DNA of 64,000 nt, from the NCBI GenBank assembly GCA_031362565.1, contig JANLSU010000058.1:69925-133924 (forward strand), written 5' to 3'. The notes below the pieces were generated by a model. The model searched no databases. It saw only the letters and a list, made by a program, of their open reading frames with translations, and was not told where the DNA came from. Position numbers and translations under genes: made by a program. Position 1 is the stretch's first letter. Each line of letters opens with the position of its first letter. Below, piece after piece: positions 1 through 64,000 of this stretch. This DNA is from a bacterium (GTDB lineage: Bacteria; Krumholzibacteriota; Krumholzibacteriia; G020349025).

Positions 1-133
1 GGGTCCGGACGCGCCACGATGGGGCGCGTTGTGCCTTGGCCCGCCTCGCCGTGGAGCGGTGCGACGCTCGCTGGCTTGCCAGACGCGCGAGACGCGGTTA
101 GCCTTGTCGCGTCCTCGAATCGGAAGGGCACTC

Positions 134-1807
134 GTGACCGTTCGGAACGTGGGCAACGCGGCGTGCGACTTCCTCGTCGTCGGGAGCGGTGTCGCCGGAT
201 TGCTGACGGCGTTGCATGCGGCACGGCATGGCAGTGTCGTTCTGGTCACCAAGCGCGCGGCCACCGATTCCAACACCAACTATGCGCAAGGCGGCATCGC
301 CTCGGTGATGAGCCCGCTCGACTCCTACGAACGCCACGTCGAAGACACTCTCGTGGCGGGCGCCGGCATTTGCCGCCGCGCCGTTGTCGAGGATGTCGTG
401 CGCCACGGCCCGGCGGTCATTCATGAACTCATGGAGTATGGGGCCCGTTTCACCGCCGGCAAAGGCGCCTTGGCTCTCGGCCGCGAGGGTGGGCACTCCT
501 CGAATCGCATCGTTCATTTTGCCGACCAGACGGGCCGCGAAATCGAGCGGGCGCTCTACGCCGCGGTCTGCGCCGAGCCGGCGATCACCGTGCGCGAGAA
601 CATCCTCGCGGTCAATTTGCTCGGCGGACGCCGGGCTGCAGACCAGCCCTTGGAAGCGAGCCGCGTCGACGGCGCGTATCTCCTCGACGAGAGTTCCGGG
701 AGAATCATGGCGCAAGCCGCGCGGGTGACCGTGCTCGCGACCGGTGGTTCGGGGAAAGCGTATCTCTACACCTCGAATCCGGACGTCGCGACCGGCGACG
801 GCATCGCCATGGCGTATCGTGCCGGCGCCCGGGTCGCCGATCTGGAGTTCGTCCAGTTCCATCCCACCTGCCTCTACAACACGAGCGGCAGCCGCTTCTT
901 GATCAGCGAAGCCGTGCGCGGCGAGGGCGCAATCTTGCGCAATGCGGCCGGCGACGAGTTCATGTCCGGCTATGACGCGCGCCGTGAACTTGCACCACGC
1001 GACGTGGTGGCGCGCGCCATCGACATGGAAATGAAACGCCGCGGCGACAAATGCGTCTTCTTGGATGTCCGCCATCTGAGCGCCGGGCACCTGCGCGAAC
1101 GCTTCCCGAACATCTATGACGCGTGCGAGCGCCAGGGCCTGCATCTGGAACGCGATTTGATTCCGGTCGTGCCGGCGGCGCACTACATGTGCGGCGGCGT
1201 GCTGGTCGACGCCGACGGCAAGACCGATTTGCCCGGCCTCTACGCTCTCGGCGAGACGAGTTGCACCGGCCTGCATGGCGCCAATCGCCTGGCGTCGAAC
1301 TCGCTTCTCGAGGCCCTCGTGTATGCGACTCGGGTCGTGAACAATGCCGTGGCGCGCGGCCTGCTGACGCGCCCCGCACCACCGGCGCCCGATTGGTCCG
1401 ATGCCGGAACCACCAGCGCCTACGACACCGTTGTTCTGGATCATGACTGGGACGCGACGCGGCGCGTCCTGTGGGACTATGTCGGCATCGTGCGGAGCGA
1501 CGAACGGCTGGAAATCGCTGCCGAGCGTCTCGCGGTTCTGCGCCGCGACATCGAGGGCTACTACTGGCGCTACCGCCTGTCGGCGGATCTGATCGAACTC
1601 CGCAACATTGCGCTCGTCGGTGACCTCATCGTGCGTTGTGCGCGCTTTCGGCGCGAGAGCCGCGGCCTGCATCACACGACCACCTGGCCGGACGAGGCGG
1701 CGGCGTTCCGCGGCGACACGGTGTTGTCGCGTTTTGTGGCGCCGTACCTGCTGCCGACCGACGTGCCGGTCGAGACCGAACCCTTTTCCGGGAGTCCGGC
1801 CGCGTGA
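134..1807 (+). CDS. nadB: L-aspartate oxidase
   Basis: GSGVAG FAD motif, YAQGGIA, EGGHS, QFHPT, LISEAVRGEG, HYMCGG, GLHGANRLASNSLLE, RESRGLH. GTG 134 follows GAAGGG. Confidence 0.93.
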   Translation: MTVRNVGNAACDFLVVGSGVAGLLTALHAARHGSVVLVTKRAATDSNTNYAQGGIASVMSPLDSYERHVEDTLVAGAGICRRAVVEDVVRHGPAVIHELMEYGARFTAGKGALALGREGGHSSNRIVHFADQTGREIERALYAAVCAEPAITVRENILAVNLLGGRRAADQPLEASRVDGAYLLDESSGRIMAQAARVTVLATGGSGKAYLYTSNPDVATGDGIAMAYRAGARVADLEFVQFHPTCLYNTSGSRFLISEAVRGEGAILRNAAGDEFMSGYDARRELAPRDVVARAIDMEMKRRGDKCVFLDVRHLSAGHLRERFPNIYDACERQGLHLERDLIPVVPAAHYMCGGVLVDADGKTDLPGLYALGETSCTGLHGANRLASNSLLEALVYATRVVNNAVARGLLTRPAPPAPDWSDAGTTSAYDTVVLDHDWDATRRVLWDYVGIVRSDERLEIAAERLAVLRRDIEGYYWRYRLSADLIELRNIALVGDLIVRCARFRRESRGLHHTTTWPDEAAAFRGDTVLSRFVAPYLLPTDVPVETEPFSGSPAA

Positions 1808-2586
1808 GCGACTCACCGTGGTACGCCGACCGGTTCGACGCCACGTACTTGGAAACGTACGCGCACCGGGACCGTGCCGAAGCCGCTCGTGCGACGCAAG
1901 GCATTCTGGTGCCGCTCGGATTGCAGGGCCGCCGCGTGCTCGATTTGTGCTGCGGGGCGGGGCGTTATCTCGAGCCCCTCGTGGCGGCCGGTGCAGAGAC
2001 GGTAGGGCTGGATTTGTCGGCGCCGCTCCTCGGTGCGGCGCGGGCGGCTCTCGGCGGCCACGCTGCGCTCGTCCGGGCCGACATGCAACGGTTGCCTTTT
2101 CGAGCCGCGTGCTTCGACCGGGTGATCAACATGTTCACGAGTTTCGGATACCTGCCAGAGCCGGACGACGACCGAGCCGTGTTGGAGGAGGTTGCCCGGG
2201 TGCTCGTACCGGACGGGGTGTTCGTGTTGGATACGTTCAACTCCGAGCTCGTGCGCGACGGTCTCGAGCCCGAAACGCACCGCACGGTCGGACGATGGGA
2301 AGTCGTCGAACGGCGCCGTTTGGACGCCGGGCGGGTCGTCAAGGAAATCGCCATGCAGTCGGGGAACGAGATTCGGCGCTATCGTGAAGACGTGCGCTTG
2401 TGGATGCCCGGCGCACTCATTGCCGCGGTGGAGGGCGCCGGGTTCGTGGTCCGATCGACGTATGGCGATTACGACGCCGGCGCCTTCGATGCGCGCTGCT
2501 CACCGCGCTTGGTGATCGCCGCGAGCCGCTCGTCCGCCCGCGGATCTGCACCATCGGAGGCTGCATGCGCGCCGTCGCGGCGTTGA
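1804..2586 (+). CDS. Class I SAM-dependent methyltransferase, probable NmbA-like bacillithiol N-methyltransferase
   Basis: VLDLCCGAGR motif I, ADMQRLPF, NMFTSFGY and N-terminal YLETYAHRD-EA. GTGA overlap with the nadB stop; 3' end overlaps bshC. Confidence 0.85.
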   Translation: MSDSPWYADRFDATYLETYAHRDRAEAARATQGILVPLGLQGRRVLDLCCGAGRYLEPLVAAGAETVGLDLSAPLLGAARAALGGHAALVRADMQRLPFRAACFDRVINMFTSFGYLPEPDDDRAVLEEVARVLVPDGVFVLDTFNSELVRDGLEPETHRTVGRWEVVERRRLDAGRVVKEIAMQSGNEIRRYREDVRLWMPGALIAAVEGAGFVVRSTYGDYDAGAFDARCSPRLVIAASRSSARGSAPSEAACAPSRR

Positions 2587-4082
2587 ATTGGGATGCTTAC
2601 GGCTGGGCGACACCGCTGGCCCGGGCGCAGGTCAAAGGGGACCTGCCGGAGGCGCTGCAGGCGCCGCGGCTGGTGGACGTTGCGCGTACCGCGAACCGCG
2701 CCGACATGCCGGCAGCGTTTCTGACCGCGTTCCTGGCGGAGCTTCCGGCCGCAGAACGGGCTCCTTGGGTGCCGCTTGGCACTCCCGGAGCGCGCGCCGT
2801 CGTTACCGGCCAGCAACCCGGGTGCGCCGGCGGCACCGCGCTCGTGTTGTACAAAGCCGCGACTGCGGTGGCCCTGGCCCAACGCCTCACGCAATCGTCC
2901 GGACGGCCCGTGGTGCCGGTGTTTTGGAATGCCACCGACGACGAAGATTTCGAAGAGATCGCGCGCGTTGGTTGGCTGGATGCAGCGTCGCGGCTGGCGT
3001 TTCTCGAACTGCCGCGCGAGGCGCGGACCGCAGCCGGTTGGGTGGGGGATCTGCCGGCGGCCGGTGACGAAGCCGCGGTGCAGGCGGCGCTCGCCACGAT
3101 CGGCAGCGAGCGTCGCGGCGATTTCACGCTGGGTCTGGCTGCCGATCACGGCGCGTGGGTCGGCGCATTTCTGCGCCACGTGTTCCCGGAACTGGCGGTC
3201 CTCGACGCCCGCAGCGTTGCATTGCGCCGGCATGCCGCGCCGCTCTTTCGGCGCTATCTCGAGGCGCGTGACGCGGTGCCGGCCGCGGTCGAAGCCCAGA
3301 TCGCCGGCGCTCAAGCGCTGGGTTTCGAGCGTACTCTGGCGGCGGCGAGCGTGCGCGCCGGGCTGTACTGGACCCCCGATCGCCGCCGGCAAAAGATCGG
3401 CGATGATTGGACACCGCTCTTGACGGCGGTCGAGCGGGCACCGGAAACCCTGTCGCCGAACGTGCTGTTACGCGCTCTGGTGCAAGACACTCTGCTGCCA
3501 ACCGTGGCGCAAGTCGTGGGTCCGGCGGAGATCGCCTATCTCGTCGAGCTGCGTCCGCTCCGGCGCCTCCTCGACGTAGCCGAACCGGCACTCGTGGCGC
3601 GCCTGACGGCGACTCTGGTGCCGGAGCCGGCTTGGGAGGCATGGCAGGGATTGGGTGAGAGCGCCGAGTCGTTGGTGCGCGGTCCGGACGCCGGTCTTGC
3701 GGCGGCGGCAAGCGAGCGCGAGCGACCAGCGCGTGAGGCCCTCGCGGCCGCCTTCGCCGCCTGGCCCGATCGTCTCGCAGCTCTCGGTGTCCCCGAGGCG
3801 CCAAGAGTTCGCGCCGCGCGCAAGATGCAGGGCGTGCAGGAAGAACTCGACCGGGCGCTGGTCGACGCGGCGCGGGCGGGCCTGCTCGCGAGCCGTCCGG
3901 CGCTCGCCGGGTTGGAAACGCGCATCCGCCCCCGCGGCCAGGCGCAGGAGCGGGTGGTCGCCGGACTGTGGTTGTGCACGACGCTTGGGCCGGCGGTGCG
4001 CACCGCCCTTTTGGAACTTGCCGGCGTGCACCTCGACGCGCTCGCCGGGGATCACGCCGCCCACTACGTGGTGGCGCACTGA
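2565..4082 (+). CDS. bshC: Bacillithiol biosynthesis cysteine-adding enzyme BshC
   Basis: VVTGQQPG, LYKA, VPVFWNATDDEDFEEI, LSPNVLLR, GPAEIAY and QER motifs. ATG 2565 follows GGAGG. Adjacent to bshB1 and bshA. Confidence 0.88.
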   Translation: MRAVAALNWDAYGWATPLARAQVKGDLPEALQAPRLVDVARTANRADMPAAFLTAFLAELPAAERAPWVPLGTPGARAVVTGQQPGCAGGTALVLYKAATAVALAQRLTQSSGRPVVPVFWNATDDEDFEEIARVGWLDAASRLAFLELPREARTAAGWVGDLPAAGDEAAVQAALATIGSERRGDFTLGLAADHGAWVGAFLRHVFPELAVLDARSVALRRHAAPLFRRYLEARDAVPAAVEAQIAGAQALGFERTLAAASVRAGLYWTPDRRRQKIGDDWTPLLTAVERAPETLSPNVLLRALVQDTLLPTVAQVVGPAEIAYLVELRPLRRLLDVAEPALVARLTATLVPEPAWEAWQGLGESAESLVRGPDAGLAAAASERERPAREALAAAFAAWPDRLAALGVPEAPRVRAARKMQGVQEELDRALVDAARAGLLASRPALAGLETRIRPRGQAQERVVAGLWLCTTLGPAVRTALLELAGVHLDALAGDHAAHYVVAH

Positions 4083-4091
4083 GGAGACTCG

Positions 4092-4829
4092 ATGACGATT
4101 TCCGCCGGATATGATGTGCTCGCCATCGGCGCGCACCCGGACGACGTGGAGGCGGCGTGCGGCGGCTGGCTGGCGCAGCTTCGGCGTGATTCCTACCGGG
4201 TAGCGATCTGCGACCTGACGCGTGGCGAACTCGGAACGAACGGTACGGTGGAGGTGCGGGCCGCGGAGGCCGCCGCCGCGGCGCGAGTTCTGGGCAGCGA
4301 AACGCGCCTGCAACTCGGCCTACCCGACGGCGCGATCGACGCACGCGACCCGGAACAACTCGTCGCCGTGGTGCGGGCGTTGCGCACCCACCGGCCGCGT
4401 CTCGTGGTCACGCCGCACGAACAAAGCCGGCATCCCGACCATTCGGAAGCTGCCGCCCTAGTGCGCAAAGCGGTTTTTTTCACTGCCGTGCCACGTTTTG
4501 CGCCCGACATTCCGGCGGCGCCGCGGCCGGTGCGGATCCGAGCGACCGACTATTGGCCGGTGGTGCCGTCCTTCGTCGTCGACGTGAGTGCGACGCTCGA
4601 TCTCAAACTGCAAGCGCTGCGGTGCTATCGTTCACAGTTCGAGCTCGACGCCGCGAGTCAGCCGACGCACTTGAACGACGCTGCCTATTTACAGCGCATC
4701 GAAACCGACGCGCGGCACTACGGCCGGCTCATCGGCGCCGCGGCGGGCGAGGGGTTTGTCATCGATGGCGCCGTGCCGCTCGCCGACCCGGTGCGGGCTC
4801 TGGCGCCTCGGGCGGAGGTACGGGCGTGA
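4092..4829 (+). CDS. bshB1: Bacillithiol biosynthesis deacetylase BshB1
   Basis: GAHPDDVE, DLTRGELGTNG, RHPDH and CYRSQF motifs; GAGGAG SD. Confidence 0.92.
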   Translation: MTISAGYDVLAIGAHPDDVEAACGGWLAQLRRDSYRVAICDLTRGELGTNGTVEVRAAEAAAAARVLGSETRLQLGLPDGAIDARDPEQLVAVVRALRTHRPRLVVTPHEQSRHPDHSEAAALVRKAVFFTAVPRFAPDIPAAPRPVRIRATDYWPVVPSFVVDVSATLDLKLQALRCYRSQFELDAASQPTHLNDAAYLQRIETDARHYGRLIGAAAGEGFVIDGAVPLADPVRALAPRAEVRA

Positions 4830-5959
4830 AGATCGGCATTACGTGCCATACCGGTTCCGGCGGCAGTGGGATCCTAGCCACCGAACTGGGACTGCGCATG
4901 GCGGCACGCGGCCACGAGGTGCATTTCATCGCCCGCGAATCGCCGTTTCGCCTCCCGGGCTACGTCGACAACGTCTTCATGCACGCCGTGGAGACAGTGT
5001 ACTACCCGTTGTTCCAGGAACCGCCGCATTCCCTGTCCTTGGCTTCGAAGATGGCCGAGGTGGCGGTTTCCTACGATCTCGACGTGCTGCACGTGCACTA
5101 TGCGATCCCGCACACGGTCAGCGCCTATTTGGCGAAACAAATGCTGGCGCCGCGGCCGCTCGGGGTGGTCACGACCCTGCACGGCACCGACATCACGCTC
5201 GTCGGCAATCAGCCGATTTTCCAGCGCATCACCCGCTTCTGCATCGAGAAGAGCGATCGCGTCACGGCCGTGTCGGAGTTCTTGCGCCAGCAAACCCTGC
5301 GTACCTTCGACGTCAGCCGCGAGGTGCGCGTCATCCACAACTTCATCGACCTGGAACGCTTCGTCGAGCGTGACAATGCAGCCTTGAGGGGGCGTTTCGC
5401 GGCCCCCGAGGAATTCATCGTCATGCATGCTTCGAACTTCCGGCCGGTCAAGAATATCGGCTTCTTGATCGATGTGTTCGATGGCATCCAGCGGGTGCTG
5501 CCGGCGCGGCTGGTCCTGGTGGGGGAGGGGCCGGAGATCACGCTCGCCGAGCGCCGGGTGGACGAGCTCGGCCTTCAGGCCAGGGTCCGGTTCTTGGGCA
5601 ATCAAGAAGGCATCGAACAACTCTTGCCGCTGGCGGATCTCTTTCTGCTGCCGAGTCATCACGAGAGTTTCGGGCTCGCGGCACTCGAAGCGATGGCGTG
5701 CGGTGCGTTGGTGATCGCGACCTCCTCCGGCGGCACGCGTGAAGTCATCGATGACGGTGTCACCGGTTTTCTGCACCCGCCGACCGATGTCGCGAGCTGG
5801 ACGCGTACCGCGGTCGAAGTCTTGCGCGATCCGGCGCTTCGGGCCCGCATTCGCAGTGCGGCGCGGCACGCTGCGGTGACGCGCTTTGGCGGCGAAACGG
5901 CATGTGCAGCCTACGAAGACGAGTATCGCCTCGCCCGCGAACAAGCGCACGCTCGTTGA
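4826..5959 (+). CDS. bshA: N-acetyl-alpha-D-glucosaminyl L-malate synthase BshA
   Basis: GGSGILATELG, HVHYAIPH, TTLHGTDITLVG, HASNFRPVKN and ESFGLAALEAMACG motifs; GTGA overlap. Confidence 0.93.
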   Translation: MKIGITCHTGSGGSGILATELGLRMAARGHEVHFIARESPFRLPGYVDNVFMHAVETVYYPLFQEPPHSLSLASKMAEVAVSYDLDVLHVHYAIPHTVSAYLAKQMLAPRPLGVVTTLHGTDITLVGNQPIFQRITRFCIEKSDRVTAVSEFLRQQTLRTFDVSREVRVIHNFIDLERFVERDNAALRGRFAAPEEFIVMHASNFRPVKNIGFLIDVFDGIQRVLPARLVLVGEGPEITLAERRVDELGLQARVRFLGNQEGIEQLLPLADLFLLPSHHESFGLAALEAMACGALVIATSSGGTREVIDDGVTGFLHPPTDVASWTRTAVEVLRDPALRARIRSAARHAAVTRFGGETACAAYEDEYRLAREQAHAR

Positions 5960-5984
5960 CAGGCGGCCAGGGCCTTCCTACGAT
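5956..5984 (+). promoter_or_regulatory. Sigma70-type promoter for the selenoprotein gene
   Basis: TTGACA (5956-5961), 17 nt spacer, TACGAT (5979-5984); overlaps the bshA stop codon. Confidence 0.7.
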
Positions 5985-6031
5985 CTCGACAGCGATGCGA
6001 CGCCCCGTGCAGCGGGGGAGGAGGCGAACGA

Positions 6032-7027
6032 ATGAGTGGCGGGTTGCGGCGGTGGTTGTGGCGGGCGGCCGCGTTAGGGGCTTTGCTCGGCGCCGGATGT
6101 AGTGGCCGGTCGGACGATTTCTTGGTGGCCTATTCCGGCGATTGCCAGGGGTATAGCGAGCCCTGCGGATGAACTGCCGCCCGCCTCGGCGGACTCGCCC
6201 GGCGGGCGAGCGTTCTCAAACCACTCTTGAATCGGTACCCGGCGCATCTCGTCCTGGATGCGGGCGGCTGGGCCGAGCGCACCAACCCGGATCGCGCCGA
6301 TTTGCGCTCGCGGTTCGTGTTGCAGGGACTTCACCAGCTCGGGCTCGAGATCGCCAATCTATCGGCGCGTGAGCTCAAGCTCGGTCCGGCGGTGTTGCGC
6401 GCGTTAGCGGATTCGTCGCGCGTCCAGTTCGTGTCGGCGAATATCGAAATTCCCGGCGCCCGCACCTGGCTCAAGCCGTACATTATTTTGAATCGCAGCA
6501 TCGGCGGCCGCGCGGTGCGCATTGGCATCGCCGGTGTGTCGCTTTCCGTCCCGGACGTCGGCAGCCTGTGGCCCGACTCGTTGGCGCCCAAGATCACCGA
6601 TCCGATTGCCGCCGCCGAACAAGTATTCGAGACTCTCAAACCACAGACCGACATGCAGATTCTGCTCGCCTACGTGCCGACCGCCGAACTCGATCGGGAT
6701 TCGACCGAATTAGAGGGCTATGACTTGGTCGTCGCGGGCGCCGGGGACCTGCGTGAATCCCCGCCCGTGGGCAAACTTCCGGTCGTGCTGGCGCCGGGGA
6801 CGCGGTGCAAATTCGCCGGCTGGATCGCGCTGCGGCCCACCGAGGGCACGAGCTACGCGGTGGCCGACGGCGGCGTCGTGCAACTGGACACCAAGGTGCC
6901 CGATGACCCGGCAATGGCCAAGCTGGTACAGCAGTTCAAGGACCGTCTGGGGCCACCAGCCGCCGCCCCTTCGACCCGCCAAACGGTCCCCCCGGGCGAG
7001 GCGCTTTCCCGCCATCCGCTGCCTTGA
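6032..7027 (+). CDS. UshA/5'-nucleotidase-like selenoprotein lipoprotein, 331 aa, Sec at codon 47 (TGA 6170-6172)
   Basis: SD GGAGGAGG at 6017-6024 and ATG 6032. Reads MSGGLRRWLWRAAALGALLGAGC (lipobox)...YSGDCQGYSEPCG-TGA-TAARLGGLARRA...LVLDAGG...FVSAN, in frame with ORF 6227..7027. A SECIS-like hairpin follows the TGA. Confidence 0.85.
6178..6208 (+). promoter_or_regulatory. Putative bacterial SECIS element
   Basis: CGCCCGCC/GGCGGGCG lower stem, small internal loop, GGCG/CGCC upper stem. The GACU apical loop begins 20 nt after the in-frame UGA. Confidence 0.7.
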
Positions 7028-7041
7028 TTCGGGGCCATCGG

Positions 7042-7070
7042 TTGCGCGGGCCGCTCGGCTCGTTTACTAT
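7042..7070 (+). promoter_or_regulatory. Possible sigma70 promoter
   Basis: TTGCGC, 17 nt spacer, TACTAT, upstream of the OMP gene. Confidence 0.45.
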
Positions 7071-7137
7071 TCCCCAGCGGCGGCGCGGCCGCAGTGCACA
7101 AGCCCTTGTCCCAAGCCCGTTTGTGGAGGTCCGCCCG

Positions 7138-7899
7138 ATGAAGCGCAGCCTCGCGCTCGCGATTCTGGCCGTGGTTTTCACGCTCCAGCCGGCCGCTGCG
7201 TCCGAGTGGCTCGGAATGGATGGCGGCTACCTTCGGGCAGCGGGCCGCAGCAACGATTTTGCCCACGACGGCAGCCAAATCGAACTGTACTGGCAGCACT
7301 TCAATAAAGGCCGGTCCGGGCTGCAATTCGGGGCCGGTTATCTGGAATTGGGTCTCGAGGGCGCGGTGCAGAACCAGGTCGCCGAGTTCGCCACCCTGGT
7401 GCGCGAAAAGAATCGCGCCGCACAGTTTCAGGGCGGTCCCGGCGACGGTTGGCTGAGCGCCGAGTGGGGCGTGTTCAAGGCGTCGTATTTGACCACCAAC
7501 CTGATTGTCCGTCCGTGGGCGACGGGCCACGTCGCGCCATTCTTTACGGCCGGTGTGGGCGCCTACAAGTGGCGCTTGCCGTTTCGCGTCAAATTCTATG
7601 ACACGCCGTTCTTCGGCGAGCAGCACGCCTATGACGAGCCCGGCGCCGGAACTCTGTACACCGGAATCATCCGCAAGGATCAGGTGGACTTCACCAAGGA
7701 CGGCGTCACCGGCGGTGTGAACGGCGGCGTTGGGGTCGCGGTTCGCGTCGTCTCGAACCTCCAGGCGACCGCCCAGGTACGCGCCCATCTCCTGTTCACA
7801 TCGGGGCGCGGCAACCGCGAAGAAGGCATCGACGATCAGGACTATCTGAATACCGTGACGTTTTTTCTCGTGCGTGGTGGATTGAGCTACCGGTTCTGA
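7138..7899 (+). CDS. Outer-membrane beta-barrel protein (OMP_b-brl-like)
   Basis: GGAGG SD, signal peptide ending AAA, amphipathic strands (PFFTAGVGAY, GVNGGVGV), C-terminal GLSYRF beta-signal. Confidence 0.8.
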   Translation: MKRSLALAILAVVFTLQPAAASEWLGMDGGYLRAAGRSNDFAHDGSQIELYWQHFNKGRSGLQFGAGYLELGLEGAVQNQVAEFATLVREKNRAAQFQGGPGDGWLSAEWGVFKASYLTTNLIVRPWATGHVAPFFTAGVGAYKWRLPFRVKFYDTPFFGEQHAYDEPGAGTLYTGIIRKDQVDFTKDGVTGGVNGGVGVAVRVVSNLQATAQVRAHLLFTSGRGNREEGIDDQDYLNTVTFFLVRGGLSYRF

Positions 7900-7909
7900 C
7901 TTCCGTGCC

Positions 7910-8782
7910 TCACCGTTGCCGCCGCAAGAGGTCGACTTCCCGCCGGAGGGCGTCGAGTTCGCGATGCATCTGTTGCAGCTCGCGGCGTAGTCCGTCGACA
8001 TCGTCGCTCGGCCGTGGCGTCGCACGGCCGCTCGGCCGAAACAGCGAACCGCGCGATTCAACCTCGAGGCGCAGCGACGTACGCCGTTCGTGGCGCCAGA
8101 CAACGACGTCCACCAAGCCGGAATCCGCCGCGGCGCGATTGGCGAGTTGTTGCCGCAACTCGCCCGTACTGTGGACATCACGGCCGTCGACGCCGAGCAC
8201 CAAGTCACCCGCCTCGAGCCCGCCGCGGTCGCCGGCGCCACCCGGAAGGACCCGGGTGACGAGCGCGCAATCCGGCCGTGGGGCGTGAAAATAGGCCGCG
8301 AGGTCCGCATCGAGGTCGACGAGATCGGCGCCGAACTCGGGCCGGACCTGAAACCAGTCGTTCGGCGACCACGATCCCTGCAGGCGATCCACCAGCGCGT
8401 CCGGATCGAATCCGTCACGGCGTGCCGCGAGCGCGATGTCGACCGTCTGATTCGCGGCTCCCGCCCGCCTGAGCGTCAAGCGCAGGCGCTCACCCGGATG
8501 ACGGTCCTGAACCCGGGACACGAAGGCGGCGCGATCCGCGACCGGCGCGCCATCCACGGCCACGATGACATCGCCGGCACGAATGCCGGCACCGGCGGCC
8601 GGACCTTGCGGCTCGACAACCGTGACTTCGACGCCCGTCTCGTTGGCAGAGGCCTCGCGGACTGAAATCCCCAGCCACGCGCGCCGGGCCCGGTCGAGAT
8701 TCGAGTCTTGCGCCGATGCGGCGGACACCAACAGCAGCATCGCAAGTCCAGCAAGACCGCCGCCGCTCAACCTGATTCGCAT
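7910..8782 (-). CDS. Secreted protein with two PDZ domains and a C-terminal coiled coil
   Basis: Signal peptide (…ASA-QD), AWLGISV…GPAAGAGIRAGDVI and a second GLEAGDLVL PDZ repeat; no protease domain. Confidence 0.82.
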   Translation of the reverse strand: MRIRLSGGGLAGLAMLLLVSAASAQDSNLDRARRAWLGISVREASANETGVEVTVVEPQGPAAGAGIRAGDVIVAVDGAPVADRAAFVSRVQDRHPGERLRLTLRRAGAANQTVDIALAARRDGFDPDALVDRLQGSWSPNDWFQVRPEFGADLVDLDADLAAYFHAPRPDCALVTRVLPGGAGDRGGLEAGDLVLGVDGRDVHSTGELRQQLANRAAADSGLVDVVVWRHERRTSLRLEVESRGSLFRPSGRATPRPSDDVDGLRRELQQMHRELDALRREVDLLRRQR

Positions 8783-8872
8783 GTCGTGGCGCCTTTCCGG
8801 CGATCCGCGCCGCTGAGTTTGCAGCACGATTGGGTGGGCTTGGCCGCAGCGCTCCGGAAGCGGCATCCTCGG

Positions 8873-8901
8873 TTGACCGCCTCCTGGACCCAGGCTATCC
8901 T
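8873..8901 (+). promoter_or_regulatory. Possible sigma70 promoter
   Basis: TTGACC, 17 nt spacer, TATCCT, upstream of the HNH gene. Confidence 0.5.
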
Positions 8902-8947
8902 GACGGCGGCGTGACGCGCGGTGCGCGCGCCGTCCGAGGCCGGGACC

Positions 8948-9532
8948 ATGTTGAATCAAAGTGTCCTCGTCCTCAACCGCAGCTGGCTAGCTGTGCACGT
9001 TTGCGACGTTCGCCGTGCGCTTGCGCTGCTCGTGCTAGGCCTCGCGCGGGTCGTGACCGACGAGTTCGAGACCCATGACTTCGATTCGTGGGCCGAGCTT
9101 TCGCGCGGCGCCAAGGGCGAGTCACTGCGAACCCCGCGCTTCAAGCTGCTGGTCCCCGAGGTCATCGTCCTCACGCATTACAACGCCATCCCGCCGCGTC
9201 GTGTCAAGTTTTCGCGCCGCAACATTTTCGAGCGCGACCGCTACACCTGTCAGTACTGCGGCCGCACCCCGCAGCGCGCCGAGTTGTCGATCGATCACGT
9301 CGTGCCGCGCAGCCGCGGCGGGCAGACGACGTGGAGCAACGTCATTCTGGCGTGCACCGCGTGCAACGCCAGAAAACGCGACCGCCTGCCGTCCGAGGCC
9401 GGCATGTGGCCGCAGAGAACCCCGTCCGAACCGCCCTGGCGCCCCGGGGCCGGATTTCGCTTGGGAAATCATCGGCGCAGTTGGTTGCGGTTCGTCGAGG
9501 GACCGAGCCCGCGTTGGAGTGAAGCCTCTTGA
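8948..9532 (+). CDS. HNH endonuclease (McrA/HNH_5-like)
   Basis: VLVLN, FSRRNIFERDRYTCQYCG, IDHVVPRSRGG, ACTACNARK. Confidence 0.9.
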   Translation: MLNQSVLVLNRSWLAVHVCDVRRALALLVLGLARVVTDEFETHDFDSWAELSRGAKGESLRTPRFKLLVPEVIVLTHYNAIPPRRVKFSRRNIFERDRYTCQYCGRTPQRAELSIDHVVPRSRGGQTTWSNVILACTACNARKRDRLPSEAGMWPQRTPSEPPWRPGAGFRLGNHRRSWLRFVEGPSPRWSEAS

Positions 9533-10434
9533 CCGCCCCAGCCCCGGTTGTCGTCGTCGGCGGCGGCGCGCTCGGTTGCCTCCTTGCCGCCATCCTGTCG
9601 CGCGCGACTGCCACGACACTCGTCACCCGCGGCCGGACCGCTGAGGTGCTCCGGGACCGTGGTGCGGTCGAGTTGCAGGGGCTGCTCTCGGGCCGCTATC
9701 CGGTGCTGGCGAAGGCGGCGTTCGATCCGCCCCCAGGGGCCTGCATCGTGGTCGCCGTCAAGGCGTACGACCTCGATTTGACGCTCGCACTGCTGGCGCC
9801 GCAGCTCGACCCGACGCACGAAGTGGTGCTCTTGCAGAACGGCCTGGGGATCGGTGCGTTCGCGATGCAGATCCTCGGCCGGCCGGTGACGCGCGGCATC
9901 ACCTTCATCGCCGCCGAACGCTTGCAACCGGGCGTGGTGCGGTTCAATGCGGCGGGGAAGACCTATTTCCCAGCCGCGTCGGCGATCACGGGACTCTGGC
10001 ATCGCGCCGGCCTGCCGGCGGAACCGGTCCATAATGTCGACGTCTACGAATGGCGCAAACTGGCGATCAATGCCGTGATCAATCCGCTTTCGGCACTGCT
10101 CGGAGTCGAGAACGGGGCGCTCGCAGGCCTCGTCGACACGGCGCGCGGGCTCGTCGAAGAACTGGTCAGCGTGGCGCGTTCCGATGGCGTCGAGCTCGAT
10201 GCCGACGAGACGCTCGAAAAGGTCCTCGCCAGCATCCATCAGACCGGGCGCAATCATTCCTCGATGTTGCAGGATGTGCGGGCCGGACGGCGCACCGAGA
10301 TCGATTGGATCAACGGTGCCATCGTGGCGCGCGGCATGGCGCACGGTGTGGCGACGCCGCGGCATCGTTTGCTCGCCGACTTGGTGCGCTTCGTGGCCCG
10401 TGATCCGCGTCCCGCAGTACAGGAGGCGCGGTGA
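9529..10434 (+). CDS. panE: Ketopantoate reductase
   Basis: GGGALG, VKAY, LQNG, WRKLAINAVINPL, SSMLQD, TEIDWING. Confidence 0.88.
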   Translation: MTAPAPVVVVGGGALGCLLAAILSRATATTLVTRGRTAEVLRDRGAVELQGLLSGRYPVLAKAAFDPPPGACIVVAVKAYDLDLTLALLAPQLDPTHEVVLLQNGLGIGAFAMQILGRPVTRGITFIAAERLQPGVVRFNAAGKTYFPAASAITGLWHRAGLPAEPVHNVDVYEWRKLAINAVINPLSALLGVENGALAGLVDTARGLVEELVSVARSDGVELDADETLEKVLASIHQTGRNHSSMLQDVRAGRRTEIDWINGAIVARGMAHGVATPRHRLLADLVRFVARDPRPAVQEAR

Positions 10435-13400
10435 AACGCGCCGCGGCACTGCCGGCCTTTGGCGTTCTCCTGGCGCCGGCGCTCGTAACGGCCTTTGTGG
10501 CGCGCGCGCCGGCGATCGACGCACGGCCGTGGCCGGCGCCGCCGGCCGAGATCGCCGCGCCCGCGGCGCTGGCGGCGGAATTCGAGCTGGCGCTGCCCGG
10601 CCGTTGGGAGTTGCGGCTCTGCTCCGCCACCGGAAGCCTGGCAGCCGGGGTACGCGGCGTCGCGGCCGCCGGTCCGCCTGTGACTCGCGACGCGGTGATC
10701 GCTGCCGCCGACGGCTTCCGCAACTCGATGGCCCCCAGTCTTGGAGCGGCGGGCGCCGAATGCGCCCGGCAACGGGTTGAATTCATCGGTGGTGCCTGGC
10801 ACGTCACCTGGCAGCAACGGTCGGGACTGCGGCCTGTGCTTGGGGCGTGGCTCGATGTCGTTGTCCGGCAAGATGGTGCGGTGGTTGCCTTCACGTCGAG
10901 CCTGAGGCCCGGCGTGCGGGTCGATGCAGGCCTCCAGACGGTCGATGCGGCATGCGCCGCGGTCGCGGCCTGGATGGGCCACCGGCTGCGTTGCGTCGCG
11001 AGTCAGGCGGTCGTGTGGCCGGGTGAAAACGCCGGCCTGGCGCGCGCCGCATGGCGGCTCGAGTTGATGGGCGCGCCGGACGAGCGCTGGCGAGCCGTCG
11101 TCGATGCCGCGAACGGTAACGTCCTGGCCTGTGAGACGGGGGTTCGGACCGCAGTCGCCGGGGTGTGCAGCGCCGACATCGCGCCGTTCTATGCGCAGGA
11201 CACGCCGGTCGAGCGCCCGCTGCCATGGCTGCGGGTTCATCTCGCCGATGACACGGCAACGCGCTCGGTGTGGTGCGATGCGGCAGGTGCGTTCCGGTTC
11301 GACCTCACGCCCGTCGCCGGCAGTGTTGTGCACGCCGGGCTGGAGAGTCCGTATTTGCGGGTCGGCAATGCGGCCGATGCGCCGCTCTGTGCCGCCACCA
11401 CCCCGGCGGCAGCGCTGGTGAACTTGCATTTTGGTGCGGCATCGGGCCGGCTCGATGAGCGGACGATCTATGTGCACGCGCACCGAATTCACGACTACGC
11501 GCGCGACCGTTTCGATTTTCGTGGTCTCGATGCACCGATGCCGGCGGTGGCCGGCGAGCCCGGGCTTGCGAACGCTTTTTGGGATGGAGAGGGAATTCAC
11601 TTCGGCGACGGTGGCGGGAGCTTCTACAACCTCGGTTTGTTTGCCGATGTGATCTATCACGAGTATACGCACGGCATCACCGACGTCATGTACCGGCCGT
11701 TCGGCGGGCTCGACGGCAGCCAAGGCGGTGCCATCCACGAAGGCTTGTCGGATTACTTCGCCTGTACGTTGACCGACGAACCCCTGGTGGGTGAAAACCT
11801 TTTCCGGAATGCGCCGGGCTCGGTGCTACGCAATCTCGACAACGCCTTGGTGTGGCCGGCCGATGCACGCGGCGAAGTGCATGCGGATGGCGAGATCTTC
11901 GCCGGGGCGCTCTGGAATTTGCGCCAGAGCGTCGGCAACGCGGTCAGTGATCCGCTCGTGCACTTCGCGCGAACTTTTGGGCCGCGCACGTTCGACGCCT
12001 ACGCCAACGCGGTGTTGCTCGAGGACGACCTCCTGTTCGGCGATGGGCAAGCGGGCAACGGCTCACCGCACCGCAGCGCGATCCTGGCGGCATTCGCCCG
12101 CCATGGTATCGGACCCGGAACGAGCGCGGCGCGCCAACTCGTGCACGCGCCGCTGCCGGACACCGAGGCGATCGGCGCCGGGCGCATCGTACGGGCGGGA
12201 TTCGAAGGGCATCTGTCGTCGCTCGCCGATTCACTGGTGCTCGCGTACTCGACGGGCGGCGCCTACACGTTCACCGGCATGCGCCACGAACCCGACGGCG
12301 ATTTCAGCGGCGAAATCCCGGGCCCCGTCCTCGCGGCCGGCACCACCGTCCGGTATTACGTGCGGACGACGCCGCGCCGTGGCACTCCGGCGGCGACACT
12401 GCCGCCCGGGGCGCCGAGTTCGACCTACAGTTTCCACGTTGGCGTCGATGTCACGCCGCCGTCCATCGTGTCCGACACGGCGGCCGAGTTGCCCGTCTTC
12501 GCTTGGCCGGCGACGTTGCAGGCGCGCATTCGCGACAACCTTGGCATTGCATCCGCCTACGTCGAGGTTTGGCAGGACGGCGTTGCCAGTGCGATGCTCG
12601 GCATGGTGCGGGACCGGGTCGATCCCGAACGTTTCACGACCCAATTCTCCAACACCGGCACCGTCGGGGCGCGGATTCGCTATCGAATCGTCGCGACCGA
12701 CGCGGCACATGCCGCCAATACTGCCTGTGCACCGGCGTGTGATTCGACTTTCGAAACCGTGCTCGTGGCGCGCTGGCAAGAGCGATTCGAAACCAGCGAC
12801 GGCGGCTTCGAGCATGCGAGTGTACGGCCGGGATATGCCGACGCCTGGCGCCGGTCGACGGATGCGCCGGCCACGAGCGTTGCCTGGCACTGTGGCGGGC
12901 CGGCGGCGGAATATGCCCCGGGCCTGGCCGCAGGTCTCGTGACCCCGGATGCCAGCCTGGGTACGGGTGCCGTGGCCCGCGTGCGCTCATGGATCGACGC
13001 GGAACCCAATGGTGCGCATGAGGCATTCGACGGCGCGGTCGTGGAGATTGAAATCGATGCCGACGCCGTGTGGCGGCCGCTGACGCCGATCGGCGGCTAT
13101 TCGCACATCATGGCGGCAACCGGCGGCACCAACGTGCTCGAGCCGGGCCGGCCATGTCTCGGCGGCCGGGAGCGCGTGTGGCGCGACCTCGAATTCGATC
13201 TCGGTGCGTGGGCCGGGCACCGCGTGCGTCTGCGGTTCTTGTTCGCCAGTGATGGGACGGCATCGCCGTTCGGTTATCGCGGCTGGGTCCTGGACGACTT
13301 CGACCTCGATCCCGGCAGCGTCGATCCCACCGATGTGCCCGACGCCGCCCCTGCCGCACGCCTGCTCGCCGGCGCGCCACGGCCCTGTCCGGCGCGCGGC

Positions 13401-13634
13401 CGGGTCGAATTCCAACTGGCCGCCGGGCCCCAGGAACCACTGCGGATCGCGGTCTATGACGCACGCGGCCGCCGGGTCCGGACGCTCTGGGACGGGCCGA
13501 CGTTGCAGGCGTTGCAAGTCGTTGCATGGGAGGGAAACGACGCGGGCGGCCTGGCGCTCCCCGCGGGCGTCTATTACTATCGCCTCGACTCGCGCCGGGG
13601 CCGCGAGCACGGCCGCATCGTGCTCGTGCGTTGA
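10431..13634 (+). CDS. Secreted zinc metallopeptidase (M4/M36 type) with propeptide and C-terminal FlgD-Ig/T9SS-like domain
   Basis: NAFWDG, HEYTH, HEGLSDYF, GEVHADG; PepSY-like VDAANG; C-terminal VYDARGRRVRTL…GVYYYRL…IVLVR. Confidence 0.85.
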   Translation: MKRAAALPAFGVLLAPALVTAFVARAPAIDARPWPAPPAEIAAPAALAAEFELALPGRWELRLCSATGSLAAGVRGVAAAGPPVTRDAVIAAADGFRNSMAPSLGAAGAECARQRVEFIGGAWHVTWQQRSGLRPVLGAWLDVVVRQDGAVVAFTSSLRPGVRVDAGLQTVDAACAAVAAWMGHRLRCVASQAVVWPGENAGLARAAWRLELMGAPDERWRAVVDAANGNVLACETGVRTAVAGVCSADIAPFYAQDTPVERPLPWLRVHLADDTATRSVWCDAAGAFRFDLTPVAGSVVHAGLESPYLRVGNAADAPLCAATTPAAALVNLHFGAASGRLDERTIYVHAHRIHDYARDRFDFRGLDAPMPAVAGEPGLANAFWDGEGIHFGDGGGSFYNLGLFADVIYHEYTHGITDVMYRPFGGLDGSQGGAIHEGLSDYFACTLTDEPLVGENLFRNAPGSVLRNLDNALVWPADARGEVHADGEIFAGALWNLRQSVGNAVSDPLVHFARTFGPRTFDAYANAVLLEDDLLFGDGQAGNGSPHRSAILAAFARHGIGPGTSAARQLVHAPLPDTEAIGAGRIVRAGFEGHLSSLADSLVLAYSTGGAYTFTGMRHEPDGDFSGEIPGPVLAAGTTVRYYVRTTPRRGTPAATLPPGAPSSTYSFHVGVDVTPPSIVSDTAAELPVFAWPATLQARIRDNLGIASAYVEVWQDGVASAMLGMVRDRVDPERFTTQFSNTGTVGARIRYRIVATDAAHAANTACAPACDSTFETVLVARWQERFETSDGGFEHASVRPGYADAWRRSTDAPATSVAWHCGGPAAEYAPGLAAGLVTPDASLGTGAVARVRSWIDAEPNGAHEAFDGAVVEIEIDADAVWRPLTPIGGYSHIMAATGGTNVLEPGRPCLGGRERVWRDLEFDLGAWAGHRVRLRFLFASDGTASPFGYRGWVLDDFDLDPGSVDPTDVPDAAPAARLLAGAPRPCPARGRVEFQLAAGPQEPLRIAVYDARGRRVRTLWDGPTLQALQVVAWEGNDAGGLALPAGVYYYRLDSRRGREHGRIVLVR

Positions 13635-13696
13635 TTGCGGCACGCGCTTGACCCCGGCAGCGCGCACCCGGATTCCGCTTCGGAAGGGGTTCTCCG

Positions 13697-14365
13697 TTGC
13701 GCTCGCTCTTGCGCCTTGCAGTCCTCGTGGTGCCGCTCGTCGCGGTGGCCTGCGTGCGGCAGTTTTCGACCGACATCCCGGTGAACTTCCAGACCGTGCT
13801 GGAACAGAAGTACGTCGGCCGCCAGTGTTGGACCCGGGCGACGCTCCAGGACGAAAAGAAGAACATCAAGATCGAGCAGGATCAGGAAGTTCGTATCGCC
13901 GGCTTGGGCATGCAGCGCACCGGTTCAGTCACCATCGCGTCGGCGGCCGGGCGCAAACGCGTCGTCTTTCCGTTTCACTTGCCGCGCCCGCTGACTCTCG
14001 AAGCCTACGAGAAGGCGCTGCTCGACTATCTGTGGCTCGACTCTCCGCAAGCCCGTTTCGATGCCAACAAACAGAAATATGGGACGCGCCTCGCCGAGGC
14101 GATCCGCGACCACAAGGTCCTGAAGGACATGCCGCAGTACGCCGCCTACCTGAGCTGGGGCGCGGCGTCGAATGTGGAGCGGCCCGAGGGTACGACGGTC
14201 GAGCGTTGGAAATACGACACCGCGAATTTGCAGGGGGCGCGCGTCGACCTCCAGTCCGGCAAAGTCGTAAAATTCGAGGGCGATAACATTCAGGACACCG
14301 AGGCCGCCAAGAAGCGGAAAGCGGTGCGGCGCGGCGCGAGCCCGGCCGCGGCCGAGAAGAAGTGA
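13697..14365 (+). CDS. Hypothetical lipoprotein with a C-terminal SmpA/BamE-like module
   Basis: Lipobox VAVAC; 'KDMP…SWG…ERWKY' pattern; stop overlaps the add start. Confidence 0.65.
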   Translation: MRSLLRLAVLVVPLVAVACVRQFSTDIPVNFQTVLEQKYVGRQCWTRATLQDEKKNIKIEQDQEVRIAGLGMQRTGSVTIASAAGRKRVVFPFHLPRPLTLEAYEKALLDYLWLDSPQARFDANKQKYGTRLAEAIRDHKVLKDMPQYAAYLSWGAASNVERPEGTTVERWKYDTANLQGARVDLQSGKVVKFEGDNIQDTEAAKKRKAVRRGASPAAAEKK

Positions 14366-15447
14366 TGACCGCCGCCATCCCCGAGGACCTGATTCAGGCC
14401 CTGCCCAAGACCGACTTGCACCTGCATCTCGACGGTTCGTTGCGCCTCGAAACGATCTTGGATTTGGCGCGCGAGCAGGGCATCCGGCTCCCGGCGGAGG
14501 ACCCGGTGGCGCTCGCAAAGCTCGTTCGGATGGGTGACGGCGAACGGAGCCTCGAGCGTTACTTGAAGGCGTTCGATGTGACTCTCGCCGTCCTGCAAGA
14601 AGCGGATGCACTCGAACGCACTGCCTACGAGTTGGCCGTCGATTGCGCGGCCGAAAACGTCCGCTATATCGAAGTCCGCTTTTCGCCGATTCTGCACACT
14701 CGCCACGGCCTGTCGCTCCGCGAGTCCGTCGATGCCGTCCGCACCGGCTTGCAACGCGCCGAGACCGAGCGCGGCATCAAGACCGGCATCATCCTGTGCG
14801 GCATTCGCCATATCAGCCCGGAAAGTTCGCTCGTGCTGGCCCAACTGGCGCTCGAATGCAAGGGGCAGGGGGTCGTGGGATTCGACCTCGCGGGCGCCGA
14901 GGAACACTTTCCGGCCAAGAAGCATCGCGAAGCCTTCTTTCTGATTCTCAACAACAACATCAATTGCACGGTGCACGCCGGCGAGGCCTTCGGACCGGCC
15001 TCGATCGCCCAGGCCGTCCATTATTGCGGTGCGCATCGGATCGGCCACGGAGTGCGGCTGCGTGAGGACCCCGACCTCATGGAGTACATGAACGACCACC
15101 GCATCCCGCTCGAGATGTGTTTGTCGAGCAACGTGCAAACGGGTGCGGTGCCGCGCCTGGAGGAGCACCCGGTGAAGTTCTACCTCGAGAAAGGTCTGCG
15201 CGTCACGCTCAACACCGACAACCGACTCATGAGCAACACCAACCTCTGCAAGGAATACGCGCTCGGAATGCAGGCGTGTGGTCTGACGGTGCATGATCTC
15301 GAGGAGATCATCATTTTTGGTTTCAAGAGTGCGTTCCTGCCGCTGCGCGAAAAAGCCGACCTGCTGCGCCGGGTGTTCAAGGAAATGCGCACCCTGACCG
15401 CGCCGTATCACGACCACGACGATACGAGCCACGAAGCCAACATCTAG
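14365..15447 (+). CDS. add: Adenosine deaminase
   Basis: LPKTDLHLHLDGS, GFDLAGAE, TVHAGE, RIGHG, CLSSN, NTDN. Confidence 0.92.
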   Translation: MTAAIPEDLIQALPKTDLHLHLDGSLRLETILDLAREQGIRLPAEDPVALAKLVRMGDGERSLERYLKAFDVTLAVLQEADALERTAYELAVDCAAENVRYIEVRFSPILHTRHGLSLRESVDAVRTGLQRAETERGIKTGIILCGIRHISPESSLVLAQLALECKGQGVVGFDLAGAEEHFPAKKHREAFFLILNNNINCTVHAGEAFGPASIAQAVHYCGAHRIGHGVRLREDPDLMEYMNDHRIPLEMCLSSNVQTGAVPRLEEHPVKFYLEKGLRVTLNTDNRLMSNTNLCKEYALGMQACGLTVHDLEEIIIFGFKSAFLPLREKADLLRRVFKEMRTLTAPYHDHDDTSHEANI

Positions 15448-15791
15448 AGTCCCGCCGCGATCGCCGCTTGGCGTCGAATGTCACGACCTTCCCCCTTCCG
15501 GTCGCCCGGCCGAACCGGTCGCTGTGGCGCCGGAGCGGCCGAATCTCGTGCGGCACATTCCCGCGGCTGGCCGGCAACTCGTTGCGAGCGACGTGGCAAG
15601 CAATGGACGGCCACGGTCGGGCGCACCTTCCTGACGGGCTTGCGGGCCGTCTCGGCTTCCCCGCGGCGCTCGGGCGCGCTTCCTGCAGCCGCGCTGCCGT
15701 GCGCGAGTGAAACCTGGTGGAGCGGCCAGGTTCTGACCGCGCCGCGTTCGAACGGATCCGAACGGTGCACACGAGCCGCGAGGGGCGTTTC

Positions 15792-18242
15792 ATGCTTCCC
15801 GACGACCTGGACTTGCAGCGCAACGACATCCGGCCCGAAGACCTGCCGCACGAGCTCGCGGTTCTGCCCGTGAGCGATGCCGTCATTTATCCCCACATGA
15901 TGGTGCCGCTCGTGATTTCGGACCCCAAGCTCGTGCGGTTGGCCGAAGACGTCCTCGCCGGCGACAAGACCTTTGGAGCATTTACGCAGCGCCCGCTCGG
16001 CGACGACACCGAGGATGAACTCGACGGCGTGTACCGGGTCGGAACGGCGGTTGTCGTGCACAAGCACCTGCGTTTTCCGGACGGTTCGATGCGGCTCCTC
16101 GGCAAAGGTGTGTGCCGGATCGAGATCGACCAAGTCACCGGCCGTGACCCGTATCTGCGGGCCCGCATTCGCTCGCGCCCGGACCGCCCGGCCGCCGAGC
16201 GCCGCGTGCAGGCCTTGGCGCGCAATGTCCGCAGTGCGTTCGTCAAAATCGTCGAACACTCCGACGGTTTGCCGGACGAATTGAAGGACGTCGCCGTGTC
16301 TTGTGAGGACAACGGCAAGCTGGCGGACTTGGTGTGCGCCAACGTCGATTTCCGGCTGCAGGACAAACAGGCGCTGCTCGAATCGTTCGACGTGCACTCG
16401 CGTTTGCAGAAGCTCGTCAAGCTCCTGGGCCACGAGCTGCAAGTCGTCCGCCTGGGTGAGAAACTGCAAGGCGAGATTCGCGAAGAGATGGATCGCGAGC
16501 AGCGCGAATACTACTTGCGCCAGCAAATGAAGGCGATTCGCAAGGAACTGGGTGACGGCGACGATCGCAACAACGACATCGACGACCTGCGCGAACGCAT
16601 CGAGGGTGGTCCCTTGAACGAACTGGCGCGCGAGACAGCTCTGAAAGAGTTGGAACGCTTGGCGCGCATGTCGCCGGCCTCGGCCGAGTACACGGTCTCC
16701 AAGAACTACATCGACTGGATTTTGGACCTGCCGTGGACCACCGCCACCAAGGATCATCACAATCTGCGACGGGCAGCGCAGATCCTCGACGAAGATCACT
16801 ACGACTTGCAGCCCGTCAAGCAGCGCATCCTGGAGTTCTTGGCGGTCAAGAAGCTGAACAATGAAATGCAGGGGCCCATCCTGTGCCTCGCGGGCCCACC
16901 CGGCGTCGGCAAGACCTCGCTCGGTCGCAGTGTCGCCCGCAGCTTGGGGCGGAAGTTCGTCCGCATCTCGCTCGGCGGCATGCGCGACGAAGCCGAAATC
17001 CGCGGCCACCGGCGCACCTACGTCGGCGCGTTGCCCGGCCGCATCATCCAGGGCCTGAAGACCGCCGGCTCCAACAATCCGGTGTTCATGCTGGACGAAA
17101 TCGACAAGCTCGGGACGGACTTCCGGGGCGATCCGGCATCGGCGCTCCTCGAAGTCCTCGATCCAGCGCAGAACGATACGTTCTCGGATCACTTCCTGAG
17201 CGTGCCCTTCGATCTCTCGAAGGTGCTGTTCATCGCCACCTGCAACGTTCTCGAGTCGATCCCGTATGTACTCCGCGACCGGCTCGAGATCATCGACATC
17301 GCCGGTTATACGAGCCGCGAGAAGCTCGAGATCGCGCGCCGCTACTTGGTGAAGCGCCAAATGGTGGCGCATGGCATCACGCCGTCGAACCTCGTGTTCA
17401 GCGATGCCGGTCTCTTGCAAGTGATCGGCGGCTACACGCACGAGGCCGGGGTGCGCGAGTTGGAGCGTTCCATCGGCGCTGTCTGCCGGCGCGTCGCCAA
17501 GGGTGTGGCGGAAGGCAAGCGCGGGCGCCGGCGGCTCAACAAGGACAACGTTTCGACGTATCTTGGGAAGCCGGATTTCGTGGCGCAAGAAGCGCTGACC
17601 CGCAACGAAATCGGCGTCGCGACCGGCATGGCCTGGACCCAAGCCGGCGGCGAGATTCTGTTCATCGAAGCGGTGAAGATGCCGGGGCGCGGCGCACTGA
17701 AACTCACCGGCTCGCTCGGGCTCATCATGCGGGAATCCGCCGAAGCGGCGCTTTCCTACCTGCGCGCCCGTGGACCGCAAGAGGGGCTGGCGCCGGACTT
17801 CTTCGATGTGCATGACTTCCATGTGCACGTGCCGGCCGGGGCGACGCCCAAGGACGGCCCTTCGGCGGGCATCGCGATCGCGACCGCACTGGCGTCGCTG
17901 GTGCATGGCGCGCCGGTCCGCAGCGAAATGGCCATGACTGGGGAAGTCACCTTGACGGGTAAGGTGCTGCCGGTAGGCGGGGTGCGCCAGAAAATCATGG
18001 GCGCCTTCCGGGCCGGGATCCGCGAGGTTCTCTTGCCGCAGAAAAACATGAAGGATTTGGACGAGGTCCCGCCGGAGGTCCTGGCGCGGATGCGGTTTCG
18101 CGCCGTCGAAACGGTGGATGACGTGCTGGAACGGGCGCTCAAGCGCAAGGAGCCCGTATTGACGGGCGCCGGCCCCGGGGCGCGATTGCAGCGGGCGCGC
18201 AGCCGGCGCGCCGCTGAGCGCCGGATCGCGGCCCGGTCTTGA
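15792..18242 (+). CDS. lon: Lon protease
   Basis: LON N domain, GPPGVGKT Walker [15 protein letters not shown] catalytic Ser. ATG 15792 follows GAGGGG. Confidence 0.96.
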
Positions 18243-18254
18243 GGGGAGACCTCC

Positions 18255-19346
18255 GTGGGTGAAGCCGCATACAACGCCGCGGTCGTGCGGCCGCTGTCGC
18301 GCTGGCTCAAGCTCGCCGGCTCCCACGAGCCGTTCAAGTTGCCGCTCGTCGGGCCCGATGGCGGGCGCGTTCTGTTCGTGCAGGATGGTGAACTCACCGA
18401 TCTGCTGTTTGCTGCGCCCTTGATCGCGGCGCTGCGCCGTACCTACCCGCGCTGCCGCATCAGCGCTCTGGTGCGCGAGGATGCGAGCGAACTCATTCGC
18501 CACCATCCGGACGTGCAGGATCTGCTCATCTACAACCCGGTGCGGATGCGCCTGACTTCGCCCAGCTACTTCAAGCTGGCGCGGAAACTCCGCAGGCAGG
18601 GCTTCGACATGGTCATCCACATGGGCGAGGCGCCGGATCCGCCGTATCAGTTGCTCGGCTATTTGTGCGGCGCACCGGTGCGCGTCGGCCCCGAAAGCGA
18701 TCGCGGCTATCCGTATGTGAACTGCGAGTTGCGGTGGAATTCCGAGCGTTCCGGCTATGAAGGCCGGCGGCTCGGCGAAGTGGCCGGACTGATGGGCGTG
18801 CAGTTGCCCACCGACTGGCGTTCGACGCTGCTCACCGATCAGGACGTGCGCTTCGCGCGCCAGCTCGTGCACTTCCGCAAGCCGCGCAAGGATCAGATCC
18901 TCATCGGGGTCGATCCGGGCAAAGGCAAGTGCAACACGCGGGTCACCGATCGCACCCTCGCATACCTGCTCGGGGTGGTGTACCAGCAGTACCGTGCGAA
19001 GGTCGTGGTCTTAGGAACCCCCGAGGAGGACGAGACGGCGACCCGGTTCGAGCAAGAACTGAAGTGCGAACGGATGGAGCTGCCGCGGCACAACGTCAAG
19101 GATACCGTGGCACTGCTGACGCAATGCGATCTGTTCGTGTCGGGCAACACGAATCTCTTCCACTTCGCTGCCGCCTTCGGCGTGCCCACGGTGGGGCTGT
19201 TCACCGAACGTGACGATCCCAAGTGGTTGCCGCCGGCGCAGCCGCATGTGGCGATCGTCCAGGGCCGCAAGGGCGAAAAGCAGTCCACCGCACAGTTCCT
19301 CGCCTTGGTGGAGCGGCTTTTGTCGCTGCCGCCGCGCGCCATCTAG
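18255..19346 (+). CDS. Glycosyltransferase family 9 (heptosyltransferase-like)
   Basis: DLLFAAPLIAALRRTYP, APVRVG, DLFVSGNTNLFHFAAAFGVPTVGLF. Confidence 0.8.
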   Translation: MGEAAYNAAVVRPLSRWLKLAGSHEPFKLPLVGPDGGRVLFVQDGELTDLLFAAPLIAALRRTYPRCRISALVREDASELIRHHPDVQDLLIYNPVRMRLTSPSYFKLARKLRRQGFDMVIHMGEAPDPPYQLLGYLCGAPVRVGPESDRGYPYVNCELRWNSERSGYEGRRLGEVAGLMGVQLPTDWRSTLLTDQDVRFARQLVHFRKPRKDQILIGVDPGKGKCNTRVTDRTLAYLLGVVYQQYRAKVVVLGTPEEDETATRFEQELKCERMELPRHNVKDTVALLTQCDLFVSGNTNLFHFAAAFGVPTVGLFTERDDPKWLPPAQPHVAIVQGRKGEKQSTAQFLALVERLLSLPPRAI

Positions 19347-19412
19347 CGCTCCCGGCACCGCGCCGCGAGGGGCCTGGCCCATACCGCGACGAGCGGCTAT
19401 GCTGGCAGCCGA

Positions 19413-21305
19413 ATGGCGACGCTCCTGCGCATGCTCCGATACTTGCGGCCGTACTGGCGCCGCGCCGTTCTCAACGCGGTGTGTATCGCGGTGTTTGCGC
19501 TGCTTTCCGGCCTCTCCGTCGTGTCCGTCGGCCCCTTCATCCGGATTCTCTTCGAAGGACAAACGGCGCACGTGGCCGCACCGGCCGGAGCGCCGGCCCC
19601 CGGGCTCGCGGCACCGGTCCCAACGCCGTCCGTGGCCCCGGCCGCGGCGCCGGCTGCACGCTTTGGACGCTGGTCGGCGGCGGCGCGGGAGCTGCGCGCC
19701 CGGGGCGAACAGTGGGTCCAGACCTGGTTCCTACAGGTCGACCGCGTCGTAGCGCTGAAGCGTTTCTGTCTCGTGGTTCTCGCTCTCTTCGTGCTCAAGA
19801 ACATTTTCGACTACCTGCAGACCTATTTGACCGCATCTCTCGAGCAGCGGGCGCTCCACGACGTGCGGCGCGACCTGTACGAGCATATTTCCGAACTGCC
19901 GCTCGGCGCCTTCGTGCAGCAGCGCGCCGGGGCCTTCATCGCCCCGCTCGTCAACGACGTGGCTCTCATGCGGGCCGCAGTCGTTGGCGGCGCCGCGAGC
20001 CTCTTCCGCAATACGATCATGATCGTTCTGGCACTGCTGATCATCGTCGCGGCGTCGTGGAAACTGGCGCTGGTCGCGATCTTGGTGTTGCCTCCGAACG
20101 GCATCTTGATCGCCAGGCTTGGCCGCCGCCTGCGGCGTACGAGCACCCGCGCTCAAGAACGCATGGCGGAAATGACCAGCATCGTCCAGGAAACCGTTTC
20201 GGGGGCCCGCGTCGTCAAGGCGTTTGGCATGCACGGGTTCGAACAACGGCGGTTTGCGGCTTTCAACTGGGGTTACTACAAAGATTCGCTACGCGCCCGG
20301 CGGCTCGGAGCGGTGGCGTCGCCGATTGCGGAGTTGCTGGCGACATCGGCCATCGTGGCGATCTTCTGGACCGGCGGCAGCCTGGTTTTGAAGGGCGAGT
20401 TGCGCCCCGACAAACTCTTCTTGTTCGTGACGGCGATGCTGTGGCTGACCGAACCCATCAAGGCACTGATCGCGCTCAACAGCGCTTTGCAAGAAGGCAT
20501 CGCCGCCGGCCAGCGGGTGTTCGCCGTCCTCGATCAGCCCACCGAAGCGCGGCGCACGAGCGGCCGGGTGGCGCACTTCGAGCGTGAACTGCGGTTCGAG
20601 AATGTCACCTTCGGCTATGACCCCAGCCGGCCGGTGCTGCGCGATCTGGATCTCGTGGTGCATCCGGGCGAGATCGTCGCCCTGGTCGGCCCGAGCGGCG
20701 CGGGGAAGTCGACCTTCGTCGACCTCATCCCGCGTTTCTACGACGTCGAGTCGGGACGCATTTCGCTCGACGGGATCGACGTGCGCGAATTGTCGCTCGA
20801 TTCACTGCGCGGCCTGCTGGGCATCGTCACGCAGGAAGTCATCCTGTTCAACGATACGGTGCGTGCCAACATCGCCTACGGGACCCCCGACGTGCCGTTC
20901 GAGCGCCTCGAGGCGGCGGCGCGGGCCGCCAACGCGCACGATTTTATCAGCCGTTTCCCGCTGGGCTACGACACTCGCATCGGCGAACGTGGCGTCGCAC
21001 TCTCCGGTGGTGAGCGCCAGCGCTTGTCGATCGCCCGGGCCATCCTGCGCGATCCGCAAATTCTCATTTTCGACGAAGCCACTTCGTCCCTGGACTCCGA
21101 GAGTGAACAATTGGTGCAAGAAGCCATCGACCGCCTCATGCACCGCCGCACGGCTTTCGTCGTCGCCCACCGTCTGTCGACGATTCAGCATGCGGACACT
21201 ATTTTGGTGATCGACAACGGCCGGATTGTCGAGCGCGGCTCGCACCGCGAACTGTTGGCTGCGGCCGGCACGTATGCGAAACTTCATGGCTATCAGTTCC
21301 GCTGA
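19413..21305 (+). CDS. msbA: MsbA-like ABC transporter (permease plus ATPase)
   Basis: TM domain plus GPSGAGKS, LSGGERQR and DEATS; lies in the LPS cluster. Confidence 0.8.
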   Translation: MATLLRMLRYLRPYWRRAVLNAVCIAVFALLSGLSVVSVGPFIRILFEGQTAHVAAPAGAPAPGLAAPVPTPSVAPAAAPAARFGRWSAAARELRARGEQWVQTWFLQVDRVVALKRFCLVVLALFVLKNIFDYLQTYLTASLEQRALHDVRRDLYEHISELPLGAFVQQRAGAFIAPLVNDVALMRAAVVGGAASLFRNTIMIVLALLIIVAASWKLALVAILVLPPNGILIARLGRRLRRTSTRAQERMAEMTSIVQETVSGARVVKAFGMHGFEQRRFAAFNWGYYKDSLRARRLGAVASPIAELLATSAIVAIFWTGGSLVLKGELRPDKLFLFVTAMLWLTEPIKALIALNSALQEGIAAGQRVFAVLDQPTEARRTSGRVAHFERELRFENVTFGYDPSRPVLRDLDLVVHPGEIVALVGPSGAGKSTFVDLIPRFYDVESGRISLDGIDVRELSLDSLRGLLGIVTQEVILFNDTVRANIAYGTPDVPFERLEAAARAANAHDFISRFPLGYDTRIGERGVALSGGERQRLSIARAILRDPQILIFDEATSSLDSESEQLVQEAIDRLMHRRTAFVVAHRLSTIQHADTILVIDNGRIVERGSHRELLAAAGTYAKLHGYQFR

Positions 21306-22326
21306 CCCGCGCCTGTTGTGCGTGGCGCCCAGTTGGCTCGGCGACGCGGTCATGGCACGCGCTGCGGTGGCGCGCTTGGGGCTCGCGGGCTGCAGCGTCG
21401 ATCTTTGGGCGCGCGGCGCCCTCGGTCGCTTGTTCGAGGATTTGCCCGGCGTCGGCGCGGTTCTGCCGATGCCGGTGGCACGTACCGCGCGCTTCAGACG
21501 CGCCTGGCGTTTGCGCTGCCCGCCCTATGATGCGGTGCTCGTATTGCCACCGTCGTGGTCGGCGGCGTGTGCGGCGGCGTGTACTGGCGCCCGTGTTCGG
21601 GTCGGATTCGCGGCGCTCGCGAGCCGCGGCTTCTTGACGCATGCGGTGCCGTCGCCCGGACGGACGGTGCATCTCGCAACGCAGTATGAGGCGCTCGCTA
21701 CCGCGACACTCGGCGCACTCGGCACCGCGGTACCGACGGCGGCAGCCGCCGTGCTGGCGTTGGTGGAACGTGGCCCGGAGCGCGATGCGGCGGTCGCGGT
21801 GCGGCAGGCCCGCGGCATCGGTGGATCTTATGCGGTGCTCGCGCCCGGGGCGCGCTACGGGCCCGCGAAGCGCTGGCCCGCTGAGTCGTTTGCACGTGCC
21901 GCAGCACTTTTGCGCGACCAGTGCGGGTACACGATTGTTCTGGCCGGCGACGGCAGCGATGTTGCGGCGACCCGCGCCGTGCAGCGCTTGGATCCCGGCA
22001 GTATCGACCTGGCCGGAACAACCTCGTTGGCCGCATTTCTCGGCTTGCTGGCGGGAGCCGCCGGGGTGATTGCCAACGACAGTGGGACGATGCACGTTGC
22101 GGCGGCACTGGGACGACCCGTCGTCGGGGTGTTCGGTTCGACGGACCCGCGCTGGACGGCACCCCACGGACGACGCGCCGCGTGGGTCGCCGAACCACCG
22201 TGGTGCGCGCCGTGTTTCGCACCCACGTGCCGCGAAGACTTTGCCTGCATGTTGCGGATCACGCCGGAACGGGTGGTGGAATTGCTGCTCACCACCGCGT
22301 CCTTGCCTGGGACGGCGGCGTCATGA
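21286..22326 (+). CDS. waaF: Lipopolysaccharide heptosyltransferase II (GT9)
   Basis: PSWLGDAVM, LAPGARYGPAKRWP, DLAGTTSL, NDSGTMHVAAALG. Confidence 0.85.
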   Translation: MAISSADPRLLCVAPSWLGDAVMARAAVARLGLAGCSVDLWARGALGRLFEDLPGVGAVLPMPVARTARFRRAWRLRCPPYDAVLVLPPSWSAACAAACTGARVRVGFAALASRGFLTHAVPSPGRTVHLATQYEALATATLGALGTAVPTAAAAVLALVERGPERDAAVAVRQARGIGGSYAVLAPGARYGPAKRWPAESFARAAALLRDQCGYTIVLAGDGSDVAATRAVQRLDPGSIDLAGTTSLAAFLGLLAGAAGVIANDSGTMHVAAALGRPVVGVFGSTDPRWTAPHGRRAAWVAEPPWCAPCFAPTCREDFACMLRITPERVVELLLTTASLPGTAAS

Positions 22327-23366
22327 GCGCCGGCGCTTTCGGCCCGGGCCCCGAGCCGCCGGTGGGGGCCCGCATCCTCGTCTCGCGGCTGCGGTTCTTG
22401 GGCGACATCATTCTGTCGTTGCCGCTGCTCCGCGCGCTGCGCGCCGCACGCCCGGATGTCGAGATTCACTACCTCGCGGAAGCGCCGGGGTTGGAACTCT
22501 TGCGCACCCAACCCGAAGTCGACGTGCGGTGGCAAGCGCCACACGGCTTCGATGCGGGGCTCGTGTGTGCGCGCGCTCTGCATGCCCAACACTTCGCCGC
22601 CGCCATCGACCTGTTCTGCAATCCGCGCAGCGCGTTGTTGATTCGCGCCACCGGAGCGCCGATTCGCATCGGCGAGGATCGCCGCATCCGGCGTCACGCC
22701 TACACGCTGGCGCGCCACCTCGTGCCGGGCAAGAGTGCTATCGAACAGCATCTCGATGCGCTCGGCGGTTTGGGGATCGCGCCGCCGCCGCCGACCTGCC
22801 CAGTCCTCGAACTCGGGGCCGAGACGCGCGCCGCCGGCATCGCGCGGTGGCGTGAACGCGCCGGAACGCCCGCGGTCTTGGTGCACCTCGGCGCGACGCA
22901 GGTCGCGAAGGAGTGGCCCGAGGCGCCTGCCACGGACTTCGTGCGGGCGGTCGAAGCGGAGTTTGGCGCGGTGCTTTCCACCGCTCCGAATCGTCCGGCG
23001 CCGAGTGCGGCGGTGGCGCGTGCCGTGCCCGGCGTACGGCTTCTGCCGCCGGCCGGGCTGCGCGAATTCTTGGGTCTGGTCGCCGCGGCGCGCGCGGTCG
23101 TTACCGTGGATGGAGCGGTGGCCCATGCTGCGGTGGCGCTCGGACGGCCGACGGTGGCACTCTTCGGGCCGACCGATCCGGCGGTGTGGTTTCCGTACGC
23201 GGCGTTCGGCCCGTATCGCGTCGTACACGCCCGAACGCGTTGCGAAGCTTGTGCCGGTGGCACCGGCGCGCACGATTGCATGGGCGCCATCAGCGTCGAA
23301 TCCGTGCTCGCGGCGTTGCGGGCGGTCGTGCGGCAAGGAAGCGAGGTGCCATGGGACGAACCGTAG
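22323..23366 (+). CDS. Glycosyltransferase family 9
   Basis: RFLGDIILS, KEWP, DGAVAHAAVALGRPTVALFGPT. Confidence 0.85.
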   Translation: MSAGAFGPGPEPPVGARILVSRLRFLGDIILSLPLLRALRAARPDVEIHYLAEAPGLELLRTQPEVDVRWQAPHGFDAGLVCARALHAQHFAAAIDLFCNPRSALLIRATGAPIRIGEDRRIRRHAYTLARHLVPGKSAIEQHLDALGGLGIAPPPPTCPVLELGAETRAAGIARWRERAGTPAVLVHLGATQVAKEWPEAPATDFVRAVEAEFGAVLSTAPNRPAPSAAVARAVPGVRLLPPAGLREFLGLVAAARAVVTVDGAVAHAAVALGRPTVALFGPTDPAVWFPYAAFGPYRVVHARTRCEACAGGTGAHDCMGAISVESVLAALRAVVRQGSEVPWDEP

Positions 23367-24418
23367 GTCCGGAACGCATTTTGGTTCTGCGCCCACGGGC
23401 GCTCGGCGACGTGTTGCTCGCGACACCGGTGTTCCGGGCGTTCAAGCGCGCCTATCCGAACACCGAGCTGCATGTCGCGGTCGACGATGTGCTCCTGCCG
23501 CTCGTGCAACGCAATCCGCACATCGACCGGTTGTGGGCCATGCCGCGCCGGCGGCCGCGCCGCGGACGCGATTGGCTGCGCCTGTACGCCGGGCTCCGCC
23601 GGGCGCGATTCGATCTGGTCCTCGACCTGCACGGCTCGCCGCGCACCGCATTCTTGGCTTGGTGGACCGGCGCACCGGTGCGGGTCGGCTATGCGCTGCG
23701 CGGCCGCGGCCGCTTCTATTCCGTCCGCGTGCCTCGTGACACCGATCGCCACGGCCGGCGCCGCGCCCTCTATGCCGCCCAGAACAATCTGGAGATTCTG
23801 GCGCGTTGCGGTGTGCCCGCCCCTTGCCTGACGGACGTGACGCTGGAATTCACGCCCGATCCGGTGGTCGAAACCAGCGTCGAGGCGTGGTTCACGGCGC
23901 TGGTTCCCGGGCGGCCGCGAGTCGGCCTCTCCGCGCCGGGCACCTGGCAAGCGAAGACCTATCCCGTCGAACGGTGGGCGGCAGTTGCCGATGGGCTGGC
24001 GAGTGCCGGTTGTGCCGTCGTGTTGTTGTGGGGCCCGGGTGAACACGCCATCGCCGTCGAGGTGCAGCGCCACATGCGACAGCCGGCCGTTCTCTTGCCG
24101 CCGACCGGCATCGATGCAGCGGCGGCGGTCGTGGCGCGGCTTGATCTCGTCGTCTGCAACGATTCGGGAATCAAACACGTCGCGGTGGCACGAGGCACTC
24201 CGACTCTGACGCTCTACGGACCCACGAATCCGGCGGCTTGGAGTCCACCCGCCGGCCCGCACGCCGGCTTGCGCGCCGGCGTGCCTTGCTTGGCGTGCAA
24301 CCGGACGCAATGCATCCACCACATTTGTATGCGCCTCTTGTCGCCCGATGCCGTGATTCGCCGGGCGCTCGAGATTGTGACGCCGCCGGGCGCCGCGGAG
24401 GCGCCATGCGGATCGTGA
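23351..24418 (+). CDS. Glycosyltransferase family 9
   Basis: ALGDVLLATP, DLVLDLHG, NDSGIKHVAVA, LYGPT. Confidence 0.85.
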   Translation: MGRTVGPERILVLRPRALGDVLLATPVFRAFKRAYPNTELHVAVDDVLLPLVQRNPHIDRLWAMPRRRPRRGRDWLRLYAGLRRARFDLVLDLHGSPRTAFLAWWTGAPVRVGYALRGRGRFYSVRVPRDTDRHGRRRALYAAQNNLEILARCGVPAPCLTDVTLEFTPDPVVETSVEAWFTALVPGRPRVGLSAPGTWQAKTYPVERWAAVADGLASAGCAVVLLWGPGEHAIAVEVQRHMRQPAVLLPPTGIDAAAAVVARLDLVVCNDSGIKHVAVARGTPTLTLYGPTNPAAWSPPAGPHAGLRAGVPCLACNRTQCIHHICMRLLSPDAVIRRALEIVTPPGAAEAPCGS

Positions 24419-25479
24419 TGTTCGGCGCCTACGATCCCGAGTACGCGCGCAATCGCGTCCTGCGTCTCGGCCTCGGGCGTCTCGGTGTCGACGTCCAGGA
24501 ATGTCGCGCGCCGCCGCGAGCGCGCTTTGTGCGGCGGAGCGCGACGCTCGGCTGGCGGGTGCGGCGGGTCCTACCCGCCACCGCGTTCTTGGTGCCGGAA
24601 TTCCGCCACAAGGATGTGCCGCTTGCCCGCCTCATCGCGACTCTCAACGGCACGGCGCTCGTTGTCGATCCGCTCGTGTCACGTTACGACACCAAGGTGG
24701 GTGACTGGGGAACGACCGCCGCCCACGCGCTGCAAGCCGGTCACAACCAGCGCATCGACCGTGCAGCTCTGGCCTTCGCAGATCTGGTTCTGTGTGACAC
24801 CCAAGCGCACGCCGAGTACTACCAAACCGCCTATCGTGTCCGCCCCGATCGCTGCGCCGTCGTTCCGGTCGGATTCGACGACACGGTCTTTGCCCCGATC
24901 CCCGAACCGCCGCCGGGGCCCTTTCGGGTTGCATTCTTCGGTTCGTACTTGCCGTTGCACGGCATCGACACGATCGTTGCGGCGGCGATTCGGCTCGCGG
25001 CGGAAGGCGTGCAGTTTCTGTTGGTCGGCCAGGGACAAACATTCGGACACGTTGAGGCGGCGCGCGCCGCCGGCCTGACGGTCGAGGTTTCGGCGCCGCT
25101 CGCGCCGCCGGCTCTGGTCGAGCGGCTCCGGACCGCACATGTTCTCCTCGGAGTCTTCGGGACTAGCGCCAAGGTAGCGCGCGTCGTGCCGAACAAGGTG
25201 TACCAGGGGTTGGCGCTCGGACGCGCCATGGTGACCGCCGATACGCCGGCGCTGCGCGAGTTCTTCACTCCGGGCGAGCATTTGCTGGCGGTGCGGCCCG
25301 GGGACCCCGAAGCGCTGGTGGACGCGATCCGGCGCCTGCGCGACGACACGGCGCTCCGGCTCCGGCTTGGAGCCACGGCGGCGCGCTATGTCCACGCGTC
25401 TTTCAATCCGCGCACCGTCGCGCGCCGGCTGATCGCCGCCGGGCACCACGTCTTGGGCTGGGAGGACATCGGAGGATGA
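24406..25479 (+). CDS. Glycosyltransferase family 4
   Basis: GT-B fold motifs: FFGSYLPLHG, VPNKVYQGLALG. Confidence 0.8.
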   Translation: MRIVMFGAYDPEYARNRVLRLGLGRLGVDVQECRAPPRARFVRRSATLGWRVRRVLPATAFLVPEFRHKDVPLARLIATLNGTALVVDPLVSRYDTKVGDWGTTAAHALQAGHNQRIDRAALAFADLVLCDTQAHAEYYQTAYRVRPDRCAVVPVGFDDTVFAPIPEPPPGPFRVAFFGSYLPLHGIDTIVAAAIRLAAEGVQFLLVGQGQTFGHVEAARAAGLTVEVSAPLAPPALVERLRTAHVLLGVFGTSAKVARVVPNKVYQGLALGRAMVTADTPALREFFTPGEHLLAVRPGDPEALVDAIRRLRDDTALRLRLGATAARYVHASFNPRTVARRLIAAGHHVLGWEDIGG

Positions 25480-26690
25480 TGGATCGCGCCGCATGGTCGA
25501 ACAGGCTCGAACGCGTTCTCGTCCTCTTCGTGTGGGCCATCCCGCTCACCATCGCTTGGACCGTCGCCGGGGTGCATATCGCCATCGGGATCGCCAGCGC
25601 GGCAGCGATCGCCCTCGCCATCGTGTCGCGGCGCTGGCCCTTCGCGCGTACCACGGCCGATGCCGCGATGATCGCTCTCAGTCTCGCCTACGGGCTCGCC
25701 GCCGTCGCGAGCGACGATCGCGCCGGGAGCGTTTACACGCTGCGCAAACTCTTGCTCTTCGTGGTCATCTTTTTGACCGCCCGGGCGGCGCGAACGCCGC
25801 ACCGGTTGCGTTGGTGCTTGCGCCTTTGGGTCGGCGGGATCGCGCTCACCGCGCTGGTGGCGATCCTGCATTTCGGGATCGCGCGCGCCGGGCTCGATGC
25901 GCGCTTGCACAGCACCGGGCACTACATGACCTTCGCCGGCCTGTTGCTCTTCGCGACGCCGTCGTGTGCGGTCGCGGCGTGGCTGGCGCGTGGGTGGCGC
26001 CGTTGGCTGTATGGTGCGGCGCTTGCGGTGTTGGGTGGCGCGCTGCTTTTGTCCTTCACGCGCGGCGCGTGGCTCGGGGTGATGGCGGCGGGAGCGGCGA
26101 TCATCGGCCGCGCCAGGCCGCGCTGGACGCTCGTCGTGCCACTCGCCGCGGTCGTTCTCTTTGCCGTACTCCCGGCGAACTACCGCGACCGCGCCATCTC
26201 GAGCTTCAATCCGCATCATCCGCTGAATGCCGACCGGGTGCGTTTGTGGCGCGCCGGGGTCGCCATTTGGCGGGCGCACCCGTGGACCGGAGTCGGGCTG
26301 GTGGATTTGAAGCCGTATTACCTGCAATACCGGCAAGGGACCGAGGGGCAGGTGATGGGGCACTTGCACGACAACTGGCTGCAAATCGCCGCTACCACCG
26401 GAACTCCCGGTTTGTTGGCATTCCTCTGGCTCATGATCGCCTTTGGGCGCATCGCCTGGTGCCGTGGCGCGCTTGCCGCGGACCCGGAAATCGCGGCGCT
26501 GCAACGTGGTGCATGGGGCACCTACTGCGGGTTTCAAGTCATGGGGCTTTTCGAATGGAACTTCGGGGACGTGGAGGTTACGATCGCGCTGTGCTACGTC
26601 GTTGGTGCAGCGGTGGCCGCCGCCCGCGTCGCCGCGCGGAACGCTCCGCAAGCGTGCCGTCCGGTCCTCGGAGAGGGGGTGTCGTCGTGA
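25476..26690 (+). CDS. O-antigen ligase (Wzy_C/WaaL) family membrane protein
   Basis: Multi-TM; SFTRGAW, R-LW…HPWTGVG, HLHDNWLQIA. Confidence 0.85.
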   Translation: MMDRAAWSNRLERVLVLFVWAIPLTIAWTVAGVHIAIGIASAAAIALAIVSRRWPFARTTADAAMIALSLAYGLAAVASDDRAGSVYTLRKLLLFVVIFLTARAARTPHRLRWCLRLWVGGIALTALVAILHFGIARAGLDARLHSTGHYMTFAGLLLFATPSCAVAAWLARGWRRWLYGAALAVLGGALLLSFTRGAWLGVMAAGAAIIGRARPRWTLVVPLAAVVLFAVLPANYRDRAISSFNPHHPLNADRVRLWRAGVAIWRAHPWTGVGLVDLKPYYLQYRQGTEGQVMGHLHDNWLQIAATTGTPGLLAFLWLMIAFGRIAWCRGALAADPEIAALQRGAWGTYCGFQVMGLFEWNFGDVEVTIALCYVVGAAVAAARVAARNAPQACRPVLGEGVSS

Positions 26691-27529
26691 CGACGGAGCG
26701 TGTCCGGGGCGCAACAGCCATCGCGTGTTTCTTGCTGGCCGGCCGGCTGGCACACGCCGAGTGCGAGACGATCGGCGCCGTGCCGGATAGTCTGCGCGGC
26801 CCGCGGCCGCCGAGCGTCGTGGCCTTCGGCCCGGGCGAGAAGCTGGTGTTTTCGATTCAATACGGTCTCATCAACGCCGGCGAAGCGACGATTGGCATCG
26901 ACCCGGCGATCAAGATCCGGCAGGACCGCCCCACCTATCACATCGTGTCCAACGCCAGTTCGAATGCGGCGTTTTCGGCCGTGTTTCGCGTTCGCGATCG
27001 CGTCGAATCCTACATGGACACTCTCGAGCTGCATTCGGTGCGCTTCGAAAAACACCTTCGCGAAGGCGATTACAAGAAAGATCTCTGGATCACCTTCGAC
27101 CAGGAGCATCACAAAGCGGTGGTGGATGGGCAGCGCGAGTGCGACGTCGAGCCGCACGTGCAAGACATTTTGTCGTCGCTCTATTACGTGCGCACCCTCA
27201 AGCTGGAACCTGGGACGTCGGTATATGTCCCGAATCACGACAACGGCAAGAACTATTCGCTCGAAGTGCAGGTGCAGGGGCGCGAACGCGTCACCGTCGA
27301 TGCGGGAACCTTCGACTGCTTGGTGCTCGAGCCGGTGTTGCTCGGTGAGGCGGTTTTCAAGCAGAACGGCCGGGTGAAGGTCTGGGTGACCGACGATGAA
27401 CTGCATTTGCCGGTGCTGCTGAAGAGCAAAGTGTTCGTGGGGGCGATTGCCGGGGTGCTGACGCATTTCGAGCTCGGTGGCCGGTTTCGGAACGCCAAAC
27501 CACCGGCGATGGTTGCCGCCGCACATTGA
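26687..27529 (+). CDS. DUF3108-family exported protein
   Basis: GEKLVF…YG…AG, FRVRD, DILS…YY, VDAGTFDC, WVTDD…LPV. Confidence 0.75.
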   Translation: MTTERVRGATAIACFLLAGRLAHAECETIGAVPDSLRGPRPPSVVAFGPGEKLVFSIQYGLINAGEATIGIDPAIKIRQDRPTYHIVSNASSNAAFSAVFRVRDRVESYMDTLELHSVRFEKHLREGDYKKDLWITFDQEHHKAVVDGQRECDVEPHVQDILSSLYYVRTLKLEPGTSVYVPNHDNGKNYSLEVQVQGRERVTVDAGTFDCLVLEPVLLGEAVFKQNGRVKVWVTDDELHLPVLLKSKVFVGAIAGVLTHFELGGRFRNAKPPAMVAAAH

Positions 27530-27550
27530 AACGGCCGATCGGAGGGGCGC

Positions 27551-28486
27551 GTGTCGCGATATCCGGAGATCTCCCTAGCGGGCGTTCGGACCGTCAGTAT
27601 CGAGGAGCGGTACAACAAGGTCAGCCGGGCCCAGTTTGGCCGTCCCACCGAGTGGCAAGGGGCGGCGGCCTGGTTGCAGTCGCTGCCGGACATCCTGGCG
27701 GCCGACAACCTCAAGCGGCTGGTGGCGGCGCTCGAGCAAGCCCGGCAGGCCCAGCGGCCGATCCTCTTCATGCTGGGCGGCCACGTCATGAAATGCGGCG
27801 TGTCCCCCTACCTGGTGGACCTGTTGCAACGCGGCTTCGTAACCCACTTGGCCAGTAACGGCTCGCTGACGATCCACGACGTCGAGGTGTCGCTCTTCGG
27901 GCGGACTTCCGAAGACGTCGCCGACACCCTCGAGCGCGGCGTTTTCGGCATGGTGCGTGAGACCCCCGACTTCATGTTCAAGGCGTTTGCCGCCGGACAC
28001 GAACGCGGCGAGGGGATGGGGGAGTGCCTGGGCCGGGCGCTCGTCGAGGCCCAGGCGCCGAACCGGGATGTGAGCCTCCTGGCGCAGGCGTATTCGGCTG
28101 GGGTGCCGTTTACGGTGCACGTGGCACTCGGCGGGGACATCCTGCATCAACATCCCGGCGCCGACGGGGCCGTCCTCGGGACCCTGAGCCTGCGAGACTT
28201 CCGGATCCTGGCCGCGGCCCTGACCGGCCTCGAGGGCGGGGTCGTGGTCAATCTCGGCTCGGCGGTCCTCATGCCCGAGGTGTTCCTCAAGGCGCTCACC
28301 GTGGCTCGGAACGTCCATGGGACGGTCGCGAACTTCACCACCGCCAACCTGGACATGATTCAGCACTACCGGCCGGCGGAGAACATCCTCCGACGCCCGA
28401 CCCAGACGTCCGGGTGCGCACTGCCCATCACTGGGCACCATGAGATCTTGATCCCGCTCCTGCATGCCCTCCTCACCGCCACCTAA
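27551..28486 (+). CDS. Conserved protein with a deoxyhypusine-synthase-like fold
   Basis: GGHVMKCG, NGSxxIHD, TSEDV, GxFGM, PFTVHVALGGDILHQH, GSAVLMPEVFLKA, GHHEILIPLL. Family assignment is from memory. Confidence 0.6.
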   Translation: MSRYPEISLAGVRTVSIEERYNKVSRAQFGRPTEWQGAAAWLQSLPDILAADNLKRLVAALEQARQAQRPILFMLGGHVMKCGVSPYLVDLLQRGFVTHLASNGSLTIHDVEVSLFGRTSEDVADTLERGVFGMVRETPDFMFKAFAAGHERGEGMGECLGRALVEAQAPNRDVSLLAQAYSAGVPFTVHVALGGDILHQHPGADGAVLGTLSLRDFRILAAALTGLEGGVVVNLGSAVLMPEVFLKALTVARNVHGTVANFTTANLDMIQHYRPAENILRRPTQTSGCALPITGHHEILIPLLHALLTAT

Positions 28487-28501
28487 GATCACGCCAGGCG
28501 T

Positions 28502-28531
28502 TTGACACACTTGAATTTGGCTTGGTATACT
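28502..28531 (+). promoter_or_regulatory. Sigma70 promoter for the EPS sub-operon
   Basis: TTGACA, 18 nt spacer, TATACT with extended -10 TG. Confidence 0.7.
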
Positions 28532-28674
28532 GTGAGTCGACTGTAGCCTGCCCGGCTCGGGAGGTCACGCGCGACCGAACGGTTATCAAGCTTGCAGCAG
28601 CGTCGGAATCATGCACGGCGTTTGCCGGTATCGCTCTGCGATCCGGAGTTTTGGTGCAGGGCCGAACGCGAAGT

Positions 28675-29418
28675 ATGGACAGCATCGCTGGCTTGAAGGA
28701 TGCGTGGCGCGTGGCGTCCAGCCCGAGAATGCAGGTAGTGCCGTATCCGCGTCAGCGGCCGGTGAACGCGGGTGCAGCCGCCGAGATCAGCGCGCCGTTC
28801 ACGGTGCCCGGTTCGTGGGGCTACCGCGTGAGCAAGCGCTGCATCGATGTCCTGGGTGCGCTCGTGGGCCTGGTGCTCCTGCTGCCGCTTCTTCCAGCCA
28901 TCGTCGCCCTGATCAAACTCGATTCTCGGGGTTCGATCCTGTTTCGGCAGAAGCGCGTCGGACGCAACGGCCACTTGTTCACGTGCTACAAGTTCCGCTC
29001 CATGGTTCCGAATGCCGAATCGTTGAAGACGACGCTTGCAGCCCAGAACGAGGCGACCGGAGCCGCCTTCAAGATCCGCAACGACCCGCGGATCACCGCC
29101 ATCGGTCATTTCCTGCGGCAGAGCAGCCTCGATGAAGTACCGCAGTTGTTCAACGTGCTACGCGGGGACATGTCGATCGTCGGTCCCAGGCCGCAGATCC
29201 CGACCGAAGTGGAGTTGTACGAACCCTGGCAGCGCCGCCGGCTGGCCGTGAAGCCCGGGATCACTTGCCTGTGGCAGATCTCCGGCCGCAGTCAGGTCGG
29301 ATTCGAGGAATGGATGCGCCTCGACGCCGAGTACGTCGAACGCCGGAGCCTGCGCCTCGATCTCAAGATTCTGCTGGGAACGCTGCCGGCGGTCATCGCG
29401 CGCAAGGGCGCGTACTGA
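28675..29418 (+). CDS. Priming sugar transferase (Bac_transf, WcaJ/WbaP C-terminal type)
   Basis: [47 protein letters not shown]. Start uncertain. Confidence 0.88.
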   Translation: MDSIAGLKDAWRVASSPRMQVVPYPRQRPVNAGAAAEISAPFTVPGSWGYRVSKRCIDVLGALVGLVLLLPLLPAIVALIKLDSRGSILFRQKRVGRNGHLFTCYKFRSMVPNAESLKTTLAAQNEATGAAFKIRNDPRITAIGHFLRQSSLDEVPQLFNVLRGDMSIVGPRPQIPTEVELYEPWQRRRLAVKPGITCLWQISGRSQVGFEEWMRLDAEYVERRSLRLDLKILLGTLPAVIARKGAY

Positions 29419-29435
29419 AAATTCAAGGAAGAGCC

Positions 29436-30791
29436 GTGTACGAGACGTATTTCAAATTCGAGAAGTCGCCCTTCAAGGTCGTGCCCGACCCGAGCATGCT
29501 CTACGTTTCGCGCAGTGTCCGCGAGGCCATGGGGCGAATCGAGTTCGCGGTCCGGACCGGCAAGGGAATCACGGTGATGACCGGCGAGGTCGGCACCGGG
29601 AAGACGACTCTCATCAATCGCTTCCTCGACAAGGCCGGGCCCGACACGCAAACCGCCTATATCTTCAACCCGACGCTGTCCGGCCTGCAACTGCTCAAGA
29701 CCCTCGCCGACGAACTCGGAATTCAGACCTACGGCATGGCCAAGGTGGATTTGACCCGGGCTCTGTACGAACTCTTGCTCCGGAACCGCCAGGCGGGGCG
29801 GCGCACGATCGTGTTCGTCGATGAAGCGCAGGCACTGTCGCGCGAAGCCCTGGAAGAGCTGCGGCTGATCTCGAACCTGGAAACCTGGCACGAGAAGCTG
29901 CTGCACCTGTTCTTGGTCGGCCAACCCGAAATCTTGGAAAAGCTCGAGTCGTTCAACTTGCGCCAGTTGCGCCAACGGGTCGAGCTGTTCGTGCAGATCG
30001 AACCGATGAGTGCGACCGAGACACGGCAATACATCGAGCACCGCATCCGGGTCGCGAATCCATTGCGCGAGGTTGCATTCTCCGAAGCCGCGACGACGTT
30101 GGTGCACCAGCTCACCGGCGGTACCCCGCGCATGATCAACATCCTGTGCGACGCCAGCTTGCTGGTGGCGTATGTCGCGGAAACGACGACCGTCGCCGCG
30201 GCGCACGTGCGCGATGCGGTGCGCACCGTGGACGCGGGCCAAGTGAGCTTTCGCATGGACCGCCGCGGCGCGCGTGGCAACCGGTGGCGGCGCCTGCTGG
30301 GGGCGGCCGGTGCGGTGGCAGCGGCGGCGATGTTGGCCTGGACGTTCGACACCGCAGTGTCGCGCCAGGCGCGATCGAGCGACCCGGCGCATAGTGCGGC
30401 GGCGGCCGATCCGGCGGCCCAGGGGGTCCGCACCGACGCCGATCTGGCGCGCGTCGGCGGGGTCACGACGGAACATGCCTTCGTGCACGTGCGTTCGTGC
30501 CGGTCACGCGCCGAGGCCGAGACCTTCGCGGCCAGCCTGCCGCTCGAACCCGGCACCGTGGTCTACCTGCAGGCGGCGGTGCGTGACGGCACCCCGTGGA
30601 TTCGGGTGCTGTTGGGTGATTTCGCGACGGTCGCGGATGCCACCGCCTATGCGCGTCGTGCCACCGCGTCCGGCACTTTGACGTATGCACAAACCGTTGT
30701 CTTAGGGGAGGCGGGCCTCGAAGCATGGCACCCGCCCGGCATGGCGCCCGTCGCGCCAGGTACACCGGCCGGGGGCGCTCGCTCGGACTGA
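29436..30791 (+). CDS. ExeA-family AAA ATPase with TM segment and SPOR-like C-terminal domain
   Basis: YFKFEKSPF, GEVGTGKTT, VDEAQ, LEELRLISN, LVGQPE, GTPRMINILCD; C-terminal WIRVLLGDF. Confidence 0.85.
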   Translation: MYETYFKFEKSPFKVVPDPSMLYVSRSVREAMGRIEFAVRTGKGITVMTGEVGTGKTTLINRFLDKAGPDTQTAYIFNPTLSGLQLLKTLADELGIQTYGMAKVDLTRALYELLLRNRQAGRRTIVFVDEAQALSREALEELRLISNLETWHEKLLHLFLVGQPEILEKLESFNLRQLRQRVELFVQIEPMSATETRQYIEHRIRVANPLREVAFSEAATTLVHQLTGGTPRMINILCDASLLVAYVAETTTVAAAHVRDAVRTVDAGQVSFRMDRRGARGNRWRRLLGAAGAVAAAAMLAWTFDTAVSRQARSSDPAHSAAAADPAAQGVRTDADLARVGGVTTEHAFVHVRSCRSRAEAETFAASLPLEPGTVVYLQAAVRDGTPWIRVLLGDFATVADATAYARRATASGTLTYAQTVVLGEAGLEAWHPPGMAPVAPGTPAGGARSD

Positions 30792-30830
30792 AAACCGCGT
30801 ACGACCCTGTAGTCTTGCGCCACGAACGGA

Positions 30831-30839
30831 TGCTATAAT
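30831..30839 (+). promoter_or_regulatory. Extended -10 promoter (TGcTATAAT)
   Basis: Perfect TGnTATAAT ending 8 nt before ATG 30847. Confidence 0.6.
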
Positions 30840-30846
30840 GTCGCAA

Positions 30847-31965
30847 ATGCCTTTGACAGTTCCGTTCCTTGACTTACACAGCCAGATCGCACCTCTGAGG
30901 GACGAGTTCGACGCGGCGATCCGCCGGGTTCTGGATACGTGCGCCTTTGTCTTGAGTGAAGACGTGCGGGCGTTCGAATCCGAGTGGGCGGAGTACTGCG
31001 GAACCCGCTTCGCGCTCGGGGTCGACAACGGAACATCGGCGTTGCATCTGATCTTGCGGGCTCTCGAGATCGGCCCCGGCGACGACGTCATCGTGCCGGC
31101 CAACTCGTTCGTCGCGACCGCCGAAGCCGTGTCGCTCGCCGGTGCCCGGCCGGTGTTCGCGGATGTCGACGAAGCGACCCACCTCATGACCGCCCAGACG
31201 GTGCAGGCGGCCTTGACGCCTCGGACCCGCGCCATCATGGCGGTGCATCTCTTCGGGCGTACCGTCGACCTGGAGCCGTTGCAGGCCCTTGCCGCCGAAC
31301 GCGAAATTCATCTCATCGAGGACGCCGCCCAGGCGCACGGGGCGCGCTACCGCGGCCAGCGCGTTGGCGGCTTCGGGATCGCCGCCGGGTGGAGTTTCTA
31401 CCCGGGGAAGAACCTCGGAGCCTTCGGCGATGCCGGTGCGATCACCACCAACGACGAGCGCCTCTACGAAACGCTCCAGCAGTTGCGCGACCATGGACAG
31501 GCGCGCAAATACGACCATCGACGCATCGGGACGAACGCCCGGCTCGACGGCATCCAGGCCGCGATCCTGCGCGTCAAATTGCGTCATCTCGACTCTTGGA
31601 ACGCTGCCCGGCAGCGGGTCGCCGCAGTCTACGCGACACAGTTGCGTGACTCGGAGTTCCGTCTGCCTGCCCTGCCGCGTTCCGGGGAGGATCACGTCTA
31701 TCACCTGTACGTGGTCCGGCATCCGCAACGATCCGCTGTTGCTCAAGCACTCCAGGAAAACGGCATCGGTCACGGCTTGCATTATCCGGTTCCGATCCAC
31801 CGCACGGCCGCGTACGCGGACCTCGGTTTCGGCCCGGGCAGCTTCCCCCAGGCGGAACGCCAGGCGGAGGAAATCTTGTCGCTGCCGATGTTCGCGGAAC
31901 TGACCGACACACAAATAGAGCGCGTCTGTGACGTGCTCAAGCGAGCATCATTCGTGAGTGGATGA
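30847..31965 (+). CDS. DegT/DnrJ/EryC1/StrS family PLP aminotransferase
   Basis: VPFLDL, GTSAL, EDAAQAHG, SFYPGKNLGAFGDAG, NARLD, HYPVPIH. Confidence 0.92.
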   Translation: MPLTVPFLDLHSQIAPLRDEFDAAIRRVLDTCAFVLSEDVRAFESEWAEYCGTRFALGVDNGTSALHLILRALEIGPGDDVIVPANSFVATAEAVSLAGARPVFADVDEATHLMTAQTVQAALTPRTRAIMAVHLFGRTVDLEPLQALAAEREIHLIEDAAQAHGARYRGQRVGGFGIAAGWSFYPGKNLGAFGDAGAITTNDERLYETLQQLRDHGQARKYDHRRIGTNARLDGIQAAILRVKLRHLDSWNAARQRVAAVYATQLRDSEFRLPALPRSGEDHVYHLYVVRHPQRSAVAQALQENGIGHGLHYPVPIHRTAAYADLGFGPGSFPQAERQAEEILSLPMFAELTDTQIERVCDVLKRASFVSG

Positions 31966-31975
31966 CGGAGACGCC

Positions 31976-32803
31976 ATGCTTCCCACATCGATTGTGACGA
32001 CACAAAGGCGAGCCCGCAGTCCTCAGAGACACGAACATTCGGCGCTTGGCTCGGCGACCGAGGTGGAATTCACGCCTTGGATCGCGGATCCCGACACCGG
32101 AACGACGCCAAGTTTGGTCGTGAAGCAGATTCTCGACTATGTCTTGGCCGCGCTATTCGTGCTGTTCACTGTGCCGCTCTTCCTCGTGATCGCGATAGCG
32201 ATCAAGATCGCATCCCCCGGGCCGGTGTTCTTCATTCAGAAGCGCGTCGGCAAGGACGGAAGAATGTTTCCGTTCTACAAATTTCGCACCATGAAGGTCA
32301 ATTCCGACGATGCCGTGCACCGCGAATTCTCCCGCGAGTTCATTTGCGGCACGGAGCAGAATGGCAACGGCAACGGCAACGGCCATGGCCATGGCAACAA
32401 CCGCAACGCCAAGGAGACTCGCAGCACTCACAGCAATGGGAACGCCAAGGTGTACAAGCTCACCCGCGATCCGCGCGTGACGGCGGTCGGCCAGATCCTG
32501 CGGCGCACGAGCTTGGATGAACTTCCGCAGCTGTTCAACGTTCTGCGTGGCGAAATGAGCCTCGTGGGACCGCGCCCCCCGGTCGTGTACGAACTGGAGC
32601 ACTATCAGGATTGGCACAAGCAGCGGCTCGTGGCCCGGCCCGGCATCACCGGGTTGTGGCAAGTGAGCGGCCGCAGCAGCGTGCCCTTCGACGAGATGGT
32701 GTTGCTGGACCTGTACTATATCGAGCACCGCTCAACTCTGATGGACCTGCGCATCATGGCCAAGACGCTGCCGGTCATGTTGCTGGGGAGTGGCGGGTAC
32801 TAA
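31976..32803 (+). CDS. Second priming sugar transferase (Bac_transf) with an Asn/Gly/His-rich insert
   Basis: [42 protein letters not shown]. Confidence 0.88.
32360..32401 (+). repeat. Hexanucleotide repeat (GGCAAC)3(GGCCAT)2GGCAAC encoding [14 protein letters not shown]
   Basis: Read directly from the sequence. Confidence 0.85.
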
Positions 32804-32845
32804 AGACAGACCGCCTCGGGGCGGCGCGCCGATCGGGAGACGTTC

Positions 32846-33874
32846 GTGCTGAACATCGGAGTGATCGGGGCCGGGTATTGGGGTCCAAACCTGATCCGGA
32901 ACCTGGGTGTGACCAAACGGTCGCGCGTGTCAATCTGTGCCGACCTCGAAGCCGGCCGGCGGGCTCATATGGAGGAGCTGTACCCGCACCTCCGCACGAC
33001 CGCCAACTACCTCGAGATCCTCGACGACCCTGACATCGCGGCCGTCGCCATCGCGACGCCGGTTTCTACCCACTACAAGCTCGCGATGGATGCGCTAGCG
33101 GCTCGCAAACACGTCTTCGTCGAGAAGCCGCTGGCGCAGTCGAGTGAACAATGCATGGAGCTGGCGCAAACCGCCGCCGAGCGGAACCTCGTGCTCATGG
33201 TGGGGCACACCTTTGTGTACACCGCCGCCGTCAACAAGATCCGCGATCTCATTGCTTCGGGAGACTTGGGCGAGATCCTGTACATCAACAGTACCCGGGT
33301 CAATCTCGGCGTCTTTCAGCCCGATATCAATGTGGTTTGGGATCTGGCGCCGCACGATATTTCGATCATGAATTACATCTTGGACGCGCGGCCGGAGCGC
33401 ATCGCCGCGCATGGACGCAGTTACATCCGTCCCGGAATCGAAGATGTCGCCTTCGTCGACCTCGAGTATCCGAACCGGATCATCGCCAACATCCACGTCA
33501 GCTGGCTGGACCCGTGCAAGATCCGCCGGACCACCGTGGTCGGCTCGAAAAAGATGCTCGTCTACGACGATGTCTCGAGTCTGGAGAAGATCCGCGTCTA
33601 CGACAAAGGTGTCAATGTGCCGCCGCACTACGATACTTTCGGAGAATTCAAACTGAGCTACCGGTACGGCGACATGCTCGCCCCGCGTCTCGACGAAGCC
33701 GAACCGCTCAAGGTCGAATGCCGGCACTTCCTGGACTGCATCGAACAGAAAAAACGCCCGCGTTCGTCGGGCGAAGACGGCCTGGCGGTCGTTTGTGCAC
33801 TCGAAGCCTCCAGCCAGTCGATCCGCGACTCGGGCCGCCTGGTCGACATCGCCTATCCGATCCTCAAGTCCTAG
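32846..33874 (+). CDS. Gfo/Idh/MocA family oxidoreductase (nucleotide-sugar dehydrogenase)
   Basis: GAGYWGPN, ATP…H, HVFVEKP, WDLAPHD, SWLDP. Confidence 0.9.
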   Translation: MLNIGVIGAGYWGPNLIRNLGVTKRSRVSICADLEAGRRAHMEELYPHLRTTANYLEILDDPDIAAVAIATPVSTHYKLAMDALAARKHVFVEKPLAQSSEQCMELAQTAAERNLVLMVGHTFVYTAAVNKIRDLIASGDLGEILYINSTRVNLGVFQPDINVVWDLAPHDISIMNYILDARPERIAAHGRSYIRPGIEDVAFVDLEYPNRIIANIHVSWLDPCKIRRTTVVGSKKMLVYDDVSSLEKIRVYDKGVNVPPHYDTFGEFKLSYRYGDMLAPRLDEAEPLKVECRHFLDCIEQKKRPRSSGEDGLAVVCALEASSQSIRDSGRLVDIAYPILKS

Positions 33875-33984
33875 GCTCTTGGGCAAGACGTCTCGAGCAC
33901 CAGCGCCGAGGCCCGCTCCCGTATACTGCCGGGGCGGCGCCGCGCCCTCCACGGCCGAGTCGGCCGCGCCGGGGAGGCTGGTTC

Positions 33985-35193
33985 GTGCGCGTCGTGCTCG
34001 CCAACAAATTCCTGTACCCCAAGGGTGGCGCCGAGCGGGCGGTGCTCGATCTCGGTGCGGAACTGACGCGGCGCGGCCACCGTGTCGACTACTTCGGCAT
34101 GGAGCATCCCGACAACGCGGTCCCGCCCGAAGCGGCCGAGCTGGTGCGTTTTCGCGACTACCATCAACCGGGATGGCGGCGCTGGCGCGACGCGGCCGAG
34201 ATGCTCTATTCGCTCGACGCCAAACGGCGCATGACGCGCCTGCTGCGCCGGGTGCGGCCGGACGTGGTGCATTTTCACAACATCTACCACCAAATGACCC
34301 CGTCGGTGATCGACGCCGTGCGCGACGCCGGCGTGCCGGCCGTGTTGACGGTGCATGACTACAAACTCGTTTGCCCGCGCTACGACATGTTGCGCCACGG
34401 GCAGCCCTGTGACGCTTGCGTCGAGGAAGGCCCGGTCGCGTGCCTGCGGTTTCGCTGTGCCGGATCGGCGGCTCGCAGCTTGTGGCTCGCGGCCGAATCG
34501 GCGCTGCATCGGGTGCGCGCCAGCTATGACGCGATTCGCCTGTTCTTGGTGCCGAGCCACTTCCTGGAGCAGGTGCTGCAGCGAGCCGGTTTCGAAACGG
34601 CGCGTTTGCGCTGGCTGCCGAATTTCGCCCCGCCGATTTCCGGGCCCGTGCCCGACGCCCAGGTCGGGCGCTTCCTCTATGCCGGGCGCCTGAGCCCCGA
34701 AAAAGGTGTCGAAACCCTCGTCCGCGCCGCGCTGGCGTTGCCACGCGGCGAGTTGATCATTTGCGGTGATGGGCCGTTGCGGGAACCGCTTGCGGCGCTG
34801 GCGCGAACGGCGCCACCCGGACGCATTCAATTGCGCGGCCACTTGGGAAGGGCGGCGCTGGCGGCCGAAATGGGCCGCGCATTCTGCACCGCCGTGCCGT
34901 CCGAATGGTTCGAGAACGCGCCATTCGCGGTACTCGAATCGATGGCCGCGGGACGCGCCGTGCTCGCCTCCCGTATCGGCGGACTCCCGGAACTCGTCCA
35001 GGACGGCACGACCGGCGCACTCTTGCCGCCGGGCGACATTGGGGCGTGGACGCGGGCCTGCGAGGCCGCTCTCGATGCACCGGAGCGCGTCGCCACCTGG
35101 GGCCGTGCGGCGCGCACTTGGGCCGAATCCGAGCGCTGCCTCGAGGCGCACGTCACGGCGCTCCTGGCGATCTACGGCGAGGTCGCAGCATGA
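33985..35193 (+). CDS. Glycosyltransferase family 4
   Basis: NKFLYPKGGAE, HFHNIYH, HDYKLVCP, GRLSPEKG, PSEWFENAPFAVLES; GGAGG SD. Confidence 0.88.
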   Translation: MRVVLANKFLYPKGGAERAVLDLGAELTRRGHRVDYFGMEHPDNAVPPEAAELVRFRDYHQPGWRRWRDAAEMLYSLDAKRRMTRLLRRVRPDVVHFHNIYHQMTPSVIDAVRDAGVPAVLTVHDYKLVCPRYDMLRHGQPCDACVEEGPVACLRFRCAGSAARSLWLAAESALHRVRASYDAIRLFLVPSHFLEQVLQRAGFETARLRWLPNFAPPISGPVPDAQVGRFLYAGRLSPEKGVETLVRAALALPRGELIICGDGPLREPLAALARTAPPGRIQLRGHLGRAALAAEMGRAFCTAVPSEWFENAPFAVLESMAAGRAVLASRIGGLPELVQDGTTGALLPPGDIGAWTRACEAALDAPERVATWGRAARTWAESERCLEAHVTALLAIYGEVAA

Positions 35194-36302
35194 CGGTGCG
35201 TCCGCTGCGGATCGCGATGCTCGGACACAAGGGAATTCCGGCCGCGCACGGCGGCATCGAACGCCACGTCGACGAGATCGCCCGCTGTCTGGTGCGCAAA
35301 GGGCATCGGGTCGACGTCTTCAACCGCCCCTACCATCCGTACGCCGGCGGAGAGTACGAGGGCGTTCACATTCTGCGCCGGCCGAGCATTCCGACCAAAC
35401 ATTTCGACGCCGGAACTCATACCGCGCTCAGCATGCTCGAAGCGGTGGCGTCGCGCCGCTATGACGTCGTGCACGTCCATGGCATCGGGCCGGGGATTTT
35501 TGTCGGACTGTCGCGGCCCTTCGTGCCGACGGTGTTCACGTTCCACGCGCAGGACTGGCGGCAACGCAAGTGGGGACCGACGGCGCGCTGGTGGCTGCAC
35601 CACGGCGAGTCGGTCGCCGTACGGCGTGCGAGCGCGGTGATTTGTGTGTCACGTTTACTCGTGAAGTATGTCGCCGAGCGTTATGGGCGCGACGCGGCGT
35701 ACATCCCGAACGGCGCCCGCCTTGTACCGGTGCCCGGCTCGCAGGCGCTCGACGGGTGGGGCCTGCAGCCAGAACGCTATTTGCTTTTCGTTGGACGGCT
35801 CATCTCGGATCGCGGTCTGCCCGCATTGCTGGAGGCCTACGCCGGACTTCCGGAAGCGCCGCCGCTCGTCATCGTGGGGGACGTCCAGCACGATCGCGAA
35901 TACGTCGACGAACTGCGCCGCCGCGCCGATCCGCGCGTCGTGTTCACGGGCTATCAGACGGGCCCGGCGCTGGCCGCCCTCTACGCGCACGCCATGCTCT
36001 GTGTCCATCCGTCGGAAGTCGAGGGTCTGCCGATCGCGGTGCTGGAGGCCATGAGTCATGGCCGGGCGGTGCTCGTCAGCGATATTCCGGAGAATCTGGA
36101 AGCCGTCGGCGACGCGGCGGCGTGTTTTCGCGTCGGTGACGTAGCGGCGCTGCGGGAGGCCCTGCAGAGCCTGCTCGCGAGCCCGGACCGGCGGCGCGAG
36201 CTCGGGTTGCGAGCCCGGCAGAGGATCGCGATCGAATATGATTGGGAACGCATCGCCACCGACACGGAACGCGTGTACGCTGCGGTGTGCGCCGGGGCGT
36301 GA
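35190..36302 (+). CDS. Glycosyltransferase family 4
   Basis: GHKGIPAAHGGIE, YIPNG, FVGRL, PSEVEGLPIAVLEAMS, SDIPEN. Confidence 0.88.
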   Translation: MTVRPLRIAMLGHKGIPAAHGGIERHVDEIARCLVRKGHRVDVFNRPYHPYAGGEYEGVHILRRPSIPTKHFDAGTHTALSMLEAVASRRYDVVHVHGIGPGIFVGLSRPFVPTVFTFHAQDWRQRKWGPTARWWLHHGESVAVRRASAVICVSRLLVKYVAERYGRDAAYIPNGARLVPVPGSQALDGWGLQPERYLLFVGRLISDRGLPALLEAYAGLPEAPPLVIVGDVQHDREYVDELRRRADPRVVFTGYQTGPALAALYAHAMLCVHPSEVEGLPIAVLEAMSHGRAVLVSDIPENLEAVGDAAACFRVGDVAALREALQSLLASPDRRRELGLRARQRIAIEYDWERIATDTERVYAAVCAGA

Positions 36303-36386
36303 AGTCTGGAATCCGGCGCGAATCGCTTGCAGCGCCGGCCCCGGACCTGATAAACAGGCCCGTTGGCGCCAGGGAGGTCGAAGTAG

Positions 36387-36971
36387 ATGAGGTTGAGGAT
36401 CGCCAGATCGAACCCGCCGGTTGCGGGGCTCTGTTCGGTTTTGGGATTCGTGGTGCTGGCCGCGGCGAGCTGCACGGTGCAACGTGTCCCGATCGGAACC
36501 CCGGCCGCAACCAAAGCCGGCACACCAAATCAGGGGCCGTACGATTTCCAGAAGGAACGGCCCTCACCACCCGCGCCGGCCACGGATGCTGCTGCGGCGC
36601 CGACGCTCGACACGCCCCAGGCGGCGGATTTGGGCAGCCCGGGCGTCGCCGTGCAGGATCTGCCGGCGCCAACGGTGTCGGCCGCGCCGGTCACGAGTTC
36701 GATCGACGCGCCGCCCGCAGCGCCGACTGCCGGCGCCAGCGGATTTCGCATTCAGGTCATGGCGGCGGCCGATGCGGCGACCGCCGACCGGACTCGCGCC
36801 GACATCGAATCGCGACTCGGCGTCAAGGCGTACGTCGTCTATCAGTCGCCGTACTACAAAGTTCGCGCCGGCAATTGTCCAACCCAAGAGGACTGCCGCG
36901 CACTGCAGGATCGGCTGCGCGGCGCGGGGTTCAATACCGTATGGCTCGTGCCGGACGCGATCGAGCGCTGA
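36387..36971 (+). CDS. SPOR-domain lipoprotein
   Basis: Lipobox AASC, Pro/Ala linker, GFRIQVMA…PYYKVRAG. Start uncertain. Confidence 0.78.
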   Translation: MRLRIARSNPPVAGLCSVLGFVVLAAASCTVQRVPIGTPAATKAGTPNQGPYDFQKERPSPPAPATDAAAAPTLDTPQAADLGSPGVAVQDLPAPTVSAAPVTSSIDAPPAAPTAGASGFRIQVMAAADAATADRTRADIESRLGVKAYVVYQSPYYKVRAGNCPTQEDCRALQDRLRGAGFNTVWLVPDAIER

Positions 36972-36994
36972 AGCGGACTGCAAGGGGATCCATC

Positions 36995-37996
36995 ATGCAC
37001 GAGTTGCGCAAGGATCCCGTGACGGGACGCTGGGTGATCATCGCCTCGGAGCGCGCCAGCCGGCCGACCGATTTCATCATCGACCGTCAAATGCCCGCCG
37101 GCGGCACTTGTCCGTTCTGCTATGGCAGCGAGGACCACACGCCCCCCGAGGTGCTCGCGTACCGTCCGCCCGATAGCAAACCCAACTCGCCGGGCTGGCG
37201 GGTGCGCGTCGTGCCCAACAAATACCCGGCGCTCAAGATCGAAGGACCGCTCGGGCGGCGCGCCGCCGGTTTGTATGATCTGATGAATGCCGTCGGCGCC
37301 CATGAAGTGGTCATTGAATGCGCCGATCACCACTTGCAGCTGGCCGACCTCGACAACGAGCAAGTTGCGGAAGTTCTATGGGCTTACCACGATCGGTTCG
37401 CAGACTTGAAGAAGGATCCGCGGTTCCGCTACATCCTGATCTTCAAGAATCAGGGTGCCGAAGCGGGCGCCACGCTCGAGCACGCGCATACGCAGATCAT
37501 CGCTACACCCGTGGTTCCCAAGCGCGTCAGCGAAGAGATCCAAGGGGCGCGGCTGCACTTCGAACAACGCGAGCGGTGCATCTTTTGCGACCTGCTGCAC
37601 CAGGAGATCGAAGGCCGCACCCGCGTCGTCAGCCAGAACCAACACTTCGTTGCCCTCGAGCCCTTCGCGGCGCGGTTCCCGTTCGAGACGTGGATCTTAC
37701 CGACGCAGCACGCGGCGCATTTCGAGGACCTCGACGAGAAACAGGTGCAATCGCTGGCGGAGACTCTGGGTGACACCCTGCGGCGCATGAAAGTGACGCT
37801 CGAGACACCGCCGTTCAACTACGTGCTGCACACGGCGCCGACGCGTGGCGATGGTGTCGCCGAGTACTACCACTGGCACATCGAGATCATGCCGAAGCTG
37901 ACGCGGGTCGCGGGGTTCGAGTGGGGCAGCGGGTTCTACATCAACCCAACGCCGCCCGAAGTGGCCGCCGAAGCCCTGCGCTCGGCATCGATCTAG
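36995..37996 (+). CDS. galT: Galactose-1-phosphate uridylyltransferase (GalT/HIT family)
   Basis: ELRKDP…WVIIA, CPFC, PNKYPAL, HEVVIE, HAHTQ, CIFCD, YHWHIE. Confidence 0.88.
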   Translation: MHELRKDPVTGRWVIIASERASRPTDFIIDRQMPAGGTCPFCYGSEDHTPPEVLAYRPPDSKPNSPGWRVRVVPNKYPALKIEGPLGRRAAGLYDLMNAVGAHEVVIECADHHLQLADLDNEQVAEVLWAYHDRFADLKKDPRFRYILIFKNQGAEAGATLEHAHTQIIATPVVPKRVSEEIQGARLHFEQRERCIFCDLLHQEIEGRTRVVSQNQHFVALEPFAARFPFETWILPTQHAAHFEDLDEKQVQSLAETLGDTLRRMKVTLETPPFNYVLHTAPTRGDGVAEYYHWHIEIMPKLTRVAGFEWGSGFYINPTPPEVAAEALRSASI

Positions 37997-38017
37997 GGGC
38001 GCGGGAGGCGGTTCGCG

Positions 38018-39517
38018 GTGCACGTTGGATTCATCGCGGCGGAAGCGGTGCCGTATGCGAAGGTCGGCGGACTCGCCGATGTCGCCGGCGCGCTGCCGCG
38101 CGAGCTCGAGCGCCAGGGCGTGCGGGTCACCCTCGTCGTGCCCGGGTATCGCAGTATCGACCGCCAACGCTGGGGAATCGAAAGGGTCGAGGCTCGCGCC
38201 GCCCGCCTCGTCAACGTCGGTGGCCGGCGTGAACCCTGGGTCCTGGAAGCGGCAACGTTGCCGGACTCCAACGTCGAGGTCTTGTTCGTCGGTGGCCGCT
38301 ATTTCGATCGGGACGGAATCTACACCGACGCAAGGTCGGGGCGGGAATTCGACGACCAACTCGAGCGCTGGGTCTTCTTCGCGCGCGCCGCGCTTGCGGC
38401 ACTCGCGGAGCGCGGCCAGCGCCTGGATCTGCTGCACCTCAACGACTACCACACCGCGCTCGTCGCGGCCTACGCGCGCGAGGTCCATGCCGACCCGAGT
38501 GTGGCGCATGCGGCGACCTTTTTCAGCATTCACAACCTGGGCTATCAGGGATTCTTTCGGGCTCAGCAATTCGGCGTCACTGGTTTGCCGAGGGCGTATC
38601 TCGACCCGATGGGGGCACTGGAGTTCTGGGGTGCGATCAATCTGATGAAGTGCGGCCTTGTTCTCGGCGATGTGTTGGGGACGGTGAGTCCGACCTATGC
38701 GCGCGAGATTCAGTCGAGCGAGGAGTTCGGACATGGGCTCGAGGGCGTCCTCAGGGCCCGCAGCCATGACCTCATCGGGATCCTGAACGGAATCGATACC
38801 GATGCATGGAACCCGGCCACCGACCCGGGGCTCGCCGCGCACTATTCCGCCGCCGACATCGCCGGCAAGGTCCGGTGCAAGCAGGCTCTCCTCGACCACC
38901 TGGGAATGCCCTTCGAACCGGATACGCCCGTGCTCGCGTCCATCGGCCGGCTCGCGGGACAGAAGGGGATCGACTTGATTCTGGAGGCGCTCCCGGCACT
39001 GCTTGGCGCCGGGCTCCAGGTCGTGGTGCTCGGCTCGGGGCAACCGGAGTACGAGGCGGCGCTGCAGGATTACGCGCGCCGTTTTCCGCGCCAAATCGCC
39101 GTTCGCCTCGAGTTCGACAATGGGCTCGCGCACGTCATCGAAGCCGGGGCGGACTTTTTTTTGATGCCGTCGCGCTACGAGCCCTGCGGCCTGAATCAGA
39201 TGTACAGCCTGCGCTACGGGACCGTGCCGATCGTGCGTCGCACCGGCGGCCTGGCGGACACCGTCCAGGAGTGGGACGCCGCCACCGGCGCCGGCAATGG
39301 GTTCACTTTCATCGCATTTCACGCCGATGCACTGCTGGGGGCGGTCGACCGCGCGCTCCGAATCTACCGCGACGCGCCGGCGATGCGGCAGCTCCAACTC
39401 GCCGGCATGAGCGCCGATTTCTCCTGGGCCGCGTCGGCGCGGCGCTACCGGGCGGCATACGACGCGGCGCTCGCGCGGCACCGCGCCCGCGCCCGTGGCG
39501 GTCCTTCCCACGCCTGA
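38018..39517 (+). CDS. glgA: Glycogen synthase
   Basis: KVGGLADV, HLNDYHT, IHNLGYQG, TVSPTYA, GILNGID, PSRYEPCGLNQMY, TGGLADT. Confidence 0.93.
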   Translation: MHVGFIAAEAVPYAKVGGLADVAGALPRELERQGVRVTLVVPGYRSIDRQRWGIERVEARAARLVNVGGRREPWVLEAATLPDSNVEVLFVGGRYFDRDGIYTDARSGREFDDQLERWVFFARAALAALAERGQRLDLLHLNDYHTALVAAYAREVHADPSVAHAATFFSIHNLGYQGFFRAQQFGVTGLPRAYLDPMGALEFWGAINLMKCGLVLGDVLGTVSPTYAREIQSSEEFGHGLEGVLRARSHDLIGILNGIDTDAWNPATDPGLAAHYSAADIAGKVRCKQALLDHLGMPFEPDTPVLASIGRLAGQKGIDLILEALPALLGAGLQVVVLGSGQPEYEAALQDYARRFPRQIAVRLEFDNGLAHVIEAGADFFLMPSRYEPCGLNQMYSLRYGTVPIVRRTGGLADTVQEWDAATGAGNGFTFIAFHADALLGAVDRALRIYRDAPAMRQLQLAGMSADFSWAASARRYRAAYDAALARHRARARGGPSHA

Positions 39518-39533
39518 AGGGCGCACGACCCGG

Positions 39534-39561
39534 TTGACACTGGGCGCCGGATCCGTACCAT
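39534..39561 (+). promoter_or_regulatory. Sigma70 promoter of the tRNA-Gly/Cys operon
   Basis: TTGACA, 16 nt spacer, TACCAT, ending 15 nt upstream of tRNA-Gly. Confidence 0.65.
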
Positions 39562-39575
39562 ACGGGAGGTTTCGA

Positions 39576-39651
<76 letters not shown>

Positions 39652-39676
39652 CTCTTCTCTTGCCTGATTTCCCCAA

Positions 39677-39751
39677 GGCGGCATAGCCAAGTGGCTAAGG
39701 CAACGGTTTGCAAAACCGTCATCCCCAGTTCGAATCTGGGTGCCGCCTCCA
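39677..39751 (+). tRNA. tRNA-Cys(GCA)
   Basis: GGCGGCATAGCCAAGTGG…ACGGTTT-GCA-AAACCGT…GTTCGAATC…GCCGCCTCCA. Confidence 0.96.
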
Positions 39752-40265
39752 TTGGCTTCACGACCCCAAAGTGCAGCGGACGCGACTGTACTGCGTGCCG
39801 CATGCATGTTGGACGCGGCAGAAACTCGGTCGAATCACGCGGTTTCCTGCATCGTTTCCAGCCGTAAAACCGGCGTGAGTGGTGTGTGCATCGCGCCCCT
39901 GCAACACCTCGCACGCGGTGATTCGCATCGCGTGCGCCGCCGACCCGCTGCCGCGTGCAGCGCCACACCAAGTTCCGGTTCAAATCGACAACTTGTTGCC
40001 ACACCGTCAAATACCAACGGGCTTTCGATCTCGATGCGCGGCTGTGATGGGGCGCGGTGCGGCTCGACACGTGGCGCGCTGCCGGTGCGCGCGCGGCGTG
40101 CGACCGGCAAGGGCATGCTTCTTGATAATTCGATCCCGTCGCACGCGTGAGTAACGCGCGACATTGGGAGCACGGTGCAGCGAGATTCGCGGTGATGGGA
40201 ACGCCCGACGCGATGCGGTGGCGCGAGTCCGGAAAGAAAAATCGTGCCATTTGTTGAATTTCTTG

Positions 40266-40295
40266 TTGACGCCTTTTTTCGGATGCTCCTATTCT
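40266..40295 (+). promoter_or_regulatory. Sigma70 promoter of the basic repeat protein gene
   Basis: AT-rich UP-like tract, then TTGACG, 18 nt spacer, TATTCT. Confidence 0.55.
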
Positions 40296-40472
40296 GCGAC
40301 GTCGACTGGAAGTGTCGTCGTCTGAGATCAGGTGCTCGGTTCCACATAGGCCATTCGCCTCTGGCGAGTGAAGCACGCAGCGCGGCGGGATGCTGCGAAG
40401 TGTGCGGCGGAATCAGAAGCTCTGACACATGTGCGGCGACGGTTCCATCCACATGAAAGGTGGTAAGGACAG

Positions 40473-40721
40473 ATGGCAGCACGTAAGACCAAGCGTAAGG
40501 CTGGCCGCAAGAAGGCAGCTGGCCGTAAGAAGGCTGGTCGCAAGAAGGCGGGCCGTAAGAAGGCAGCTGGCCGTAAGAAGGCTGGCCGCAAGAAGGCAGT
40601 CGGCCGCAAGAAGGCTGGTCGCAAGAAGGCCGGTCGTAAAAAGGCGGGTCGCAAGAAGGCCGGTCGCAAGAAGGGTGGACGTCGCAAGACTTCCTCCCCT
40701 GGCGACATGCCGATGATGTGA
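40473..40721 (+). CDS. Histone H1-like/protamine-like basic protein made of GRKKA repeats
   Basis: 82 aa, 41 K+R. Eleven GRKK units with synonymous codon variation. TAAGGA SD, and a terminator follows. Confidence 0.85.
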   Translation: MAARKTKRKAGRKKAAGRKKAGRKKAGRKKAAGRKKAGRKKAVGRKKAGRKKAGRKKAGRKKAGRKKGGRRKTSSPGDMPMM

Positions 40722-40750
40722 ACCCGGCCTCTTGGTCGTGTTCGTAAAGC

Positions 40751-40787
40751 GTGGGGCGCCTCTTCGGGGGCGCCCTACGTTATTTTG
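40751..40787 (+). terminator. Rho-independent terminator
   Basis: GTGGGGCGCCTC-TTCG-GGGGCGCCCTAC hairpin followed by GTTATTTT. Confidence 0.75.
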
Positions 40788-40861
40788 AGGTCGGATGGTA
40801 TTTGGGTCCTTGCTGCGAACTTCCAGGCGACTGACGCCGTAATGCTCTCCAAGAGGTGCCG

Positions 40862-41785
40862 ATGGGATTCGAACTCGACAATGTGACGGTGCGCTACGGG
40901 CGCCACACGGCGCTCGACGGTGTCAGTCTGAAGTTCGAATCCGGGGCGCTGGGTCTGTTGGGTCCAAACGGCGCCGGCAAGAGCACCTTGCTGCGCGTGC
41001 TGCTCGGTTTTCTGCGTCCGGAACACGGATCGGTCCGCGTGCTGGGAGTCGAGCCCTTGGCCGACGCGCGCGCGCTGCGCCGGCGGATCGGCTATGCGCC
41101 CGAAGAGGACGCGATCTTCCCCGGTCTAAACGGCGTTGCTGCGGTGGCGCTCGCTGCCGAGCTTTGCGGCCTGCCGCGCTCGGACGCACTGCAACGCGCC
41201 CACGACATGCTGCACTTCGTCGGTCTCGGAGAAGTCCGGTACCGGCGCGTCGACACCTACTCCCAAGGGATGCGACAACGCCTCCGGCTGGCCCAGGCCA
41301 TTGTTCATGATCCCGAGCTCGTCATCTTGGACGAACCCACGAATGGCCTCGATCCCCCAGGGCGCCAGGAGATGCTCGAGCTCATCGCCGACCTGGTGCG
41401 GAAGAACGTCCACTTGGTGCTGTCGTCGCATCTGCTCCCGGATGTCGAGGCCGTCTGCGATCAAGTCGCTGTCCTCGAGTCCGGCCGTCTCGTGCAGGCT
41501 GGACGGCTCGGAGATCTGTTGGGACGGGGGACGTCGGATTTCGAGGTCCGCGTCAAAGGCGATCTCACCGCATACACCCAAGCCGCCGAGGCGCGTGGCG
41601 CCCGGATCGAGACCTTGCCATTGGGTCTCGTGCGTGTGACCGTTCCGGATCACGGTTCACGGCTGTTGTTCGAGGCGGCGGTCGCCTCCGGGTGCCAGGT
41701 TCGACTCGTCATGCCGGCGCGCACGCGCCTCGACGAAGTATTCGCGGCCGCGGTCAAGCCAGGAGATCCCCGTGCCCATTCATGA
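40862..41785 (+). CDS. ABC transporter ATP-binding protein
   Basis: GPNGAGKS, YSQGMRQR, LDEPT, SSH. Confidence 0.9.
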   Translation: MGFELDNVTVRYGRHTALDGVSLKFESGALGLLGPNGAGKSTLLRVLLGFLRPEHGSVRVLGVEPLADARALRRRIGYAPEEDAIFPGLNGVAAVALAAELCGLPRSDALQRAHDMLHFVGLGEVRYRRVDTYSQGMRQRLRLAQAIVHDPELVILDEPTNGLDPPGRQEMLELIADLVRKNVHLVLSSHLLPDVEAVCDQVAVLESGRLVQAGRLGDLLGRGTSDFEVRVKGDLTAYTQAAEARGARIETLPLGLVRVTVPDHGSRLLFEAAVASGCQVRLVMPARTRLDEVFAAAVKPGDPRAHS

Positions 41786-42632
41786 TCATTCGTACCAGCA
41801 CTGGTCCGGCACGCCCCATGACGTGCCGCCGGCGTTGGTGCTGGCGCGGGCCCAGATCCGGGTCCTTCTGGCGCGGCGCATCGTGCGTTTTCTGCTGCTG
41901 GTTTCGATCCTGTTCACTCTCGTTTGGGTGGGAATGATCTACATCGAGACCCATGTGGTGCGTGCCGGCCCGCTGGCGCGCATCGCCAGTGTCGTCACGG
42001 TCGACGCGCAGAGCTTTCGCAAGTTTCTGACGTCGCAGCGTATCGTGCACCTGTTGCTGTGCTTGGCGGCGGCGGATTTGGTGGCACTCGACCGGCGCGC
42101 CAAAGCCCTGCCGTTGTATTTCTCGCGCCCACTCCGCAGCCGCGACTACATCGTCGCCAAGGCGATCGCCGTTGCGGTGCCGCTGTCGCTCGCGACCTGG
42201 GTGCCGGCCTTCCTGCTCATCCTCATCAAATCGATCTTGCGTGGCGATGTGCACTGGTTGGCGGAGTGTCCCTGGCTGCCGGCATCGGTCTTGGCGTATG
42301 CCGTCAGCTTGATCGTGCCGCTGACGCTTGTGACCTTGGCGATCTCCTGCCTGTCGCGGAGCCCGCGCACCGCGAGCGCCACCCTGTTCGCGGCATTGAT
42401 GCTTTCCGAAGCGGTCGGGCACGCCTTCGCGGCGCTGACGCACCAGGATGCGTGGCGGCTCTTGTCGGTGAACGCTGACTTGGATCAAGTCGCGGCCCGT
42501 CTCTTTGGTGCGGCACCGGTGTTCGAGGTGCCGCAGTTCGCAGCGGCGGCGGCGCTCCTGGCGGTGGCCGGCGCCTCCATCGCACTGCTCGGGCGCCGGA
42601 TCCGCGCCGTCGATGTCATCGGAGGCGCATGA
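41772..42632 (+). CDS. ABC-2 type permease
   Basis: Multi-TM; D…ALPLYFSRP…DYIVAK. Confidence 0.82.
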   Translation: MPIHDHSYQHWSGTPHDVPPALVLARAQIRVLLARRIVRFLLLVSILFTLVWVGMIYIETHVVRAGPLARIASVVTVDAQSFRKFLTSQRIVHLLLCLAAADLVALDRRAKALPLYFSRPLRSRDYIVAKAIAVAVPLSLATWVPAFLLILIKSILRGDVHWLAECPWLPASVLAYAVSLIVPLTLVTLAISCLSRSPRTASATLFAALMLSEAVGHAFAALTHQDAWRLLSVNADLDQVAARLFGAAPVFEVPQFAAAAALLAVAGASIALLGRRIRAVDVIGGA

Positions 42633-43552
42633 CGCCGACGATCGTCGTGCAAGACGTATCACGCTGGTACGGTGAGGTTGTGGGCCTCTCGGGTGCGACG
42701 CTCGAAGTCGAACCCGGGGTGACCGGGTTGTTGGGGCCCAACGGTGCAGGCAAGTCGACCCTGGTGCGGATCCTCTCCGGTCAGATTCGTTCGAGCCGCG
42801 GCGAGGTGCGGGTTCTCGGCCAGCCGGTCTGGGGCAATCCGGCTCTCATGCGCCAGCTCGGCTACTGCCCGGAGGCGGAAGCAGTGTACGAAAGCTGGTC
42901 GGCGCTCGAGTTCCTGCAGGCGATGCTGGCACTCGTCGGTGAGCGCGGTCCGGACGCCAAGCGCCGCGCCCGTGCGGTCCTCGAGACGGTCGGGCTCGAC
43001 CCGGACGACCGCAAGTCCATGGCGGCGTACTCCAAAGGCATGCGCCAGCGCGCCAAGCTCGGACAGGCGTTGCTGCACGATCCGCAAATCCTCCTGCTCG
43101 ACGAACCGCTGAACGGCATGGATCCTGTCGGGCGCCACCACACGATGGATCTCATCGTGCGGCTGGGGCAGGAAGGCCGTACGGTCCTCGTTTCGAGCCA
43201 TATCTTGCACGAGATCGAGGCGATGACCCGGCGCGTCGCGCTCTTGCACCACGGCAAGGTCTTGGCCCACGGGGATGTGCACGAAATTCGTTCCTGGATC
43301 GAGGATCGGGCCCACTCCATTCGCCTGCGCTGCCGTGACCCGCATCGTCTCGCGGCCCGCCTGATCGAAGTGGACGATGTGGCGGGGGTGCGTTTCAGCA
43401 CCGATCCACGCCTGTTGTTCGTGGAGACCCAGCGGGCCGATCGCTTTTTTGCCCGGTTGACCGAGCTGGGGCTCGATCCGGAACTCGGAATCGATGAAGT
43501 CCTGCCGCTCGATGACGACTTGCAATCGGTCTTCAACTATCTCGTGCGCTGA
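42629..43552 (+). CDS. ABC transporter ATP-binding protein
   Basis: GPNGAGKS, YSKGMRQR, LDEPL, SSHILHE. Confidence 0.9.
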   Translation: MTPTIVVQDVSRWYGEVVGLSGATLEVEPGVTGLLGPNGAGKSTLVRILSGQIRSSRGEVRVLGQPVWGNPALMRQLGYCPEAEAVYESWSALEFLQAMLALVGERGPDAKRRARAVLETVGLDPDDRKSMAAYSKGMRQRAKLGQALLHDPQILLLDEPLNGMDPVGRHHTMDLIVRLGQEGRTVLVSSHILHEIEAMTRRVALLHHGKVLAHGDVHEIRSWIEDRAHSIRLRCRDPHRLAARLIEVDDVAGVRFSTDPRLLFVETQRADRFFARLTELGLDPELGIDEVLPLDDDLQSVFNYLVR

Positions 43553-43568
43553 AGGGGACGAAGAGCCG

Positions 43569-44366
43569 ATGCATCTGCCGCCCATCCGTCTGCAGCTCGA
43601 TCCCCGGCACGTGGTGCGTGCGGCGCGATTCGAATGGCAGCTCGCGTGGTCGCGTTCCCGGCGCCGTCTGGCGTTTCTCCTCTACGCCTTGCCGGTCGGC
43701 TTGGGCGTCGGCATCGTCGCGTTGCATGCCACCGGCGTCATTACGACGCTCGGCAGTGACGCGCTCACGGGGCTCGTGGGGGCGGTCTACCTGCAGATCC
43801 TGCTCGTCATCGTGCCTCTGGTGTTCGGCACCGGCCTCGTCGCCCAGGAGGCGGAGGCTCGCACCCTGGTTTATTTGCTCGTGCGGCCGTTGTCGCGCGG
43901 TTCACTGCTCGTCGGCAAGTTCTTCGGAGCGTGGTTTGCGGCGACGCTCATGCTCTCGGCATCCGTTCTCGTGACCGCCGGGTTGTTGCTTGGCGTCGAC
44001 GGGTTCGCGGACGCCGGTCCATGGGTCGAACGGCTCCTGCGCGTGTTCGGAGTCTTCGCGCTCGGCACGTTGGCATACGGCGCGCTGTTCACTTTTGTGG
44101 GGCTCGTCTTCGCACGCCCCGCGCTCGTCGGGCTCGCGGTGGCATTCGGATGGGAGACGGCGATTCCTTTTCTGCCCGGATCGCTGCGTCTGTTCACGGT
44201 GCGACATCACCTGGCGGCCTTCCTGCCGTCGGACCTGCTGCCGGCGGCACTGCGGGTCGCGCTGTCGCCGCCGACACCGCCCATGGCGCTCGCCTGGCTC
44301 GTCGTGAGCGCCGCACTGCTTCTCGGTGCCGCGGCAGTTGCCTTTTCGCGCCGCGATTACGTTTGA
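43569..44366 (+). CDS. ABC-2 type permease
   Basis: E…TLVYLLVRPLSR…GK; C-terminal FSRRDY. Confidence 0.82.
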   Translation: MHLPPIRLQLDPRHVVRAARFEWQLAWSRSRRRLAFLLYALPVGLGVGIVALHATGVITTLGSDALTGLVGAVYLQILLVIVPLVFGTGLVAQEAEARTLVYLLVRPLSRGSLLVGKFFGAWFAATLMLSASVLVTAGLLLGVDGFADAGPWVERLLRVFGVFALGTLAYGALFTFVGLVFARPALVGLAVAFGWETAIPFLPGSLRLFTVRHHLAAFLPSDLLPAALRVALSPPTPPMALAWLVVSAALLLGAAAVAFSRRDYV

Positions 44367-44373
44367 CGGTGGG

Positions 44374-45957
44374 TTAGCGGAATGGACGTGGTTCGAGGTA
44401 CGTGAGGCCGCGCGCGGCGCGGAAGAAGCTGCCCGTCGACACCGAAATCTGATACGAACCCGACCCGAATGCGAAGTCGATGCCGGTCATGGTGCTGCCG
44501 CTGCGGTTGCTGCCGAGCCGCAGTCCGACTCCGGCGCCAAGCCGGGCATGATCGCGGGCCAGTGTTTCGTCGGCATCCCATGCCGCCGCCATGTCGACAA
44601 ACGCCACGGCCCCCAAACGAATGAAGAACAGGCGCCGGTTGGTGAACAGGCGATCCTCGAGATTCGCGTAGACGATGCGTTCACCGCTCAAATGACGGGC
44701 TTCATAGCCGCGCAGCCGATCGTCGCCGCCGAGATCGAAACGCGCGTGGCGCGGTTCGCGGACGAGTGCCGCGGCGCCCGCCCGCCACGCCAAGGTCTGA
44801 TGGCCCGCGACCTGCCAATAGCCGAAGCCTTCGGCGGCCAAGCGGGTGTTCTCGGCCCGATTGGCGCGCACGAACGCGTGTTGCCGCAGCTTGACGCCGG
44901 CGAATGCGTGCGCGCCGAGCCAGCGCGCCCAGGCCGCGTCGGCGCGTACAAAGGCCCGGTCGTGGCTGGCGCCCAAGGCGCGCAGATCGGCGCCAGTGCC
45001 GAATTGCAGCGTCCAGCCGGCGGCCAAGTCTTCGACGGCGCCGAACAAGTCCACGTCGTACGCTTGACGGTAGTCGCGGCGCAAGCGCGACCAGACCACG
45101 CCCAAGAGCGCATTGTCCTCGATATCGGCGCCGCGCAGGCGCCGCCGTGCGGCCAGCACGCCCCAGCGCTCCAAGACATCGCCGCGCGGATGCCAAGCTG
45201 CGAACCCATCTCCCAGAGTCTCACTGACGTCGAGACGCTCGCTCTCCAGGCCGCCTTCGAAGCGCCGCCGCACGCCATCCGTGTGATCGAGTTCGAAAGC
45301 TCCCGAGCCGCGCGCCGCATCGGCGTAGAAGGGATGATCGAACCCCACGTGCCAGCTCTTCTGCAAGTCGTCTTGGCGCACGGCGAGCGAAGTATTCCAG
45401 CGCGTCCCGAGAAGGCGCGGGTCGCGCCAGGCGAGGGCCCGTGAATCAACGTCGGTCGACGAGGTCACGGAGCCGCCGAACGCGACCGCCCGGCCGAACA
45501 AGTTGCCGTCCGAAAGGCCGAGGCCGATTTGGCTGATGCCACCCTGGCTGCGCACATCGGTGCGCACTTCGGTCGTCCAGCGGTCGGTGGTGCGGACGCA
45601 AAGCACGACCCCATCGGGCACCGCCTCGGGCACGATCGAAACGTCTTGGAAAATGCCCAGCGCCCGCAGATTGCGTTCGCTTTCGGCGACCAGTGCCGGG
45701 TCGTAGGGATCGCCGACCGCGAGCAGCAACTCGCGCTGGATGACGTGCCCGCGGGTGCGGACATGCAGGGCGTTGGCCCAGCGGAACACCGCGTGGTCTT
45801 CACCCGGGCGGCTCGAATCGAAGACTTCACCGGCTTGAATCCGCACGTCCCGGACGATCTGTCCGGCGAAGGGCGGCGCGGCGCCGACCGTCTGGGCGAT
45901 GGCGCCGGGCGCGCCGAGGCAGACCGTGATCGTGCAGAAGAAAAGAGTGCCGCGCAT
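44374..45957 (-). CDS. BamA/TamA (Omp85)-like outer-membrane protein with POTRA domain
   Basis: Signal peptide; TR..VI.RELL…GD.YD…ESERNLRALGIF POTRA; NLFG; LGG…LRGY; G.GLR. Confidence 0.8.
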   Translation of the reverse strand: MRGTLFFCTITVCLGAPGAIAQTVGAAPPFAGQIVRDVRIQAGEVFDSSRPGEDHAVFRWANALHVRTRGHVIQRELLLAVGDPYDPALVAESERNLRALGIFQDVSIVPEAVPDGVVLCVRTTDRWTTEVRTDVRSQGGISQIGLGLSDGNLFGRAVAFGGSVTSSTDVDSRALAWRDPRLLGTRWNTSLAVRQDDLQKSWHVGFDHPFYADAARGSGAFELDHTDGVRRRFEGGLESERLDVSETLGDGFAAWHPRGDVLERWGVLAARRRLRGADIEDNALLGVVWSRLRRDYRQAYDVDLFGAVEDLAAGWTLQFGTGADLRALGASHDRAFVRADAAWARWLGAHAFAGVKLRQHAFVRANRAENTRLAAEGFGYWQVAGHQTLAWRAGAAALVREPRHARFDLGGDDRLRGYEARHLSGERIVYANLEDRLFTNRRLFFIRLGAVAFVDMAAAWDADETLARDHARLGAGVGLRLGSNRSGSTMTGIDFAFGSGSYQISVSTGSFFRAARGLTYLEPRPFR

Positions 45958-46105
45958 TCCACCGTCCGTCCAGCCGAGGCGCCGCGAAGCCGAGCCCCCG
46001 GGCAATGAAACACTCCGGACGCCGGGAGTCCAGAACGGAAGGCCGGAAGGGCCCCTCCTGGCGTCCATCTTGCACCGAATGGGCCTATTTAGGGGGTGTT
46101 GGGCC

Positions 46106-46933
46106 GTGAGGTGGGGACCGGCAATTCGAGACGGGCTGCAGGCGCCGCGCTGTCCGGCGGGTGCCACCGAATCTGACGCCGCGAGGCGCGGGCGGCAGCC
46201 GGGGACGCCCGGGGCGCCCGCCCAGCGCGAATTGTTGGGGCACCTCGCACACGAACTCAAGTCGCCGCTGCACACGATTGGCGCGTACGCCGAAATGCTG
46301 CAGGAAGGCTCCGTCGATCCCGCCGCCCGCAACGAGTTCTTCGCCGTCATCACCAGTGAGAGCCAGCGGCTCGCGACGCTGATCGACACGCTTGTCGATT
46401 TGTCGAACATCGAAGCCGGCGCCTTGGTACCACAGCGCGGCCCGGTGCGCATCGATGCGCTCGTCAAGGAACTGGTCGGGACCTTCGACACCGCCGCACG
46501 CGGCAAGGCGATCGACGTTGTCGTGTCGAGCCCGGGTCCGATCCCGGCGGTGCTCGCCGACTCCCAGTTGCTGGCCGTAGCGTTGCGCAATCTGCTTGCC
46601 AACGCCATTCAATACACGCCGCGCGGCGGGCGCGTCGAGGTGCGCGTCGGAGCGGCCCGCGGGACGATCACGGTCGAGATCGCCGACTCGGGAATCGGCA
46701 TTCATCCCGATGACCGGCCACAGGTGTTCGACAAGTTCTTCCGCGGCCGTGCCCCCGAGGTGCGCCAACAACCGGGGAGCGGGCTCGGGCTGGCGCTCGC
46801 CGAGCGCCTGGTGGCGTTGCACGGCGGCGGTCTCGAAGTCGAGAGCGCGCCGGGAGTGGGGAGCACGTTCCGCCTCACCTTGCCGGGCGAACGTGCCGTG
46901 CCATCCGGGGTCGAGTTGCGAGAGGCGCGCTGA
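46106..46933 (+). CDS. Histidine kinase (HisKA plus HATPase only)
   Basis: AHELKSPL, NLLANAIQYT, DSGIGI, FDKF, GSGLGL, GSTF. Start is either GTG 46106 (after AGGGGG) or ATG 46079. Confidence 0.85.
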   Translation: MRWGPAIRDGLQAPRCPAGATESDAARRGRQPGTPGAPAQRELLGHLAHELKSPLHTIGAYAEMLQEGSVDPAARNEFFAVITSESQRLATLIDTLVDLSNIEAGALVPQRGPVRIDALVKELVGTFDTAARGKAIDVVVSSPGPIPAVLADSQLLAVALRNLLANAIQYTPRGGRVEVRVGAARGTITVEIADSGIGIHPDDRPQVFDKFFRGRAPEVRQQPGSGLGLALAERLVALHGGGLEVESAPGVGSTFRLTLPGERAVPSGVELREAR

Positions 46934-47310
46934 TGGAACGCATCGTGGTCTGCGACGACGAAGCCTACGCCCGGCGCGTCTTGCAGATGAAACTCGAACG
47001 CGCCGGGTACGAGGTGCTGCTGGCGAGTGACGGCGACGAGGCGCTGGATCTCGTGCGCACGCATGGGCCGCGTTTTCTCATCACCGATCTCGTCATGCCG
47101 AAGATGGATGGACTGGAGCTGTGCACCGCGTTGCACACCGACGGCCGCCTGCCCGCGCTCCGCGTGCTGGTGGTGACGTCGTCGAACGACCGCGCACAGC
47201 GCGCCCGGCTGACGGCTCTCCCAGGCGTCGTCGTCGCCGACAAACCGCTTTCACCATCACAGGTTTGCGCCTGGGTTCGAGCCCAGATGCAGCCGGAGGT
47301 ACAGGGTTGA
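46933..47310 (+). CDS. Single-domain response regulator
   Basis: VCDDE, ITDLVMPKMDG, VTS, KP; TGATG coupling. Confidence 0.9.
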   Translation: MERIVVCDDEAYARRVLQMKLERAGYEVLLASDGDEALDLVRTHGPRFLITDLVMPKMDGLELCTALHTDGRLPALRVLVVTSSNDRAQRARLTALPGVVVADKPLSPSQVCAWVRAQMQPEVQG

Positions 47311-48872
47311 AGATCTCGAAGGAGACACGAAAGCCGGCAAGCACTCCACCGGGAGTGCGCGATCTGGTGCGGCATGCGGCGGACTCCCTCGGAGTGTCGA
47401 TCGAGATCTGGCCGCCCAACGGACGCCAGCCGGAGCGTCTGCACTTGGGACCGGGTTGCACGAACTGCGAGGCGCACGACCCGCGCGTCTTCGACCGCTG
47501 CCGCAAGCGGCGCACCTATCTCGCCCGTCCCGATGCGCCGGTCAACGGCGAGCTGGCGGAAAAATGTCCGGTGCGGTTGCGCGTCGCCCGGCTCGGGCCG
47601 GCGGAAAATGTCGCGGAGCCGACGCTGTTCGCGTTCGGATATGGGCCCGAGGGCGATGAAACATCCCAGGACGGGCGCGTCCTGTCGTTTCTGCGCGACC
47701 TCCGTCGCATGCTCCACGACAGCGATTCGATGCAATCCGAGATGCTCGAGATGACCGACGAATTGGCCGACCGGTACGAGGAGATCAATCTCCTGTATTC
47801 GATCGCCGGGCGTTTGACGCGCGTCGAGGACTTGCACGGCACGGTCCAGCACGTCTTGCAAGAGTGGCGGGCCGTCCTGAACGGCAGTTGCGCGTTCCTG
47901 TGGTTTCGCGACCGGGTGTTGCGGGAAATGGTCGTCGCCCCGGAGATCGAGCGTCCCGCTGCCGACACGAATCCGGTGTGGGAGAACTTCGCGCGCCGCA
48001 TCCTCGACACCTTGGAGCATTCGCGGCACGATTCGTACGTCGAGCGGCTCGCGGCCTCGCATCCCATCGCCCGGGCTCTGGGGGGCGAGACGGACTGCAT
48101 CGCGGTGCCGCTTTTGCGCGACGGCCGACCGTATGGCGTGGTGTGCGGCTTGCGGCCGGCGAGCGAGACGGACTTCGGCACCCCGGAAATCCGGCTCCTC
48201 CGCAGCCTTGCGGCGCAGCTCGGCCTCGCCGCGTCCAACGCCGACTTGTACGAGGATCTGAAGCGCTTTCTCACCAGCACCGTGAAGGCGCTGGTGTCCG
48301 CCATCGACGCCAAGGACTCCTACACGGCCGGGCACTCGGAGCGCGTCAACATCGTCTCGATGCTCATCGGCAGTGAGATGAATCTCGACCTCGGCGTCCT
48401 CGATGATCTGTACTGGGGTTCGCTCCTGCACGATGTCGGCAAGATCGGCATGCCGGAAGCGATCCTCAACAAGCCGGCCGGGCTCGACGAAACCGAAGCC
48501 GACATCATGAAGCAACATCCCGAGCGCGGCTGGCAGATGCTGCATTCCATCGAACGTTTGGCCGGCGCCGCGCTTGGGGTGCGCGATCACCATGAACGCT
48601 GGGACGGTGCGGGCTATCCCCGGGCGCTCGCCGGCGAAGCGATTCCGGTCATCGCCCGCATCATCGCGGTTGCCGACACCTTCGACGCTCTGGTGTCGAA
48701 TCGCAGCTATCGCAAGGGGCGCGCCGCCGCCAAAGCGATCGCCGTCATTGCCGGCGAAGCCGGTACGCAATTCGACCCCGAGGTGGTGGCGGCGCTTGGA
48801 CGACTGCTGCCGCTGCTCGACAAACACCAATGGGTGCTGATGTCCGGCCAAAAGGGCCCGAGCAAGGCCTGA
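47307..48872 (+). CDS. GAF plus HD-GYP cyclic-dinucleotide phosphodiesterase with a Cys-rich N-terminal domain
   Basis: DAKDSYTAGHSERV, LHDVGKIG, HHERWDGAGYP, AVADTFDA, GTQFDP. TTG start follows GGAGG. Confidence 0.88.
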   Translation: MKISKETRKPASTPPGVRDLVRHAADSLGVSIEIWPPNGRQPERLHLGPGCTNCEAHDPRVFDRCRKRRTYLARPDAPVNGELAEKCPVRLRVARLGPAENVAEPTLFAFGYGPEGDETSQDGRVLSFLRDLRRMLHDSDSMQSEMLEMTDELADRYEEINLLYSIAGRLTRVEDLHGTVQHVLQEWRAVLNGSCAFLWFRDRVLREMVVAPEIERPAADTNPVWENFARRILDTLEHSRHDSYVERLAASHPIARALGGETDCIAVPLLRDGRPYGVVCGLRPASETDFGTPEIRLLRSLAAQLGLAASNADLYEDLKRFLTSTVKALVSAIDAKDSYTAGHSERVNIVSMLIGSEMNLDLGVLDDLYWGSLLHDVGKIGMPEAILNKPAGLDETEADIMKQHPERGWQMLHSIERLAGAALGVRDHHERWDGAGYPRALAGEAIPVIARIIAVADTFDALVSNRSYRKGRAAAKAIAVIAGEAGTQFDPEVVAALGRLLPLLDKHQWVLMSGQKGPSKA

Positions 48873-49019
48873 GCGGCGTTCGTACCGCAACGGGCGCTCT
48901 GCACCGCGCCGGCCGGTCGGCTTGACCATACGCGGTCGGCTCGCGTCCAATGGGACTCAGCGACGGCGGCTCGGTGCTGCCGCGTGGCGTCCCGGAGGCC
49001 TCCGTTTGAATCCGATCCA

Positions 49020-50867
49020 ATGACCGGCACGAACTCGTTTCCGACTTTGCGGCCGTACTTCAAGCGCTACCGGCGCGCCTTCGTTCTGGGCGCCACCTGG
49101 ATCGTGTTGACGTCCGCCTTCGGACAAATGGTGCCGTGGCTCTTGGGACGCGCGGTGGACGCGTTGCGCGGCGCCACAACGCCGTCGCTGGTGACCGAGT
49201 GGTTGGCGGGCCTGGGCGGCGCTTGGGTGCAAGGGGATGCGCGCCACCTCACCATCGTGCTGTGCGTGGCGGTGGTGGCGGCAGCGCTCGTGCAGGGCGT
49301 CTTTCGTTTCCTCATGCGGCGCGACATCATCGGCGCCTCGCGTCACATCGAATACGACCTGCGCAATGACCTCTTCACCCACCTGACGCGCCTGTCGCCG
49401 CGCTACTACGACCAGAGCCGTACGGGTGACCTCATGACGCGCGCCAGTTCCGACCTCGAAGCGGTACGAACCGTCGTCGGGCCCTCGGTCATGTACATCT
49501 CGAATACGCTCCTGGTCATCGGTTCGAGCCTGGTCCTCATGCTGTACATCGATCGCAAGTTGACGCTCTGGGCGCTTTTCCCGCTGCCGGCGCTCGCCGT
49601 CCTGACGCGCTACCTGGGGCGCGCCATCCAAGCGCGGACGCTCGAAGTCCAGGCGCAAGAATCCGAACTCGTGGCGCGCGTGCAGGAGAGCTTGGCGGGG
49701 ATCCGCGTCGTGCAATCGTATGCGCAGGAAGAACACGAGCTGCGCGACTTCCGGGCCTTGTCGCAGGAACTCATCCGGCGCAATTTGCGCCTGAACCGCA
49801 TCTGGGGTTTTTTCTTTCCGTCGATGGCGCTCGTGGTCGGGGCCGGGGCGATCCTGTTTCTGTGGATCGGCGGCCAACAGGTCATTCGCGGCGCCATCAC
49901 GCTGGGCGATTTTGTTGCCTTCAACGGCTACCTGGCGCGCCTGACCTGGCCGATGATCGCCATCGGCTGGGTCATCAATCAGGTGGAACGCGGTGCGGCC
50001 AGCATGCGCCGCATCGATGCCATTCTGCAAAGCGTGCCCGAGATCGCCGATCGCGTTGGGGCGGCGGCGCCGGGCCCGATGTCGGGCGGTATCGAGTTCG
50101 ACCACGTGACATTCGCCTACGGCGATGGACCGGTGGTCTTGCACGACATTGCGCTGCGGGTGGAGCCGGGTGAAACCGTGGCTATTGTCGGGCCGACCGG
50201 CTCGGGGAAGAGCACTCTTCTGGCGCTCGTGGCGCGCCTCTACGACACGCGCCAGGGCAGCGTCCGGGTCGACGGCCGGGACGTGCGCGAGGTGCCGCTC
50301 GGGTGGTTGCGTGATGCAATCGGGGTCGTTCCCCAGGACACCTTCTTGTTCAGTGATACGATTCGCGCCAATCTGGAATTCGGGTTTGCCGGCGCCGACG
50401 GCCTCGACTCTGCAGCGCGCACCGCCCGGATCGAAGCCGCCGCCGAAGTCGCCCAATTCTTGGACGCGGTGCGGGAGTTTCCCCAAGGCTTCGACACGGT
50501 TCTCGGCGAGCGTGGCATCACGCTCTCCGGTGGACAAAAGCAACGCGCCGCTATCGCCCGCGCCGTGCTGCGCGATCCGCGCGTCTTGTTGCTCGACGAT
50601 TGTCTGTCGAGCGTCGATACCGACACCGAGGAGAAGATCCTGGAACGTTTGCGCGGCGTCATGCGCCAGCGCACGTGTCTGATCGTCGCACACCGGATTT
50701 CGACCGTGCGCGGGGCGCATCGCATCATCGTGCTCGACGCGGGCCGTATCGTCGAGCAGGGGACTCATGAGGCCCTCGTGGCGGCCGGCGGCTACTATTC
50801 CCGGCTGGTGCAGAAACAGTTCCTGCGCGAGGCACTCGAACGCGACCTGCGGGAGGAAACGGCTTGA
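49020..50867 (+). CDS. Heterodimeric multidrug-type ABC exporter subunit (YheI/MdlA-like)
   Basis: TMD plus GPTGSGKS and LSGGQKQR; degenerate Walker B LDDCLS. Confidence 0.88.
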   Translation: MTGTNSFPTLRPYFKRYRRAFVLGATWIVLTSAFGQMVPWLLGRAVDALRGATTPSLVTEWLAGLGGAWVQGDARHLTIVLCVAVVAAALVQGVFRFLMRRDIIGASRHIEYDLRNDLFTHLTRLSPRYYDQSRTGDLMTRASSDLEAVRTVVGPSVMYISNTLLVIGSSLVLMLYIDRKLTLWALFPLPALAVLTRYLGRAIQARTLEVQAQESELVARVQESLAGIRVVQSYAQEEHELRDFRALSQELIRRNLRLNRIWGFFFPSMALVVGAGAILFLWIGGQQVIRGAITLGDFVAFNGYLARLTWPMIAIGWVINQVERGAASMRRIDAILQSVPEIADRVGAAAPGPMSGGIEFDHVTFAYGDGPVVLHDIALRVEPGETVAIVGPTGSGKSTLLALVARLYDTRQGSVRVDGRDVREVPLGWLRDAIGVVPQDTFLFSDTIRANLEFGFAGADGLDSAARTARIEAAAEVAQFLDAVREFPQGFDTVLGERGITLSGGQKQRAAIARAVLRDPRVLLLDDCLSSVDTDTEEKILERLRGVMRQRTCLIVAHRISTVRGAHRIIVLDAGRIVEQGTHEALVAAGGYYSRLVQKQFLREALERDLREETA

Positions 50868-52654
50868 CCGACGCGACCCGGCCCGCCTCCGAAGACGACG
50901 CCACGAGCCGCGCCTACGACCACCAGCTCGCCAAGCGGCTAGTCGGCTACATGCGCCCCTACTGGCGGCGGGTGCTCGTGGCGATCGGGCTCCTCTTCGT
51001 CACCTCGGTGCTCGAGCTGTTCGGCCCCTATCTCACCAAGGTCGCCATCGACGAACATATCGCGCCCGGCGACATGGCGGGTTTGGGACGGATCGCGATG
51101 TTGTATCTGGTGGTGGTCGTCGGCGGCTTCGCGCTCGAATACTTCCAGTTCTATGTCATGCAATGGGTCGGACAGCGCATCGTCTACGATGTGCGCGTCC
51201 AGATCCTGGCCCACTTGCAGCGCCAGGAACTCGGCTACTTCGACCGCAATCCGGTGGGCCGGCTCATGACACGCGTCACCAGCGATGTCATGGCTCTGAA
51301 CGAGTTGTTCACCTCCGGGCTGGTGGCGATTTTCGGCGACTTCGTGACCCTCGTCGGCATCGTCGTCGCGATGTTCTTGCTGGATTGGCGCCTGGCGCTC
51401 GTCGCCAATATCGTCTTGCCGGTGCTGGTGACGATCAGCATGCTGTTCCGGTCGCGGGTGCGGGCTTCGTACCGCAATATTCGCAGCCGCGTCGCCGCCA
51501 TCAACGCCTTCCTGCAGGAACACCTGACCGGCATGCGAGTGGTGCAGCTTTTCCGGCGCGAGCCGGCGGCACGCCAGAACTTCGCCGCCCTCAATGCGGC
51601 GCACCGCGACGGCCAGCTGCGCACGATCCTCTACTACGCGCTCTTTTTTCCGGCGGTCGAAATCGTCTCGGCGGTGGCGACCGCACTCATCGTCTGGGTC
51701 GGTGGCGGGCGTGTCGTCCATCAGGCCCTCGAACTCGGCGTGCTGGTGGCGTTCTTGCAGTACGCCGAACGCTTCTTCCGTCCCATCAGTGACCTGTCGG
51801 AAAAATACAACACGTTCCAGGCCGCCATGGCGTCGGCGGAGCGTATCTTCCGGCTCCTCGACCGGCAGCCGGCGATCCAGAGCCCCAGCGCGCCGCGGCG
51901 GGTGCAACGCGCCAGCGGCCATATCGTCTTCGACCACGTGAGCTTCGCGTACAACGCCGGCGAACCGGTGCTGCATGACCTGTCGTTCGAAGTCACACCG
52001 GGCGAGCGGGTCGCCATCGTTGGCGCAACCGGCGCCGGCAAAACGTCGATCCTCTCGGTGCTGACGCGCCTCTATGACATTCAGGAGGGGCGCATCCTGC
52101 TGGACGGCGCCGATATCCGTGACTACGAACTGCAGGACTTGCGGCGCCAAGTCGGCGTGGTCCTCCAGGACGTGTTCCTCTTTGCGGGCGATATTCAGCG
52201 CAACATTCGCCTCGGTGAGAATGCCATCAGCGCCGCGCAGGTCGAGGCCGCGGCGCGCCTCGTGGGTGCCGACCGGTTCATCGACAAATTGCCGTTGGGC
52301 TATGCGGCGCCGGTCAGCGAGCGTGGCAGCACGCTGTCGGTGGGCCAGCGGCAGCTCTTGTCCTTGGCGCGGGTGTTGGCGTTCGATCCCGCCATTCTCG
52401 TGCTCGATGAGGCGACGTCGAGCATCGATACGGAAACCGAACTGCAGGTGCAGGCGGCTTTGCACCGGGTTCTGGAGGGCCGGACGGCACTCGTCGTGGC
52501 GCACCGGTTGTCGACGATCCAAGACTGCGACCGCATCTTGGTGTTGCACCGGGGGCGGCTGCGGGAAAGCGGCACCCACTCCGATCTGCTCCGCCAGCGC
52601 GGCCTGTATGCCCGCTTGTACGAGCTGCAGTTCCGCGACGAAGCTGCCGCTTGA
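50864..52654 (+). CDS. Heterodimeric multidrug-type ABC exporter subunit (YheH/MdlB-like)
   Basis: TMD plus GATGAGKT, LSVGQRQ and LDEATS. Confidence 0.88.
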   Translation: MTDATRPASEDDATSRAYDHQLAKRLVGYMRPYWRRVLVAIGLLFVTSVLELFGPYLTKVAIDEHIAPGDMAGLGRIAMLYLVVVVGGFALEYFQFYVMQWVGQRIVYDVRVQILAHLQRQELGYFDRNPVGRLMTRVTSDVMALNELFTSGLVAIFGDFVTLVGIVVAMFLLDWRLALVANIVLPVLVTISMLFRSRVRASYRNIRSRVAAINAFLQEHLTGMRVVQLFRREPAARQNFAALNAAHRDGQLRTILYYALFFPAVEIVSAVATALIVWVGGGRVVHQALELGVLVAFLQYAERFFRPISDLSEKYNTFQAAMASAERIFRLLDRQPAIQSPSAPRRVQRASGHIVFDHVSFAYNAGEPVLHDLSFEVTPGERVAIVGATGAGKTSILSVLTRLYDIQEGRILLDGADIRDYELQDLRRQVGVVLQDVFLFAGDIQRNIRLGENAISAAQVEAAARLVGADRFIDKLPLGYAAPVSERGSTLSVGQRQLLSLARVLAFDPAILVLDEATSSIDTETELQVQAALHRVLEGRTALVVAHRLSTIQDCDRILVLHRGRLRESGTHSDLLRQRGLYARLYELQFRDEAAA

Positions 52655-52731
52655 TGCGGCAGAGGCCAGAGGCTTTCGCGCCTCCATCTTAGAGTATGAT
52701 GCGCGCGGCTCGTTCAGCAGGAGGAATTGCC

Positions 52732-55452
52732 ATGGCGACGACAGCGCAAACCGGGCCGCGGCCGCCGCGCGGGCCGCTGCGGTTGGTGGCCGTGCTGCTT
52801 GTAGCGCTGGTCGTGGCCGGCCGCGCGGTGGATTGGTTCGTCGACGCGCTGTGGTTTCAGGAACTTGGCGCGTTGCAAGTCTGGACGACCGGCGTTCGGC
52901 AGAACGCGCTCATCGGCACGTTTGCTTTTGTGGTCGCATTCGCGGTGCTCGGATTTGCGGTCCTGCGCGTTCTGCGCCGCGGCCCTGCGTTGCGTTTTGG
53001 CCGCGACGGGGAAGTGCGCATCGTTCCCGCCGACCGGCGCTTCCGGCCGGTGGTTCTGGCGGCAGTCGGCGTCGTGGCGCTGTTCTTTGCCGCTGAACTG
53101 GGTTCGCACTGGCTCGAACTGCGGCTCGCCCTCGAGCGCGTGCCCTACGGAGTTCGCGAGCCGATCTTTGGCCGCGATGCCGCCGATTACGTGTTTGTCC
53201 TTCCGGCTGCCGTGCGCATTGTCAATTGGCTGATCGCCCTGGTTGTCCTGGCGCTTGGCGCGACGGGCGCACTCGAGGCCCTGTTCGCTTCGACCACCGG
53301 CGCCCGAACTCTCACCGCCGCCGCGTGGCGGGGTCTCGGTGCCTGGACCGCGGCGTTGTTCGCGCTCATCGGCATGCGCATCGGCCTCGAGCAATTCAGT
53401 GTGCTCTATTCGCCGCACGGCACGCTCTACGGCGCCGGCTATACCGATGTCCACGCCCGGCTGCCGGCGTTTCGAATTCTCGCCGTGGCGGCGTTCGTGG
53501 TCGCCGCAGCGGTCGCAGCCGGGGCCTGGCGCGGCCGCGTGCGCGTTGCCGCCATGGCGGTCGGCGCCTGGCTGGTCATCGCCATCTTGGGTTTGGGCCT
53601 CGTACCGACCGCGATGCAAAAACTCTTTGTCGAGCCCACCGAGTTGGCCAAGGAAAAGCCGTTCCTCGAGGCCGCCATTCATCTGACCCGCGCCGCGTAC
53701 GACCTCGACGCGATCGAAGCGCGGCCGTTTCAGGTCGACAAGAGCCTCGACGCCGCGGGCCTGGCCCAGCACGCCGATTTGCTCGACAACGTCCGGCTGT
53801 GGGATTGGAAGCCGCTCTTGGCGACCTATGGGCAGATCCAGGAAATCCGTCTCTACTACAATTTCGGCGATGTCGATATCGATCGCTATACGGTCGGCGG
53901 CCGGACCCGCCAGGTGATGCTGTCGGCGCGCGAATTGGCGTACGACCAACTTCCCGAAGGCGCCCGCACCTGGGTCAATCTGCACCTCAAGTACACCCAT
54001 GGCTATGGTCTCTGCATGAGTCCCGTCACCCACGTGACGCGCGAAGGCCTACCGGATCTGTGGGTGCGCGATATTCCACCGGTGAGCAGCATCGATCTGC
54101 CGCTCGAGCGGCCCGAGATCTACTACGGCGAGCAGACTTCGGTTTTCGCGCTCGTCGGCACCGGGACCGATGAATTCGACTACCCGACCGGCGAGAGCAA
54201 TCAATTGGTGCGCTATGCCGGCAAGGGCGGCATCCCGGTCGGTTCGGCGGCGCGGCGCCTGCTGTTCGCCTGGGCGCTCCAATCGCGGGAAATGCTGTTC
54301 ACGAGCTATCTCAAGCCCGAGTCACGCCTGTTGCTGCGCCGCAGTCTGCGGGCCCGCGCCCCGCACATCGCGCCCTTTCTGCGCTATGACCACGATCCGT
54401 ACCTTGTCGTCGCCGATGGACGCTGCGTGTGGATCCAGGACGCCTATACAGCCAGCGACCGGTTTCCAAACTCGTTTCGGAGCGGCGACCTGAACACGAT
54501 CCGCAACGCCGTCAAGATCACGGTGGATGCGTACGACGGCACGACGCGCTTCTACAGCGCCGATTCCAAGGACCCGCTGCTGCGCGCCTACAGCGCCATT
54601 TTCCCGGAGCTCTTTCTGCCGCTCGACCAGATGCCGGCCGCGCTGCGCGCCCACCTGCGTTTCCCGGAAGATTTGTTCGACATCCAGGCGCACGTCCTGG
54701 CGACGTATCACATGCAAGATCCGCAGGTGTTCTACAACCGCGAAGATCTCTGGGCCGCGCCGCTCGAAAGATCCAGCGGCCGCGAAGTGACGCTCGATCC
54801 CTACTACGCGATGGTGCAGGTCGAACCGGGCGGCGCCGCCGAGTTCGTGCTGATGCAACCGTTTACGCCAGCCGGCAAGGACAACATGATTGCCTGCTTG
54901 GTGGCGCGCTGTGACGGCGAGCATCGCGGCGAGCGCTATGTGGCGTTGTATCCGAAACAGGAACTCATCTACGGGCCTCGTCAGATCGAAGCCCGCATCG
55001 ACCAAGATGGGGCCATCTCGCAGTTGTTGACCCTGTGGAGCCAACATGGTTCGAACGTCTTGCGCGGTACGCTTTTGGTGATGCCGATCGGGCAAGCGCT
55101 GTTGTACGTCGAGCCGTTGTATTTGCAGGCGGAGAACGGCGGTTTGCCAGAACTGAAGCGCGTCATCGTGGCGCATGGTGACCGGATCGAGATCGGGGAG
55201 AATCTGCAGGATGCGCTCAGCCGCCTCGTGGTCGGCGCCGACGCGAGTTTCCAAGCGGCCGAGCCCGCGGTGCCCGGCGCCGCGCCGCCATCGGCGCCGC
55301 ACGCCGGCGGACCCGATCCAGGCCGCGCCCTCGGCTTGTTGCAAGACGCCGAAGCGGCGCTCCGCAATGGCGACTGGGTGGCGCACGGACGCGCCATGCA
55401 AGAGCTGCGGCAGTTTCTTCAGAACGCTTCCGGCGCGCCGCCGCGGCCGTAG
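52732..55452 (+). CDS. UPF0182 family membrane protein
   Basis: LWFQELG, GAGYTDV, NVRLWD, YYNFGDVDIDRY, YTHGYG, PEIYYGE, RNAVK, FYNREDLW, PELKRVI; AGGAGG SD. Confidence 0.92.
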   Translation: MATTAQTGPRPPRGPLRLVAVLLVALVVAGRAVDWFVDALWFQELGALQVWTTGVRQNALIGTFAFVVAFAVLGFAVLRVLRRGPALRFGRDGEVRIVPADRRFRPVVLAAVGVVALFFAAELGSHWLELRLALERVPYGVREPIFGRDAADYVFVLPAAVRIVNWLIALVVLALGATGALEALFASTTGARTLTAAAWRGLGAWTAALFALIGMRIGLEQFSVLYSPHGTLYGAGYTDVHARLPAFRILAVAAFVVAAAVAAGAWRGRVRVAAMAVGAWLVIAILGLGLVPTAMQKLFVEPTELAKEKPFLEAAIHLTRAAYDLDAIEARPFQVDKSLDAAGLAQHADLLDNVRLWDWKPLLATYGQIQEIRLYYNFGDVDIDRYTVGGRTRQVMLSARELAYDQLPEGARTWVNLHLKYTHGYGLCMSPVTHVTREGLPDLWVRDIPPVSSIDLPLERPEIYYGEQTSVFALVGTGTDEFDYPTGESNQLVRYAGKGGIPVGSAARRLLFAWALQSREMLFTSYLKPESRLLLRRSLRARAPHIAPFLRYDHDPYLVVADGRCVWIQDAYTASDRFPNSFRSGDLNTIRNAVKITVDAYDGTTRFYSADSKDPLLRAYSAIFPELFLPLDQMPAALRAHLRFPEDLFDIQAHVLATYHMQDPQVFYNREDLWAAPLERSSGREVTLDPYYAMVQVEPGGAAEFVLMQPFTPAGKDNMIACLVARCDGEHRGERYVALYPKQELIYGPRQIEARIDQDGAISQLLTLWSQHGSNVLRGTLLVMPIGQALLYVEPLYLQAENGGLPELKRVIVAHGDRIEIGENLQDALSRLVVGADASFQAAEPAVPGAAPPSAPHAGGPDPGRALGLLQDAEAALRNGDWVAHGRAMQELRQFLQNASGAPPRP

Positions 55453-55462
55453 TGCCGCGCGA

Positions 55463-58156
55463 CTACGAGCCCGCGAGGACGAGGCGTTGCACGGCAACGC
55501 CGTCACGGGCCTCGAGACGCACCCAGTAGAGGCCGCGGGCGAGCCGCGCGCCCTGGGCATCATGGCGGTCCCACGTCACGGTTTGCCAACCCACAGCGCC
55601 GCGGATGTCGGCGACGGTGCAGAGTCGCGCGCCGTGGACGTTGTAGATTGCGAGCCGCACGGGTTGCGAACGCGGCAGCGTGAATCGAAATTGAACCTGG
55701 CCGGCGCGAACTTCGGGTACGGCGAATTGCGGCGCGGTCTGAAGAGCACTGCTGATGCCTGGAAACGGCCCGGCATCGCTTGCAGCGCCGGATGCGAACA
55801 CGAGACGCAGGCGGTACGCCGGGGCCGGAAATGCATCCACGACGCGCATCGAGCGCGCCGGCGCGAGACCGCTCTGCACGACGGTCCACAGCGCGCCGTC
55901 CTGGCGTTGCAAATCGATCGTACGCAAGGCGGATGCATCACCTCCAAGGCGCCACTCGATCGACGCGCCCGCAGGGGTCGGCGTGACGCTCCAGTCCTGC
56001 ACCGCGACCGGTGTCACAGTGCCGAGCTGCCGCAGCACCGTCGCCGTCGATGCACCGCCGTTCGCAGTCACCAAATCGAGACGGCCATCCTGGTCGAGGT
56101 CCGCGGCTTGGAGCGCGATCGGCAGCGGTCCGGCACCCCAGTCGGCGCGCGCGCCCAGACCGCCATCGCCGTCGCCCAGCCACACACTGACGGTGAAGGC
56201 GCCGGCGTTCGCGACCGCGACATCCTGTGTGCCGTCGCCGTCGGCATCGAAAACGACCGGTGCCCAGGCTCTGAAGCCGGCGGTAACGGTGGTCAGCACA
56301 CTCGTCGCCGCCGGCGCGTCATGCAAGACAACGACCGTGCCGAGTTCCGGCCCGCGCCCGAAGGCGGACTGTGCAACGACGATTTCGGCACCCGCCTGCC
56401 CATCGAGTTCACCGGCCGCGAGGCGGCGCGGTTCGTAGCCGGTCAAGGTGTCGGTGCGGCGATCGAATCCGCCGGGCGCGCCGTGCCATACGGTGACTCC
56501 ACCTTGGAGCGCGTTGGCGCTGCGCCGAAAACTGGCGGCGATGTCGATCGCGCCGTCGGCGTCGAAATCCGCCGCGACGATGCCGGCCGGCAACGGTCCG
56601 ACGTCGAGCCGCGGGCCCGGATCGAAGCGGCCATCGCCACGGCCGTGCAAAACCAGCACGCCGCCGTCGGCCGGAAACGCACTGTCCAAGAGGGCGACGG
56701 CGACATCCAATTGCGGACCGGCATCGAAATGGGCTACCGCGAGTGCTGTGGCCGGGGCGGGAAGCGGAGTCGCGAGCGGGGCGGCGAAATTGCCATAGCC
56801 GTCGCCGAGTTGTACGACGACCGCGGGGGATGCGGCGTCGGCGGTGACCGCGACAAAATCGAGCCGGTTGTCGGCATTCACATCCGCCAACGCCGCGTCG
56901 GTGATGTTGGCGAGCGTCGGAAAGTCGTAGCGGGCCGCGAATGAACCGTTGCCCAAGCCCAGGTGCACCGCCAAAACCGGCGTCACGCCACCGGGCACCA
57001 CGACATCCGGAATGCCGTCGCCGTTCACATCAGCCACGCCAAGAGCGCGCGGCGCGACGGCAGTGTAGAGCGGCTGCGGACCGAAGGCCGCGTCACCCTG
57101 GCCCCACACCGCAGCAAACCCTTCGGTGTCTTCGCATGCCGTGATGACATCATCGTGGCCGTCGCCATCCAAATCGGCAACGCGCATGGCGCGCGGGAAA
57201 GCGCCGGCGTCGAACAGCGGTGCGTAGGTGAAAGTCATGCCTTGGGCGAGAAGTGGCTCGACTTGCGCACCCAACGTGAGGACATCGTCGCGCGCATCGT
57301 GGTTCGCATCGATCATCGCTAGATCCAGGACGACCGACGGCAAGAGAAGCACAGCGGTGGCCGACCACGCGCCCGAGCTACCGGCGGCGATGCGGCGCAG
57401 CCAACGCACCGGAGTTCCAAACAAGTTCTGTGATGTCGCGACGTAGAATTCGACTGCAGCGCCGTTCTGCAATTCCGGGAGAGGGTGCAGCGTCCATGCC
57501 GACGGACTGCCGTCGAGCGGAATGCTCTCGGGGACGAAGGCTCCGTGTCCATCGCCGTGCAGCAGTACGAGCGCCGACGGCGACTCCGTCAGTACGGCAA
57601 GATCCGGCGTGCCATCCGCTTCGATGTCGACGGCGAGGACATCGAGGGGCCCGCCGCCCAGAGTGATTGGCGTGCGGGCCGCAAACCGGCCGTCGCCGCT
57701 GCCGTGCATGACGCCCAGATCCGTGTTCCCTTCCGCATCCATCTCGATCGTCGCCGCGTCGAGGAGCGAATCCACATCGGCGTGCAGCAAGGCAAGTGCG
57801 ATGGGGGCACCGGCGAGCGGCGTATCGGGGCCGCGCTCGAACGTTGCGCTGCCGCGGCCACGGAGTACCGAGAGCGCATGCGCCCGCGTGCATGCGACGA
57901 CCAGATCCTCGAAACCATCCGGCTCGAGATCGGCAATGCGCAGCAGGGAAGGACCCGCCGCGGTCGCGAGTTCGGTTGCCGGCGTGAAGGTGCGCCCGGG
58001 CGCGCCACGCAGGAGCGAGACGGAATTCCACAGTGGATTGCAAAGCACGACGTCCGGCCGGCCGTCGTGATCGAGGTCGGCGACTTCGACCGAGGCGGGC
58101 TGGCGGCCGGTCACGAAGGCCGCAAACGGTGCGTTGAAAAGTGGTGCGGCATGCAC
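55463..58156 (-). CDS. FG-GAP/VCBS repeat secreted protein with C-terminal FlgD-Ig/T9SS-like domain (start unresolved)
   Basis: Many DxDxDG repeats (DLDHDGRPD, DLDGDGHDD, DVNGDGIPD, DLDQDGRLD); C-terminal IYNVHG…WD…GLYWVRL. GTG 58156 is the first in-frame start after the tRNA, but it removes an apparent signal peptide. Confidence 0.8.
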   Translation of the reverse strand: MHAAPLFNAPFAAFVTGRQPASVEVADLDHDGRPDVVLCNPLWNSVSLLRGAPGRTFTPATELATAAGPSLLRIADLEPDGFEDLVVACTRAHALSVLRGRGSATFERGPDTPLAGAPIALALLHADVDSLLDAATIEMDAEGNTDLGVMHGSGDGRFAARTPITLGGGPLDVLAVDIEADGTPDLAVLTESPSALVLLHGDGHGAFVPESIPLDGSPSAWTLHPLPELQNGAAVEFYVATSQNLFGTPVRWLRRIAAGSSGAWSATAVLLLPSVVLDLAMIDANHDARDDVLTLGAQVEPLLAQGMTFTYAPLFDAGAFPRAMRVADLDGDGHDDVITACEDTEGFAAVWGQGDAAFGPQPLYTAVAPRALGVADVNGDGIPDVVVPGGVTPVLAVHLGLGNGSFAARYDFPTLANITDAALADVNADNRLDFVAVTADAASPAVVVQLGDGYGNFAAPLATPLPAPATALAVAHFDAGPQLDVAVALLDSAFPADGGVLVLHGRGDGRFDPGPRLDVGPLPAGIVAADFDADGAIDIAASFRRSANALQGGVTVWHGAPGGFDRRTDTLTGYEPRRLAAGELDGQAGAEIVVAQSAFGRGPELGTVVVLHDAPAATSVLTTVTAGFRAWAPVVFDADGDGTQDVAVANAGAFTVSVWLGDGDGGLGARADWGAGPLPIALQAADLDQDGRLDLVTANGGASTATVLRQLGTVTPVAVQDWSVTPTPAGASIEWRLGGDASALRTIDLQRQDGALWTVVQSGLAPARSMRVVDAFPAPAYRLRLVFASGAASDAGPFPGISSALQTAPQFAVPEVRAGQVQFRFTLPRSQPVRLAIYNVHGARLCTVADIRGAVGWQTVTWDRHDAQGARLARGLYWVRLEARDGVAVQRLVLAGS

Positions 58157-58227
58157 GATCGGTGCGAGAAATACCCCGAGTACGAAACCCGCGGCGGCGA
58201 GAGGGCCGCGGGCGCAACCGAAAAAAG

Positions 58228-58316
58228 TGGTGCCGGAGAAGGGACTTGAACCCTTACGGGGCGTAAACCCCGACGGATTTTGAATCCGTTGCGTCTGCCA
58301 ATTCCGCCACTCCGGC
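58228..58316 (-). tRNA. tRNA-Leu(CAA)
   Basis: Minus strand reads GCCGGAGTGGCGGAATTGGCAGACGC…ACGGATT-CAA-AATCCGT, long variable arm, GGTTCAAGTCC…CCGGCACCA. Confidence 0.96.
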
Positions 58317-58403
58317 ACGACATACACTCGCAAGAACGGCCGCCGTTCCGCGGCTCCAACCTTGGGCCCTCGAGGCATGGCCCAGGCGGCGTGCTCGTCG
58401 AGC

Positions 58404-58433
58404 AGGCTACGGCGGGCGGCGCTCGGGCGTCAA
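58404..58433 (-). promoter_or_regulatory. Possible promoter of tRNA-Leu
   Basis: Minus strand TTGACG, 18 nt spacer, TAGCCT. Confidence 0.45.
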
Positions 58434-58618
58434 TGGAGGCCTGCCACGGCCGAGTGCCGAGGCGAACGGGTTGGCGATTGCGCGTTTCTACCCTAATCGG
58501 CATTCGCTGCGATGAATCGTCAGGGTCAGCTCGCGTGCGAAACGGTTCTCATCGATCATGAAGGTTGACGGCGCCCGCAGGTCAGGCGCAAGATTCTTGG
58601 CGTCAAAGGGGGACAGCC

Positions 58619-60502
58619 ATGAACATCCCGACCGCCCACGCGGTGCGAATGCAAGCCACATGTTGGCGAGCGATTCGCAGTTTGGCGACTGGCTCCGGAT
58701 CTATTGTCGTCACGGTCACGCTCGGATTGTCGTCGTGTGCTTCGCCGGGCCATGCGCAGTGCACGGGAGGACCTTCGGTGTGCGGCCAGTGGGGGAGCCT
58801 GCTCACCTTCCCACTTCCCGGTGGCACCACAGACGGCATCGCGGACCTCGTAGTGATGCGGACCGGTCAGGTCTTGCTCGTGTACGGAGCACCTGGGCTC
58901 GGCAATGTACGCCGCTACGATCCGCAAACCGGTTCTCTAACCGGTCTGCACTCTAGCACCGACGCCCTAGGGTTGTTCTGTGGTGCTCACTCTCAGCTCG
59001 GCGATGGTAGGATTGTCTTTATTGGCGGGGGGGCGGGGACCAGGACGGCCGTTTACGATCCCATGGCGACGGTCGTGTTTGACGATGGCGTGAATGCCAT
59101 CTGCCCAGGTTGTTTTTCTGCTCGCGCGGTTGCACCGACGGGTCGATTCTACCCAACGATCACGACGCTTGCGGATGGGAGGGTACTGGCGGTTGGCGCG
59201 GGAGATGAAACCCTACAACGGATCCCGATGCTCTATGATCCCATCTTGAACCAATGGGTGCAGCTCCCAGGAGCCGAGCACTGCCTTGCCGGGCCGGCGA
59301 CGTGTCCTACGATACCGTACAGCGACATCAAGATGTCGATCTACCCGCATCTCTACCAAGCTCTGGATGGGCGAGTGGTCTTCGTCAATGCGGGCCCCCC
59401 CGGCGCTCATGCGCCAAATTTCACTTGGGCGCTGACAACGGCAGGGGGAGGTTCGTGGGCGAAGGTCAACCCCAATCAGGTCATCAAGGATCCGATCACT
59501 GGCAATCCTTCGGTGATGTACGGCCCCAATCTTGTCCTCAAGCTTGGCGGGCGCGATCTCAACGGGGTCGCGGCCGACAACACGCCCTACAGCATCGATC
59601 TATCCGCCGCCTCGCCATCCTGGGTGAGTCGGGCCCTGGCGCAGCATCACGGCGGAAGCGGATCCGGGTTGGACGTTCACTACTACCTCCTCGCTCTGCC
59701 GAACGAGAGGATCATGGCCCTCGGATTCGAGCAAATCCAGCAAGGCTCCCCGCCGATTCCAGAATGGTACCATCCGGTTCTCAACGACTGGGACGACCTC
59801 GCAGCAGTTCCGGAAGCCCCGAATTGCGTGGTGAATTGCTCTGGCAATCCCGGGACTTTCGTCCGAGGCTATCACTCAGCGGCTGTTGTGCTGCCGGACG
59901 CCAGAGTCCTCTTCGTGGGGGGAACCACAACCGAGTCTAGCCATATCTCGAATACCGGCAACATCTTCTCGCCGCCGTACCTCTTCAAGAGCAACGGCGA
60001 GGAACTTGTGCCAGGGCACCCGGAGAGGCCGACGATCGTGAGCACGGAAACGATCATCGGCACCGGCAGCACCTTTACCGCCGATTGCAGTCCCGGCTCT
60101 GGGGCCACGAGCATTACGAAGGCCTGCCTCATTCGGCCCGGCTCGGCAACCCATGCCATGGACTTCGATCAGCGATTCATCCCCTTGACGTTCACTCCGG
60201 GGAGCGGGTTGCTGCAGTTCACGGCTCCCGCGACAACAAAACAGGCACCTCCCGGGTACTACATGCTCTTCGTGCTCAACAACGGTACGCCGGCTGCGCC
60301 ATCGGTCGCTCGGTTCGTCAACGTTTGGGGGATTGTGGAGGAGAGCGTCAGCGTTTCGGCTTCTTTCAGCTGCAATCAACCGTCGATCAGTTTTGACGTT
60401 CAGTGGGACACGACGAGTCCGACGACTACGGTTAGCCCGCCGCTGAGCGGCCAAGACAGGGTGGAAATCTCGTGTGCCCAGGCACCCCCACCGCTTTTGT
60501 GA
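58619..60502 (+). CDS. Galactose-oxidase-like copper radical oxidase (AA5; Kelch propeller plus DUF1929), probably frameshifted near 60473
   Basis: LFCGAH (Cys), RFYPT (Tyr), RGYHS (Tyr-His), SATHA…DQR (His), FSPPYLF, APPGYYMLFV; GGGGGA SD. Confidence 0.85.
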   Translation: MNIPTAHAVRMQATCWRAIRSLATGSGSIVVTVTLGLSSCASPGHAQCTGGPSVCGQWGSLLTFPLPGGTTDGIADLVVMRTGQVLLVYGAPGLGNVRRYDPQTGSLTGLHSSTDALGLFCGAHSQLGDGRIVFIGGGAGTRTAVYDPMATVVFDDGVNAICPGCFSARAVAPTGRFYPTITTLADGRVLAVGAGDETLQRIPMLYDPILNQWVQLPGAEHCLAGPATCPTIPYSDIKMSIYPHLYQALDGRVVFVNAGPPGAHAPNFTWALTTAGGGSWAKVNPNQVIKDPITGNPSVMYGPNLVLKLGGRDLNGVAADNTPYSIDLSAASPSWVSRALAQHHGGSGSGLDVHYYLLALPNERIMALGFEQIQQGSPPIPEWYHPVLNDWDDLAAVPEAPNCVVNCSGNPGTFVRGYHSAAVVLPDARVLFVGGTTTESSHISNTGNIFSPPYLFKSNGEELVPGHPERPTIVSTETIIGTGSTFTADCSPGSGATSITKACLIRPGSATHAMDFDQRFIPLTFTPGSGLLQFTAPATTKQAPPGYYMLFVLNNGTPAAPSVARFVNVWGIVEESVSVSASFSCNQPSISFDVQWDTTSPTTTVSPPLSGQDRVEISCAQAPPPLL

Positions 60503-60696
60503 CTCTGGCGTCCACTTCGGAATCGACGCATCACAGTGTTGTTGTCGGAAGCGCCTGCAGCATCGGTTCCTGGCACATCTTTGTCCAAAGCACGAAGGGT
60601 ACGAGCACCAGCCGAATCTCGCTCTGCAAGACATTCGTGAACTCGTCTTGCATGTCGTGCCCTCCGGGTTGCCGCCCACCGTGCGAATTCGATTGA
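60472..60696 (+). pseudogene. Out-of-frame C-terminal continuation of the oxidase
   Basis: Deleting one TG from TCGTGTGCCCA gives …VEISCPGTPTAFV…CPPGCRPPCEFD*, and that stop overlaps the next gene's GAGGAGG SD. Confidence 0.55.
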
Positions 60697-60707
60697 GGAG
60701 GAATGTC

Positions 60708-61556
60708 ATGCGGAGTGGTAGGACTCGTCTCGTTGCGGTTTCTCTTGGAGTGCTTCTCGGCGCATCATCCCCCGGGCGGGCCACAGTAGTCGACCGTGTC
60801 GTTGGGGCAGTGGCACCGAACGGGGGAGCGCAACTCGTCAAGCGCTTCAGCGTTCCGGCGGGCTCGGTGATCGTCGGGATCGAGTTCATGAGTAACGACC
60901 TTCGGACGGTGTTTCCGAAGGTAGCCCTTCTCCAAGGAACGTTGGAGAGGACCTCTGAGGCAGCGGCGTTGGCGGAGGTGCAGAACGTGCGACCAGGCCT
61001 CAGGCATCGGGTCCAAGTCGCAGTCCCGGCTGTCACGGTGTCGAAATCTCAGGATCTCTATGTTGCGGTGACCCTACCTGCGAGCGATGGTGTCGAAGCC
61101 GTGACGAATGGCCCCGCCCTTGTAGCGACGCAACTGAGGGAGCCGAACGGCAGCTTCCTCGCGTCGCCGACAGATGGGACCTTGCAAGCCATTGACGTGG
61201 ACCTCTCGATCGAGTTGTTAATGCGAACGGTTGGAAAAGCAGATGCACCGCGTGGCGACGAAAAGGCCCTTACAGAGACGTTCTTGTCCGGAGGTACTCC
61301 GAACCCGGCAACGTCGGCGGTACGGGTTCAGTTCCGGTTCGGCTTGGAGCGCGGCATGCCGGTGAAGCTTGCCGTGTACAACGTCGCCGGACGCCTCGTT
61401 CGGCTTCTGGCTGAGGGACCGATGGACGCTGGTGTGCATGCCGCAGATTGGGACGCGAAGGATGAGCGCGGACAGAGCGTTGCCGAAGGCGTCTACATCG
61501 CGAAACTGCGAGCCGGGGAGAAGATCCTCACGCAGAAACTCGTGTTGACGAGATAG
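60708..61556 (+). CDS. Secreted protein with C-terminal FlgD-Ig/T9SS-like domain
   Basis: GAGGAGG SD, signal peptide, PNP…VYNVAGRLVRLL…WDAKDERG…GVYIAKL…KLVLTR. Confidence 0.82.
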   Translation: MRSGRTRLVAVSLGVLLGASSPGRATVVDRVVGAVAPNGGAQLVKRFSVPAGSVIVGIEFMSNDLRTVFPKVALLQGTLERTSEAAALAEVQNVRPGLRHRVQVAVPAVTVSKSQDLYVAVTLPASDGVEAVTNGPALVATQLREPNGSFLASPTDGTLQAIDVDLSIELLMRTVGKADAPRGDEKALTETFLSGGTPNPATSAVRVQFRFGLERGMPVKLAVYNVAGRLVRLLAEGPMDAGVHAADWDAKDERGQSVAEGVYIAKLRAGEKILTQKLVLTR

Positions 61557-61603
61557 GGCGACGACATCCGGAACCCCTCGAGCAGGAGACAGGTGATGGT
61601 CGA

Positions 61604-62335
61604 GTGATTGCGTTTCAGTCCTCAGACTTCAACGACCTGGCGCGCGGTGGTCACGCGTGGTTCCGGGCGTGCATGCGACGAATCCGGCATGGTGCGGCAG
61701 TCACCGTCCTGGCCTCGATGCCGGCGAGTGAAGGCACTGCCGGTCCGGTTTGCCCTGATTCCTCGTACGTACAGGTGACGTATGCCTGTACGTTCACGGG
61801 CAGCTATCGGACTCATGAACCGCTCGATGTGGTGACCGTTGCTCCTAACCGGAACGGTGAAACCTTCGCCGAGAACGGAATCTCGATCCGCGTTTTCCTC
61901 AAGGATTGCCAGGGCAATCCCGTTGCGGGCGTGCCGGCGGAGTCGATCACGCTGACGCATCCAGAGCTGTGTGTCTGCCCGGGTGGCAACATCGCCGACG
62001 CGCCGACCGACGCTGTTGGGTCGACGACATTCAGTGGCCCTCTTCGCGGCGGGGGGTGCGTCCCGAACCTGATCCTGCAAGTGGACGGGATCGATGTCTG
62101 TACCGTGCCGGTGATGACCAATACCCCGGATTTCACCTTCGGCGCGCCCTGTTACGTGAACGAAGACGAACTCTCCTATTTTGCGTTCCTGATCTCTGGC
62201 AGGCACTATACGATTTGCCAGGATCTCAACGAGGATGGCATCATCGATGTGCTCGACTGGTCGATCCTTGTGAATCGCTATTATGGGAGTTTTGGAAGTT
62301 CGTGCGAGAGCCCCGTCGAAAAGGGGAGTCGATGA
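61604..62335 (+). CDS. Secreted Cys-rich Ig-like protein with C-terminal dockerin/EF-hand-like repeat (copy 1, gene A)
   Basis: Big_1-like LKDCQGNPVAGVP…TDAVG.TTF; CQDLNEDGIIDVLD. Start is GTG 61604 or ATG 61673. Confidence 0.7.
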   Translation: MIAFQSSDFNDLARGGHAWFRACMRRIRHGAAVTVLASMPASEGTAGPVCPDSSYVQVTYACTFTGSYRTHEPLDVVTVAPNRNGETFAENGISIRVFLKDCQGNPVAGVPAESITLTHPELCVCPGGNIADAPTDAVGSTTFSGPLRGGGCVPNLILQVDGIDVCTVPVMTNTPDFTFGAPCYVNEDELSYFAFLISGRHYTICQDLNEDGIIDVLDWSILVNRYYGSFGSSCESPVEKGSR

Positions 62336-62949
62336 TACGAATCCGGCGGAAGAAGAGCGTCCTGGGAAGCCTGAAGTACCAGATTGCGCTGGCCGCGGCG
62401 CTTGGGCTGGGAGCAGTGACACAGGAGGCCTTCGCACAGCGGATCGGCATGTTCTTCGATGCGGAGGCGACTACTTGTAGCAAACAGATCGGTCTGTACG
62501 AAGAGGGAAAAATCTGGATCATCGCGTTCGTCGATGACCCGAGTGTCTCGATCGTCGGCGTGGAGTTCGGAATCTACGGGCTGCCGGAAACGTGGTTGTT
62601 GAGCTTGGTCGGCCCCTCCGGCCTCCGTGCGTGGGCGGGCGGTACGCAACAGATAGCTGGTTACCCACAGCCCCTGTCAAGGTCAGGAAATACCATCACG
62701 CTCGGTTGGATCTACTACTTTTCGACTTCCGTGTTGCCGGCTACGACATTGAGGCTCGCGGCGCGCAGCGGATCGAACGATGACACCCCGATTCTGATTC
62801 AGCGATCGGACGATTCTGAGTGTGCAGGCGTCAGCGCGTTCCGGTACTTCGCGACACCGGCAACAGGCTCGATGGCCGTCATCAATGGCGAATGCTCGAT
62901 CTCGGTCGAGAGCAAGTCCTGGGGCATGATCAAGGAGCTGTATCGTTGA
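62332..62949 (+). CDS. Secreted protein ending in SWGxIKxLYR, possibly cohesin-like (copy 1, gene B)
   Basis: ATGA overlap with gene A, signal peptide …EAFA-Q, IGMFFD…TC, C-terminal SVESKSWGMIKELYR. Confidence 0.72.
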   Translation: MIRIRRKKSVLGSLKYQIALAAALGLGAVTQEAFAQRIGMFFDAEATTCSKQIGLYEEGKIWIIAFVDDPSVSIVGVEFGIYGLPETWLLSLVGPSGLRAWAGGTQQIAGYPQPLSRSGNTITLGWIYYFSTSVLPATTLRLAARSGSNDDTPILIQRSDDSECAGVSAFRYFATPATGSMAVINGECSISVESKSWGMIKELYR

Positions 62950-63098
62950 TGGACGCCTCAGTGGCCACCTCTTGAGCGAAGGAGCGGGGTAGGCGCAGCG
63001 CGAGCGAGCACGGACAGGCGAGAGTTGAATGAAGGCAATCTGGTTCTCAGACTTTAGCGGCCTGGCGCGCGGTGCTTACGCCCGGCCTCCGGAAGAGC

Positions 63099-63761
63099 AT
63101 GCGACGAATCCGGTCTGGTGCGGCAGTTGTCACCGTCCTCGCCTCGATGCTGGGGACTGAGGGCTTTGCGGGTCCGGTTTGTCCTGATTCGTCGTACGTG
63201 CAGGTGACGTATGCCTGTACGTTCACTGGCAGCTATCGCACTCACGAACCGCTCGATGTGGTGACCGTTTCTCCCGGGAGGAACAGTGAAACGTTCGCGG
63301 GGAACGGAATCTCGATCCGCGTTGTTCTCAAGGATTGCCAGGGTAATCCCGTTGCGGGCGTGCCGGCGGCGTCGATCACGCTGACGCACCCGGAGCTGTG
63401 TGTCTGCCCGGGCGGTAATATCGCCGATGGTCCGACTGACGCTGCCGGGGCGACGACATTCAGTGGCATTCTTCGCGGCGGGGGGTGCGTCCCGAACCTT
63501 ATCCTGCAAGTGGACGGGGTCGATGTCAGTACCGTGCCGGTCATGACCAATACCGCGGATTTCACGTTCGGGGCTCCCTGTGACGTGAGCGCCGATGAAC
63601 TCGCATGGTTTGGATCCCTCATGGGCGGGACATACGGGATTTGCTACGATCTCAACGAGGATGGCATCAACGATTTGCTCGACTGGGTGATCCTTGTGAA
63701 TCGCCACTATGGGATTTATGGGACTTCGTGCCAGAGCCCGGTCGAGAAGGTGAATCGATGA
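63099..63761 (+). CDS. Paralog of gene A (copy 2)
   Basis: 12 differences over a 128-aa core versus copy 1; CYDLNEDGINDLLD. Confidence 0.75.
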   Translation: MRRIRSGAAVVTVLASMLGTEGFAGPVCPDSSYVQVTYACTFTGSYRTHEPLDVVTVSPGRNSETFAGNGISIRVVLKDCQGNPVAGVPAASITLTHPELCVCPGGNIADGPTDAAGATTFSGILRGGGCVPNLILQVDGVDVSTVPVMTNTADFTFGAPCDVSADELAWFGSLMGGTYGICYDLNEDGINDLLDWVILVNRHYGIYGTSCQSPVEKVNR

Positions 63762-64000
63762 TACGGATCCGGCCGGGGAAGGGAGTCATGGGAAGCCTGA
63801 AGTACCAGATTGCGCTGGCCGCGGCGCTGGGGCTCGGAGCAATCACCGAGGAGGCCTGCGCACAGCGGATCGGGATGTTCTTCGATCCAGAGGCGACGAC
63901 TTGTAGCAAACAGATCGGTCTGTACGAAGAGGGAAAGATCTGGATCATCGCGTTCGTCGATGACCCGAGTGTCTCGATCGTCGGCCTGGAATTCGGAATC
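63758..64000 (+). CDS. Paralog of gene B (copy 2, partial)
   Basis: MIRIRPGKGVMGSLKYQIALAAALGLGA…IGMFFDPEATTC…; open to the window end. Confidence 0.75.
   Translation, partial: MIRIRPGKGVMGSLKYQIALAAALGLGAITEEACAQRIGMFFDPEATTCSKQIGLYEEGKIWIIAFVDDPSVSIVGLEFGI

Follow-up and report, generated by a model that had tools for sequence, protein, structure and literature searches.

Predicted heme-less selenoprotein of the UshA-like family, cut short at an internal TGA by standard gene calling

Genes and sequence features of the locus

The window is a 64,000-nucleotide stretch of DNA from a metagenome-type assembly of 133 contigs, and the gene described here lies in it between bshA and a gene for a predicted outer-membrane protein (Table 1). 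The frame that opens at its ATG contains one internal TGA and is otherwise open up to the terminal TGA. Standard gene calling with translation table 11 yields a shorter ORF that starts at a TTG beyond the internal TGA. Protein database entry P0002 corresponds exactly to this 266-aa form, and Sec-type relatives are also stored as truncated ORFs (six sequences examined). The shorter ORF is without the signal peptide and, as judged from an AlphaFold2 model of the full protein, without the first strand of the fold.

The sigma-70-like site upstream of the ATG agrees with the consensus at 10 of 12 positions and is the sole promoter-like match in 5700-8000, where shuffled sequences average 0.2 matches. 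The leader read from the sequence ends in the pattern ...LLGAG-C, and a Cys is found at the equivalent place in orthologues and metagenome relatives. A twin-arginine leader (RRWLW) was also considered, and was dropped because the RR pair is missing from several relatives.

An earlier note on this DNA had proposed a gene that the ORF track opens at 6227 without a leader, and that in fact starts at ATG 6032 behind a TTGACA-17-TACGAT promoter, a Shine-Dalgarno sequence and a lipoprotein signal, continues in the same frame past a single TGA, and is truncated by standard annotation. Each of these features was found, the promoter as a consensus match. We conclude that this is a real gene for a predicted Sec-containing exported lipoprotein, cut short at its internal TGA by standard gene calling.

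Table 1. Coordinates of genes and features, numbered from the first nucleotide of the window
Feature	Coordinates	Strand	Description
bshC	2400-4082	+	PF10079 BshC, 145.7 bits
bshB1	4092-4829	+	TIGR04001, 230.9 bits (cut-off 182.5)
bshA	about 4823-5959	+	TIGR03999, 486.8 bits (cut-off 273.7); stop TGA 5957-5959
Sigma-70-like promoter match	5956-5984	+	TTGACA-17-TACGAT; overlaps bshA TGA stop
Shine-Dalgarno-like sequence	6017-6024	+	GGAGGAGG, 7 nt before ATG 6032; read from sequence
Predicted signal peptide with lipobox	6032-6100	+	Cys23 (TGT 6098-6100), predicted lipidated first mature residue
Full selenoprotein gene	6032-7027	+	331 codons including Sec47, then stop TGA 7025-7027
Cys45-Gly46-Sec47	6164-6172	+	TGC GGA TGA; TGA 6170-6172 read as Sec
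Longer GC-rich hairpin of the earlier note	6176-6211	+	Lowest-energy fold; apical loop GACU 6192-6195
Family-conserved SECIS-like hairpin	6193-6211	+	7-8 bp stem 6193-6200/6204-6211; apical loop GGC 6201-6203
Truncated ORF from standard gene calling	6227-7027	+	TTG start, 266 aa; table-11 ORF list
Secreted 253-aa protein	7138-7899	+	Ends ...YRF; predicted small outer-membrane beta-barrel; conserved in alignment

The in-frame TGA as a probable selenocysteine codon

Among 31 aligned homologues, 24 carry TGA at the column of the internal TGA and the other seven carry Cys, which is thus the sole alternative. Metagenome relatives that span the column have TGA in all 13 cases. P0008 and P0011, both full-length Cys forms, are nested within the short clade to which the window protein belongs, and they exhibit the motif ...PCGC...GGLARRA. 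Conserved coding sequence flanks the UGA on both sides, in the homologue alignment as well as in the metagenome loci, and the 46 codons upstream of it, with their signal peptide and lipobox Cys, are kept in frame in every homologue that covers them. The same genome encodes a tRNA-Sec with anticodon tca (78.8 bits, over cut-off), as well as SelA (501 bits), SelB (350 bits) and SelD (384 bits), all over curated cut-offs.

A contig assembly made independently from the probable source run is identical over 5956-7027 (0 differences, depth 11.7), although this agreement counts as weak support because the sample is the same. The TGA is covered by the probable source run only; two other runs cover 6269-6555 (both) and 6993-7027 (one), and the runs listed included none of RNA. 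The earlier note had suggested comparing homologues for Cys or Sec opposite the TGA and searching for selA, selB, selC and selD, and had held that reads with TGC or TGT, or homologues without the upstream segment, would speak against a 331-aa exported selenoprotein. Tests on homologues, Sec machinery, upstream segment and reads all failed to refute that reading, which is supported, the reads contributing weakly as described. Decoding of UGA 6170-6172 as selenocysteine is likewise supported by these sequence comparisons.

Were the TGA a true stop, the upstream codons would represent a leader peptide of 46 residues, or else the remnant of a decayed 5' end, and TTG 6227 would open an unconnected gene of 266 aa, which is the form given by table-11 ORF calling and by public databases. 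This is very improbable, since the upstream codons are conserved as protein, the Cys forms read straight through, the 266-aa product would miss the signal peptide and first strand, and a hairpin specific to TGA-bearing genes comes after the TGA. Recoding of the TGA as something other than Sec, through general sense reassignment or near-cognate read-through, is slightly less probable still. TGA terminates both bshA and the selenoprotein gene itself, and is therefore a working stop in this genome; moreover, its Sec machinery is complete and Cys alone alternates with TGA at the column. A sequencing or assembly error for TGC or TGT, conceivable given the metagenome-type assembly, hardly merits consideration when four orthologous genomes and 13 metagenome loci from other records have TGA in the same column and the independent assembly shows the same bases.

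A SECIS-like hairpin within conserved codons

RNA sequences formed from the Leu-Ala-Arg-Arg-Ala codons of the GGLARRA motif correspond to a putative family SECIS-like element, the shorter of the two hairpins in Table 1. Its stem begins 20 nt after the UGA and its GGC loop lies 28 nt after it, a spacing within what we take to be the accepted distance range of bacterial SECIS elements. In 24 Sec genes of the wider family, 92.7% of cells in the alignment are paired and 25 cells are changed on both sides, whereas none of 500 shuffles scored as high and slid positions reached at most 55%. The covariation falls at synonymous sites, and RNAalifold, run independently, recovers the same helix. Across its eight pairs, Sec genes are paired in 178 of 192 cells (93%), in contrast to 30 of 56 (54%) for Cys genes, which encode the same amino acids. 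In 16 short-clade genes, columns 28-43 show no variation, even at synonymous sites. Since the hairpin hardly varies within the short clade, its support by covariation derives from the wider family.

The SECIS candidate of the earlier note was the longer hairpin. It is indeed GC-rich, lies after the TGA and is the lowest-energy fold (-33.3 kcal/mol, z -3.98, with none of 200 shuffles as good), but it is not conserved in the family: only 56.3% of its cells are paired among the 24 Sec genes. Within the short clade this figure is 75.3%, without covariation. The two hairpins are mutually exclusive, and the longer one may be an alternative conformer in the short clade. An Rfam scan of 5900-6400 (E<=1) returned as its sole match a chance hit to a miRNA model on the opposite strand.

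Relationship to known selenoprotein families

Motifs shared with NCBIfam model NF041198 (UshA_like_PCGU) place the window protein among known selenoproteins. Both have a predicted signal peptide, the sequence ...PCGU.....GGLARRA with Sec at the same column, the same N-terminal fold and, formed by the codons of GGLARRA, the same SECIS-like hairpin. However, the window protein reaches 98.3 bits where the cut-off is 275, with its match confined to profile positions 19-262 of 519, and four orthologues score 99-129 bits. The C-terminal tetraheme domain (4 x CxxCH) of canonical members is absent from it, as is any CxxCH motif, and it has lost their His residues (LLSH, GH).

The short clade occupies a long separate branch (1.48), with support of 100/100 in the tree. 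Its nearest relatives there are canonical copies from its own bacterial family, a placement with support of 89/92 that is not starred and rests on a midpoint root. A canonical tetraheme-type copy is encoded elsewhere in the same genome. Relative to this canonical UshA-like/tetraheme-cytochrome selenoprotein, the window protein is a paralogue that lacks heme. Within the UshA-like family, the tetraheme domain was probably lost on two or more occasions. A search of genome contigs with the Cys form P0008 found one distant match (34%).

A second curated model, NF049981 (UshA_like_Sel_2, or UshA-like family 2), describes proteins that are also short, heme-less and UshA-like with Sec near the N-terminus. 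The window protein matches the first 89 profile positions weakly (33.7 bits; cut-off 140), and its CxU motif differs from the CxxU that a review gives for family 2 (PMC13188914). The earlier note had assigned the protein to the UshA-like family through the residues PCG[C/U] and GGLARR. This motif does fit the NCBIfam name, but because the protein falls below both curated UshA-like cut-offs, neither model includes it as a regular member. It falls within an established selenoprotein family, on a branch of short, cytochrome-less proteins that present family models overlook.

The UshA-like family was published as early as 2008, under "COG0737, UshA-like, CxU" (PMC2398784), and appears in two reviews (PMC9312934, PMC13188914); these papers do no more than list it. 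In the accessible portions of the literature on UshA with selenocysteine and on selenoproteins with bacillithiol, we found no function, heme-less form or link to bsh genes.

A predicted nucleotidase fold that has lost most metal and catalytic residues

Structure prediction and profile searches agree that the window protein adopts the N-terminal calcineurin-like domain fold of 5'-nucleotidases. The AlphaFold2 model has a pLDDT of 90.0 and a pTM of 0.86, and its best Foldseek matches are the N-domains of CD73 and other 5'-nucleotidases (E 1e-19, TMq 0.68). A profile search against 5'-nucleotidases gave E 8.6e-40; no Pfam family was matched by the read-through protein or by the Cys form P0008. 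In addition to the fold, the helix start GG(L/V)ARR is shared with E. coli UshA, human CD73 and Thermus 5'-nucleotidase, and the vertebrate loop "SGkC..c.YGGVARR" has its first Cys opposite the Sec column. The first strand is followed by a loop that carries the Cys45-Gly-Sec47 triad.

In contrast to these enzymes, the window protein contains Sec and ends near the end of the N-domain (about residue 313 in chains of 520-550), with no C-terminal nucleotide-binding domain. The dimetal ligands and catalytic His of 5'-nucleotidases presumably correspond to the DxH, GD, GNH, H and GH motifs. In our alignments, D37 is the one residue of seven that is kept, the other positions being Q39, G79, A112, R113, Y214 and A237. 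These comparisons indicate a scaffold that appears to have shed its phosphoesterase residues.

The Sec protein could nevertheless still be a metal-dependent phosphoesterase, either a UshA-like nucleotidase or a SoxB-like hydrolase, with Sec as a metal ligand. Its 5'-nucleotidase fold and the position of the Sec loop after the first metal-binding motif are consistent with this possibility, as is membership in the same superfamily as SoxB (TIGR04486), whose model weakly matches the orthologues (30-31 bits) and, more strongly, canonical relatives (up to 96 bits). All of these scores are far under the cut-off of 550, however, and the window protein itself has no match at E<=1. We consider a phosphoesterase unlikely, because other residues, which vary within the clade (Y, H, A or F at position 214), occupy six of the seven positions of ligands and catalytic His, and the C-terminal substrate-binding domain is missing.

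Very probably, then, 6032-7027 encodes a heme-less Sec lipoprotein that carries Cys45-Gly-Sec47 on a former nucleotidase N-domain, with its UGA decoded by means of the hairpin at 6193-6211. The product of the gene would be a lipoprotein precursor of 331 residues, with selenocysteine inserted at UGA 6170-6172 by SelB and tRNA-Sec, steered by the short hairpin with its apical GGC 20 nt downstream. The mature protein would consist of one domain, folded like the N-terminal metallophosphatase domain in 5'-nucleotidases such as UshA and CD73. Because the protein combines a C-x-U motif with the loss of metal ligands, we infer a redox role. The C-G-U triad may cycle through a selenenylsulfide between Cys45 and Sec47 as an extracytoplasmic redox centre, in which case the likely function of the protein is that of a Cys-Gly-Sec redox centre in the envelope and it is presumably not a phosphoesterase.

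Gene neighbourhood

The order bshC-bshB1-bshA, selenoprotein gene, barrel gene is conserved among relatives. A full set of (N-methyl-)bacillithiol biosynthesis genes, consisting of a methyltransferase gene, bshC, bshB1 and bshA, lies directly upstream in every testable relative, and the barrel gene is the downstream neighbour in all three genome loci and all 12 metagenome loci that could be tested. No Pfam or NCBIfam family matched the 253-aa barrel candidate, whose structural model (pLDDT 81.9) resembles OmpA/OmpW-like proteins (E 2e-10).

This arrangement raises the possibility of a redox module in the envelope, made up of the heme-less Sec lipoprotein and its barrel neighbour and functionally tied to (N-methyl-)bacillithiol, a proposal that we regard as doubtful. 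On two long contigs the shared order reaches past the bsh genes to methyltransferase, HNH and PanE genes, and therefore the synteny may reflect general collinearity of one lineage; we have down-weighted it accordingly as a sign of function. If such a module does exist, the protein would act outside the cytoplasm as a selenoenzyme linked to bacillithiol, with a dead phosphoesterase as its scaffold.

Implications for the UshA-like family

The locus provides a worked example of a selenoprotein missed by gene callers and curated family models alike, and a family model built from the short clade would correct the truncated annotations. Given that the family SECIS-like element is embedded in the GGLARRA codons, and that Cys genes use codons that break the hairpin, the element offers a simple diagnostic at the nucleotide level. 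Loss of the tetraheme domain, probably on at least two occasions, and the shedding of phosphoesterase residues narrow the hypotheses for the function of the UshA-like family.

Evidence that a UGA codon is read as selenocysteine

The ATG at 6032 opens a frame that starts with MSGGLRRWLWRAAALGALLGAGC..., reaches ...VAYSGDCQGYSEPCG just before the TGA at 6170-6172, and resumes in the same frame with TAARLGGLARRA... to end at a TGA at 7025-7027. ORF calling with table 11 splits this gene into 6032-6172 (46 aa) and 6227-7027 (TTG start, 266 aa). The start codon, the single in-frame TGA, the promoter-like match and the hairpin reported in an earlier note were all confirmed on the sequence. The promoter-like match is the sole one within 5700-8000 (10/12 positions; shuffles average 0.2). 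Selenocysteine (Sec), which that note proposed for the TGA, is supported by the homologues and by the Sec machinery of the genome, with the SECIS element reassigned.

Features of the region (window coordinates)
Feature	Coordinates	Location	Remarks
FAD-binding protein	29-1807	upstream
SAM methyltransferase	1636-2586	upstream
bshC	2400-4082	upstream	PF10079
bshB1	4092-4829	upstream
bshA	about 4823-5959	upstream
Promoter-like match	5956-5984		TTGACA-17-TACGAT
GGAGGAGG	6017-6024		5' of ATG 6032
UshA-like gene	6032-7027		331 codons including Sec47
Sec codon (TGA)	6170-6172
SECIS core	6193-6211		8 pairs, 6193-6200 with 6204-6211; loop GGC 6201-6203
Secreted 253-aa protein ending YRF	7138-7899	downstream	no Pfam or NCBIfam family; small beta-barrel model
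Two-PDZ protein	7910-8959	downstream, minus strand	secreted
HNH-domain protein	8921-9532	downstream	203 aa
PanE-like reductase	9529-10434	downstream
ORF	10431-13634		1067 aa; thermolysin-like M4 peptidase, FlgD-Ig and MAM-like domains

A six-frame search reading through stops (E 0.001 or better) found a family member in all 61 genomes of the class, and most of these matches contain exactly one TGA. An alignment of the 31 returned loci, the window's own among them, answers the question of whether Cys or Sec lies opposite the TGA: both do, with TGA in 24 rows and a Cys codon in seven (L030, L032, L037, L041, L042, L046 and L048). On either side of the column the conserved pattern is x-P/S/A-C/A/S-G-[U/C]-5 residues-GG(L/V)(A/G)RRA. 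TGA occupies the column in all four orthologues (45-47% identity), which belong to the window's bacterial family but to other genera, and in 13/13 of the loci that span it among 14 found in a metagenome scan (L054 duplicates L055, and L059 duplicates L021). Judged from these sequences, the alternation is the classical Sec/Cys signature, and the case for decoding of this UGA as Sec is strong. Because TGA terminates both bshA and the gene itself, its general reassignment is ruled out. Contigs assembled independently from the probable source run show 0 differences over 5956-7027, which supports the TGA weakly because the sample is the same.

The genome of the window itself (100% complete, in 133 contigs) carries the full set of genes that the earlier note had suggested looking for, each above its curated cut-off: tRNA-Sec (78.8 bits; ARAGORN anticodon tca), SelB (350.4 bits), SelA (501.4 bits) and SelD (383.6 bits). 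The selD gene (G000:C6:945-1859, locus L018) shares a contig with the window and holds one in-frame TGA of its own, so SelD is probably itself a selenoprotein here. The tRNA-Sec model has one further match above its cut-off (G000:C70:109509-109606, locus L002; 52.6 bits); the clear tRNA-Sec is on contig C62.

A conserved SECIS-like hairpin

Over a gap-free alignment of 66 nt around the TGA in the 24 Sec genes, RNAalifold predicted, unaided, one helix that pairs columns 29-34 with 38-43. Its 8-pair version is paired in 92.7% of 192 cells, with both sides changed in 25 cells; 0/500 shuffles match its pairing or covariation, and slid controls are 36-55% paired. The varying pairs join synonymous sites, namely the third base of a Leu codon and that of the second Ala codon, and two genes carry GCU/CGA in place of GCC/CGG. 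The amino acids encoded here are identical in the Cys genes, but these pair in only 30/56 cells (7 genes) compared with 178/192 in Sec genes; their Arg codons are CGC/CGT. In 16 distinct genes of the short clade, the heme-less branch that includes the window protein, columns 28-43 are invariant in nucleotide sequence, although the proteins are just 39-62% identical to the window's.

The earlier note had placed the SECIS in a longer hairpin. That structure is the minimum free energy fold of the 66 nt 3' of the TGA (GC-rich, -33.3 kcal/mol, z -3.98), but as a SECIS it fares less well, being paired in 56.3% of cells family-wide. In the short clade the figure is 75.3%, with no covariation, and 118/500 shuffles are equally high. 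The two structures are mutually exclusive. Because the long hairpin is poorly kept and the helix is conserved, we place the SECIS core at 6193-6211; the longer structure may be an alternative conformer. No Rfam family matches the region.

A divergent, heme-less member of a known family

UshA-like selenoproteins with a CxU motif have been in print since 2008, so the kind is already known. The GOS study lists 'COG0737, UshA-like' (CxU) among selenoprotein families, with 76 Sec sequences from 20 samples and 92 Cys homologues (PMC2398784), and reviews give NF041198 (CxU) and NF049981 (CxxU) (PMC9312934, PMC13188914). The passages on the family in PMC2398784, PMC9312934 and PMC13188914 mention no function for it, and literature searches on UshA-like selenoproteins, and on selenoproteins with bacillithiol, turned up neither a heme-less CxU branch nor a bsh link.

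The gene is a new, divergent member of this family, below both curated cut-offs and with a different architecture. Its product scores 98.3 bits against NF041198 UshA_like_PCGU (cut-off 275; profile positions 19-262 of 519) and 33.7 bits against NF049981 UshA_like_Sel_2 (cut-off 140), and has no Pfam match. The canonical relatives from the class reach 210-299 bits, extend ~390-417 residues beyond Sec or Cys, and have four CxxCH motifs along with cytochrome c-554-type matches, whereas the window protein and its orthologues score 98-129 bits, have 283-286 residues after Sec, and lack CxxCH. The window's genome also has one copy of a canonical paralogue (G000:C22:2352-3233, locus L020), with one in-frame TGA and four C-terminal CxxCH motifs; its N-terminally trimmed translation scores 261 bits against the NF041198 cut-off of 275.

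In a tree of the domain common to all (37 rows, L024 being left out as too short; midpoint root only), the short clade comprises 15 rows with 100/100 support and a stem of 1.48, and both of its Cys forms are nested within. The canonical copies of the window's bacterial family are its nearest neighbours (support 89/92, not starred). A second short Cys set (L030, L041 and L048) is nested among the canonical genes of another family (97/94). Since short forms occupy two separate places in this tree, the heme domain was probably lost at least twice. Besides the window's entry, the protein database holds 11 relatives. Two are full-length Cys forms, P0008 (316 aa) and P0011 (318 aa), each with a lipobox and ...PCGC...GGLARRA; six begin 3' of the Sec column (all six sequences examined), and three more are 255, 255 and 261 aa long (70-79% coverage).

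Gene neighbourhood

bshA lies directly upstream in 4/4 genome orthologues and in 9/9 metagenome loci that extend far enough 5' (four others are too short), and the barrel gene directly downstream in 3/3 genome loci and 12/12 testable metagenome loci. On two long contigs the conserved order extends to the methyltransferase, bshC, HNH and PanE genes. Because this order reaches beyond the bsh genes, it may stem from collinearity within one lineage and not from functional coupling. The short form occurs in 5/7 genomes of the window's taxonomic order, its own counted, and was not found in two that are 64% and 86% complete.

The model of the barrel protein (pLDDT 81.9) is closest to OmpA/OmpW-type barrels, with a long helix inserted at residues 76-97. 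With the methyltransferase directly 5' of bshC-bshB1-bshA, the whole bacillithiol pathway lies in one cluster (1636-5959), and metagenome contigs L054 and L059 show the same gene order. Bacteria that make N-methyl-bacillithiol employ a methyltransferase of this kind. The HNH protein matches IscB/Cas9d models in their HNH part, below threshold (54.5 bits; cut-off 175), and its gene recurs as a neighbour on L021, L022, L054 and L059. In the two-PDZ protein, the PDZ part gives a weak match to the Trx7/PDZ (seleno)protein model NF041199 (53.9 bits; cut-off 300), with no Trx part seen.

Predicted fold and function

An AlphaFold2 model (38 sequences; pLDDT 90.0, pTM 0.86) most closely matches the N-terminal domain of CD73 and bacterial 5'-nucleotidases (E 1e-19, TMq 0.64-0.70), and a profile search of PDB sequences also returned 5'-nucleotidases (E 8.6e-40). 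Vertebrate ecto- and venom 5'-nucleotidases have a loop with two Cys residues, 'SGkC..c.YGGVARR', and the profile alignment places the Sec column on the first of them. As GG(L/V)ARR occurs in these enzymes too, the motif is, on sequence comparison, ancestral to the superfamily and not selenoprotein-specific.

Of the seven positions that align with the metal-ligand and catalytic residues described for 5'-nucleotidases, the window protein retains D37; the other six, in the enzymes His, Asp, Asn, His, His and His, are Q39, G79, A112, R113, Y214 and A237. It thus keeps 1/7 of these residues, compared with 4/7 in canonical heme-bearing relatives, and, unlike 5'-nucleotidases, has no C-terminal substrate-binding domain. 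We infer a lipid-anchored envelope protein whose scaffold would have ceased binding the two metals, and in which the Cys45-Gly-Sec47 triad, which sits in the loop joining strand 1 to helix 1, would form a redox-active selenenylsulfide. The analysis corrects the annotation of this gene, supplies a nucleotide-level SECIS diagnostic, and narrows the hypotheses for the function of the family.
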